Assembly (NCBI GenBank): GCA_045837725.1
Contig: JBEWZL010000102.1
Span: 248,001 to 312,000 of the forward strand
DNA: 64,000 nucleotides
From: Vermamoeba vermiformis
Lineage: Eukaryota
Reading direction: 5' to 3'
The position numbers and the translations under genes are program-made. The notes below the pieces were generated by a model, which was given only the letters and a program-made list of their open reading frames with translations, was not told the DNA's origin and did no database searches. Every line of letters starts with the position of its first letter. Positions within the stretch are counted from its first letter, which is position 1. Below are positions 1 through 64,000 of this stretch, piece after piece.

Positions 1-192
1 TTGGATGGTAGATTGGATGGGCGTGTTAGTCGTGCGCAATGTGTTGGGTGTTACTGGCTGATAGAACGAAGCTGATTCGTTGGTGTATAATAATATGCTG
101 GAGTACATTTGGAGCTCTGCTGTGGTTGACTTCAACGCGATCTGACAGGACAATGATTATTTGTTTTGCAGCCACAGATACACGAACACAAT

Positions 193-647
193 ATGGATTC
201 AGATGGAATTGGCAAGCCCCCTGGTCTACCTTCACGATATCGTAATAGACCGCCTAACTTGAAGTTTTTGCGTCAAAATCCGTGTTTGAAACAGTGGATT
301 ATGTTGATCGAATGCTACACTGTTAATAGTTATGCAAACAAGCCTTGTTTGAAGGAATTATTGGCATTTGAAGGATGTTCAGCAAATATGGTGCGTATTC
401 AATGATAACTAAGCTCAGCAATAATTTTGGAGTATTTTTCGATAATTATTTTCATTATTTAATTTTACAACACTCTACTTGCCAACATTCAATTTATTCA
501 AAAGTTTATTAATATTATCTAATTTAAATTAATGCGATGTGCTATTAACGAGCGGATCTACAGAAAAGTGCCAAGCAACGCATTGCCTCAACACGTTATC
601 ACATGAAGCGATTGGTGAAAGAAGCAGCGCGTCTAGTGCCTAAATAA
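193..647 (+). CDS. Twin-Cx9C (CHCH) protein, probable mitoribosomal mS37 (MRP10/CHCHD1-like)
   Basis: CLKQWIMLIEC-x10-CLKELLAFEGC twin Cx9C. Intron 391-563 (GTGCGT..CTACAG) joins KSAKQRIASTRYHMKRLVKEAARLVPK*. An acceptor at 171 means an upstream exon may exist. Confidence 0.7.
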
Positions 648-805
648 TACTACAGTTATGCAAGAATATATATATAAATAAGCGGTTAATATGTACGATG
701 CAGAGTGTTTATTATATTACAGATGCAGTGAGGCCGAGTACACGCAGACAACAGCTCTCTATTCTACAGTCATATATACTGGACCGCGTGCTATTCACAA
801 GAGGT

Positions 806-2045
806 TCAAGCGGTGGAAGAGATGAACGAGTCGAAGTGTTTCTTTGCGATCTTGATGTTCACCAGTGTGGCGGCAGGCTCTGACAATAGCGATCAGTACA
901 CTATATATATATATATGCAGCATGGAGGACGAACAACAACGTACGAATAGAGGGGTCGGTGATGATGACCATGACGTAGGTGTTGGTGGTGAACTCATCA
1001 ATGTAGGCCGCAAAAGCGCTGTTCTTGACCTCCATGGCCTGGAACTGTGCCTGCGACTTGCTGCAGCTGAGCTTGAACTGCTTGATGATGTTCGATATCT
1101 TCTCGAACCGGTGCGGATCTTTCACCGAACCACTCCCGCTGCTGTGCGATATCACCAGGAAGGTCGCTTTCTCGAACAGCACCACCTCCTCGGCCTCACA
1201 TATGCGACGGAACTTGTCCAAGCGCTTCTCCACGAGTTTGACATTCGGGATCAGACTGTACACGATCGAGCTCCACGCGCGGTACAGTGTCTCGTCCCAG
1301 ATGGAGGTCCTGAAACAGCTCGCTTTCTGCGGCAGTGTGAGTTCGCGCACCTCGTTCTCTTTGGCTTTGAACACTGCATCGCGCTGCTCCTCGGGCACCA
1401 GATCCATCTTGTGGATGAGACAGAAGATCTTGGCGTCCTTGGAGTTCTGTCTGATGGCCTCGACGCACTGCTTGTAGTACTTGACGTCCTTGTCGACCTC
1501 TTTGCTGTCAATGTCGAATACGTAGACCAACACCTCGACGTTGCGGAAGATGTGATCGCGCTGCGAGGCGAAGTAGTTCTCCATGAACGAGTCTTGGCTG
1601 TCACAGGCGAGGTCAGACACGCGTCATGTGCAGTGCTAATATACAATATTGCGGTATTAAGTTGTGCTTACCCTCCGCAGTCCCACAGATTCAGCACGAG
1701 ATTGCCGAGAAATCGCACGTGTGAGTGCTCCACATCCACTGTCAGCCACGGTCAATAATTGCAGGGTAATGTATTGTCGCGATATACTTACATGTAGCAC
1801 CTAATCTCATCGTGTCTCGTGCTAAAATAGATTGCAGATCAGCACAAAGCAACACAATAAAATAATAAAATAAATTATAATTTCCCAACTTGTCTATTAG
1901 TAATGAGCCATACCAATATAATTCGCAAAAATAATGCTGCGCATTGATGTTTTGCCGCTACCGCTTTTACCCATGAGCAAGACCTTCAATAACAACGAGT
2001 CAGATCTTGATCAGATCCACTTGTTCCACTTACTTTTCGCTTCAT
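806..2045 (-). CDS. RRAGA: Rag GTPase A/B (Gtr1 family)
   Basis: Spliced [67 protein letters not shown]. Confidence 0.97.
902..916. repeat. (TA)n microsatellite in last RagA intron
   Basis: tatatatatatatat read directly. Confidence 0.8.
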
Positions 2046-2166
2046 TGTGTCTGACTTGTAATCAATACCGATACTATTATGACAGTTATTGCACGATGAT
2101 GTGCCGTGAAGCAGACAAACAAATAAAATAAGACCCTGATCAGAATCAGAAACTCAAGACCCGCGA

Positions 2167-4790
2167 ATGACAGACAAGAGTTCCAACACCAGCACGAGTG
2201 CATTTGAGGACTGGAGACACTACAGGGATGTCAAGACTGCCAAGCTTCAACAGCAGTATGGCACTCCGAGTGGTGCGAGCACATCCAAAGTGTTTGAAGG
2301 CACTGTCGCCTTCATCTCACCTTCAGTGACGCATATACGCACTAATAAGGAGACTGGTCGCGAAGAGCGATTTGATCAAAAAGATTTGTTGCGCTTGTAT
2401 TCGCAGTAAGTGTAATTTATTTTTTAAATTCAGATTCGCAGAATAATTAATTCGAATAACTCATTGCAACCAGACATGGCGGTACAATCTCCATGTCGCT
2501 CGATGCATCGGTGACGCACTACATTGGAGACTCGATCCCCATCTCGTTGAAGCGACAACTGAACGACTCCACACGCCCTCTGCGCGTCCAACTGCTGAGT
2601 GCGGAGTGGCTGTTCGACTCGATTCAGCGCCAGGCACGTGCTCCAGTGCTGGTCCACTCGCTCACTCGACCCAAGGGCATGGCGACCAGTGCTGAGAATC
2701 CTAACTTTGTCGCGGGTGCGTAACACGTGAAGTGTTCTATATTTAGCACCTATTCATGAACCATTAGACTACTTGAAGAGCTCACGTCTGCACAAATTGT
2801 CCACGTGGAAGGCCGAGCTGACCGAGTCCCTCACACGCCACGTGCCACCAGTGTCCCCCGACAAGTCTGCTGGCACACGCATTTACGCGTACCTTGATAT
2901 GGACCAATTCTTCTGCGCGGTGTCGCTCCGCACCCGACCTGAACTCAAAGACCGGCCTGGTAAGTACGACAGTTGACACCTGTCACACTCACACCTGCAT
3001 CAGTGGCCGTCACGCACGGAGGTCAGCGCGGCGTGTGCGCAAGTGTCAATTACAAGGTACGTCACGTGCTCTGATTGGTGGCTGCTCACAGCTATATTTA
3101 GGCACGACAGTACGGCGTGGAGAATGGCAGTTGGCTGGGTGACGCGGAGAAAAAATGTCCCGCGCTGGTGACACTGCCGTACGACTTTGAGGCCTACGAG
3201 TCCGTGGCACGGCAGGTACTCGATCTCGTGCGATCTCGCGTGTCACGTGTCAAAGTGCTGAGCTGCGATGAGTGTCTGGTTGACATCTCGCACACCGGTG
3301 GCATTGATCAGGCGGAACAACTCGTCGGAGAATTGCGCCAAGCCATATATGGCAAGTGCATGGCAATAACAGTGCATGAGCTAATTATAGCCTCTAGACA
3401 GCACACAATGCACGTGCAGTGCGGGTATTGGGACCTCACCGCTGCTGGCACTCTTTGCGCTGAGGTAACTAAGTTATCACTTCCATAAAAGGAAATACTA
3501 ACGCATTGCTCATTGCAGACAAGCCAAGTGTAAGTGTTGAAATAGTTGCAAAGCTTAACTTTATGTAACTGACACGTGTCACAGTGCAAGGGCCCGATCA
3601 CCAATTCACCGCGCCACTCAACGCCGAACAACTCGGTGAGTGGTTGAAGCCACTGCCATGTGATTGGCTGCCAAGAATAGGACGGACCAATCGCGTCAAG
3701 CTCGAGTCATTGCACGCGCGGACACTGCGAGATCTGCAACGCGTGGCACTCGACGATCTGCGGCGCGTGTTCGGCGTGAATGAAGGACTGCGCTTGCACG
3801 AGGCCTGTCGCGGCATTGATCGCAATCAGCACCACGCCTTTGAGGTACTGCACGAGTGATCACGTGCCACTGAACTCACACGCGTCGTTGTTTCACAGAA
3901 CGAGCCCAAGAAGTCGGTGACACTCTCCGTCACGTATGGCGTGCGATTCAACGAGCAGCAAGAGGAGCAGTTTCAGGCCTTTCTGCGCGACATGGTGCGC
4001 GAGGTGTGTCAACGACTGACACGGGCCAATGTGCGAGCACGTGCCCTGGGCATGGTGATCTATCGTCGCGATGACAGTCCAGGCCACGTGATTGATGCGC
4101 AAGAAGAGTCTGAAGGCAGTCAGAGCGCAGACTCAGCCGAAGAGGACGAGGTCCGTGCAGTGCAGTCACGTGTCCCATCGAGCTATCTCGGTCACGGGCG
4201 ATGCACGCAAGTCAAGGCCGCCAAGCAGCTGCGCACGGCGAGCAGTGATGCGGAACAACTGTTGCAGGAGTGGTTGACACTGTGGCGTGACGCACAGGTG
4301 TCATTGAGTGACCTGCGCGGTGTCGTGCTCAAAGCACACAAGTTCGAAGTCAACAAGCACGGCCAGTCACCAATCAGTCCGCGCAGTCGCTCGATTGCGG
4401 ACTATTTCAAGCCACAATCTCCCACAAAGGTGACTGCTGAACTAACACGTGATCCGATATTTGCAGAGGAGTCGAGTGATGACGTGCTGTCAGTGTTCCG
4501 CGAGTGGTTGGAACAGCGCAGTGAGCTGTCGCAGCTCGATGTCGAGTTGTTGCAGCAGTACTTGCACCACCTCATCGTGTTCGAGCACAATCTCGCTGCT
4601 GTGGTTACACTGCTCAATCTCCTCAAACGGCAAGTCCGCTGCACTCGAATCACGTGACACATCGACTGACATGTTTGACAGCAAATCACGTGCCAAGCCC
4701 AGTTGGGACTCACCCGTGACAGCGCTGGTGACACGTGTGCAGCAGACAGTGCAGAGTCGCTACCAGTCGCAGCTCGTGCTAGCAGACTAG
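2167..4790 (+). CDS. REV1: REV1 Y-family deoxycytidyl transferase
   Basis: N-terminal BRCT-like region, SRLHKLSTWK N-digit, YLDMDQFF, SCDE catalytic motif, YLGHG, C-terminal W..VQ....Y Rev1 CTD. Multi-exon. Confidence 0.93.
3352..3397 (+). other. GC-AG intron (REV1)
   Basis: TATG|GCAAGT..CTAAT..CTCTAG|ACAGC restores YDSTQCTCSAGIG. Confidence 0.75.
4630..4681 (+). other. GC-AG intron (REV1)
   Basis: AAACG|GCAAGT..CTGAC..TGACAG|CAAA restores the frame into the Rev1 CTD. Confidence 0.8.
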
Positions 4791-6071
4791 TCCGCACGCA
4801 GCGTCAGTTCAGGGGCCAGTGCGCGCCACTTAAGTGCTGCCTGGGCCTGGTCGAGGGTGCGATCTGTGACAGCAATCACGAGACAGTAGTGCGCTTGTAT
4901 CAGGTACCACTCCTCCAACTCGTCGAAGAGCTCAATCTTCTCCACACTGCGGCAGCATCAGTATCGCCCATATAGAGAGTGCAGGCTCGTCTTACCGCGC
5001 ATTCTCAGCTGGATCCAGCAGTCGCTCGTACACTTGGTTCATATCTCCGACAATCACGTGACTCCAACCACGGTTCATGAATCGTGTGCGCTGATGTTCA
5101 GCTGTGGGATAGCTCTCCACACTCAGCAGTGGTGTGCCGCGACCCTGGTGGTGTACTTTAGCACGCTACACTCAGCAGATGCAGACTGTTACTTACGGAG
5201 AGATTTTTCAACATTTGTTTGCCGAATGGATCGTGCGGCAATATCTGCTCGTACACTACCATAGTCGCTGTCGTAAATTGCATGCTCAAGAACTGAATGA
5301 GTGCATCTGAGTCTCGTGGCGGCAAGTAGACCAGTACACATTCGCTCAAGATGATTGTTGGCTTGCTGATAGATCTCCTATTAGCAACACTAGTATAATT
5401 AATAAAGAACAATTACCTGTAGTCTAAACCAGTAGCATCTAATTTCTGTTTGACAGCATCCAAGTCACGCAAATCAATGACACCCAAATAATAGTCCTTA
5501 GCGCGCACCTCGCCATTGCCAGCGAATGAAAGCTCTTCAAATAGTTGTTGCAGAGGCTTTTGACGTCGTAACAGCGCGGCTTTGTTGAGCACCACTGTCT
5601 GGAAGTCTAACTCAACGTACTTGCTGAAGGTAATGCCTTGTGACTGCGTACGATGAATTAAGACTATGACCGAGTTTAGTACGCAACTTACCTTGAAATG
5701 AAAGTAATTGGTGTCAAATCCAGCACCAAGAGAAAGTACTTGACATCCGCCGAGAGAATGGAACCGGGTAATTAATCTGCGAATGGCAGATACTCTAGAA
5801 TAATAGCCTGTAACGGGGCGATTAGAAATACACGTAATTTGGGTTGGTTTGACAAGATTACCTCGGTTGATCAACGGTGGTCTTCGCGGTGCATTTTTGG
5901 CGAAGTACTTGACGAAATTGTCGTTAAAATAGCCCAGTTGCACTGCGGAGCTATTAAACAAATTTTTAGCAATTAAAAAATTCAAAGGGCGATCGAGTTT
6001 ACGTACACTTTGCAGGTGGTAGCGTCATCATTCGTAGAAATGACAGCATCGTCGTCACTGATATCGGTCAT
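4787..6071 (-). CDS. LCMT1: Leucine carboxyl methyltransferase 1 (PPM1)
   Basis: TNDDA, PLINRGYY, LSLGAGFDT, SECVLVYL, YEQI..DPFGKQM, ELFDELEEW..AHY. Confidence 0.95.
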
Positions 6072-6287
6072 GATTAAATAAGCTCTCCCCCAATCAACCA
6101 GTCAATGTGGATAGATAAGGGACGAATTGTAAATTTTTTGTGCCGGTTTTTTCTTCGGTCAAATTTCGCGGCTAGAATTAGAACCAAACATTGTTTTAAC
6201 TCAGCTCATTCGCGAACAACACTTGAGAGCTGTTTATGTACTAGTCAATCAACGACTCCAAGTACCTATATCAGTACATTTATCGCC

Positions 6288-9200
6288 ATGAGCCATCCGA
6301 ACCATTTTACTGGCAGTAACCTTCCCACCGAAGGCTATCCTCCTTTCACCGGACAACCACCTCTGTAGTACGTAGTTGCGCTCGTGTAATAGTGCAGTCA
6401 ATATTTCAGCGACAAGTATTTTTTTTAAATTATTTTCCAGGGATGTCAATCTCTGATCCTTCCGAAAGTTGAGAACTCTGTCGCAAATCAATATTAATCT
6501 CTTTTAAAAATTAATCTCGCAATACTTCTAGCATTGGCTTTCGATTGAATAGCACTTTCATTTGTTAACCCTCCCTAATCTGGCAAACCTAACTAATCAC
6601 CACTTTAGTGCCGCAGCAGGCGTACCGCCCTTCATGGGCGCACACCCCACACAACAAGTGTTGTTGCCCCCCGCGCAGTCACTGCCACCTGGCACAGCTG
6701 TTCTACCGCAACCCGGTGGGTTCCCGACGCCACAAAAAGACAAGCTCGAGAGTGCCTTAGACTTCTTAGAGCAAGTCAAAGCCGTGTTTGAACATCGCCT
6801 GGAGGTTTATAATCAATTTTTGGATATTATGAAGGAGTTCAAAGCGCACTCGTAAGTTTCAAAGTTTATCATGAAACACAAAAAGTCCCGCGATCCAACT
6901 TCCGACATCGAAAATATAATTATTATCGTGTCGAAAGAGGCTGTCGGGGTAATCGCTTTGGTCATCGGACTTGATCTGCAGCGAATATTTTTCATCGCCA
7001 AACCGGCAGGCGATATGACAATTTTAGAGAATCACGTGCCACATTAATAATTTGTGAAATTTCCTGCTGATCGGTTTGCCTTAGGATTGATACTCCGGGA
7101 GTCATTGCTCGCGTCAAGGAACTGTTCAAGGGTCACCCTAAGCTGATTTTTGGTTTCAATACTTTCTTGCCTCCTGGCTACAAGATCGATCTGGCCGAAG
7201 TTGAGGCCGAAGAAGAGCAACGCAAGCGACAAGAGCAACAGAAACAAGCCTCGGCTGCCAAGGGTGAGGCATGGGACGCGCAATCAGCCGCCGCGCAAAA
7301 GAAATACCCCGAAGAGTTCGATCAAGCCCGCAACTACGTGCGCAAGATCAAGGTCCGCTTCGAGTATCAGCCACACATCTACAAGGCCTTCTTAGAGATA
7401 CTGCACACCTACCACAACAAACAACACACAATCCAAGAAGTGTACCAACAAGTGGCTCGTCTATTTAAAGACAATCCAGATCTGCTCGAAGAATTCAAAC
7501 AGTTCTTGCCAGATCCAGCCAATCAAAAGCGTGAGACTGCAGCCCCAGCATCGCAACCTACCGCCGCTGCAGCTGTGACGAACAACAACTTGCAGGGTCC
7601 GCGCAGCAATCGCAGCACTCGCAGCAATCCCCCGCGCAGTGCCATTGCCAGTCAAACTGCTGCCGCTAGTGAGGTACGTTGCACATAACGCTTATTGTCG
7701 CACACTATATATTCATCTACCACAAGCAACAGCCCTCGCGTCGTCCAACACGTGATCGCAGTACACGTGGCGATGACGCGTCCAAGTCGCGCATTGACGG
7801 TTCGTACGGCACATTCACCGAACACAGCTACTTCTTCCGCATCAAATCGTACTTGGGACCCAAGCGCTACCCTGAATTCCTCAAGTGCCTCACGCTGTTC
7901 AATCAAGAGATCATCACCAAGTACGAACTCGTGCTCTTGGCGCGTGATCTGTTGCGCGGCGAGTACGAGCTGTTGAACTGGTTCAAAGAGTTTGTCGGAC
8001 TGGAGGACGAAGAGCTCTCCGAGGACGAGGGCGGCTTCAGCTTGGCAGAACTCGATCTCAGCAACAGCGAGCAGTGCACGCCCAGCTACAGAGCATTGCC
8101 CGAGAAGTACCGCGTGGCCAAGTGCTCTGGTCGCACGCGTCTGTGTGCCTCCGTGCTGAATGACACGTGGATTTCAGTGCCGATTGGCAGCGAGGACGGC
8201 ACATTCAAGAACTCGCGCAAGAATCAGTACGAAGAGCTGTTGTTCAAGTGCGAGGACGATCGCTATGAATTCGATCTGCTGATTGAGAACAACACCTCCA
8301 CCATCAAGTGCGTAGTAGTAGTCTCTTGTAGTCAGTCATTATAGCAGTCACTCATTACATTACTAGGGCCCTCGAGTCGCTGTTGCGCAAGATCAAGACG
8401 CTTACCCCCGAAGAGATCAATTCCTACGAACTCAGCGACAAGGACGAGCTCGAACAGCTGCAGTACAAGGCCATCAAGAAGGTGTACGGCACGCGCGGCA
8501 AAGAGATGGTTGACTCGCTCAAGAAGTACCCTGCAGTCGCCATTCCCGTCGTGTTGGCGCGTCTGAAGCAGAAAGACATTGAGTGGAGCAAAGCCAAGCG
8601 CGAGTGGAACAAGGTGTGGCGTCAGATCAACGAGCGCAACTACCACAAGTCGCTCGATCACATGGGCAGCTTCTTCAAGCAAGACGAGAAGAAGTTCCTC
8701 TCGCCCAAGACACTGCTGCAAGATGTCGCCAAGGCCATGGATCCGAGCTCTGCCGTGCCCTCACAGCTCAACTTTGAGTTCAAACACTCACACATCTTTG
8801 ACGACATTAAGCGACTGATGCAAGTCACATTTGAGAAGAGCATTGGACGCACTGATCGCGAGAAGGCAGACAAACTCGTAAAACAAGTGTTCAGTGAACT
8901 GTTTTCACTGAATCCTCATCGCGTTGAAGACAGTGCCAGTGACGTCAAGCCGCTGAACACAGCCGGTACATCCTCCACGAACACATCGCGCATTGTGTTC
9001 TTAGGCAATGACAACCAATACCTGTTGTTCCGCTACATTCAAGTGCTCTATCAGCGACTAGAACGCGCGCGTGAGATGTCAGCGATCCCGCTCAATCAGT
9101 CGGGCAATTGGAGTGTGATGAAGGACGTCGAGAACGGCACCACGAGCAACATTGTGTCGATCAAGACCGATGAGCGCATGGAAGTTGACAGCACGCGCGA

Positions 9201-10211
9201 GCTAGCTGTGGGCACGACCATGCTGTCCAATGTGCCCGTGGTGCAGCCCTTGGACGAAGAACAGACCATGCAGCGCTACAACAAGTTCATGGACGAGCTG
9301 GTCAAGTTGATCAGCGGTGCCGTGGAGCAGGGGCAGTTTGAAGACGAGGCTCGTCTCGCACTCGGCACTGGCTCCTTCATGCTCTTCACGCTCGATAAGG
9401 TCGTCGGCTACCTCTGCAAACAAGTGCACGTCGTGCTCGGAGATGCGCAAGCAGATCAGCTGCTCGGTCTGTACAACTACGAGTTTGCACGCACGCAAGA
9501 GGGCAATGCCAACGAGCAAGTCTACATCAACAATGCAGCACAACTGTTGCAGAATGGTCGCTGCTACTTGTTTGCCTTTGAAGTCGTAAGTCACTGCGCC
9601 GAATACTTGACACGTGTCAACTCACACATCTTTCACAGAACGCGTCAGTGCTGCACTTGACCATCGAGTACATCTCGCTGGAGAGCGGTAAGGCCACTAA
9701 AGTAGAAGTCAAGCCACTGCCTTCAAACGACAACAGTGGTGCTGGATCTGGTGCTGGCAACAACAACAACAACACCACTGGCTCCAACAACAATGGCAAT
9801 GCACCTTCAGGCCCTAGCAATGGCTCACCGAACTCTTCGGGTGGCAACTCCAGTCCTAGTGGCAATGGCAGCATGCTACCTGCCAGCACACTCAGCTACA
9901 ATGCACGCGAGCTCGAGCAGTGGTCACGCTACACCAATCAGCTGCTGCTCGCTGATCACCCGCACCACATCATCACACACCTGTTCTTGAACAGAAATCT
10001 CAAGAAGAATAAGAAGAACATCGACAAGGTGTTTACGAACATTCAAGTGCACAACGATCTGGGCTCGATGATTGACGTGCGCACACTCAAGACGCGCTAT
10101 GTCGAGCACACAGAGGACTGGTTCTATCGACCCAAGAGCGCTGAACGCGCCGCTCGTGCTGGCACTAAGCGTTCATTCTCACCATCGCTGTTCAACAAGA
10201 TGAAGAGCTGA
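6288..10211 (+). CDS. SIN3: SIN3 corepressor (PAH domains, HID, Sin3_C)
   Basis: [62 protein letters not shown]. Confidence 0.96.
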
Positions 10212-10339
10212 GGCGCTTAGAAACACCCAATATTGTTCATATTTTAGAGATTGTAAATCTTACATTGTAATAAATTTCATGCCTTTATGTGCAAAACTAG
10301 TACACACGGAATCTGTTCAAACAGTTTTCATGGCATGAT

Positions 10340-10490
10340 AGTACTGCTTCTTGTTTGGAGGACCCCGATCTCCAGATGAGTCCCGCTTAGCAAACAACAC
10401 TCCTGAGCAGGAGTGGCGGCGAGACCGAGACTTGTTGTTGAGCAGCGGCCAGGGGGGACGGGGACACCGGGTGAAGTGTGACGCTGTTGA
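10340..10490 (+). ncRNA. Candidate structured RNA, unassigned
   Basis: GC-rich island between convergent SIN3 and SF3B3 with nested complementary segments. Confidence 0.3.
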
Positions 10491-10560
10491 GTGTTTGTAT
10501 TTTAGCACTATTGCAAATTCATTTTTATTATTTACTAGTCTCACAAATATTATGACTGCC

Positions 10561-13500
10561 CTACACAGCATTGCGAATGTCTTCAACCTTCTTTTGTACC
10601 TCTTGCACTGTGCGCACAAAGTCCTCCGCAATCTTACGCTGCTTGTCCATGTCGAGGGTCGGGAACTGTTCGCACAAGTCACCGTCCACAACACTCTTCA
10701 CGGGGTTGTAGTAGCCTCTGAAGGCCAAGTGATCGCGGCCACAGAGCGGTGTATTCTCTTGTCGCAAGTGCATTTCCAGCTTGGAGAAGACATCAACGTC
10801 CTCGCGCGATGAGAATGGCAACAAAGCACCAATCGTGCCGCTGATTGTGGTGTACAAAATGAGTTCTGAACCACCGGGCGTCAAACTGGTCTTGGTGACT
10901 TTAGTGACCGCTTCACCGACGAAGTAATGTGCCACCAATTCGAGCTTGTATTGCGCTCCATTCATGTTGCCAATCTCCCAGAATCGACTGCCATTAGGAT
11001 CGTTGTCAACTTCTTCGCCGACCTTCTCGGGCAATCGGAGCACAAAGATATTTCCGAATTTGTCACCGCCAACAATCGTGTCGTAGTCGAGCACGTCAAA
11101 TGTAGACATCCAGCGAGGCACGGGGTCATCAGCAAAGATGAAGAAGCTGTTCTCGGGCTTGGAGTACTTGGCAAACAACACGGAGTCTTGCACATCACCT
11201 ACAATGATGCGACTGCCCTGCACAGCGAGAGAGACAATCTGATTGGGGAAGCTCTTGTTCTCGGCCTTCTTCAACAAGCGCTTCTTGCCCAAGTCGTAGA
11301 GGCGCAGCGCTTTGCCGGCACCAACGAGCAGACGACCTTGGAAGCCGTGAATAGCACCAGGCATGTCATCAACTTGCGTCTTGTGCAAGAGTGTCAAACG
11401 ACGACCTTGATCAGTGACACGATAGACGTGCACAAACGCTGCAGAGAACTGACGTTGAGGCTCGTAGACGAGGTCCTTGACAGTTCCAACGCAGAGGAAC
11501 AATTCACCTTCACGGTCGTGGAAGCCGCACAAGCACATGCACAGTGCAGCCTCGTTGTCTTCTAACTCGACGAGATCAAGTGTTCTGTTCTGTGTGGCAT
11601 CAAATAGACGCAAGCACGAGGCCCAGCGACCCTTGCCAGCACGGTAGTCAATGATCTGATCGAGTTCCAAGGGCAGTGGCGGCATTTGTTGCTCGCCTTC
11701 AACCTCCATTTCATCTTCTTTCTTGACTTTGATCTCTGGATGCAATTGGTTCTTGAAGTTCTCGCGGTCAAAGTGCGAGTACGCGTTGTGATCGGTCTCG
11801 AGGATGATCAAGTTGTTCGAGGACGGGTGCACTTCAAATTTGCGTGGTGTGTAGCGCAGAGGGACCTCGCTCTGATTGAATGTGTCGTCCAAGCGATCGA
11901 GTGTGAAAATTCGCACCACATCACGTGAGATGCACACCACACCTTCAGCGCACTGTTCGGAGCTGAAGCTGGAGGCGTGCTCGACTGGGACATAAGAGAG
12001 CGGTGCAGTGTGCAGTCTGCCCTGATTGGTGTACATGACCCAAGTGCGCGAGGACAGCGCGAGAATTGCGCTAGTGCCCTTGACAACAGTCTTGACCAAC
12101 TTGACTGGCTTGGCGCCCAAGAGACGAGTGCGTGCATCGGTGATTTGACCGGAGACTGAATCGATTGTGGCGCGAATGAGCAGACCGTTGACAGTACCCA
12201 CCGCGAGAGTGAGCGTGTTCTGCGAGGTACCAGTCCAGGCCATGCACAGTGAACGCGCACGTGCTGGCAGAACTTGCGTGGCAATGGCTGCTAGTCCACC
12301 CGTGTTGCCGAGTGTGATGCCAGCAGTCAAAGTCTGACCAGTCAAGCTGTACAGTCTGACGCGGCCCTCAGGGTCAGCAGCAGCGACGAATTGTGCGCGA
12401 ATGCTGCCAGCTTGGAGCGGTGCAATTTCAAGGGCAACAATTTCACGGCCCAGATTGTACTTGTCAATCTCCGCCAGAGCACCGCTAGCATCGATCTCAA
12501 AGTAGAACATTTCACCGCCAGGACAGCCAATCACGACTTGTTGCTGATTGAGCGAGGCGTGAGTGATCTTCTTGCCGCTAGGAGGGCGCCACTCTTGAAT
12601 GCGCTTGTCTGCGCGGATGTGACGAATGCCGTCAGGGTGTACTTGCACCAAGGAGTCGTCGCCCACCAGACCCGCAGCGAGTGTTTGAGCAGTGCCCAGA
12701 AAGCCGCTGTCTTGCACTTCTTCAACGGTGTCACCAATTGCGAGCACGAGTGTGGCATTGGCGAATGAGACGAGAATGTATTTGTCGTGCGCATCTGCAA
12801 TGCAAATTAGTGTCTGACAACAGAATTGCACTTAGCAAGTACGTACCAGCAGCGTTCTTCTTGACCGTGATGATGGCAGTAGGGGTGCCAGGCAGGGTAG
12901 CGGGAGTGGTGCCAATCTCATTCGGCGCAATGCCACTGCGCAGAACACGCATCGAAGCGTGTTTGCCACGACCACTGAGCGTGTAGATTTGAGGCGTTTC
13001 TTCGCGCAACAAATTGAGCACTTTGGCGTCAGTGATGGGCGCGATGTTTTGAATCTCGTCAATGAGCACTAAGTTCTGCAGAGCACGGGGCTTGAAATAG
13101 ACATCAGGGTCATTGGGCACGCGATAAGTGCGGTCCTCGTCGTCATCACCGAGCGATTGGAACTGATAGAGCATGTGATTGCCTGCCTCGGCTGCTGCAA
13201 AGAGAAAACCAGTCTTGAAGACGCAGAGCGAGGTCGACACAGGGCAAGTGTCAAAGTACTTGATGTTGACAGCCTCGACAACATCTGCCTTGTAGGTGAG
13301 TGTAATCTTGAAGAGATCACCGAGCTCAGTCTGTGCCAGGACGAGGAACAGATCTTTTTGTTTGTGTGTGCCGTAACTGACAATCATCGTGCCTTGTTTA
13401 TCTCCAAAGACTTGTCTGCGAGGGATTTTAGCGACCACTTGAGGTCTGTTCATATTTCTCCACGTGATCGTGTCTGCTGAACACACGAGCACTCCACCAG

Positions 13501-14608
13501 GGCCCTCAGTGCCACCAGGTACAGCGATCAACAAGTGCGAACTGTTGTCAATGTCGTCACTCCACTTGCGCACCACATTGTTCAAGCCCAAGTCGAGTTC
13601 ATAGAATGCCAATTTCTACACGCGCAGTCAGTAGCTGTCCAGCGATGATTGGTCAATATGCACTGCTTACCTTGGTGGCTTGATTGATTGCCGCACCAGT
13701 GCTGTCATTGTCAGCCTCAGAGTAGTCGAGTTCAATGGCTGCAAAGACCGGATTGTCATACGCGACATCGAGACCAGTGATGGAGAAGGTGATGTTGTGT
13801 GACTTGTGTGCTTCGAGGGGCGATGAGATGGCGAGTTTGTTGGCTGCATCGCGGTTCAAAATGTACACAAACTTTTGTTTCTCCACCGCAGCTGTGAGCA
13901 GGCATTAGTACACTGCAGTTAAGTAATATTGCAATAGCCTTACCAATCATCATAGCACGACCTTTAGGATCTGTAGCAATCATCTATTAATAGAGCACAT
14001 TAGTGTTAGTGTGGGTAATAACAAGTAAAATCAGCACGTACCTGACCCGGCACAATACGACGACAGCCAGATCTGCCGAATGTCTCTTGATGTACTCGCT
14101 CAAATCTGTTCTTGTCGTTGTTGTATTCGAGAATGACAATGCGACCTGAATCAGAGCCCACTAATACGTAGTCGCGACCTCCACCTAAGGATAAAATAAT
14201 ATTTAGGATCTGCCCGCCATTACTCCATGAAAGCGTATAATTTTGTATAAATAATTCACAAAATTGTTTGCAGATTATTTTATGCAAGAGCTACGCGTAG
14301 CGCTTTTATTTGCGTTACTAAAACGGATGAATTTATTTTAATATGAAAAAATTGTGGATAAATGTTATAAATAATTTATAAAATTAGCATTACTTACCAG
14401 GAAGACGGAATGCTGAAATAGAACGAATAATTCCAAACACATCAACGGATGAGACAGTTTGAAGTTTTCCAGATTCGTCAACTCTTGCTAAATCGAGTAC
14501 ACGTCCTCTGTTAATAACAAGCTCTTGCGCTTTAGTTGCTGAAAAGTTGCCATACACTGCTTGGACGATCGCAGTGGGCTTCTGTAACGTGAACGAATAT
14601 AAGAACAT
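10561..14608 (-). CDS. SF3B3: Splicing factor 3B subunit 3 (Rse1/SAP130)
   Basis: [74 protein letters not shown]. Confidence 0.98.
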
Positions 14609-14907
14609 GGCTTGGTGATGGTCCGAGTTGGTGGCTTGTTATTTATTTCGCTGGTCTATCAATAAGTGCACTTGTGGTGTCAAGCCTTGTTCACGATCAA
14701 CAAATCTGCTAAGAAAAGTTTTTGCGATAAGGCCGAACAAAGCCCGCGATATTTTTAGTGGGCAAACTGACCAAACCATTATAATGCAACTGAAATAACA
14801 ACAAAGGGTGTATTAATCACATTTATTATTGCATGCTTGAGAACAGATCACAATAGCTCGTGATTAGACGAGACTAAAGCATCCTTATTCAACTCGGTAC
14901 CACGTAT

Positions 14908-16688
14908 TTAATAGAACTCATCATCGACATCGTCCTCTTCAAGTGCTTTGGCGAATTCTTCTTCAGCCTTCTCGCGCTCAATGCGCTCCTCTTCAGTCTC
15001 AGTGTCCTTCTTGTACGCACTGGGAGGATAGCGCATGGCCTTGACTGCCTCGTTGTGAATGCCCAAGCACGAAGAGATGCGCGCATTGAAGGCATTCTGT
15101 GGCTCAGTCGAGGCGTAGATGTCAACAGTCTCGCGTGATTGCAAGTAGCCGCCCTCGTGGTTGATGGTGGCATCGATAATCTGATCGCGAATAGCTTTGG
15201 CCACGATGAACTCGGCGTCGACTGCGCTCTCAAGGTGCAACTTGTCGCAAATGTCCTTGAATGAAATGCGCGAGTACGACAAGGAGATCTTGCGCAGACC
15301 AGTCTTGATGACGGACATGCGCAATCTCTGCACGAGATTGTAGTTCTTGTCTTGACGGAACACATTGGCACTGCTCTCCACCACCTTCTGGAAGGCACCC
15401 AAGTCACCACGGCGCACAGCTTGAGTGAGCTCGAAGTACGGCTTCAACACAGTCTTGAGACCGGCTTGACGGAATGTACTGCGCTCAGGGATCTCACCAG
15501 TCAACAGCTGCACAATGCACAACAACTTGATCGCTGTGGCACGGAATCCGCGAGCAGCACTGGTGGGGGCCTTGCGCAGAGCTTGTTGCAAGTACTCATA
15601 GGCCTCAGTGTAGTTGAGTTGAACGGCCTTAATGCGACCCTGATAGTAGTAATAGCGCGCCAATTCGTTCGATGAAGCACCTTCTTCGCGGAAGTCAGTC
15701 TTACTGGCCAACTTCTCAGCTTGGTCGTAGAGATTGTAGTGCAAGTAGTTTCGCAGCAACAGCGTCAACAAAGTGCCTTGACCGTCAAAGTTGTGGCGCA
15801 ATGTAGCGGTACGTTGAGCAGCCAAGAGTTTGCTGTGCATAGTATGTCAGTCACCTGATCAGCGAACACTATATTGAGCCGATTTAAGGTACCTTCTAAT
15901 ATCAGCCAATCGTCCAGCGAGTTCGTAAGCACGCGAGAAGTAGAAGTAGACCTTGGAGCTGAGCGGATCAAGAGTGCGTCTGTTCCACTTCTCGAGCTTG
16001 TCAACGAGGTCAGTGGCACAAGCTACGATGCGATCAACAGGGGACTTGTTGTCAATCAAGTACAGCAACACTAACAAGTGCAAATACACATCCGCTTCGG
16101 GTTGTAATTCTTTGTGCTTGGCATCGATTTCCATAGATTGAACATCATCGACCTATCAATTGCATTAATAATCATATTTCCAAGCTTGATTACCAAAGAA
16201 ATCAAGCGGTCCTCTTGAATTTTAGTTTGAACAACTTTTAAAAATACTACAAAAATTCAGGAATACATACCTTCGGCAAATAAGCCAATAATTGTTGTTT
16301 GTGAGACTGGTCCACATAATTTGAATTTATTAATTGAGTAAGCAACTTGGGTTGCAATTTTCTTCGCAACTTGGCGAAAGTGTGTCGTAGTGTTCTGTAA
16401 ATATTTCTGCTGTCCTTAGTGTCACCAGCAACCTTCAATTTGTTGACGTGCTTTTGCAAGTCTTATATTAAATAATTAGTAATTTAGAATTTGAAAATAA
16501 AAATTTTGAATCAGAAAAACTTTTCACTCTTCATTTGAATTAACACTAAATTGTCAATTATAATATTTACCTGCTAATAACATAGCCTCCAATTCGGCAG
16601 GTGTCTTTTCTTTTTCCTTCTCTGGTTGTGCCTTTTCCTTGTTGGCATCCACATCTTTCATTTCAACATCCTTAGTAGCGGTCGCCAT
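14908..16688 (-). CDS. PSMD3: 26S proteasome lid subunit RPN3
   Basis: [53 protein letters not shown]. Confidence 0.97.
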
Positions 16689-16883
16689 TGTATCAAGCCG
16701 ATATACTGAGTGTTAATAAATGGGCTATTGACTTTGCTGTGTCAGAAATAAAATAATTATGCGTGATGAAAAATTTGTCGAGCAAAGACAGGAGGAAAAA
16801 AGCACGTGGCCTCGACAAGGATAGAAATTTAGCGATTGATAAATCTCCCTATTGTTATCTAGTAACTATTGCGGTGTACAACC

Positions 16884-17981
16884 ATGGCTGAAGGAAATTC
16901 TGATTTATTGGTCAAAATACAAGATCAAGTGGCGTATGTCACATTTAATCGTCCAACTAAAGGTATTTTAGTTAAACTGAGCTTTTCTATATAGTTTATT
17001 AATTAGATTTAATCAAGTAAGCGCACGATTAATTCTGCCTGTTACTGTATCGCAAATTAAATTACGAAAATAATCTAAATAATTGATACCTCAGGCAACT
17101 CATTAAGTCCTGACATGGTTGGTAAGTTCGTCGATGAGCTCGCGAAGATTGACAAAAACAACGACGTCCGAGTGGTTGTATTGACTGGATCTGGCAAATA
17201 TTTTTGTTCCGGTATGGATTTGGGAGGTGCTTCAAATATTTCAAAGGGCGAAGGTGGCTCTACAACATTCGATGATGTGGCTAACAGAGGTAATTTGCTA
17301 AATTAACGATCACAAGAGAAAACCTCGTAATCCGACCCTCAACTTCAAAGGTTCCAAGCTTTTTACCGCAATGACTACGCTTTCCAAGCCAATCATTTCG
17401 ATACTTAATGGCCCAGCACTCGGAGGAGGTGTCGGCATCGTGTTTGCATCGGATATTAGAATTGGTGGGTACGATCTACCAACCGCGTCCAAACTGACTT
17501 GAGGGCAGGGCTTTCTGATGTTTGGTTCCAAACTCCTGAAGTGAAGCGTGGCATTGCACCCGCATTCATCTCGGCCTTCATTACTCCTCAACTAGGTACG
17601 TCGTGGAAGAAAATTTAGCCATCTAATCTGACAATATCTGCAGGATCGTTTAAATCAATGGAATTTTTGATGACCGGAAGAAAAGTCAGCATTCAAGATG
17701 CTTCTACCATGGGTTTTATCACCAGAATTTGCAAAACAAACGAGGAAATGAATGAAGTAGCTAAATCCTACATTACCGACTTTATCGAAGCTGCTCCTGG
17801 GGCTCTTGCTCGTACTAAGAAGCTAATTCACTTTGTTAACAATCATTCGTTCGAAGAAAACATTGAAGCAGCGAAGAAAGCTTTCGTCGAGACCGTCAGC
17901 GGAGATGAAGCTAAATTCGGTATGATGGCCTTTTTGCAACGTCAAAAAGCTGACTGGAGGCAACTCCAAGCAAAGTTATAA
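16884..17981 (+). CDS. Enoyl-CoA hydratase/crotonase family (methylglutaconyl-CoA hydratase-like)
   Basis: FNRP..GNSL, VVVLTGSGKYFCSGMDL, NGPALGGGVG...SD, PEVKRG. Ends AKL* (PTS1-like). Confidence 0.9.
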
Positions 17982-18008
17982 TAAAACTAACCCCAGATGA
18001 CCTTCACA

Positions 18009-18108
18009 TTCAAATCTGAGTGGATTTTTCCTTTCCAAACGTTTCCCGCCCAAACCAACTAGCCGTTAGAACCGAAAACTATAAATTAGTTTGCTCAGCC
18101 CAGCCAAT
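18009..18108 (+). promoter_or_regulatory. CDC20 promoter with CHR-, E2F-, MSA/Myb- and CCAAT-like motifs
   Basis: TTCAAA 18009, TTTCCCGC 18042, AGCCGTTAGA 18061, CCAAT 18104. Confidence 0.5.
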
Positions 18109-18148
18109 TTTCATTATCGAACTATACAATCCACAACACATTACAACC

Positions 18149-19500
18149 ATGTACCAATCAGACGATTCTGACCGTTTCATTCCCAATCGCTCTGCGATGG
18201 ATATTGAAGTTGGTCACTTCAACTTGATGAAAGAAAATATGGGCGAGTGCAGCCCCTCCAAGCAACAATACAAAGAAGAGCTTGCCAACAGTTTGTTCCA
18301 AGGCTCCAAGGTCGACGAGCTCAAGATCTTGGCTCTCAAGAACAAAGCTCCTGCTCCCAAGGAAGGCTTCCAAAACAGATTGCGAGTTTTGTACACTCAA
18401 AACAGCGTCGACCCCCAACACGTGAAGAAACAAGCTGCTCGTTACCTCCCACAAACTTCAGAACGCGTTTTGGATGCTCCTGATCTCCTTAACGACTACT
18501 ATTTGAATTTGCTCGACTGGTCTTCCTCCAATTTGCTTGCTGTTGCTCTTGGTCAATCTTTGTACGTATGGAACGCCACTACTTCAGAGATTACCAAGTT
18601 GCTCGAGTTTGACGGAGTGCCCATCACATCCGTTGCTTGGATGAACTCAGGCTCTCATATTGGTAAGTGCGAGCGATGAGTAATATTTGGGCGCATTTCT
18701 GACTTTAATTTGCAGCAATTGGCACAGACAGCAGCGAAGTTCAATTGTGGGACGTCACTAAGGGCAAGCAAGTCCGTACCTTCAAGGGCCACCAATCACG
18801 TGTTGGCGCTCTCGCTTGGAACTCATTCGTGCTCTCCACTGGCAGTCGCGACAACAACATCATGAACTTTGATGTTCGTCAAGCTCAAGCGCACTTGTCT
18901 ACCTGGACTGCTCACACTCAAGAGGTCTGCGGTCTCAAGTGGAGTCACGACGGCACTCAGCTCGCTTCTGGCGGCAACGACAACTTGCTCAATATCTGGG
19001 AGATGAACCAACAGACCCCCAAGTTCACTCTCACCGAACACTGCGGCGCTGTGAAGGCCTTGTCTTGGTGCCCGTGGCAGCCGAACTTGCTGGCCTCTGG
19101 TGGTGGTACTAGTGATCGCACCATTCGCTTCTGGAACACTCAGACTGGTGTGTGCATGAACCAGATCGACACCGAGAGTCAAGTGTGCGCCATCGAGTGG
19201 TCGACACAGTACAAGGAGCTCATCTCCAGCCACGGATTTGCCAAGAATCAACTCTGCGTGTGGAAGTACCCCAGCTTGGTCAAGGTCGGTGAAATGTTGG
19301 GCCATCAAGCACGTGTCTTGCACATGAGCCTCAGCCCCGACGGCCAAACTGTTGTCTCTGCATCAGCTGATGAGACTTTGCGTTTCTGGCGCGTCTGGCA
19401 ACCTAAGGAGACCAAGCCTGTTTCTGCTGTCGCCACTAAGGCTGGTCACCTCACTGTCAAGCAGCCCGGCAAGCGTATGTCCATGAACAAGATCCGCTAA
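18149..19500 (+). CDS. CDC20: APC/C activator CDC20/Fizzy
   Basis: C-box DRFIPNR, KEN, KILAL MIM-like motif, LDAP..DYYLNLLDW, WD40s, IR tail. One intron at about 18663-18715. Confidence 0.97.
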
Positions 19501-19611
19501 AGGGGATTGAGACGGCTAATTATTTAGCATTTAATCTATTTGCATTGTCAACACGTCTCTCTCCTCTTCAGGTAAGACTCAGTTGACTCTGCAAAGTTTT
19601 CTTATTCGTAG

Positions 19612-19790
19612 TGCGTGCATGACGCTGTACCGGCCTTCATCAGGGCCCGAAGTCGCGAGACTTTGACAGGTGACAGTTGCGTGTCGCGCCTTGACACTCG
19701 AGCTAAGGTCATTGTGGCCCGGAGCTCGTGTCCAACTTCAGACCGAAGGTTCTAATCTGTGACGCCTCCCTTCGGATCAATAACATCGCT
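19612..19790 (+). ncRNA. Candidate multi-hairpin RNA, unassigned
   Basis: Four consecutive stem-loops, including a GCGA tetraloop, in a GC-rich intergenic island. Confidence 0.35.
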
Positions 19791-20181
19791 AGTATATAAT
19801 AATACTTGATAGTATTTTGTATTTCTGTGGCAAGGTAGTTGACTAAATTAGTGTTCCGAACTATAATAACGATGCTTTTATTTCATTGCGCCGTGTGCGC
19901 TTAGAGATAATACGCAATAATAACATAACCACTAGGAAAGTATATTGTTTTTAGTACGAAATCAGTGCGTGACTAATCTTTTGTTTTAAATTTGTCGGCT
20001 CTTGCCACTTTTTAAGCGGTGTTTCTCAACACCCTTCTTTGAATGAATTTATCAACGCTGTCCTGTATTGCTTGTTTGTTGTATTAATGATACAATACCC
20101 ATTCCATTTTTTTTTTTTGAGTTTGTTTGCGCGTGCGTGATATTTTGTTCATTCCAATTGATTTTCTCAACGAGCAACACT

Positions 20182-21241
20182 ATGGGTGATCCGTGGGCCG
20201 ATGATCACGATAAAGTCATTCGTAGCAGTGATCCTTTAAATGAAGCAAGTGAAGATATTTCGAAGATCTCTAGAAATGTCAAACAGTTAGAAACGAATCT
20301 CAGTTTGCTTGGCACCCGAAGGGATACTCAAGATTTAAGACGACAAAACAATGAATTAAGAACACAAACTACTAATCTGGCCAATAAAGTGAAGACTACG
20401 TTAAATTCGGTTGCGCAATCTTCAGGCAAGAAAACAAAATTGATTGCAGATCTGAAGGCAGTGGTTGCAGATTTTGAACGAGTATCCCAGAATGGCGTTA
20501 ATCGCGAAAAGGAAATATTGACATATATGCGCACGTCTTTGGGAGGTAAGCTGAAAGATACTCCTGATGCGTTATGTTTTTTAATTAACGTCAACACGGA
20601 ATACCCGATGCATCATGATTATTAGATTAATTTAATGATGATTTTTAATTTAATTTAATTGTTTGATGATTTTCGGGATCGATCCACCGCGACAATATTG
20701 ACCTATGTTCGTATTTACAGAAACTGATCGTAACAGTGTTCAACAAATGAAACAAGAGCTCAAAATTGAAGAAATAGATGTAGATAAATTGCTTGTGGAG
20801 CAGCGAAACAAAGAACTGATCCAAGCTGAACAACAGCTGCGCGACTTGGTAAGTGCTTTGTGCCATTATTATACCGCTACGTACCTTACATCGTTCTTTA
20901 TTTAGGCGGAGATTAACAATCAGATCCGAGACAAAGTTGCTGACAGTGGAGTTCAAATTCAAGCGATTGATAACAACGTGGGCCAAATTGACCGCGACAT
21001 TGAGAAGGGTGTTAATGAACAGAAGAAGGTGCGTACGAGACATTAGCTAACTTATATGATACTAATGTACCATTCCCAGGCCTCCAAGTACATGTGCGGT
21101 ATTCGCAAGAAGATCTTCATCATTATCATTATCTGCATATGCATTGCTATTGTCCTCGCGGTCATCTTGGCTGCAACACTCTCCACACTCTTGCCGAAGG
21201 GTTCTCCCGCACCAGGCGCCCCCACTGGTCCTCCTGCTTGA
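20182..21241 (+). CDS. Syntaxin (Q-SNARE, syntaxin-7/12-like)
   Basis: LGTRRDTQDLR Habc region, SNARE helix with Q (DSGVQIQAIDNNV), C-terminal TM helix. 3 introns. Confidence 0.8.
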
Positions 21242-21334
21242 GCGCTCAAGCACCTCACTGTAAATTAATATACTTATATTGTTCAACTCCGCGGCTATTT
21301 TAGTTCTATTTACAAGGATATTTAACTGCTCTTA

Positions 21335-23026
21335 TTATCCGCTTGTGCTTTGTGTTCCCTTTCACACGCCTTGCCTGCTTCATAACGACGTTTGCCCTCC
21401 AGATACTGTGACAAGTCAGAGACATATTCAAGTGTCATTTAATATAATATCTTACCTTCATTGCGTCCTCATATTTGGTGAATAAGACTTGTTTGGTGGG
21501 TAATCTGGTCGTGAAAGTGAAGTGGAATGTGTTGGTGGTCTGTGAAGTCTGTTTGATTGGATCAACTACATCCGTCTTCACCAGCACTTGTATTGAATTG
21601 TTTTCGGTGAATACAATCACTATACAGCATTAGGATATTATATAATGTGATCGTGTGCAGTGGTACGTACTCGAGTTAAATATGCAGACAGTACCAATAT
21701 CGACAGGGGCAATGAAGTTGATCTCATCGACAGCTCGGAACATGGTGGGCACACCACTGAATAAGAACGCTGTGGCCCATGCTTGTTCTGTACAAGCATT
21801 AGAATGTGAATGCTAGCGAAGCGCTGACGTACCATAGGCGAGTCTCATGAGATAACCTCCGAAGACTTTGTTGTGGATGTTACGCTTTTGCGGGTGCATG
21901 ACAATCATGGACTGATAGGCCGTTGATGACATGTCAACCTCTGTGGCAGTCTTGCCTTTGTTCATGAACAGATTGTGCAGCAACAAGCGCTCTTCGACTG
22001 TTGGTGGTTTGAGTGTGAGTGACTCTTGCACTCTCTTCTTGCGCAGTTCACGTGACTCTATTGATAGAATGAGTTACGCTGCTTATCAACAATATCTGTT
22101 ATGCATGTACATACCAATGGCTCGCTGATGAAGAGCTTTTTCTTCATCAGTGACAGGTGTCAAAGGTGCAATTCCTTGATAAGCTTTGTTATGATCACGT
22201 GCGACCATGGTCATAGAGGCCTCGATCACGCGTTCAAATCCTTTGGTCTTTCAGTGAATCGACGCGCATGTGCACTTCCATAGACGAGCGACCAACAGAG
22301 ATGACAAAGCCTTGCAGCCTCAAGTCATGAAAAGCAGAGAGGGGCTTGAACATGTCAATACGATCGCAGCTCGCAGTGACAATGGTGATCTGAGAGCCGT
22401 TCTTCTCGGGCTCCATTTTCACCTCTTGCGGGCCTCTGTCAACGGTTAGGTTTGGCAGCAACCAAAGCACTGCTATTAGTGCACGTACTTGAACGATGAG
22501 TCCTGTTGAATGAGTGTTGCAACGACCTCTTTGTCTTGACCGAGCACGTGTTTGTAGGCCACAGCACCGGCCAATCCTATTTAGGAAGGTGTGAGATTTT
22601 GAGACTTGCAGCCATTGGCACGTGGAGTGTAGCTACATACTATCAAGATCTTCTAGAATGAGGCCAATCCGTAGTTGACCGAAGTGATTGATGTACGAGG
22701 TGCGGAGGTTCTCATCTGACGAAAATCGCAATAATTTCTCTGTAAAGGAATCTTTCGGCGTTTTGGTAGAAATAGTGCCATTGGTTGATGTGCAATATGG
22801 TTTTCGCTTTTTGATATTTAAGATGAATAATTTAGACGCAGTAATTCCAGACGACGGTTTCAACTGCGAGATCTGGTAGCAATTAAAATATTAAAAATTG
22901 TCCTATTTAAATTACATTTCGATTAATTGTAGTATTTAATTTTATGCATCCTTTGATTTTTACTACATTTTTCAAGCGAGTTTTCGCTGATCTGCTTACC
23001 TTTCTTACTGCTGCCCTTAAGAACAT
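21335..23026 (-). CDS. Double hot-dog acyl-CoA thioesterase (ACOT9-like)
   Basis: YINHFGQLRIGLILEDLD, IVTASCDRI, VGRSSMEV, RNIHNKVFGGYLMRLAY, TNTFHFTF, YLEGKRR. Confidence 0.9.
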
Positions 23027-23162
23027 CTCTGACAATACGATACTATTGTTGACGTCGTAATGGATTGAATAATACGAATGTCACGGAACTGTGCGGAATG
23101 TTGTGACAAAAATCACTTGGCACGTGGCGGAGGGAGGCAATTAAAATTAAACAGGCTTGATT

Positions 23163-25180
23163 TTATTTCTTCTCTTTGTTCCAATCAACTGATTTTAGCC
23201 AAGTCTCTGCTTCTTGTAGCGTGGCATCAGGATGCTCGAGCATCCATTCGATTTGTTTCTGCAGCACGATTGAGATGATAGGCCCGGGAGACACGTTTAA
23301 CAAAGTGCACAAATTGTGACCCTATTGATAAGTGTCAGTTCTGACTATCATACGCATCAATTACATACATCGACTAAGGGCCGCATGTCCCACACGCCTT
23401 GCAGCATGTACGACTCAACTAATTGTGTGAACCGAACTACAGTGGCACAAACAGCATTGAACACTTCATCGGTCGAGTCAATGGTGTCGGACAAGAATGG
23501 ATCAATGGGCGTGAGAATGTCCGGCAACAGATCGAGCACTGAGAGCAACACCGCGTCCAAGTAGAACTCTTTTGTTTCTCGCAGGAGCAGGCCTAATTCT
23601 TTGCGCGTAATTGTGTATTCGCGCTTCTCGTTGTGGCATGCTAAAATGTCCTTGCAAATTTGTCTGAAGTGCTGCACGACTTTGGAAATCAACAAAATGT
23701 GTTCAGCGTCTTTCTTCGGGAACTAAATCAACGAGTTAGCTTGTCAATAACAAGAGTTGCTTCCGTACCTTGACAGAATGAAGAATCACGTAGTTGACCA
23801 AATGGTCTTGCCTCTTCTTAGCCGTGGTGTAAGTGAGATGTCTCAACGGCAACAGCGCCGAGCACAACATCAACAATCGACGGTCATTCACGAACCTTTC
23901 TGAAGTCAACTGTGGCAACTGCTTAGCAAGCCCTTTGATCAACAGCAAGATTTTGCGTGAGTTCTGAAGTCCTTTCACGTGCCAGAATAAATTCTCAAGT
24001 ACTGTACATTGTTAGCAGTTATTATTAGACAGATGTGCTTGCGTACCATAGTTCTTAGGCAACTCAAATACGATATCAAACAACGCCAGTTCGTGTAAAT
24101 AATTGAATGCCATGTCAGGGCGAGAACTCTTCAGCATGCCCTCGAGTTCTTTGCCAATTCTCTCGCGACTGACTTTTGTGCGTAGTGCAGCCTATTTTCA
24201 TTGATGAGCAATGTCCAGTATTGTCATCAATAACTCTACACACCTGCACTTTTTCATCTCTGGCAGCGTGCAACAGCTCAGGGTCTGGTTGGAACTGCAA
24301 TCGACACGCAAATCTAATGGCACGAAGGACACGCAACGGGTCATCGAGGAATGTTTCGAGGGGCGCTAACGGCGTGCGAATAATTCCTTGGCATAAATCT
24401 TCAATGCTCTATCTATTAATTAGCCACTAATAACACAATAGTTAACAGCATTATTCGTACGCGTCCAGTGTGATCTTCGACTTTGCCAGTGTTGATGTTG
24501 TAAAACAGCGCGTTGATCGTCAAGTCACGGCGAAATGCGTCTTCTTTTGGAGTGCCAATGCGCTGTCCAGTGCGCGGTCAATAAAGACTCATATCCTAGG
24601 ATAGCAGAGACTTACGATGGTAGGAATACGACTGTTCTCAGTGTAGCTCTCAGCTCTCAAATTGACGAAGTCAATCCACGTGCCAAACACACGCATAGTG
24701 GCTGTTTCGAGGTGCTTGGACTGTTCTGGGTTCGTTTCAATGACACCAATTGTGTGCGTCTCTTCACCTCTCTTTGCTAGCAACTCGTTTACATATTCGG
24801 CGAAGTTCTTACCCATTATATTATCGAGTGCTATATCAATATCATCGCTGGCTGATTTAAGGAGCTGTAAAGCGGTTAGGCTTGTGCAATGCCAAATTAA
24901 ATTTAAAATAATTTTTGATAAAATAATTTTAGTAATAGGCGAATAATGATAATTGAGTAATTCGAATTACAATCGAAAAAAATAAATATTTATTAATTTT
25001 TTTTTGTATTACCTTGTCTCGAACCCAACCACCTGCCACACGAAGGGTGGTATTGAGGTTAAAAACTTGAGCAACCTCCAGTAAAAATGCAAATACAATG
25101 CTCTCGTCTTTAGTAAGTGGAAAGTCTTTCAATCTGCTTTCAATCCTGTTTCTCCGTTCGTCCTGTTCAGACCTCTCCAT
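23163..25180 (-). CDS. CCA1: CCA tRNA nucleotidyltransferase
   Basis: [36 protein letters not shown]...[28 protein letters not shown]. Confidence 0.95.
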
Positions 25181-25324
25181 TATTGCGCTATTCTATTACT
25201 TGTTAAATAACTTCTGTTTCTGTCGCTTAAGGGATAAGTGTTATGCGAAATTTTCCGGATCTTGCTTCGCGTCTCTACACGAAGTGTACAATGTCAATCA
25301 AAAAGAGAGGTAATCCAGCTGCGC

Positions 25325-25325
<1 letters not shown>

Positions 25326-25360
<35 letters not shown>
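25326..25360. repeat. 35-nt poly(dT) tract
   Basis: Pure T run between the eIF5B 3' end and the CCA1 start. Confidence 0.9.
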
Positions 25361-25363
<3 letters not shown>

Positions 25364-25586
25364 TATTTTTTTGTGCCAGGTATGGGGCCTCATTCGATAA
25401 CTGTACTACTGCACCCGTGACTTATTATTACTCGACCAACGTATGCAATGTTTATACTGTAGATCAAATGTCTCAATAGCTTGTCTGCACTCCCGGCCAG
25501 GAGATCGGGTAAATGGTAGATGCAATCTCCCAAATTTTTTTATAATATTTAAATCGCTTTATTGTTATTATAATTCGTTAAATTAT

Positions 25587-28500
25587 CTACAGGACACCAA
25601 GGATCTTCTTCATCTTCACCAACAAGGTGTAGATCTCCTTCTGTTGAACAATATCCTTGTGGAACTCCTTGAGTGCATCCAACGAGTCACGAGTGATCTT
25701 AGAGTAGAGCAAGTCGTCGTGCTCGAAGTGTCGGCCATACATGAAGTTCTGTTGCTCACCAGCTTGATCGATCTTGATAGCGACATCATCACCGGCCTTG
25801 GCTTGTGTCACAGTCTTGTGATCCTTCTCGATGGAGGCAATTGTACCAAGTTCAATGAACTACAGTCCATTTGTTAACAACGCGAATCACTTATTGATGA
25901 GAAGGGTACTTACGTCCTTGGAGGGAACACAAATGGGAGTGCCGACCTTGAGAATGCCATCCTCGACATGGACACCGAGAATAATGGGATTGCGCTTGTT
26001 GAAGATGTACTCTTCGTAGATGCGCAAGATGCACGGGAAAACAGGAGCGACTTTAGCGTTGGCAAGCTTCTCTTTCTTGACGTCCTCCCAGTAGCGAGTG
26101 AACTTATCGAACAAGTGGTAGATGATGTCTGCTTCGAATGTGCGGACCTTCATGTCTTGAGCGAATTGTTCAGCTTCAGGTGTGATCTTGACGTCGAAGG
26201 CAAGAATGCAAGCAAACTCAGGGGCCTTACGATCGTGCATGACACTGGCCTTGACAACGTCACGTTTGTGCACGGGGCCGATGTTAATGTTAGCCACGGG
26301 AACCTTGCAGGTCTTGTTCAAGTATTCCAACAAGGCTTCGAGAGAACCAAGAGTACTGGCTTGAACAGTGACACCAACACCAGAGCGGTCGAGCTTTTCC
26401 AACAAACCCTTAACGTCTTCCATAACGGTTTCCTTTAAGTCTTCCATGGCATCTTCGTCGTTTTCGATATCGTTGATAACGTACAACTGACTGCCAGCGA
26501 CGGCACCTTCCAAGTCTTGAGCAGAGATCTTGACACCTTGAGCGGCACGTACTTCCTTGTGGTGGATGTATTGTGACTTGAAGCGAATTTCTTTCATCGG
26601 TTGCGGTGTCAGTAGAGCTCTTACAGTTGTTATAATCGGTCCGTTCCAACCGCACAGCATGATTCTGTCACCTTCTCGCAAAATTCCGTTGGCAAGAATG
26701 ACGTCAACAGTGTAGCCAAAGCCTTCAATGACTTTAACTTCGAGAATGGTGCACTGAAGAGAGCTCAACTTGAGCAAACGATCAGTCATCATGTTCTGAG
26801 ACAATTGAATGAGGAGCAACAACAAGTCAGGAATGCCTTCACCAGTTGCAGCAGAAGTTGGGACCAAAGAAATGAACTTTCTGAAGTCGGGGTTTTTGTA
26901 GTAAAGAGCGGCGTTCAAGTTCTGTTCAGCAAATCCAGCAATGGTTTGTTTGACACGATCTTCGAACTCCATTTGAGTGTCCTTTCCTTGGTTCTTGAAA
27001 GACTGCAAGAAGGACATGTCTTGTGTGGGCTTCCAGCCGTAGCAACGATCGACCTTGTTGAGGGCGACGATGAAAGGAATCTTTCTCTTCTTCAACAAGT
27101 TGATGGACTCGATAGTTTGGGGTTCAAGACCGTGCATCAAATCGACCACCAAAATGGCGATATCGCACAAACTAGAGCCTCTAACACGCAAGTTGCTGAA
27201 GGATTCGTGACCCGGAGTATCGATAATCAAGAGACCAGGGACTTGGTACTTGATGTCCCACTTCAATAAAGACTTGAAAGTCTCGTCTTCACGCAAATCA
27301 GACGTCTTTTCTTTGACGTTTTCCATAGGGAAGAAAGTGGCACCAATTTGTTGAGTGATACCACCGACTTCTTGATTTTGGTATGAAGTGCGACGAATAC
27401 GATCGAGCAATGAAGTCTTGCCAGTATCGACGTGACCTAACACGACAACGATGGGTGAACGCAAGTCATCTTCACCTCCTTGGCCCTTGCGGATCTTCTC
27501 GAGCTTTTCTTTCTTCTCGGCCTCTTCTTTTTGTTTGCGAGCGCGTTCTTCCTCTTGTTTTCTCTTTTGCTCTTCGTGCTTGCGACGTCTTTCTTCGTCA
27601 CGCTTGCGACGTTCTTCTTCAGCTTTCTTTGCCTCTTCTTCTTTTCGCTTGCGCTCTTCTTCGGCTCTAATCTTTTCTTCCTCTTCAACACTAAGCGCGG
27701 GCTTTTCTTCGGTCTCGGTAGGAGTAGCAACGACCTTCTCAGCAACAGCCTCCCAGTCATCAGCCTCACCGAGTTGATCCTCCCAGTTTTCAGCTTCTTT
27801 GGGCTTCTCCTCGGTGTTGTTGTTGGTTTGATTTTCAGTAGTAGTGGCTGTCTCTTCAGTAGCCGTTTGCTCACCGGGTTTCTTGTTCTTGTTATTCTTG
27901 CGTGGTTTCGGTCGCTTGGCACCTCCACCAGCAAGACCAGGAATAACAACATTGCCTCCGAACTTGGCTGCCAATTTAGCGCGTTGTTCTTCGGCTTCCT
28001 TCTTTTTGCGTTCTTCAGCAGCTTCCTTTTGACGTTTCTTGCGTTCCTCAGCTTGTTTCTTTCGCTCTTCTTCTTGACGCTTCAATTCAGCAATGCGACG
28101 TTCTTCTTCTTCTTCTTCACGCTTAATACGCTCTTCTTCCTCGCGTTGGAGTCTTTCTTGCTCAGCTTTAGCCTTCAAAATTTGGGCGGCAATCTTGCTC
28201 TTAGGACCAGCTGATATGGCGACATTAGATTTGACATGCAGGCACAATAGGAGCTACTACGTACCGGCCTTAGCAGGGGCTTTAGTGGCAGCAGGAGCAG
28301 CCTTTTTCTTGTCTCCTTTCTTCGCGCCACCTTCAGCTTTCTTTTCTTCCTTCTTATCCTCTGCCTTGGTGTCTTCCGCGGGCTTATCTGCAGCACCGTC
28401 GGGCTTGGGAGCAGCGTCGTCAGTCTTTGTTTCATTCTCGTCTGTTAAGGAATAAATGAGAACTCGTTACAAAAATCGAATTAATTTGTCAATGTTAGGA

Positions 28501-29122
28501 AATTATTCCTTTTGATCGAAATAATAACACAATACTATAACAAATATTTGCAAATATTGTAGAATCAAATATAATTACCTCCTTCGTCTTTGTCATCTGC
28601 ATCGCCTTCCTTTCCCTTTTCACCGGCCTTCTTCTTCTTTTTGTTCTTTGAGCCTGATTTTTTAGCAGCACCACCCAATGTGCTACCACCGAGCGAGCTA
28701 CCACCAAGTGAACTACCGCCAAGACTGCTGCCAGTTGTGGCTGGTGTGCTTCCCAGTGTGCTGCCTCCTAATGTACTACCACCCAAAGTACTTCCACCAA
28801 GTGTAGTAGCGCCACCAAGGGTTGTGGGCTTTTTAGCGGGACCGCCAAGGGTGCTTCCACCTGAACGAATCCGGATGAGAATTATGTATAATTTATTAAT
28901 TATTATAATTGAGTCGTAATAATTGCATATAAGTGTACAAAAATCGATTTCTTTAATTACGTAATTTAAATAATTCTCATCAAAAAAGATAGCGATCTTG
29001 GATCGGATTGACATGATCGTACCTAAAGCAGTGCCTGTTTTAGGGGCTCCGCCAAGAGCAGTGCCGCCGAGTGTAGTTGCTGGAGGTTGGCCTCCTAATG
29101 CTGTTCCAGTTGTGGTCGACAT
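25587..29122 (-). CDS. EIF5B: Translation initiation factor eIF5B
   Basis: [62 protein letters not shown]. 5' exons joined via GT-AG introns. Confidence 0.96.
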
Positions 29123-29398
29123 CGTGGAATCATTTGATGAATGGCCCGGTAAACTTTTCCTTTTTTTATGATTCTGAGAGCGATGAAAAAACGCAGAACA
29201 GAGGCGCGCAAGAGATTCAGCCATTATTTGAGAAGCAAACCATTGTATCATTTGCATTTCAAGTCAATAAGGGGCGGCAGTGCTGCAGAGGAATGCAGAA
29301 TTTCCGAATGGCCAAAGCAGATCTTACGAAGCAACCTCATCCGTTACGATTATTATTTATTTACAGTTTATCCGAGCAAGTTACAACGCTATTGACAT

Positions 29399-30862
29399 CT
29401 AGACTTGGTCTTCAGGCTTTACGGTGTTAGTGTTATTGATGTTAGTGTTGTTGGGGTTAGTGAGAGCAGTGGTATCAATAGTGGTCACGGGAGCAATGTT
29501 GTCAAGTGGGCGAGTTGAAGTCTGTTTCACTTGTGCGAGCCTTGCATCTAGAGCCTTGAGCGCCATCATTCTGAATAAATTACAAATTAGATGGGACCAA
29601 AAGTGTTGCCTTATTCACGTACCTGCGTCGTTCAGCATCAGCAGGAGCAGATAGAACTGACGGGGCAGAAGCTAATTCACGCTCACCAGTTGATGCGACT
29701 GTGGTAGGTGTGCGAGGAGGACGCCAGACACAGCAACAAATGCTGCGGCCAAACACCCAGGTGAGGTTAGCAATTGTGTTCACAGTGGGTCTACAACAGT
29801 GGTTAGATGAGTCAATCAATGCTACAAACAATAACATACTGGGCTGCTTCGGGGAAGAAACTAGCGAAGGAGAAATCATTCGAGGGATTGCCAACAACTT
29901 CGCCGGGCTTAGCTTGGAACCAGCGCAAGTAGACCCACGAGGCAATGACACCAGGGATAACCACAAACAATGCGGCAGAGAATGAAATCAGCGAAAAGAT
30001 GAGTGTTGTAAGCACCATGATGCTTGGAATATGCTACAAGCAGTCATGTTAGTTGTCATTCGTGACTCGACTATATCATTTATTGGTTACCTTGTTGCGC
30101 ACGCTGAGAACACCAAAGAGTTTGTTGTCTTGCTCAGGATTGAGTTCTTTCATCGCAACGGCAAATCCAGCGATGACTGCTGCAAATCCTCCGACTGGAT
30201 GAAACCTAATGAAGAATGAAACATTAGACAAGGACAGTCTTGACATTCAGACTTACAAAATGTCGCGCTCAGGATTGAAAGACTTTCCGTCCTTTGTAGT
30301 GACTTCATTTGATACTTGGTACATAAGCACTAATACGGCGAACATAAAGGTCCAGCAGACAGAGTTGATAATCGCGATGAATCGGAGATACTCCTTTGTG
30401 CCCCAAAGCGGTTCTAAATATTTGCCAGCAATAATAAGCAGCACTACATTGAAGAGTAGCTGTATGATATGAATATCAGCCCTGATATCAATTTTCCACA
30501 GTTTTTGTAATTGTTCCTTACATCCAAAAAGCTCGTGTGCATAAAGCCTGCTGTAACGAGATTCCAAAATCGAAAATGCGGTGGGAAAGTACTAATATTT
30601 TAATTATTAATATAAGTGACAGTTGGATGCGGTTTACTAAAAAATAAAAAATAATGGCGCAAAAAATCAAATTAAAAACTTACTATCCAGGTACCAAAGC
30701 AAACATTCTAACAATAAAGGGAAAAATTGTGCCAATTAAATACATAACACCCATCGTAATAGCCAAGATCTTGGTTGCTTGGGGGATGTTGACAAATGGG
30801 TTGCTGAACTGCATTTGCGGAATCCCGAACCGACGGGGCTGATTTTGAGCCGCTTCTTCCAT
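29399..30862 (-). CDS. TMEM115: TMEM115 / DUF1751 rhomboid-like membrane protein
   Basis: LVPGY..P.F.FWNLVTAGF, GKYLEPLWGTKEYLRF, VAMKQL.PE-type motif, SWVYLRWFQ, FSFASFFP, DAERRR. Confidence 0.9.
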
Positions 30863-31122
30863 CGTCGGCGAGTGAATAATGATTGTTGTTGTTTCAATCA
30901 AAGTATCATAATAAAAAACGTGCTGACGTCTTCAATAACAACGCACTCGGCCTAGCGCAAGAACTGCTAAATAATCTTTCATTGAGTAAGGAAAGACTCA
31001 ATAATATGTATTAATAATATTACAGGTGATGGGTGCGTCTAAAGAAAGTTCCTTCGCTTTTTTATTTTCGCAAAACGTAGGAAATGATTCTTATGTTCCT
31101 TTAATAGCGTATACAACGGATC

Positions 31123-34100
31123 ATGTCCTCACGAAGTGAATCTGAAAGAAGTGAAAGCGAATCCAGCGCTTCATTCTCAGAGGATGAAAGCAATGAACGT
31201 CAGTCAGTTGTCGAGGGATCTGGGAAGGGTGATGATGATATAGTCAGCGTTCGTAGCACTAGCGCTCGCAGCACACGTAGTACATTGAAGAGACAAGAGA
31301 CTAACGGAAGTTATTTCGAATCTCCTGATCCAGCACCAGTTACCCAGCAAGACTATAATATTCCAGCTGCCGAAAATAACAATAATAATAATAACAATAA
31401 TGTGAGATTATGGGAGAGAGCGTGGTCATTGGAGGAATTGCGAAAGGGCACTTCTAATTGGACCCTGGCTTCTGATGCAGGAGTAAGCAAAATTATTAAC
31501 AATTATCAGTCCAAATAACCATCAATATTGAATTTAATTTAATGCTTTAACAACAATCTATTTTAAATCGTTGGTACTATTTTCGATCTGATCAGAAAAT
31601 TCAATGGATCTGTCTTACTTACATATTACCCTTTTAATTATAGTTACTCAACTACTTGCGCGAATTTTCGGATAATTTAACGAAGAGAACCAAAGAAGTT
31701 GAAAGCAATCTTTATTCGCTAGTATTTGATGTTGCAGCCAACGATACTCGCCTCCACAACACATTCAACGAGCTCTTGATGCTTGCTAACACGCAATATA
31801 TCGAAAATGTAAGTATTTAATGCTAGGACAGCCGTATATGTCATTGAAGACTAATTTTATTTTTAGCGTGTGTACGATGTTGACGAGACTGCTCTTGGCA
31901 ATGATCAGCCCGCAGCAGCCACCGAACCTTTGAGCAAAGAGGCCATTGAGAACATTTTAATTCCTAAATTCAAAGAAGCAGTGAAATACGCTGTGGATAC
32001 TTTGAAGATGGTTCAAATTAAAGAGGTTGGTGCAGGTGAAGAAGACGATCGTCCCAACGGCCAGCCCAATGGCGTTGCAGCTCACGGACCCAAAGATCCG
32101 TATTCGCGCCGGCCATTGCCTTTCATCATTGGTACTCGCGAATTTCAAGAAGACGATTATTGCGGTCTGCATTACGAAGAAGAGGACGAACCTGAGCCTG
32201 GTACGTATTGACCCACAGATGTGAATGCATCAAGCTAATTGATAAATCTACAGAGGAGGTTGAGTTGACTATTGATGCTAGTTCTGAGGCATCGAGTGGC
32301 TCCAGCGAATTTACTGAAGACAGAGAGAGCGGAGACGAAGGAAGTGTTAGCGGTGATGACAAGAGCGAAAAAAGCGAGAGCGAGAGTGAAAGCGAGTCCG
32401 AAGAGAAGGACTTGTTTGCTGTCGATGAAGGCAGTGACTTCGGCTCTGACGATGCTAAAAGCAAAAAGAAAGAGAAGAGTGCCGAAGAAAGCGGTTCTGA
32501 GAGCGAGTCTGGTGAGGAGAGTGGCAGCGAGAAAGAAGAGAAGAAAGACAAACAGCCCAAGAGTTTCGCTGCGGTGTTGGAGGCCTCTTTGCAAGGTCAA
32601 CTGAAGGGTCAAAAGGAGCCCAAGCGCAAGAAGTCTAAGTCTAAGAAGGACAAAACAAGCACCAAGACCGAAGAGACTCCCAAGCCTCAAGAAGAGCCTG
32701 CGGATTTATTTTCAGATCCAGAAGATCCTAATGGCTTGTTTGGCACTGCTAAGGTACGTGAAGAACTTTCTATTTTCGTAGAAGTGCGCACTAACTTTGT
32801 CAAAGAAAACTGGCGGCTTATTTGATTTACTCGGAGACACTCCTTCGTCAAACTTGTTTGATGGCAGTGACGCTAGTCCACGTGACAAGAAGGCAGAGGC
32901 ACCAAAGGAGGAAAAGAAGCCTGAGAAGAAAAAAGACACTTTCGAGTCGTTGTTCGATAACAATGACGATGAAACTGATCTCTTTGGTGACAAGAAGCCC
33001 ACTGTAGCTGCAGTCACCACTGAAAAGAAGGCTGAAAAGAAGAGCACTTCATTGTTTGACGAAGAAGAAGATGGCGGCTCGTTATTCGGCAAGTCAGATG
33101 TCGCCCCGACCAAGTCCGAAGAGAAAAAGCCCGAGAAGAAAGCGGAAGCGAAGAAGGCAGAGCCCAGGAAAGACGACAAAAAGACTGATAAGAAGTCTGA
33201 TAGGAAGCGAGCGGGTAGCAAGTCGACCAAAAAGCGAAAGGACAGCGCGACCAAGACAAAGGCTCAAGCTGAACCTGTCCCAGCTCCTATAGCACTGCCA
33301 GGCATGACACCCACTCCCCCAAAGTCTTCACTTCTGGACGACGGTGATCTCTTTGGTGGCTCAAAAGCGAAGTCTGGAAATGCAGCGGCATCAAAGTCTT
33401 TGTTTGATTTGGATGACGAAGATGATGATATCTTTTCGAGTAAGCCCAAGGCAACAACTCAAGCTCCCAAGAAGACACTTCTCTTCGACTACACCGAAGA
33501 AGACGATCTCCTCGGTCCCAGCACTAAGAAGGCTGAGCCTAAAGAGGAGCCAAAACAAGCAGCTGCCGCAAAGCCTGCTGAAAAGCCTGCCGAGAAACCG
33601 GCGGAAAAACCAGCCGATAAGAAACAACCCAAGTCACTGTTTGATGAAGAAGAGGATGATGATATATTTGGCACAAAGAAGGCCGCTCCTGCGAAGACTG
33701 AGACCAAGCCAGTTGTGGTAGCTGAAGTTAAAGTTGAAGACAAGAAAGAAGACAAACAAGTCGAGAAGAAGGATGACAAGAAGACCTCTTCGACTAAATC
33801 AAGCCTGTGGGACACCGAGGAGGATGACTTGGACTTCTTCGGCACCAAGAAGACAGCGGCCAAGAAGGACGAGCCCAAGAAAGAAGAACCCAAGAAAGAG
33901 GAACCTAAAAAAGAGGAGCCCAAGAAGGATGACAAGTCCACCAAAGTCGACAAAACTGTCAATCCACTTAGCAAGGTTGAAGACCCGCTGAAGAGCTCAG
34001 GTCCCGCGGAATCTCCTCGAACAAAGGAAGAAGAAAAGACCAAGCCTGCCGTATCACAAAAGATTTCTGAGCGTATGGCTGCCCTTACTTCCAGTTCTAA

Positions 34101-36428
34101 AGAAGAAGAGCCAAAGCCCGCTAATGCCGCCCCGAAGAAGGACAGCAGTTCTGTAAGTAGTACGACCGTTTGGTTGCCGTTAATTAACTGTTGCGACAGA
34201 AAATTGCGTCCCTGCAAGCCTCATTGAACTTCAATCCTGCTTTGACCATGGTACCTGGAGCTAAAATGCCCAAGCCTTGGCTTGAGACAGAGTCTGAAGG
34301 AACACCGCGCAAAGATGAAGAAGAGGACAAAGATGATGACTTTGATGAAGAGGATGATAACACTTCTTCAGTTGTCAAGTCTAACGTCACCAAGTCTGTT
34401 GAATCCCTGCCAGTACAGCCAGTGGTCGCACCCACCAAAACTACTAAGAAATCAATCTTTGATGATGAAGAGGAAGAACCTGCCCTCGTTAAGCCCAGCA
34501 CACTCGCAACGAGCAAGGTCACGAGCTCTGTTGACTCAGATATCAGTTCACTTGCTGAACCTTCTCCACGATCTTCTGTTGCAAGCTCAGTTTCATCGCT
34601 TAAAGCCCCTCGTAGCAAGCAACTAACACACGTTACCGCTGCTCGTGCCAAGCCTACCACTAAGAGGCGATTGCCCTCGCGGTTCGCCGACGCAGCCAAG
34701 CGCGATCCTGTTGTCGAGGCTGATCCTAACTTCGACATTGCAGCTAACAACACCAACGCTGTTGACTCAAGTTCAAATGACAATGCAACCAGTGAACAAA
34801 CTAGCGAACCTGAAGAGCGAAGAAAGACCTTCAAATCACCATTTGGAGGCCAACCTGATGCAGCACGTGATATTGCTAACTTGGCCAAGTCCGTTATTTC
34901 AAAGAGAAAGGGCTTGGAAGATGACACTAGTAGCAGTCAGTCCAGCGAGGATTTGGCCAAATCAAAGTCCTCGTCAACATCTATCAGCCGCTCATTCTTT
35001 GAGGACGATGACAAGCCCTCAGTCACACCCAGCACTGCTAAACAACCGGCCAAGACTACTGCTACACGTGCTGATCGATCTATTTTCGATGACGACGAGC
35101 CTGTGAGCAAGTCCGTTCCTGCCCCTACGAAGACCAGCACACCTGTAGCTCCTGTCAGCAAATCAGCAGACCCCGAGGCCAAGCCTGCTACTAAGGCAAG
35201 ATCAATCTTTGACGAGGACGACACCGGACCATTGCCAGTGAAGCCTGTGGTCGCCAAGACTGTGGAGAAGAAAGAAGTTACATCCACCAATTCATCAGTC
35301 ACCAAGTCTATCTTCGATCTTGACTCGCCCTTGACTTCTTCATCATCTTCGTCTGCTTCAGTTAACAAGTCCTTGCCTGAAGAGAAGAGCGCTACTAAAG
35401 TGCCAGCCAAGTCTATCTTTGATGAAGATGTTGCTAAGACCAAGCCTGAAGCAAAGGTCGAGCCTAAGGTTGACACCAAACCCGTGTCAAAGACTCCTGA
35501 ACCTAGCAGGGCCAAGTCAATCTTCGACGATGATGTGTCCGTCAAGACAGACAAACCTGCTGCCAAGACACCTGAGCCTACACGTGCCAAGTCGATCTTT
35601 GACGAAGTACCCGCAGCCAAGCCCGAGACAAAGGCAGAGCCTAAAGTGGAGGCCAAGCCTGCAGCTACCAAGGCTCCTGAGCCAACTAAAGCAGCCTCCA
35701 AGTCAATCTTTGACGATGTTCCTGCTACGAAGACTGAGACCAAACCGGACGTCAAGCCAGCAACCAAGCCTGCAGAGCCTGTCAAGGCAACCAAGTCCAT
35801 CTTTGATGATGATCTGCCTGCAGCCAAGCCTGAGCCCAAGGCAGAGGTGAAGCCAGCCAAACCAGCTGAATCTCCCAAACCAGCAGCCAAGTCCATCTTT
35901 GATGACGATCTCCCTCTGAAGACTGAGACTAAGACCGCTGCTAAACCAGCTGCCTCCACGAGCAAATCAATCTTCGACGATGTACCAGCTTCTGACGCCA
36001 AGTCAGCAAGCAGCAAGAGCTCTGCCTCGACTAGCAAATCAATCTTTGATGAACCTGTTGCTAAGCCCGCTGAAGCTAAGACTGCCCCGAAAGTCGAAGA
36101 GAAGCCTGCAGCTTCACCCAAGCCAACATCTTCAGCCGCGACTAGCAAGTCCATCTTTGATGATGTGCCTGCGACTACACCTGCCGCTAAGAGCACAGCT
36201 CCTGTGGAGAAGAAATCGTCCGCGGCGAACATCTTCGATGACTTGCCTGTCTCTCAGCCCGCACCCAAGTCAAGCGCGAGCAAGGCTGTGAGTGACATCT
36301 TCGGTGACACGGACGACATCTTTGGTGCACCCAAGACGACCAAGAGCTCCACATCCAAGTCATCTGCCGCGAGTATCTTCGATGATCCTCTCGACAAAAA
36401 ACAACCGTCCATCTTCCAGGACATTTAA
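31123..36428 (+). CDS. WASHC2: WASH complex subunit FAM21
   Basis: WTLASDAGLL, YIENRVYD, LPFIIGT..F..DD..GL, many LF-acidic repeats, CPI motif LTHVTAARAKPTTKRRLPSR. Confidence 0.92.
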
Positions 36429-36505
36429 ATCTTTTGTACAAATGCACTCTGTTTAACCCAGTCCAGCTGGGGCGGAATAAATAAAAGTTTATTTCACATC
36501 GTCGG

Positions 36506-39114
36506 TTAGTACGGGTAAGGATTGTTTGGATAGCCGCTGGGATAGCTTGGTTGTGGCAAAACGCTACCTCCAGTAGGCATGGGGTACGAAGGGTTAGAAG
36601 GGAATGCAGGGCCCGTGAGGTTTGGCGGCGTGTAGATTGGCAACATGGCCGGGTTCGTGTTGTAGGTGACACTGGGACCCATGATTGGATTGAACGAGTT
36701 GTAGCTCGAGGGATCGGGGTTGTACGGCATATTGGGAGTATTTACAGGGTTGTTGAAGTTCATGTTCGGCACTGACATGGGGTTTAAGTTCATGTTGCCC
36801 ATGGAATTGGTAATGTTGTTGATGTTGTTTAAGTTCGGGGTGTTGTAATTCATGGTGTTGGGGAATGACGGGGTGACGGGATTCATTGAGGGGTTGAATG
36901 GCATGGTGTTGGGCTGATTCATCGTGAATGCAGTGGGGAATTGATTGGCAGTGGGGATCTGTTCATGACACGTGTCAGACGAGTGTCGCGGCAAGTTGTC
37001 ACAGTACTTACAACTTGATTATTTACATTGGGCGGTGCAATCATCGAGGGACTGTAGGGCGCAGGATCAGACATTCGACGCATTGTGTTTGGCGGCAAAC
37101 TCATTGGCGTCTCACGCGTGACATTGATGACATCGGTGGTGGCGTAGGGAGTGATGGGCATGTTGTTAACACGCGACACAGTGATGCTCGGCGTCAGTTG
37201 ATTGATATTCGGTGACACTGAAGTCGCAGGGCGTGAAGGAGAACTGACGGCGTAGGACTGAGAACTGGGCCGAGGACGCGTGACAGGCGAAGTGTTGCTC
37301 GGCATTGACGGCTGTGCTGTGCCTGCAGGTCCGAAGAAGAAGTGCACTTGGAGATTGTCGGGCACGAAGGACAGACCCACTATTGAGCCTGCATAAGCTG
37401 CGTCAAGCTCACTCGCGCCGAGGACTAAAATCAACAATTAGTATCGTGCTGGCAGCGTGTCACTAGTGCTGCGTTGTGACGTACCAAGGTGCGCATTGTC
37501 AGCGATAAATGACGTGTGAAAAATGAAGCGGAACAGCGTCACATGCGGGTACTGCGAGGTCACTTTAGCCTGCAGCAGTGCCGAGCTGAACACGCGCCGC
37601 ACAGTCTTAGTGAAGGCCTTGGGGTTCTTGGAGAAGTGCACGAAGCGGATCTGAATGTCACCTTGCAGCTCTGTGTTGACCTCCATGCGCACGCGTTGAT
37701 CTGACTTCCAAAAGCTCGGGAAGGTCAGTCGTTTGATCTGTCTTTGCGGTTCTTCGAGCTGTTCTATTTTTAGAATCGGTGTGAATGCTCCGCCAGTGCT
37801 CGATCGTTTGCCACCGCCTTCAACTGCCGGCACGGGCTCGATCACAATTTCTTTCAAAAACACTCTGTGAAGCATTGTTAGCAGGTATTTCCTTATTTAG
37901 GCATTGGTTATAATTAGCCGTACTTTTTCGGTGAATGCGTGACACGTTCAATCGACGAAGCTTGCATCATTTGCTCGAAATAATTCACGTAGCGGATCTG
38001 CGAGGGCAATACGACACCATTCTCGTTCTGTGACCGTTGCTATATACAGAAACATATTAGTATTAAGAGCTATATCAGTAGAGTGATTCTAAAAAATGTT
38101 GGGTATAAAATTGACGACAATGTTGCGTGCAAACACATTGTAATTGAAGTTCATCGCAGCGCCATGCCACGTCATCACGATTACTAAATAAGGCAATGTT
38201 GCACGTACCGAGTTGAAGAAGCGAATGGCCTCGTCAGCACTGCGCGTCCAGCCCCCGTACAAGAGCAGCGCAGCAATCACCGTGCCCGTGCGACTGCGGC
38301 CAGCGAGACAGTGCACCACAACGACATTGTGCTGGTCTTTGCTGAGCCAGCTGAACATCTCTTCGACGATCTTCACCATCAGCGCGACTGGCGGCGGACT
38401 GGATCGAGATTGAAATTAGAATGGATATGAAAGGATTGGGTGATATAATATGACGACAATGGTCATATATAATTGCTTTAGTTATTAATATAGTTTGGTG
38501 CCTGGTCGGCATTTAAGTTTTTGAAGGTCTATTATTGGTACGGATCCTTCATTGCATTGAAACAATGCAGCGAATTGAATTAACGTAATAAACATGCGTA
38601 ATGATAAGTAATATGCAGCTAGTGTCGGTAATTAACGCTTAATACGAAATATCAAACATTTAATTAGCGCGAGGCGAATTGATCCGTAAAATAAAAATAG
38701 CTCGTAATAATATTCGCGTAATAATTGAATATTGTGCTACTTACTGGTGGTCTGGAAAGCCAAAGTCGCGTACTTGATAATTATAAGGCTTGTAATCGTA
38801 TTTCTCGCCGCTCAAATTGAAGATCAGGTAATTTTTGCCGTGCTTTCTATTTAAAAATTTTGATATTTCATTGCTGTCATTGCGCCACACCGTTGCAATA
38901 TTTTCACCGGGTATTCCCATCGCTATTATATTTTGTGTAATATATCTAAAATTCGAATGAGTGAAATTAGTTATGAACGGATCTAACGCATTGAAATAGG
39001 TGGAAGAATGTTATTAATTATTATTATAGTGACTTACGTCAAGTCGAAGTCATAATTGCCTTCTTTCAAGCGGAATTTGTCACCTGAAACCAATTTACGA
39101 AGCGCCATCTGCAT
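36506..39114 (-). CDS. PTEN-family phosphatase with C2 domain and Pro/Asn-rich tail
   Basis: DLTYIT..IIAMG.P, IFNLS, FPDHHPP, VVHCLAGRSRTG, PSQIRYV.YF, GDIQIRF, FRFIFHTSF. Confidence 0.9.
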
Positions 39115-39550
39115 TATTTCAATTAGCAAACACCTCTACTAAATGCTAAAATAGAGTAAAAATTACTAATAATAATTGTATTTAATTAATTTGAATCCCG
39201 GCGGATTGTGAATTGGATCTTATCGGAGCTTACGTGTCAAAGCGTAGTACGACTCAGTGGCAGTACACTAGAGGAGCTGTATAACAAGTATAGCAAGTGC
39301 TATAGTATTAATGTTGATACGTGTTTGTCTGTTTGTTCTTAAGGACTAAAAGGTCTTCAAACCAAATTTTTCCTTTTCGATCAGCAATTCCGTCCCAAAA
39401 ATACGCGAAGACAGATTTGATTGTGATTCAATAATGTATCGGTATCTAGTTCATTGTTTAATAGCGACAGAGGAGCGACAGATTTTGAATATTTTTGGTT
39501 TATTAATTACATCCGTTTGGTTCGCGTATTTATATATCAAACTAGCGCTA

Positions 39551-39932
39551 TTATTCTTTCTTAGCCGCAGCAGCCTTCTTTTGATTCTTTTTGCCCTGAC
39601 CTTTCTTCGTGGGGGGCTTGCCTTTCCATCGCAAATAAGCGTTTTTAGCTTTCCAATAGACTTCAGCCTCTGAATGATATTCAACGCCGAATGTGTTCAT
39701 ATGAGGAAGGTACCTATAGTATAGTTAGTATATAGATGGCGTATATATTGAGCGATAGAACGTACCAGTCGTTCAAGGTAGGACCGGCAAGTTGTCGAAT
39801 CAGCTTTTTTCTGCCAGTACGTGCATTGTCGGCTTTGTCCATGTAATTAAATATGCGACTAGCAGCATATTGAGGTGCCTCTAGTCGTCGACTGAACAAT
39901 TTAGTCGCCACTCCTCGTGCAATGGAGTTCAT
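39551..39932 (-). CDS. Mitoribosomal small subunit protein mS33 (RSM27-like)
   Basis: RIF...ARTGRKKL..QLAGP.L.DWY and R.KGKPPTKKGQGK across one intron. Confidence 0.75.
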
Positions 39933-40570
39933 CTGCACAGACGAATATTAGAAAATTATTATTGGGCGTATAATTAGCCGAATAAATCCAATAATTAATA
40001 TATCGTGTATTGGTGCATGTGTGATGATTAATAATATTTTACAAAATAATTATGGCAGTTATTTTGAATTTTTAATGATCTAGATTCAGATCGCTGTTTC
40101 ATAGCCTCTATCCTCGCTAATTGTGAAATAGTGCATCCTATACTGATATTTTTCCTCCAATTATATTACCTTTTGTGTATGACAAACTCAACAAAAATAA
40201 ATAATGCGACAGATCGTCGATTGTACATTATGCATAATGTAAATCTCCTTCTGATTACATCGACGAATAGCAGCGTACATACCATCTCAATTCAGTTACA
40301 AAGGTAATGCAAACACTATTTCAGTCTGTGTACACGCACTTGCTTGTGAGTGCTGGAACTGCATCCGTTGAAAATTGACCAGTAAGACTCATGCAAACAC
40401 TTCCCCAACGGCCGTGAATACCATGCAACAGGGCATCGGTCACAGTAGGAGCCATTGCGACTTACTTTTGGTCGATCCTGGCCACGTGATTTTTTTTCTT
40501 GAACTGCTTCCATTTTATGTCGAGTCTAGCGTATTTTAATCATTCTCAACGTATTATATGACTTAGGGCA

Positions 40571-41269
40571 ATGTTTAAAATCTTATTATTTGTTGTTGTA
40601 GCCGTTGCTTTTGTCGAAGCAACTGCTTTAGATCAGTACGCTTTAGGTTCAACTGTACTAGGCTCTGATCAGCACGTGACTATACAATACTTTGGAATTG
40701 AACCAGCTGGGGAACAGGGTTGCAACCTGAACAAGGGCTTGTATGCAATTACTACCCAAGTGACGGACACCTGCACGGTGGGGTGCCAAAGATATAGCAA
40801 TAATAGCTACGTCTCAACTGATTGCGACAATCGTATCTTCTTCCCGCGAGGAAGCTCTTGGGTCGAACGGATCGTGTACCAGGATGTTAACTGCCTGCTG
40901 TAAGTTTTAAATTTAATAATTATACGGGCACTCTTATTAGTGATAGCTCATTTGAGAAAAAAAGCTTCGCAATTTTTCGTTGACTCCTAACGTAAAATGC
41001 GATTTTAGAAATGAGCTCTATTCGTACCAGAAAATACTTTAATCATACCACAGTAATTGATCGGTTTTATTAGATTCACGAATGCAGCCTTCCTACCGGC
41101 AGACCAATGCATTGCGACGTCGACTGACTTTCAGTACCAAACATGTAACGAGGACACGGTGTTCACGTACTCGTGCACCGATATCATTTGCCACAAGTGC
41201 AAGTTATTGCGTAAGACCCCGAAGGGCACCTGCAACAACGGACAACAAGCCTTGTGCATTACAGGCTAG
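40571..41269 (+). CDS. Small secreted cysteine-rich protein, unknown function
   Basis: Signal-peptide-like MFKILLFVVVAVAFVEA, about 12 Cys. Probable 15-nt microexon 41009-41023. Confidence 0.7.
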
Positions 41270-41390
41270 GGATTATACCTTTTGATGTAAAAGGGTCTGG
41301 TTGGGAAGTAAAAGAATGAAAGCTAACGCATGTTGAAGGCGTACAAACTCGTTTAAGTCCGCCCTTGATGCTACTAATAGCCATATTTAT

Positions 41391-43176
41391 TTACAAAATC
41401 AATGTACAATGGGGTTTAGCTTGATAAAACAAGTTTTGAATCATCGCGATCTGATCTTGCGAAAATTGATTGCCGCTCAAATCCAGGAAGATCAGCTCGG
41501 GCAATGCGTTGACTATAGTGACGATCCAATCGAATGAACTCATGTGATTGTTGGCGATGTTGAGGTGAGTCAGTTGTTGACACATTTGAATGCCTTCTAA
41601 GCTCACCAAGTCGTTGTTGGATGCGTCCACGTACCTGATCAGAAATCATTTAGTTTTTGGTCTTGTAACCGTAAAATAGGCCGGTCGCTTTATATGCTCG
41701 ACTAAATACTTACGTGAGTGCAGGACACTTCTCAATGCCAATTAAACTCGTCAAATTGTTCGTTGAAATGTCGATCCACTTCAATTTTGGTGCTTGATCT
41801 AGTCCTCTGAGATCAATCAACTGATTACTGGAGCAGTTCATGCGTCTGTAACGAGCATTAGTATGACAATTCTATCGACCAAACGCGTGTTGTAGAGCTA
41901 CGTACTCTAAGTGATTCATCTGATTCATGCCCCACAAATTGATCAAATAATTGTGTGAAATGTCTAATTGCGCCACTCGCTTAGCCTCTGCAATGCCCAC
42001 GAGTGATTGTAACTTGTTTGAGTGCAGATCTAACTTGTTCAAGTACGGGAACAGTCCCAGGCCCTGAATAGTATCGATTTCTAATGAACAAATGTATTAG
42101 TGCTTATTTAGGTAATGTTAGAAACGAATATTGTAATTGCAAGTATTAATCAGCGATAATATTGCATTAAATTCAGTGTGGCAACAATCAAGAATAATCA
42201 CGTTATTATTACCATTATTGGAGTAATCAGAGTGCGTGACTTGCATCATGAGATCTAGCTGCACGTTGTTGATCATAGTGCTTTTCAAGCCTTGTCCTTG
42301 CAGTTCGAGCTTGTTCTTGTTCGGGCCAGTCGTTTGAAGTGCAGCGCCATCAGGATCGAATGGTGGCGTGTGTGGTGTCAACTGACTGTTCGTGTAGGGT
42401 GCAATGTACTCGCTCGTGTGAGGCACCAACACTATCTCTTGATTGCTGTTCATGAACGAGCCATTCGCGGTGGTGTTGTTGTAGTACTGATTGGCATTGC
42501 TCGGGACAGGTGGCATTTGATTCTGCGGCGATGGAACTGCCGCGCGTTGAGGAGTGACGACGGGACTAGGACCTTGTTGTGCGCGCGGGGCTGGTTTGAA
42601 ATTTGAGAACTGCGTCTGGATCGGCACAAATGTTGGTTCAGCGGGACTCATGGACGAGACAGTAATTAACGGCTGTTGAATGGGCTGCGGCTCTAAATTG
42701 AATAGACTTAACGACGAGTCCTTGGCGTGTTGGTTCTTCTTATTTCCACTGCGCGCTTTCTTCGTCGGTGGTTCTTCTGACTTTGGCTGCGGCTGTTGTT
42801 GTTGCATCATGATCTGCCGACTATATTTTGACCGATGTGAGGAATGGTGGTATTCATCAGCGAGTGATTGATGCGGTTGCTGTGTATAGTCGGTATTTTG
42901 CATTTGGAGGTAATAATTGAATTGATCATCTGACGATAGATCGCCCTACATTTAAGAAAACAAATGATCAATATTACGGATAATTAATATTATATCGTAA
43001 AATTATGTGGTCCTATTTTTATAGAGCAACAATTGAGCAATGGCCCAAAAATACCAAATAATATTCATTTTTGCCAAAGAATGCCAAAAATATTGACGTA
43101 TATCGTATTAAACGTAAGATGCGCTACATAATATTATTTATTTGTGGGACAGGGTCCCTTATTTTATACTTACCAT
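41391..43176 (-). CDS. Leucine-rich repeat protein (SDS22-like LRRs) with Q/P-rich N-terminus
   Basis: Repeated LxxLDLxxNxL units (LNKLDLHSNKLQSL, LTHLNIANNHM, LIFLDLSGNQ). The first coding exon appears to be only ATG. Confidence 0.8.
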
Positions 43177-43543
43177 GGTCGGTAATGCAGATCAAGAGTT
43201 TTTGCGCTTTTCGTGAATAGGCAAGTCGAACGACGCCTAGCGATGATAGTAGTAAATATGATCTTGGTCGAGTGAATTATTTATGGTGTTGCCTTTGTTC
43301 GCAGTCACAAACACAAGGAAAACCAAAAACTGCCGAAAAAAGATGGATGGAGTTTTGGGAAATCGCAAGAACGCTGGTAGATGACTGGATATGCATCGCT
43401 AAATGTCGGGTAGAGACCGGTCGGGGCGTATTCGATCCATGAAGTTCATTAAACGAGATTTCGTACAAAAATGAGTTCATCTGTTGGAGGTTCTGTGAAA
43501 ACCGGCTTTGTTCAGTAAAATCATCAATCTCACTCGCTACAAC

Positions 43544-44336
43544 ATGAGTGTACCACTAATACGGAGAGTTACGAACATACTTACAAAGCCTACATGCCGA
43601 CGAGGGTGTGGCACGCTGTTTAAACACAGATCCACCCAATCTGTCGTTCAGAAGCGAAGTTTATTTGGCAACATATTACAAACCAATCCATCAGATGATA
43701 GTGGCAGGACTGTATTTGAGAAACGATTAATTATGTACGTGGATCCTGAACATAAGAATTTATTCGTTATAATTGTATTAATTTTGAATTAATTGGAATT
43801 ATTCTAGGCATAGCAGAGATAATTTTTATAAGGTAGTAGCAGACGTAGAAAATTATAAAGAATTTTTGCCGTGGTGCGTTGACTCAAAAGTGTTGTCACG
43901 AGACGGCTCAACAATGCACGCAGGTATTTGCAGCGAAACTGTATTATATAATAATTTATTAATATTATACTATTGTAGAACTTGATATTGGATTCCAATT
44001 TCTTCGCGAACGATACGTGTCCAAAGTGACGTTGGATCCGCCAAAGTCCGTTCAGGTACGTAACGAATCACCGTTAAGGACCTTACTTAAAGCATATTCA
44101 TCGTGTAGGCAGTAGCGGAAAAAGGACCGCTGTTTAATTTTTTGACGAACACGTGGCAGTTTGAAGAAGGACCAGAGCCGCAGTCGTGTTGGGTGACATT
44201 CTCGGTGCACTACGACTTCAAGTCACCGATTCACCGCAAGATCAGCGACACATTCTTTCATGAAGTACAAAAGACGATGATCAGTGCATTTGAAACTCGT
44301 TGTAATCAGTTGTATCGACCACGAAGGCGGAGATAA
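43544..44336 (+). CDS. COQ10: Coenzyme Q-binding START protein COQ10
   Basis: VVADVENYKEFLPWC, L.IGF...RERYVSKV, LFNFLTNTWQF, MISAFETRC. Basic presequence-like N-terminus. Confidence 0.9.
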
Positions 44337-44399
44337 ATAACAATGAAAATAGTACAATTTAACACATATACATTCGCAATACAACATTCATAACACCGT

Positions 44400-46274
44400 T
44401 CAGTAATCGAGTTTTCGTTGCACTTCACGCGGCAGTTGATCGAATTGCCAGTTGAACTGTGATTTCAAGTGCAAGTTGGAGTGGATGTACTGCACACAGC
44501 TCTCGAACAGTGACTTCTTCAAGATCAAATCATACACGTGAATGCCATCTGCATGAGCTAATAAAGGTGAGAGTTAGCATTCAGCAGGGTCAAAGAAGCT
44601 CTCAATCTCGAACACTTACCAACGTACAACTTCTTGCCATCGTGCGAGAAGCATAAGCCATTGATATCGCCATCAGTGACTGATGTACAGTTAGAATGAT
44701 ATATCTGGTGTATTAGAGTGCCGTACCTTTGATGATTTGTTCCTCCCAAGTCCTCGTGTCCACAACATGAACATTCTTCTTAGCCTCAGCAAACACCAGT
44801 ACTACATAGGACAGTTAATTACTATTGCCGAGTCTTGTGACACGATCTTACTGTAGTTGAATAATGGCACGGGATTGAACTTGACGAGTCTGACGCACGC
44901 TTCAGAGCTGAAAGTGAATGAAGTGTCACTCTCCTCCTCTTCGCCTTCAGTCTCGGTCTTAGTGCGACTTTGACTTGTCCCGAGTTCTTGAACGATCTCT
45001 TTCGAAGGGAAGTGCCACACAATGCATTGACCGCGCTCTGTTGCCATTGCAAGATAAGGTCCTTGTGCTTGCCATGAGCACATCGTTGACGATGTCTTTT
45101 TGGCTGTTTGGTCATAATAACTGTTAGACAGCCGTGCTTATATTTAACCACACTAGCCCTTACTGTAACACAACGCATCCTGCAAGTGTTCGAACATTCC
45201 CTTTTGATTCATTTGATAGATGACTGGTCCTTTGGCATCATCCGCAGCACCCAGCTGATGAGGTGTTATTTGCGAAGTCAATAGTTAATGAATATTTACC
45301 AGATATTTTCCAAACTCGAAGGATCCAATGCTAGCAAAGTTGATGTTTAACGGGGCAATGATTTGTTGGTGAAAGCGGGTCACGAACTTGTCATCCTCTT
45401 CTTCAATGATGTACGCTATTATTTGAATTAATACGCGCTTACACGGGCACTAATGTACACTTACAGGTCACTTCACCGTCGTTCTTGCACACGAACAACA
45501 TGACGCGTGGTTCGTTTTGACTGATTTTGAACGGCACTAACTGCACTGTGTTGATATGCTTCTTGCTGAAAAATTGCCCTCGAACCAGCCTATAATAAAA
45601 TACTATGAATCTCATCGAAGGCATTTAAATTGAAATTTACTTTTGCGTGGCCTCGTGCATGACCTGAACTTCAGAGCTGTTGTTCACCGCGACGAATCCT
45701 CCAGCACATGATACGCTAAATATACTCTTCAATGTAATTCTCTCGACGATACACAGCTGCATAGGACATTTGCATTAAAATATTTAAATTGAATTTCTTG
45801 TTGCCTTACATTTCCGGTCTTAATGAATAATTTGCGCAGCGCACCGTAGTCCCTTCTAGATACGCTTGCAAGGTCCTCTTTCGTTGCAATTTTCTTCTGG
45901 CCGTTAAGTTCTGCTTCTCGCACGAGGGATTCAGGCAATGCCAGACTGTTAGACGAGAAGTAGATCGCTTCGCCATCTGTGCGCGTGTTATTCAATGCGC
46001 AAATGTATTAGGCGCGTATTCAATTTTACCTGTGCTTAGCTCGCAAAGGTTGAGGAGTTGATAGTGATGATGTTTGGTGAAGATCGGAAATTTAATCGGA
46101 TTCTGCCTCGACGAGAGTTACGCCATCCTTATTGGACAACAAGACCTTATTTAAATTTTCGTCGGAAGGCAATCTAAATCGTCTAATTTTTTGCAGCAGA
46201 GCTTGTAAATTTGGGGGTACAGCTTGGTTGTTATTTTGCTCGTTGTCATTATTATTGGGTGGTACAAAATCCAT
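44400..46274 (-). CDS. WD40 beta-propeller (DUF2415-like) with C-terminal BC/SOCS-box-like motif
   Basis: HYQLLNL, HINTVQL, FAE....HVVDTR, GDINGLCFSHDG..LYV, then SLFESCVQYI..LPREVQRKL. Many short exons. Confidence 0.7.
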
Positions 46275-46705
46275 TGCGATATTGTTTAAATATTTGTGAG
46301 GTTATGTAGTGCCTCGCTGTTTGTAATTGAATTGTTCAATCGATACAAACGACAAATTTGGATCATGTTTCAAATAATTTCGAAGAAATTCGGTAATATC
46401 ATAGTTAGTTAGTTAGCATGGCAGATCAAAGGAATGATAACTTACATCATATAATATAATACAGGCAAAATAATTTAAAATTATTTGGTTGTGACAGAAA
46501 CCAGTTGAAGATCTTGCATTTGAGTAGCCTCACAAGCAAAGTGTACTGAATTAGCTTATCTTAGGCTACTTAAAAATGAGTAAACTCGAACTGTCACGTG
46601 TGCTGCAGAGGCGGATAAGAAAAATTGACAAGAGAAGTTAGTCATTTTATTGCCGGTCGTGAACGAGCTCGATAGGAAGTTATATAGTTAATAATATCAA
46701 TAGCA

Positions 46706-47354
46706 ATGGACGCGCAATTAGAACAAGCAGTTAACGAAATGTAAGCAGCTGTGACCAGTCACATCTCGTTGCACGTCAAATCCAACACTCAAATCCTAAT
46801 TAACTTGGAAATATTTAGTATGTCCCAAGAAGGTGTTACAGGTGTATTATTCGTTGATCAGCATGGTCTCTGTCTCACAGGTAATTTTACTAATTATTTT
46901 CGATTTTTATTATTTTATTCACCTGCTATTGCTTACTGATACGAGTGACCTTTGTCTAATTCAACAATCGCGCTAAAGTAATAATTAATATTCAATTATT
47001 CATAGCTCGTGGCGATGCTACTTCTACAGCTTCCGGTTTCATTTCAGCAATTGTGTCTCGTGCAGCTGATATTGGCGGTGAAGATTGCACAATGTGCATT
47101 GAAACTGATGATAGGTATGTTGAATAACATTAATGAATATTAATCGTCCTTAAAATAATGCGATCGCGATCCACTTCGCGACTGGTCTCTCAAGAAACGT
47201 ACCTCGAATATGATGATATTAGCGAATATGCGAATACAAGAATTTAAATTACCAAGCATACTAATTATATTCATGTAGAAACATCTTTTTGAAGCGCCAA
47301 GACGACATGACCATTGCAGTGTTTAAGAAGTCTGCTGCCGTTGCGCAACAATAA
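46706..47354 (+). CDS. LAMTOR5: Ragulator subunit LAMTOR5 (HBXIP)
   Basis: 4 exons give MDAQLEQAVNEIMSQEGVTGVLFVDQHGLCLTARG..SGFISAI..A..CIETD..IAVFK. Confidence 0.88.
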
Positions 47355-47996
47355 GAACGCATTCAATTGTAGCTTAGTTTTGTAAATACTATATTAATTA
47401 GAGTCTGCGCAGCTATTTTATGTCGAGTTAATTTGAATTTTGTACAAGCGTTGCTGGGTCTGAGTCGCGGTGCTTGTTCGAGCGTTCCATAACTGACTTC
47501 AACAAGGTAGCGTTATTTGAGGCTACTATGTAGTCCTACGGACTTAACTTAATGCGGCATCTGGGAGTAAATTAAAAGTCAAAAGGACAATCCAATCGTT
47601 TTTAGCCAATGAACACAATCGGAAATTTGTAATATTACTTCGTTACATATTAGATGTTCGGTATTATTATATTAAATAAATTGAAGCAAACTTTCGGCGC
47701 GACCAGACCAAATAACAGAAGACACGCTACCAAGTCATTATGAGGTACAAAATTGATCTCATTGAATGCTCGAATACTATAAGAATGAGTTTTTCGTCGG
47801 TAGAATAATTGAAGAAGATTATGTGAGTCGATCGGTTAGAATCTTTCTTAGCCTCTGCTGTCAGTTCCACACCGTAGTCTAATGCATATACTTATCTCAG
47901 ATATGGTAACATGTTTGAATTTTCGTCGGCAAAAGGAAAAACGATCTGAGCTTAATTTGGCGCATTTATTTTTGATCGAAGATCGAGGCAACAACA

Positions 47997-49762
47997 ATGG
48001 GCAACCCTGAGTCGAAAGCCGCCGGCAGTAAGGGTCCTGGCACACCTAGAGAGCCTCCAAAACCTGAACCGGTCTTTATGGAATACGCAGAACATGGAAT
48101 TGTTGGGCGAAGACCCACGATGGAGGATGCGCATCTCTTGGAAGCGCCTTGGGGAGACGATAATACAGCGATCTTTGGTGTATTTGATGGACATTTTGGA
48201 ACCAAATGCTCGGAGTTTGTAGCACGAAAGCTTCCAGAGGTTTTGAAAGCTCATCCCAAATTCAACGACGACGTTCATCTAGCATTGAAAGAGTCCTTTT
48301 TGCACGTTGATAAAGAATTCCTTAAGCAAGCATCAGCTGAAAAATTAGGAGATGGATCAACAGGCATTGTAACACTGATAAAGAACGAAAAGATTTATTG
48401 CGCCAATACAGGAGATTCGAGAGGAGTTCTTTGTGAGGGTGGAAAGACAGTTGCATTATCAGAGGATCATAAACCAGAAGTACCTAAGGAACTCGCAAGG
48501 TATTTATTTACAGGAATATCTATAATTATATACCATATTTTTTAATTTTAATAATGAATGCGGTTTGCTTTGGTGGTCTTTTTTCGTAATAATCAGAAAA
48601 TATATTATTTTTGAAGCGCATAGAATAATATTTCGGTTATTATTTGGTTAGATACGACCATTATCGAATTTTCTTAACCGCATCTAAAAACATAAAATAA
48701 CGGCAAGTTAGCCGACGGATTAAAAACACATAATAACGCATTATATTATTCAAGAATCGAACAAGCTGGTGGAATTATATTATTAGGACGTGTGCAAGGC
48801 AAATTAGCTGTTGCCCGTTCTTTTGGCGATCTGGATTTCAAAAACGAACAAACATTAGAAGCTAAATGGATCACTGCCGAACCTGATATCCTTTTAATTG
48901 TCGTGAATAGTCATATTACTAATTTCTTATCGACTGATTATTATTTGACCAATTTTCGATCCTTAACTCGGATTCGTACATATTTTAGAAGTGCCACTCA
49001 CCACCGACACCGAATTTATATTGCTCGCATGCGACGGTCTATGGGACAAATTTTCAAACGAAGAAGCAGTCGAATTTGTGCGCAAAAGAATTGAAACAAA
49101 TGTACCGACACTGGAGATTGCCAAGCAGATCGTGCAAGAGGCGTACAATCTGGGCTCGACGGACAACATCACCGCGGTGCTGGTCGTGTTCAATCACGCG
49201 ATTAAGAACAAGTCCATGCGCCGCGCTGGAGCTGTGGCTGAAGTGCACGGTCACGCTACCCGCCGAGAACAACACCAATGTGGCACAAACACCGAGCAAG
49301 AAGAAGGACAAGACACCAAAAAAAGAGCCAAAAGGCGTGACTAAGACCGCTGCTGAGCCCCCTCAAGTGATCCCACCCAAAAAGGACCGCACTGCCAAGA
49401 CCACCACTGGTGATAAGCCTCGCACGCCACGCGGTGAAGCCAATGAAGCCTCAAAGCCGCACAACGACGAGCCGAGTCAATCGAACACTTCTGACGAGAA
49501 AAAAACCGAGCTCGCCTCGCCGAAGAGCGACAAGAGTCTATCAAAGGAGTCCTCCACTGGCAACGACAAATCACCGCGCAAGCACAAAGAGCACAAAGAC
49601 GACAAAGACAAGAAGAAGCACAAGCGCGATGAGAGCAAGGCATCGAGCTCGAATTCCAGTCCTGCAATGAACGTCTCGCGCAGCAACCCGGATGTGGCCA
49701 CTGCTGAAGATGTTAAGCGCAGCAACAGCGCGTCGGATAGTATTGGTAACGACAAGTCATAA
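47997..49762 (+). CDS. Protein phosphatase 2C (PPM) with N-myristoylation-like MG start
   Basis: GRRPTMEDAH, FGVFDGH, ANTGDSR, LAVARSFGD, LACDGLWD, GSTDNIT. The catalytic frame stops at 49344; the charged tail continues in +1 frame to 49762. Confidence 0.92.
48886..48979 (+). other. U12-type AT-AC intron
   Basis: 5' ATATCCTTT, branch TCCTTAAC 48960-48967, 3' AC. Removal restores EPDILEVPLT. Confidence 0.92.
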
Positions 49763-50008
49763 TTGCGTCGTTGTGTTTATCGAGTGTAATAATATATTTA
49801 ATATTTAAAAACGCATCGTCGAGAGTGATGGTGTCAGGAATTAAATTTATAATTTTCAAAAAATAATCAAAAAATAATTGCATTTAAAAGCTCTGGAGCG
49901 ATATGATTATGCAATCGATCGTTCATTTTGATATTTCATGAACTGTAAATAAACCTGCTTTAAAGTAACTCGATGTTGTTTTTTTTGTTTATCTGTCAAT
50001 AGATCACC

Positions 50009-51302
50009 ATGGAACCAGCAGAAATTCAAGAGTATCGTGTTCAACTCGCGGCTATAGAGGGTCTATTAGCTGAAGAGCCTAATAATCAAGAGCTGTTTGG
50101 CGTTAGAGATCAGCTACGCGACATTATTCGATTGGCTACTGAAGTTGATACTTTGCAACAACCAACGACGGATATGTTTGATGATGATAGTGTTAATGAG
50201 GTTGATGCTAGAGATAATAATGCACAAGTGCAAGTAGAGCCAGAACCGGATCGAGCGCCTGAAAAAGTCCCTAAAAATCTCATTAATTTTGAAAAAAAAG
50301 AAGAATTACACTATAAAGATGGAAAGATGATTATAGAACAGAACAATATTGTAAATAATAATTTGGACGAAAACAATTCGGATTCGCTCGACTCCTCAAG
50401 CGATTACAGCTCTAGTGATAGCGAAAATGAACAAGAGTTAATAGCCAAAGAATATTTGGAGCAAATTAAAGATAATATACTAGCAAATAATGCCATGGCA
50501 CCTACTGACAGCAGATTCAATCAAATTGCTAACTGGGAACAATACACCAAAGTAATTGAACCGATCACTATCATTATTATGATGCTAATATGGTTTTTAG
50601 GGTATTGGATCTAAATTGCTGGCAAAATATGGCTACAAAAAGGTAAGAATTCATTTCTAGATCAATGCGGATCTGACCATTGACACGTAGGGCCAAGGTG
50701 TAGGTCGAAGCAAAATAGGCATCACTGAGCCAATATCGTTAGATGAGCAGACTGGCAATTCTAAGGCGGGCTTGGGTAAGTTAACTAAGATCATGGTTTA
50801 GTGTGCGAGGGACACTTTTTGACACTTTCGCGTGACAGGTCACACAAAGAGACGACGCAGCAAAAGATTGCCAGGCGATGAAAGACCATCGAAAAGAGCA
50901 CGAAAGAGCGGACAAAGCGATGTGTCGCAGGCAGCGGGTGGATCCAATTACAAACCCGACTTTGAGAACGGTGAAAATATCTTCGACTACATCAACAAGA
51001 AAACAGCGATGAAATCTCCGCCAAAAGACAAAGAAGTCCTAGACCTGAAGAAATTAAAGCCAGAAGAGATCAAGAAAAAGCACCACGAACTGTTGAAACA
51101 AATGGGCGAATTGAAGGTACAAATCGACAAGTACGAAATGTCTTATCAACGCAACTTGTCACGTGACCCTGTTGCTGCATCACAAGCGAAAAAACAACGC
51201 GATGAGGTGCTCGTGCAGTACGATGCGATTGGCAAACAAGAAAAATTGTTGCGTGCCAAGATTGAGATGAAAAAGAATCGTGACAAGTTGAAAGAATTTT
51301 AA
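50009..51302 (+). CDS. G-patch protein, ZGPAT-like
   Basis: N-terminal YRVQL..IE..L..DQLRDII helix, WEQYTKGIGSKLLAKYGYKKGQGVG G-patch, NIFDYIN, C-terminal KLKEF*. Confidence 0.8.
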
Positions 51303-51350
51303 GCAGACAAAGACACAATACGAACAATTCAGATTGATATTAACAAGAGT

Positions 51351-53604
51351 TTATTGGTGTCTTGGATTCAGATATACGTAGAGGCCATTCCTATTAAATC
51401 AAATATCAGTACCGTCTTGGACCAAAAAGAGTTTCACCACAGGACACTTACTTTGGTTTCTGCGTGACAGCGTAGACAGGCACGACTGGCTTAGTTTCAT
51501 CGAGCTTCCATTCAAAGTACTTGGCCATGGTACTCAGCACTGCTCGCATTTCAACCTTGGCGAATGTTTGGCCAATGCCTGCAAGGAACAGAAGTGTCAA
51601 AAACAATACGATCAAGACGTCACTGACTTACAATTCCTTGGACCACTGCTGAATGGAATAAACTTGGGATAGTGCGATTGATTGTTGGCAAAGCGAGTTG
51701 GGTTGAATTCATTGTGCTACGAACGAACGTCAGTAAAATGTCAGTCTTAGTGCTGACTGTGTGCACGTACATCAGACCAGATGTGCTCGTTGTGATTGAG
51801 CGAGTGCAGTGCTACCCACAGCGCCGTGCCTTTGGGCAGGAAATAATCGCCGAGCTGAATGTCCTTGGTCAGTTCACGGACTAACAAAACCGATTAGAGA
51901 CTCGTAGCACAGGTCACAAACACGACTCACCTGATCCACTGGGCGTGACAGTCGTCATTCTCATGCTCTCTTTGATCACCATGTCGAGCACGGTCAGCTG
52001 CGACAAGTCATCGTAGTCAGGGAACTCTTTGTTTTTCAACAACTGTGCTGACACTTAGTGCTATTCATACATCATAATCATGACACGTACCACGTCAACT
52101 TCATCTTGAACTTTCTTCTGCCACTCAGGATATAGCGCCGTGTGGTGCAAGAACCACGTCATGGCTGAGGATTGGTTCAATGAGTGCTCAATATGACGGC
52201 TCAATATTATACTATCTTACAGTGTGCAGTGGTCTCGTGGCCGGCCACCAAAAATATCACGTTCTCGCTGATCACTTCCTCTTCGCTCATCTTCGCGCCA
52301 GTCTCTGGATCTTGTGCCTTCAACATCATGTTCAATAAATCGTTGCGATTGGCAAGGGCATCAGGGTCCTTTTTGCGGTCCTCTAAACACTTTCTGGCTA
52401 ATGATCGGACTTGTTTTCTATTACGACGTTACGTTAACGAGCGGATCCAAAAATAGATCCAGATGTGGAACCTACCGAAGATTAGCCAATCGTAAATAAG
52501 CAAATGGATTTAGCATATGACCAATAGGATTGATTGAACGACGCTCAACTTCTTGCAACAGCTGTGACATGGCTTCAATGGCATCGACATTGGCCCCGTG
52601 TAGTGCGCCGTAGTTAACTCCGAATGCAGCAGAGGTCAATACATCCTAAATCATGAGTTAAATACGCAGCCAAAATATTGAAGTTAATTATAGTTCAAGC
52701 GTACCAAAGCTACTTTCTGAAAGGTATCGTTGATGTTGATAGATCTGCTAAAGTCTTGTTCGTTCAAGTACTGCTTCAATTCCTTCAACTCATCGACCAT
52801 CAAGTGGTACATGCCCTTAATAGCTGTTACGCTGAACATTGGATTCATAAGCTTGCGTTGTTTGTGCCAATAAGCACCTGTAATCTAGCAGTTAGATCCG
52901 CATCCATATTGCTGAAATCAGCGTACCATCGGATAAAAAAATATCATTGTCGTTGATAATACGAACTACATCGTATGCACGGCCCTTATAGTCGTTGGCT
53001 AGCGATTCAGTAACGTACTGAAAAACAAGTTAGTACGAGGGTACGCGCCAAATCCAGCTTTCAAATAGCCATACCTTTGGATCAGCAATTAGAACCATGT
53101 TCTTAGTTAAGAATCCTCCGCGAAGAAGTACGATGTCACCATATTTATCGAGCAGGTTGTCAAACTCTCGGAAGGGTTGGCCAGGATGTCGATCTGTTGC
53201 GAGCTGACCTAATGTACCGATCGCTAAACTTGTTGGATATGGTCCTGTCATATAAATAAGAATAAGATTATATACAAACTGGCTGAATGTCAATTTAAAA
53301 AATAATTGTGGATCAGATCCACAACTTCAAATTCAGTCAACACCGGAACGCTAGTATATATGACAATAATGAGATTCATCATTTAATTATACCTGGCATT
53401 TTTTTCTTCCACGGTGCTTCGAAAGTTACCTTCTAATAGTATTTAAACAGGTTAGATCGGGCTGATTTTGATGCTCGTGCACATTATTAATTCGTATATA
53501 ATTATTTTAAAATAAGTATACTGTACCAGCCAAATAATGATCTTAGGCAACACCCAGTAACAGAACGCAAATCCACCCGCGACCAAAACGAGAGACGAAA
53601 CCAT
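51351..53604 (-). CDS. Cytochrome P450
   Basis: N-terminal TM anchor, AGHETTA I-helix, KESMR (ExxR), FIPFSSGPRNCIG heme motif. More than 10 exons. Confidence 0.95.
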
Positions 53605-54023
53605 TTTCAGCACGATTGTAGTTACGAAATAGTGCTAATAATGTTCTGTGTGCGAATTCTTTGCACTGAGTTCAATAATGATAACAAAAACCAAACCGGA
53701 AATTCGCCAATTGAACCGTTATTCGCTCGGACTCATCTTAACTAGTTCCTGTTGGGCCGCAGTTTCAAGCACGTGAGGTGTACCGCGGAAATCAATTCGG
53801 ATTCGTTAAAATTCAAGCACAATAATAAAGTCATTTTAATCCAAAAATTTATTTACAAAAGACATTTTCGTTATTTTGGATCTGCTCATTATTGATGCTT
53901 GCTTCGACGTTGATTGCTTCTGAGCATCATAAACTCGTTGCATGATAACAGATCCACTTGTCCTCGAGGACATGACAGTTGTGCCAGTCCAATCACGTGC
54001 CAATATCTTATCTTGACTTCTTC

Positions 54024-55647
54024 TTAACGTACTTCCACAGGTGGCTCGTCTTCAGGGATGAGGCCGAATGTGAATCGTTCGGCGCGGTACTGTGTCAAGC
54101 TGTCAGCGGACATTGGACCACTCGGCTGCGGCTCAGTCACGGCTGCTGGACTCGTGTTAATTGCTGGGCCACCGAGCATGCTGGGCGCGAGGCCTTGGGG
54201 CTGTTGTGGCGCAGTTTGTGGCTGTGGCGTGGTTTGGAACAAGTTGGTCTGACCACTCAAGAGACTCTGACCAAAGGGCGAGGGTGTCTGACCACCGGAC
54301 GAGAGTTGAAAGCTCGGCTGGGGCAACAGCGTGCTGCCAGTGCCGAGCCCTGGTTGAGGTGTCACGCCAAAGGCAGTCTGTTGCGGTGATTGTGCGCCGA
54401 GACCGAATGGACTTGGTGCTGGTGCTGGCTGTGCGGCACTCAATGGCGCGGCAAAAATAGAACTCGTTTGCTGCTGTTGCGGCTGTCCAAACACCGAGGA
54501 GGTCTGTGCAGCACCACTGCCAAATATAGAACTCGTGTTTGGTGCACCGAGTCCTTGTGGCTGACCAAATATAGAACTCGTTTGCTGCTGTTGCGGGGCA
54601 TTGTCAATGCCTGCAAATATGCCGCCAGTGATGGCAGGCTGTGGCGCGTGACCACCGTGCCCAGTGCCACCAAACACATTGCCTTGCGCCTGTTGTTGGG
54701 CCTGCACTGGGGGCACGTAACTAGATCTGGCTTGAATGGCGAGTTGTTTCTTCTGCTGGGCCTCGTTGAACATGTTGGCCACGGTCTGATTGTACTGCAT
54801 CAAATTGCCTTTGCTTTTGAATTCTTTCAACGCCTCCCAACGCATTTCTTCGAATGAATAATCGCCCGTGAATAAGTTGGGGAATTCTGCATCTGGTCCG
54901 TAACATGAAAACGGCCACAAATTCACTGATAAATCTTCTAATATCATCGCTCTATAATACACATTAATATTAATGATAATTCAGAAAAGTTGATAAATTC
55001 TCATGATAATGTTTAAATAATTAATTACTTACGGATAATCCTTTTGTTGCTGCTGATTATTGTGTCCGCCTTGATAATTATTGCCGCCCTGACCTCGATT
55101 ATTATTCCAATTATTATTACCACCGCCGTGCTGATTATTTCTGTTGTTGTTGTAGCCTTGATTGTTATTTCGATTGTTGTTCCAATTATTATTGCCACCA
55201 CCTTGATTACGGTTGTTATTATAATTAGTATTGCCTCTACTGTTGTTCCAGTTGTTATTTCCAGCTTGATTATTGTTCCAGCCTGAATTATTGTTGCCGC
55301 CAGAATTATTCCAATTAGTATTTCCTCCTTGGTTGCCGTTAAACGCTCCAAACTACAATAAATAATTAGTATATATTATATAAATTAATAATAATATTTT
55401 TGTCAATTTTTTAAACAGCTGTCAAGTCAATTATTTTGACTTTAATTTCTCGATCTAATTTTTACAACGGTAATAAAATGTCTGATTTGCATATACGTAC
55501 TCTATTTTGTGTCTGATTGTTGCTGCCAAATCCTCCTTGCTGTCCACCGCCACCACCTCCGCCTGAGGGGCCGATGTGGGCAAACTTACATCTGTTGCCG
55601 TTTCTGCAATTGCCTTGCTGCCAATATTTGCACGGTCCTTTGCTCAT
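54024..55647 (-). CDS. NUP42: Nucleoporin NUP42/CG1/AMO1-like
   Basis: N-terminal CCCH finger, WPFSCY..D.SFEEMR, SSIFG/PFG repeats, C-terminal FTFGLIPEDEPP. Confidence 0.88.
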
Positions 55648-55885
55648 ATTGTATTATATTAGTAGTGTTATGTGGTATTGTTTGTCTTAACGCTGATAAA
55701 AATGAACGGAAATCGATCTAACTTTTCGTCCTGGCAAAAATTCTAGAATCAACAAGTTGAGAATTCTCAAAATAGGCATTTTAGTTATAAGAATAAGAAT
55801 CAAGTATGTTATTTAGTATCGCAACATTGCGTATTGGTTTATATTACAGGCTATGTACAAATAATCGAAAGAAATAAATTGGTGC

Positions 55886-56673
55886 TTATTCGTAAGGCTG
55901 ATAAGTAACATATTCATTGACCAAGGCCATAATATGAGGGTTCTCTAATGCTGCAGCAACGCGTTCTTTGTCGTTAACTTGTTTGTTGACTGCATCCAGA
56001 ATTAGTACGCGCTTAAACTTCTAAATTTAGAAATGTTCTAGAACTTACTCTCATGCTCCGTAGAATGCGATCCCGGGGTTACTTTGATAGCGATCTATAA
56101 TATACTCATGATTAATGTCAAATATAAAGGTAAAATACGCAGATCTGTCACTTTAAATTGGATGGTGTCAAAATTAAATTGTTTGACGTACTTTGAATGG
56201 CTTTTGTAATTCACGCCGCAGTTTCTCAACAATACACAGTCCTATCATTGATGCTAAACTGCAGTGTGGCACTGTTGGTGTAAATTCTACGGCAATATTG
56301 TATTCGCTGCCCAGATCTTCTGCTATTATGTATCGCTCCTTTAATACTTTAAGCTGCTGTAGTGTGTATGGATGTTCTGGATCTATAATTCACCATTGGT
56401 TAATTATTTATCATTTTTTGTATTTATTTTTTAATTATTTATTTCCGGATCCCAATCGAATCTTTTTTCCTAGTTCATCTACCATACCTTTGATGTCTTT
56501 TAGAAACTCTATAATCAAAATTAAATTAATAGGTGCTTAATTGAAGCGGTATTGATTTGTTTACCAAAGATCTCTTCAGCCAAAGCGGATGTAGCACAAT
56601 CATCTTCAGCTTCGTCATTTAATTCCTGTCTATTTAAAGACAATAAGGGATCTGGATTATCTAATGTGGTCAT
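55886..56673 (-). CDS. Cytosolic Fe-S assembly factor CIAO2 (MIP18/FAM96; motifs closer to CIAO2A)
   Basis: DPEHPYTL, FTPTVPHCSLASMIGLC, INKQVNDKERVAAALENP. Confidence 0.92.
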
Positions 56674-57026
56674 TGTTCATTGTAGTTGGGTTCAAAAGAA
56701 ACTCAAATTAATTTTGTAGATATCCAAGCCAAAACAATACAACCCCCGTAAAAAGGCGAGGAAATAATTAACACGTGGTTTTTTTTGGCAGGCGGTTGGG
56801 TCTCCCATAGGGAGGACGACCATTTATGAGATCATAAAGATGAATTTAATAGGGCTTATTATATCCAATTTAGGAAAGTATATAAGCATTTTTTTTTATC
56901 CCTAGAGAATACAGAGGTAGATAGGATTATTTTGAAGCATGACAGATTTATTTACTAAATAAGAGGGATCCGTAGATTCGCACTAATAAACTTAAAACAA
57001 AATCAACAGCAAACCATGTGACAATT

Positions 57027-57476
57027 CTATATGTAGTATTTACGACCTTCTCTTTCTCGATACGCTGAAAATCTGAATTGTATTCTCAACAGGCGAGATT
57101 CTAAGCAATAACTCCAAGTGAATTGTCCATCAACGAGCTCCAAATAGTAAGGCATGTTGTTTGCGTCCACAAGCCGTTTCAAGCTTATGTCCTTGTTGAA
57201 GACATCGACCATTCTTTCCTGAGTGAAAACTCCACGAACGCGAGTGGATCCAAGGGTTGGATCGCCTTGCAATCTAGCACGAGAGACAAACCACTTCATA
57301 TCTTCGGCATTAAATTTGGAGAAAAGCAAGTTGGCAAAGGAAACAGTTGGTACCTAAATTAGCGTTGCTGCATTAGAGGAGAAAAATGCAGCAAAATAAT
57401 TATTTAAAATATTATTTACTAACAAACGACTTACCCAAAACTGGAATGAAGCCTTTCGAGGTGCCTTCCATTGCAT
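57027..57476 (-). CDS. Hypothetical protein
   Basis: 100+ codon ORF preceded by a canonical GTAAGT..CTAAT..TAG intron. No recognised motif; start uncertain. Confidence 0.45.
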
Positions 57477-57900
57477 TTTCTTGGTTACGAGGCTTCAATT
57501 TGCATACGCGCTTCATCTGCAACCGATAATGAAGCAGCATCGTTGGCAGCCAAATTCTCTAACAAGGTGCTTTCATGCATTATGTGAGTGGGACGGACTG
57601 AGGAGCTTGTTCCTATCTTCAACAACGGGATTTTTAAAATTGGAAGGTTTTAAAGGAACGATAATAATGTTAATTTTTTATGGGGGGTTTCTAGTGAAGA
57701 GGTGTACGAAAACGTCTCCTAAGGGATCAGTTTTTCGATTGTGATTGTACTAGCCGCCTCTCAGTACCAATTTGAGCCTAAACGAGTGAACGAGGAATCC
57801 TGCAAAAGATCAATTTTTATCAATTTTATTGACCTTGTGGGTTTCGTTGTAGTTTTTCAATATTTTTCTCACTTCCTTACAGTACAAGTATTGATACACC

Positions 57901-58089
57901 ATGAACTCAGAACCACAGGTACACCAAGAGCCAAAAGAGCCCAAACATACTCGTCCATTTGACATCACTACTCTCTGGCCTGAGTCAGACAAGGACCTCG
58001 AGTATTACGAGCGAACTTGCAAAGATACAGGCCAGAAGCTTGGAGGTCCTTTTTGGCGCCGCTTGAAAGGACTGAGTAATTACACTTAA
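57901..58089 (+). CDS. Small hypothetical protein (62 aa)
   Basis: ACACC-ATG context after an acceptor-like TTACAG, coding-like composition, AT-rich 3' flank. Confidence 0.45.
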   Translation: MNSEPQVHQEPKEPKHTRPFDITTLWPESDKDLEYYERTCKDTGQKLGGPFWRRLKGLSNYT

Positions 58090-58311
58090 ATGTCGTATTA
58101 ATAATAATAATAATAATATGTTACATATAGTATTTATAATAAAATTTATTTTTTACAACAAAGTATCGAAAATTAAAACAAAATCATTTCGAAATTAGTT
58201 CGACGCCCTAGTCACGAGCACTTACGCGCATAACTAAGACAGACAAATTGAAAGTACAAACAACACACATAATACAGCCAGCAGGACTAGTCGCAATGAC
58301 TTCACTCCGCA

Positions 58312-61117
<2,806 letters not shown>

Positions 61118-61291
61118 GTCTAATATATGCCTCTTGTTATAATTTTAAATATGAATATAAATACTATGAGGTCTCTTGTCACAAACGCGACTGAAAACAA
61201 AAAACAACCTGGCGCACAAGATTTTTTCTTTTGGCTTCGGAGAAAAACGAATTCTCTTTGGGTTTGATTCAATTTTAACAAATCGCGTGGT

Positions 61292-64000
61292 TTATTGTGT
61301 CGTATTAGAGCTATTATTCTTAACAGGAGTACTGCCGTTCATTGCTTTTAAAGTCGGTGACGTGGATTGGGCTCCGCTGTTCTTCAAACTACTTGGCGCT
61401 GACGCCAATTCTTCTATTTTAGGCAACAAATACTTATTGAGCTCGCGGTATCCATAACTAACACCGAAGAATTAGTTTCCTAATAAGGAAAATCCAGTAC
61501 GCAAGATCCACTCACCATTTTTGAGCTTCGAGCGCAGGTTTGTACAGCTTTATCAGCGCAGGCACGTCTTTCAATATGCCTAATATGATATCTACATTAA
61601 ATAATACAGTTGCAATGACGAGAGACCATTCATAGCATTGAGAAATCAGGGTCTCTTGCAGCAAGTACCTGAAGACGAGTTAGATCAAGCATTAGAGGCT
61701 TAAATATTTGCTATACGTACTCTAAATCGTTAATAGACTCTAGTACACTCTTCTTTAATACACTGCCGAATATATGAGCCACTGAGACTCGTCTTTGTAA
61801 CGACTAAATTGAGTCAGTACACGTGCTCCAGATCTAGCTTGTCAAGCTTACCTTTTGGTTATCACCATTGCCAGTGATAGAAAAATCGTTATTAGCTTCG
61901 ACTTCAATGTATCTCTTGATTGGCGAGTCAATCTTGGGTCCTTGGAATGACGAGCCAGATGAGATCAAGAACTTTGATGGCGACATAATAGACGAGTATT
62001 GGCCCAATGAGCTCGTGCTCCGCGATAGTTTAGGACTACTACTAGCGCTTGAACTTGATTCCTCATCAGGCGAGTCAGGTTGGATCGCGTTCAACGGAAA
62101 CACTTCAGGGAACGGCAGATCGAATTGACGATGAATGCAATCGAGTGCTCCTTGTAAATCTTCTACGAGTGCTGATCTTCGTTTCTCTCTCGACAACCAC
62201 AAGCGCAGTTCTTTGTGCACAATGTTGCCGAAGATGATTAAAGTGCGCATCTGCTTCTTCGCCAGCAGTTTTCTAGCGTACTTGGCCAATAACAATTCTT
62301 GTAAATAGAACTCTTCATCTTCCTATATTTTGCAAGTTAATAACATAACTTCAATAGTCGCTTAGCCGCGTACCGTATCAACACCAATATTCAATTTTTT
62401 CGGACTATTAATCGTATCATCTTCAATCAAATTTCCTCGTTTGAGAGCTTTAACTAGCGCATCTTCCTCGCCTATATTAAAGTTAGAAGCAATCATATTA
62501 AAATAAAGTTAGAAAACGATCCACGTACCGTGCTCAGGATTGCCGAGTGGTTCCAAGAATCGCATCAAATCGCGCAACAGATCCAAATTGTCGTATTTGA
62601 GCGTGAGGTCTAACAACTTGATAGCACCACGACGAGCGTACTCAACACCGCTGTACAAATGCAAGATGCGCATGTACGAGGTCGAAGTGTCGATCCACTC
62701 GTTCTTAATGCACTGTTCGAAGAGGTTGTACGGATCACCAGTGCAGCGGAATAACAACGGCCAGCAGTTGGGATCAACTTTGCGCGCACAATTAGCAACG
62801 AGTTCAGGGAACTGTGGGAAATGTTGCAAGAACCGTGCGACTCGCAACAACGCGCTGGTCTCGGGCACGACAACAGGCTGGTGTTGCGTGGACTGGACTG
62901 CTTGGATGTTAATCACTGGTGCGTTGACGTGAATGAGTGGCGGTGGTTGAATTCCTTCGCTTGAAATGTTGACTGGTGTCGCTGATTGTTTGCGCGCTGC
63001 ATTGATTGGGAACGATTAATAAGACCTCATAAGAAGCTGTATACTTACCTTTAGAATAGGACTGGTACTCCGTTTCGAGTGTGTCGTACAATAACAACTC
63101 TAAGCAATGCGAGAAATGAGGAATGAACGAGTACTTCTTGGCCAATTTGATCGCTTCTTGTTCTTCACCGCGCTCCAGCAATGTACGCAGCACTGTTTGC
63201 AAGAACGGATGGGTCTGAAATCAAAAAATTAAGTAACACTAATAATAATAGTGATCTTAATTAGCCTACTCGTGTTTGCAGGTCGTAGAATGGCAAGTTC
63301 GAGCAAGGCGAATACGTGTGCATTTGCGTCACGCCAATAATCACTGCCCAGTGCGGGATGAAACCTAAATTTTACGAGTTAAAATAGTACTCGAGAGCAC
63401 GTGTAAAGCTTTATAAGGAGTTAAAAAAAGAATATCTGCACCTCTACCGGCTCATTCAACATTCCAAAGGTAAGAACGAACAACTTAATAGTGCATTTTT
63501 TGAATTTCATCCGAGTAAACAAATAGCGCTTACCGATCGGATAAATATCGAGATCAAATTCTAAGAATCGATCTCGACTGAAGAATTTCATTGGTTGTTG
63601 TTGTGTTTCAGTTTCAGACAAGAATGGGAACCACAGCTGTCCACAAAATTTTTGTCAGTAATTGAGCATGATAACTATTGTGGGATAGACTTCATAAACA
63701 AATGATTCAAATAATAGGTATGACAATTATAGCACGAGTTTCAGGTGTTTACTCTCGATAGATTGCCTTTTTTGGAAGTAAACGTACCTGCAGACCATTT
63801 CGACCGTACGCCCAAAGTGTATTGCCCAAGTCTTCAAGCTCTGTGTTAGCCATCCAAAACTGCTCGACAGACGTTGACAATGTTTGACTGAGACTCTGTT
63901 CTGCGTTTGAAATCAGCAGCGTGCCTGACGGATCCAAGATCAAGCACTTGACTGACTTGCGAGCCCTAGCCAAACGTTAGTAATAATAAAATACTACAAT
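61292..64000 (-). CDS. RIC1: RIC1 (Rab6 GEF subunit), 3' part; 5' end outside window
   Basis: EFDLDIYPIG, FSHCLELLL, VANCARK.D...W..LF...GDP..LF..C, STSY.RIL, LMRFL. Confidence 0.88.

What the first reader, a model, noticed from the sequence alone, without database searches (positions are those of the whole stretch)
48886..48979. Canonical U12-type AT-AC intron implies a minor spliceosome
Seen: a 94-nt insert in PP2C starting ATATCCTTT, with TCCTTAAC 12 nt before a terminal AC. Excision is needed to keep frame (TAEPD-ILEVPLTTDTEFILLACDGLWD). Established: these are the U11/U12 recognition consensus sequences, and the minor spliceosome is patchily retained in protists. Inference: this genome encodes U11/U12/U4atac/U6atac. 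GT-AG gene finders would mis-model this gene. It is the only such intron I found in the window. An in-frame AG lies 9 nt downstream (48988) as a possible alternative acceptor.
Basis: partly seen in the sequence, partly recalled or inferred. Interest (0 to 1): 0.75.

Follow-up and report, generated by a model that had tools for sequence, protein, structure and literature searches.

The report
Minor-class intron in a Vermamoeba amoeba
A phosphatase gene of the common water amoeba Vermamoeba has a rare 'minor-class' intron that is cut out exactly as predicted, and the genome carries dozens more plus most of the RNA machinery for them, which extends a known ancient splicing system to a branch of amoebae where it seems not to have been recorded.

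Summary
Window 48886-48979 is a 94-nt phase-1 intron (ATATCCTTT...TCCTTAAC...AC) in a PP2C gene. Contigs from 4 of 4 public runs (four studies) skip exactly 48885^48980, and no GT-AG reading gives the same mRNA. Window proteins fall in EukProt clusters labelled Vermamoeba vermiformis (Amoebozoa, Tubulinea). The genome holds U11, U12 and U6atac above Rfam cut-offs. It also holds at least 75 more exact-consensus U12-type sites: 23 AT-AC and 52 GT-AG, controls 0. U4atac was not found in five genome searches, the same gap reported for Acanthamoeba and Physarum. Minor-specific proteins were not tested. The alternative AG at 48988 was not seen in use. The minor spliceosome is ancestral and known in Discosea and Evosea. 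I found no report for Tubulinea, so this is a new, expected member of a known kind. Side finding, 24 kb beyond the window: a U4 snRNA copy beside U11 is split by a 70-nt GT-AG insert that looks like a major intron (no RNA test); the review I read lists only fungal snRNA introns and none in U4.

The parts
47997..48499 (+). PP2C exon 1 (coding from ATG 47997)
   Evidence: Pfam PF00481 E 2.6e-30; 118 of 126 aligned residues identical to EukProt V. vermiformis P0140; covered by contigs of 4 of 4 runs
48500..48754 (+). Intron 1, ordinary major-type GT-AG, 255 nt
   Evidence: Skipped in 4 of 4 runs, ends GT..AG; 26% G+C
48755..48885 (+). PP2C exon 2
   Evidence: 42 of 43 residues identical to P0140; covered by contigs
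48886..48979 (+). Intron 2, U12-type AT-AC, 94 nt, phase 1
   Evidence: Joint 48885^48980 AT..AC in 4 of 4 runs; frame restored only by removal
48886..48894 (+). U12-type 5' splice site ATATCCTTT
   Evidence: Sequence; +4 to +10 pairs with the 5' end of this genome's own U11
48960..48967 (+). U12-type branch site TCCTTAAC
   Evidence: Sequence; pairs with this genome's own U12, -10.6 kcal/mol duplex; branch A at 48965 or 48966 is inferred
48978..48979 (+). AC 3' splice site
   Evidence: Used in 4 of 4 runs
48987..48988 (+). In-frame AG, possible alternative acceptor (would drop D-I-L)
   Evidence: In frame; no joint listed in 4 runs; the Asp lost is nearly invariant among 10 homologues
48980..49762 (+). 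PP2C exon 3, coding part, with lysine/serine-rich tail; one extra base near 49257 shifts the frame in the window only
   Evidence: PF00481 E 2e-16; all 4 runs lack one base at 49257; P0140 matches frame A to residue 263 and frame B from 268 to 430

Best explanation
A genuine U12-type AT-AC intron, removed by a functional minor spliceosome in Vermamoeba (Tubulinea). Shown: the exact AT..AC junction in transcript-like contigs; U11, U12 and U6atac genes; complementarity of this intron's 5' site to the genome's U11 and of its branch site to the genome's U12; a genome-wide set of at least 76 such introns of both subtypes. Inferred from the established mechanism: the U11/U12 di-snRNP binds the 5' site and branch site together, a U4atac/U6atac.U5 tri-snRNP joins, U6atac/U12 form the catalytic core, and the AC 12-14 nt past the branch A is chosen by distance. 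U6atac here is the 'CC variant' (GCCGA in place of AAGGA), as in Acanthamoeba and Physarum, so the textbook U6atac/5' site pairing is weak or absent. U4atac most likely exists but is too diverged for the model (inferred). The system is most likely inherited from the last eukaryotic common ancestor rather than newly gained (inferred).
For: Junction in 4 of 4 runs from four studies, with zero depth in the bins inside both introns. Both EukProt V. vermiformis transcript proteins read TAEPDILEVPL. U6atac E 2.5e-11, U12 E 2.6e-12, U11 E 5.3e-12, each over its cut-off and none over the cut-off in 14 control genomes. Alignments keep the U11 5' end, the U12 branch-pairing region, Sm sites and the U6atac T-run; U12 folds at z -2.35. 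26 AT-AC and 55 GT-AG pattern matches (23 and 52 distinct 5' sites) against 0 and 0 for the reversed pattern. In 50 of these 75 examined, the best open frames on the two sides agree in 38 (about 17 by chance), and phases 0/1/2 are 11/26/13, the low phase-0 share described for minor introns (PMC10639083 passage). 21 of 44 loci scanned have a Pfam hit beside the intron, 6 with hits to the same profile continuing across it; hosts include E2F, a formin FH2 and a RasGEF, families listed as minor-intron-rich in human (PMC6865273 passage).
Against: U4atac not found: no RF00618 match at E<=1 (only 50 of 1827 candidates scored), and none of the pattern hits (7; 17; 3) or 55 (76, all screened) looked like U4atac. 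Minor-specific proteins were not tested. The runs are labelled 'RNA?' by guess and are contigs, not reads. Expression of the snRNAs is not shown. Which spliceosome cuts this intron is inferred from sequence, not from inhibition. Phase calls rest on a longest-open-frame heuristic and a few look wrong (e.g. L163, L169). Some of the 75 sites are near-identical pairs (L007/L020, L021/L029, L172/L178, L176/L180, L161-L163) that may be alleles or recent duplicates.
Confidence: 0.95

Rival explanations
1. A minor spliceosome removes the intron but has no U4atac: one of the four divergent major U4 copies chaperones U6atac. This is a variant of the best explanation, not an alternative to the intron being U12-type.
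For: No U4atac in five genome searches or in 70 kb around known snRNA genes. Four divergent U4 copies exist, one 312 nt downstream of U11. Their 5' ends form a stem II with U6atac at -14 to -19 kcal/mol. Olthof et al. raise this possibility for non-opisthokonts (PMC11347168 passage).
Against: The same U4 copies pair far better with the major U6 (-26 to -31 kcal/mol), and none is adapted to U6atac. U4atac is routinely missed outside opisthokonts at strict thresholds and found at looser ones (PMC11347168 section 17). The assembly may be incomplete, and a U4atac with an intron or a changed Sm site would escape my patterns.
Confidence: 0.12
2. The intron has U12-like ends but is cut by the major spliceosome, and the minor snRNA genes are relics.
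For: U2-type AT-AC introns exist (recalled). U4atac is missing and U6atac lacks AAGGA.
Against: Perfect 5' and branch consensus in at least 76 introns with 0 control matches. Three snRNA genes with intact pairing regions and flanks like those of the U4 genes. The CC variant of U6atac is shared with other species held to have a working minor system (PMC2396436 section 16).
Confidence: 0.03
3. Not an intron: a strain-specific 94-nt insertion flanked by an ATAT duplication, or a template-switch artefact in cDNA.
For: ATAT stands at both ends, so the joint can slide by 4 nt. The runs are only guessed to be RNA.
Against: The same contigs also skip the GT-AG intron and cover only the transcribed span; four studies agree; no unspliced contig was laid; the insert carries both U12 signals at the right spacing.
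Confidence: 0.01
4. The main product uses another junction: the AG at 48988 (AT-AG) or a GT/GC-AG pair nearby.
For: The AG is in frame; ten in-frame GT/GC-AG pairs exist on paper.
Against: Only 48885^48980 is seen. Every alternative deletes or inserts residues in the conserved core. The 3-residue difference between the two EukProt isoforms lies in the tail, not here.
Confidence: 0.01

Closest known systems
Minor spliceosome and U12-type introns of Acanthamoeba castellanii (Discosea)
   Same: U11, U12 and U6atac found, U4atac count 0; CC-variant U6atac; canonical 5' and branch signals (PMC2396436 passages, section 16 and supplement passages).
   Different: Different major clade (Tubulinea). At least 76 exact-consensus sites here against 12 introns classified as minor in Acanthamoeba (PMC10639083 passage); the methods differ, so the comparison is rough.
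Minor introns of Protostelium aurantium (265) and Pelomyxa schiedti (90) (Evosea)
   Same: Comparable order of magnitude; U11, U12, U6atac reported for Protostelium/Planoprotostelium.
   Different: Different clade; intron positions not compared.
Expanded minor system of Physarum polycephalum
   Same: Amoebozoan; CC-variant U6atac; no U4atac found.
   Different: Physarum has thousands of perfect 5' sites of which only 20 of 3,648 keep the classic branch motif (bioRxiv 2020.10.12.336362 passage). Here the classic branch motif is kept; 1 candidate in 194 kb of tiles gives no sign of such an expansion, though my patterns required the classic branch site.
Human/plant U12-type AT-AC introns (e.g. 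E2F family)
   Same: Same consensus; about 31% AT-AC among exact-consensus sites here (24 of 76); an E2F gene carries an AT-AC site (L004).
   Different: Introns are very short (63-94 nt); U6atac lacks AAGGA; position-level conservation not tested.
mRNA-type introns in fungal U6, U2, U1 and U5 snRNA genes (for the side finding)
   Same: GT-AG insert with a branch-like CTAAT inside an snRNA gene, with intronless paralogues (PMC5855946 passages).
   Different: Here in U4, in its 5' stem-loop, and in an amoeba; the review lists no U4 case and only fungal ones. Splicing not shown.

Membership tests
U12-type (minor) intron | 5' splice site RTATCCTT(T) | tested here: met
   ATATCCTTT at 48886
U12-type (minor) intron | Branch site TCCTTRAC about 10-20 nt before the 3' end, no long pyrimidine tract | tested here: met
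   TCCTTAAC at 48960-48967, 12 nt to the intron end; range recalled
U12-type (minor) intron | Removed from the mRNA at the predicted ends (AT-AC) | tested here: met
   4 of 4 runs, contigs; no GT-AG slide; P0140, P0156
U12-type (minor) intron | Removal depends on U11/U12/U6atac | not testable with these tools
   Needs knock-down; only complementarity shown
U12-type (minor) intron | Position conserved as minor intron in other lineages (supporting, not required) | tested here: inconclusive
   80 PP2C loci of 32-44% identity, 79 continuous across the site, but the set is biased to intronless matches and holds no orthologue
Minor spliceosome | U11 snRNA gene | tested here: met
   G000:C102:335923-336049, 72.8 bits, cut-off 39
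Minor spliceosome | U12 snRNA gene | tested here: met
   G000:C260:488843-488986, 69.8 bits, cut-off 53
Minor spliceosome | U6atac snRNA gene | tested here: met
   G000:C146:77204-77311, 54.8 bits, cut-off 33; CC variant
Minor spliceosome | U4atac snRNA gene | tested here: inconclusive
   Not found (and screens 30, 34, 35, 40, 43, 57, 61, 65, 83); the model search scored 50 of 1827 candidates; also not found in Acanthamoeba or Physarum
Minor spliceosome | Minor-specific proteins (RNPC3, ZCRB1, SNRNP25/35/48, PDCD7, CENATAC) | not tested
   No search of the genome for these families was run
Minor spliceosome | A genome-wide class of U12-type introns, low in phase 0 | tested here: met
   23 + 52 distinct sites, controls 0; phase 0 in 11 of 50
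Spliceosomal intron in an snRNA gene (side finding, U4) | GT-AG insert with branch motif whose removal restores the snRNA | tested here: met
   70 nt, GT..AG, CTAAT about 23 nt from the end; 69 of the first 75 nt match the intronless U4 after removal
Spliceosomal intron in an snRNA gene (side finding, U4) | Spliced RNA from this copy exists | not tested
   No reads were laid on this locus

The most novel reading that the evidence does not exclude
Vermamoeba runs its minor spliceosome without U4atac, borrowing a major U4 paralogue to chaperone its CC-variant U6atac, and one U4 gene, lying 312 nt behind U11, must itself be spliced by the major spliceosome. A culturable amoeba would then show a hybrid spliceosome and a splicing-dependent link between the two machines. 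The U4 insert being a real spliced intron is, on its own, much more likely (about 0.7) than the U4-for-U4atac part.
Probability: 0.12. Interest if true: 0.75.

Novelty: new member of a known kind. Interest (0 to 1): 0.35.

Why it matters
It fills the Tubulinea gap in the map of minor-spliceosome retention: with Discosea and Evosea already known, all three main amoebozoan clades would keep it, and losses in Dictyostelium and Entamoeba are late. That is the expected result, so surprise is low. In practice, GT-AG-only annotation would mis-model two dozen or more Vermamoeba genes with AT-AC introns. The amoeba is easy to grow (recalled), has single-hit U11, U12 and U6atac genes and very short minor introns, so it makes two open questions testable: what replaces or hides U4atac outside opisthokonts, and how the CC-variant U6atac works without AAGGA. 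The intron-split U4 gene, if spliced, would extend snRNA introns beyond fungi.

Tried and rejected
U4atac: Rfam model, no match at E<=1. Stem I + Sm patterns: 7 hits, control 5, and 76 hits, control 23; all screened for stem II pairing with U6atac, best -21 kcal/mol in a stretch with no snRNA features; two of the 76 were the U4 copies. Stem II pattern: 17 hits, control 23, two of them U6atac's own other strand (7 loci rescanned with Rfam). Combined pattern: 3 hits, control 3, none supported. 70 kb around known snRNA genes gave only U1, U4, U11, U12, U6atac. A pairing scan over the 584 kb (with overlaps) held at that point gave nothing convincing. Intron position in relatives: the one metagenome scan returned 80 distant, almost all uninterrupted PP2C loci, uninformative. 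Alternative acceptor 48988 and ten in-frame GT/GC-AG pairs: not seen; the two EukProt isoforms differ elsewhere. No RNA family in the window itself. No run was on record as RNA: no RNA holder listed. Introns in U6: none seen in the one main copy and three weaker copies I read, of 7 matches. Earlier scan notes held nothing on this genome or on minor introns in amoebae.

Full report
Observation. The sequence at 48886-48979 is as described: 94 nt, ATATCCTTT at the start, TCCTTAAC at 48960-48967, AC at the end, 30% G+C between exons of 41% and 51%. It splits an Asp codon (phase 1) of a protein phosphatase 2C (Pfam PF00481 on both sides). Removal restores the frame; retention ends the protein at 280 residues before the C-terminal catalytic motifs. 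The 5' motif alone is expected once by chance in 64 kb; the joint motif appeared in 1 of 300 shuffles, and no second candidate lies in the window.

Splicing is shown. Of 24 runs listed, 20 hold part of the stretch and none is on record as RNA. I laid 4 of them, from four studies. All 4 have contigs that skip 48885^48980 with ends AT..AC, and also skip the ordinary GT-AG intron 48500-48754; depth is zero in the bins that lie wholly inside intron 1, and cover runs from near the ATG into the 3' end. These are contigs, so they show presence, not frequency. An ATAT repeat lets the joint slide by up to 4 nt, but no placement gives GT-AG or GC-AG. No joint to the AG at 48988 was listed. Using it would drop three residues including an Asp that is nearly invariant among 10 homologues. 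Two EukProt transcript proteins read TAEPDILEVPL across the site and differ only in the tail.

Organism. The window's proteasome subunit Rpn3 is 97% identical to the representative of a cluster that holds a Vermamoeba vermiformis protein, and the best PP2C hit is itself labelled V. vermiformis (86-98% identity exon by exon). The window is therefore from V. vermiformis or a very close relative: Amoebozoa, Tubulinea (placement per PMC10980511 passages).

Machinery. The genome (43.3 Mb, 309 contigs) has one match each to U6atac (C146:77204-77311, 54.8 bits), U12 (C260:488843-488986, 69.8) and U11 (C102:335923-336049, 72.8), all over Rfam's cut-offs and with no control genome over them. This intron's 5' site pairs with the 5' end of that U11 and its branch site with that U12. 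U11 and U12 have flanks like those of the U4 genes: by eye, a CCCA(C/T/A)AA-like element near -60 and an A-run followed by G-runs downstream. U6atac carries GCCGA where most species have AAGGA; Davila Lopez et al. describe this 'CC variant' in Acanthamoeba, Physarum, oomycetes and others and note that it cannot pair well with the 5' site (PMC2396436 section 16). U4atac was not found by the model or by four pattern searches built from this U6atac (every hit screened). That matches the literature: U4atac count 0 in Acanthamoeba and Physarum (supplement passage), and none detected outside opisthokonts but for one oomycete at strict thresholds (PMC11347168 section 17). The four major U4 copies pair with U6 at -26 to -31 kcal/mol in stem II and with U6atac at -14 to -19, so none is adapted to U6atac, but substitution is not excluded. 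Minor-specific proteins were not searched for.

The intron class. Strict patterns with 30-60 nt between 5' site and branch site gave 26 AT-AC and 55 GT-AG matches, against 0 and 0 for the reversed patterns. After dropping three alternative-end duplicates in each, 23 and 52 distinct 5' sites remain; the PP2C intron (spacing 66) comes on top. This is a floor for exact-consensus sites, though several are near-identical pairs that may be alleles. Spacing peaks at 45-54 nt and tails off by 59, so most exact-consensus sites were probably caught; my guess for the true total is 100-200. I examined 50 of the 75 (all 23 AT-AC, 27 of 52 GT-AG): lengths 63-86 nt; best open frames agree across the site in 38; phases 0/1/2 are 11/26/13 by a heuristic that errs in a few cases. 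I scanned 79 of 90 flanking pieces (44 loci) against Pfam: 21 loci had a hit, 6 of them with the same profile continuing across the site; hosts include E2F, myosin, Prp18, a B-family DNA polymerase, a class II tRNA synthetase, SNF2, VPS9, RapGAP, RasGEF, Piezo and a formin. E2F, diaphanous formins and Ras/Rap GEFs are named as minor-intron-rich families in human (PMC6865273 passage), which fits inheritance; positions were not compared. The one metagenome scan for PP2C relatives gave no orthologue with an intron.

Mechanism. Shown: ends, removal, three snRNA genes, complementarity, a genome-wide class. Inferred from the established pathway: U11/U12 recognition, U6atac/U12 catalysis, choice of the AC by distance from the branch A, and a diverged U4atac. 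Not shown: snRNA expression, proteins, dependence on the minor machinery.

What is known. Minor introns and snRNAs are documented in Acanthamoeba (12 introns), Pelomyxa (90), Protostelium (265) and Physarum (PMC10639083 passages; bioRxiv 2020.10.12.336362 passages), with losses in Dictyostelium and Entamoebidae. I found no report for Vermamoeba or Tubulinea: 0 papers hold 'Vermamoeba' and 'U12'; of 25 papers holding three of six terms, the 20 listed hold neither 'minor spliceosom' nor 'minor intron'; 0 hold 'minor spliceosome' and 'EukProt'; Vermamoeba is absent from the text and the one held supplement of the pan-eukaryotic survey and from the text of PMC11347168; the Vermamoeba and Echinamoeba genome papers have no 'spliceosom' in their text. 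I did not see the survey's FigShare species table or the supplementary tables of PMC11347168, one supplement of PMC2396436 could not be searched, and most subscription papers are outside the library; any of these could hold a record. So: a member of the known class, in a clade where it was expected but seems unrecorded.

Side finding. The U4 copy 312 nt downstream of U11 (G000:C102:336361-336561; L003 1939-2139), 24 kb past the window's end, differs from the intronless U4 on C56 by one clean 70-nt insert in the 5' stem-loop (L003 1966-2035). It starts GTAAG, has CTAAT about 23 nt from the end and ends CAG; without it 69 of the first 75 nt match, stem II with U6 is kept (-27.7 kcal/mol) and the flanks resemble those of the other snRNA genes. 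It reads as a major-type intron in an snRNA gene. A review lists such introns in fungal U6, U2, U1 and U5, not U4 (PMC5855946 passages); two searches listed no paper whose title or abstract start reports a U4 case (listings only). Unchecked notes of this scan report U4 introns in fungi, in stem II. No RNA test was made, and a pseudogene is possible.

Verdict. Real, spliced, ordinary in kind; modest novelty from the lineage, with two leads (missing U4atac, intron-split U4) worth a follow-up. Interest 0.35.

Noticed in passing
L003:1939-2139 (G000:C102:336361-336561), insert L003:1966-2035: U4 snRNA copy split by a 70-nt GT-AG insert with a branch-like CTAAT, in the 5' stem-loop; three other U4 copies are intronless. 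Looks like a spliceosomal intron in an snRNA gene outside fungi. Not tested on RNA.
   Followed up: partly
window 49257: One extra base in the window, absent from 4 of 4 runs; it shifts the PP2C frame. The transcript protein continues in the frame ending at 49762 (about 470 aa in all, with a lysine/serine-rich tail). Probably an assembly error.
   Followed up: yes
L001:1501-1608 (G000:C146:77204-77311): U6atac is the CC variant (GCCGA for AAGGA), as in Acanthamoeba and Physarum.
   Followed up: yes
L003:1501-2139 and L239:5274-5907: snRNA genes lie in tandem pairs: U11 then U4 on C102, U4 then U1 on C56. By eye they share a CCCA(C/T/A)AA-like upstream element and an A-run plus G-run 3' box.
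   Followed up: partly
L034, L035, L036, L037; L030-L033, L038-L040: Four divergent U4 copies (53-83 bits) and seven U6 matches, three of them divergent in the 3' part; possible snRNA isoforms or pseudogenes.
   Followed up: partly
L161, L162, L163 (G000:C30:415327-422948) and G000:C306:70934-82523: Tandem gene families each carrying related GT-AG U12-type sites, i.e. minor introns multiplied by gene duplication; L176, L179, L180 and L172, L178 look similar.
   Followed up: no
L169:1501-1580: A GT-AG U12-type site near the very end of a ubiquitin-like coding frame that resembles UBL5/Hub1 (name recalled; Pfam gave only ubiquitin).
   Followed up: no
window 47997-48120: The PP2C begins MG with a proline-rich leader of about 41 residues missing from the EukProt protein's start; several homologues also begin MG, a possible myristoylation site (inference).
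   Followed up: no
G000:C49 and C202; C18 and C97; C3 and C221: Near-identical stretches on different contigs turned up in several pattern searches, so the assembly may hold allelic duplicates that inflate counts.
   Followed up: no
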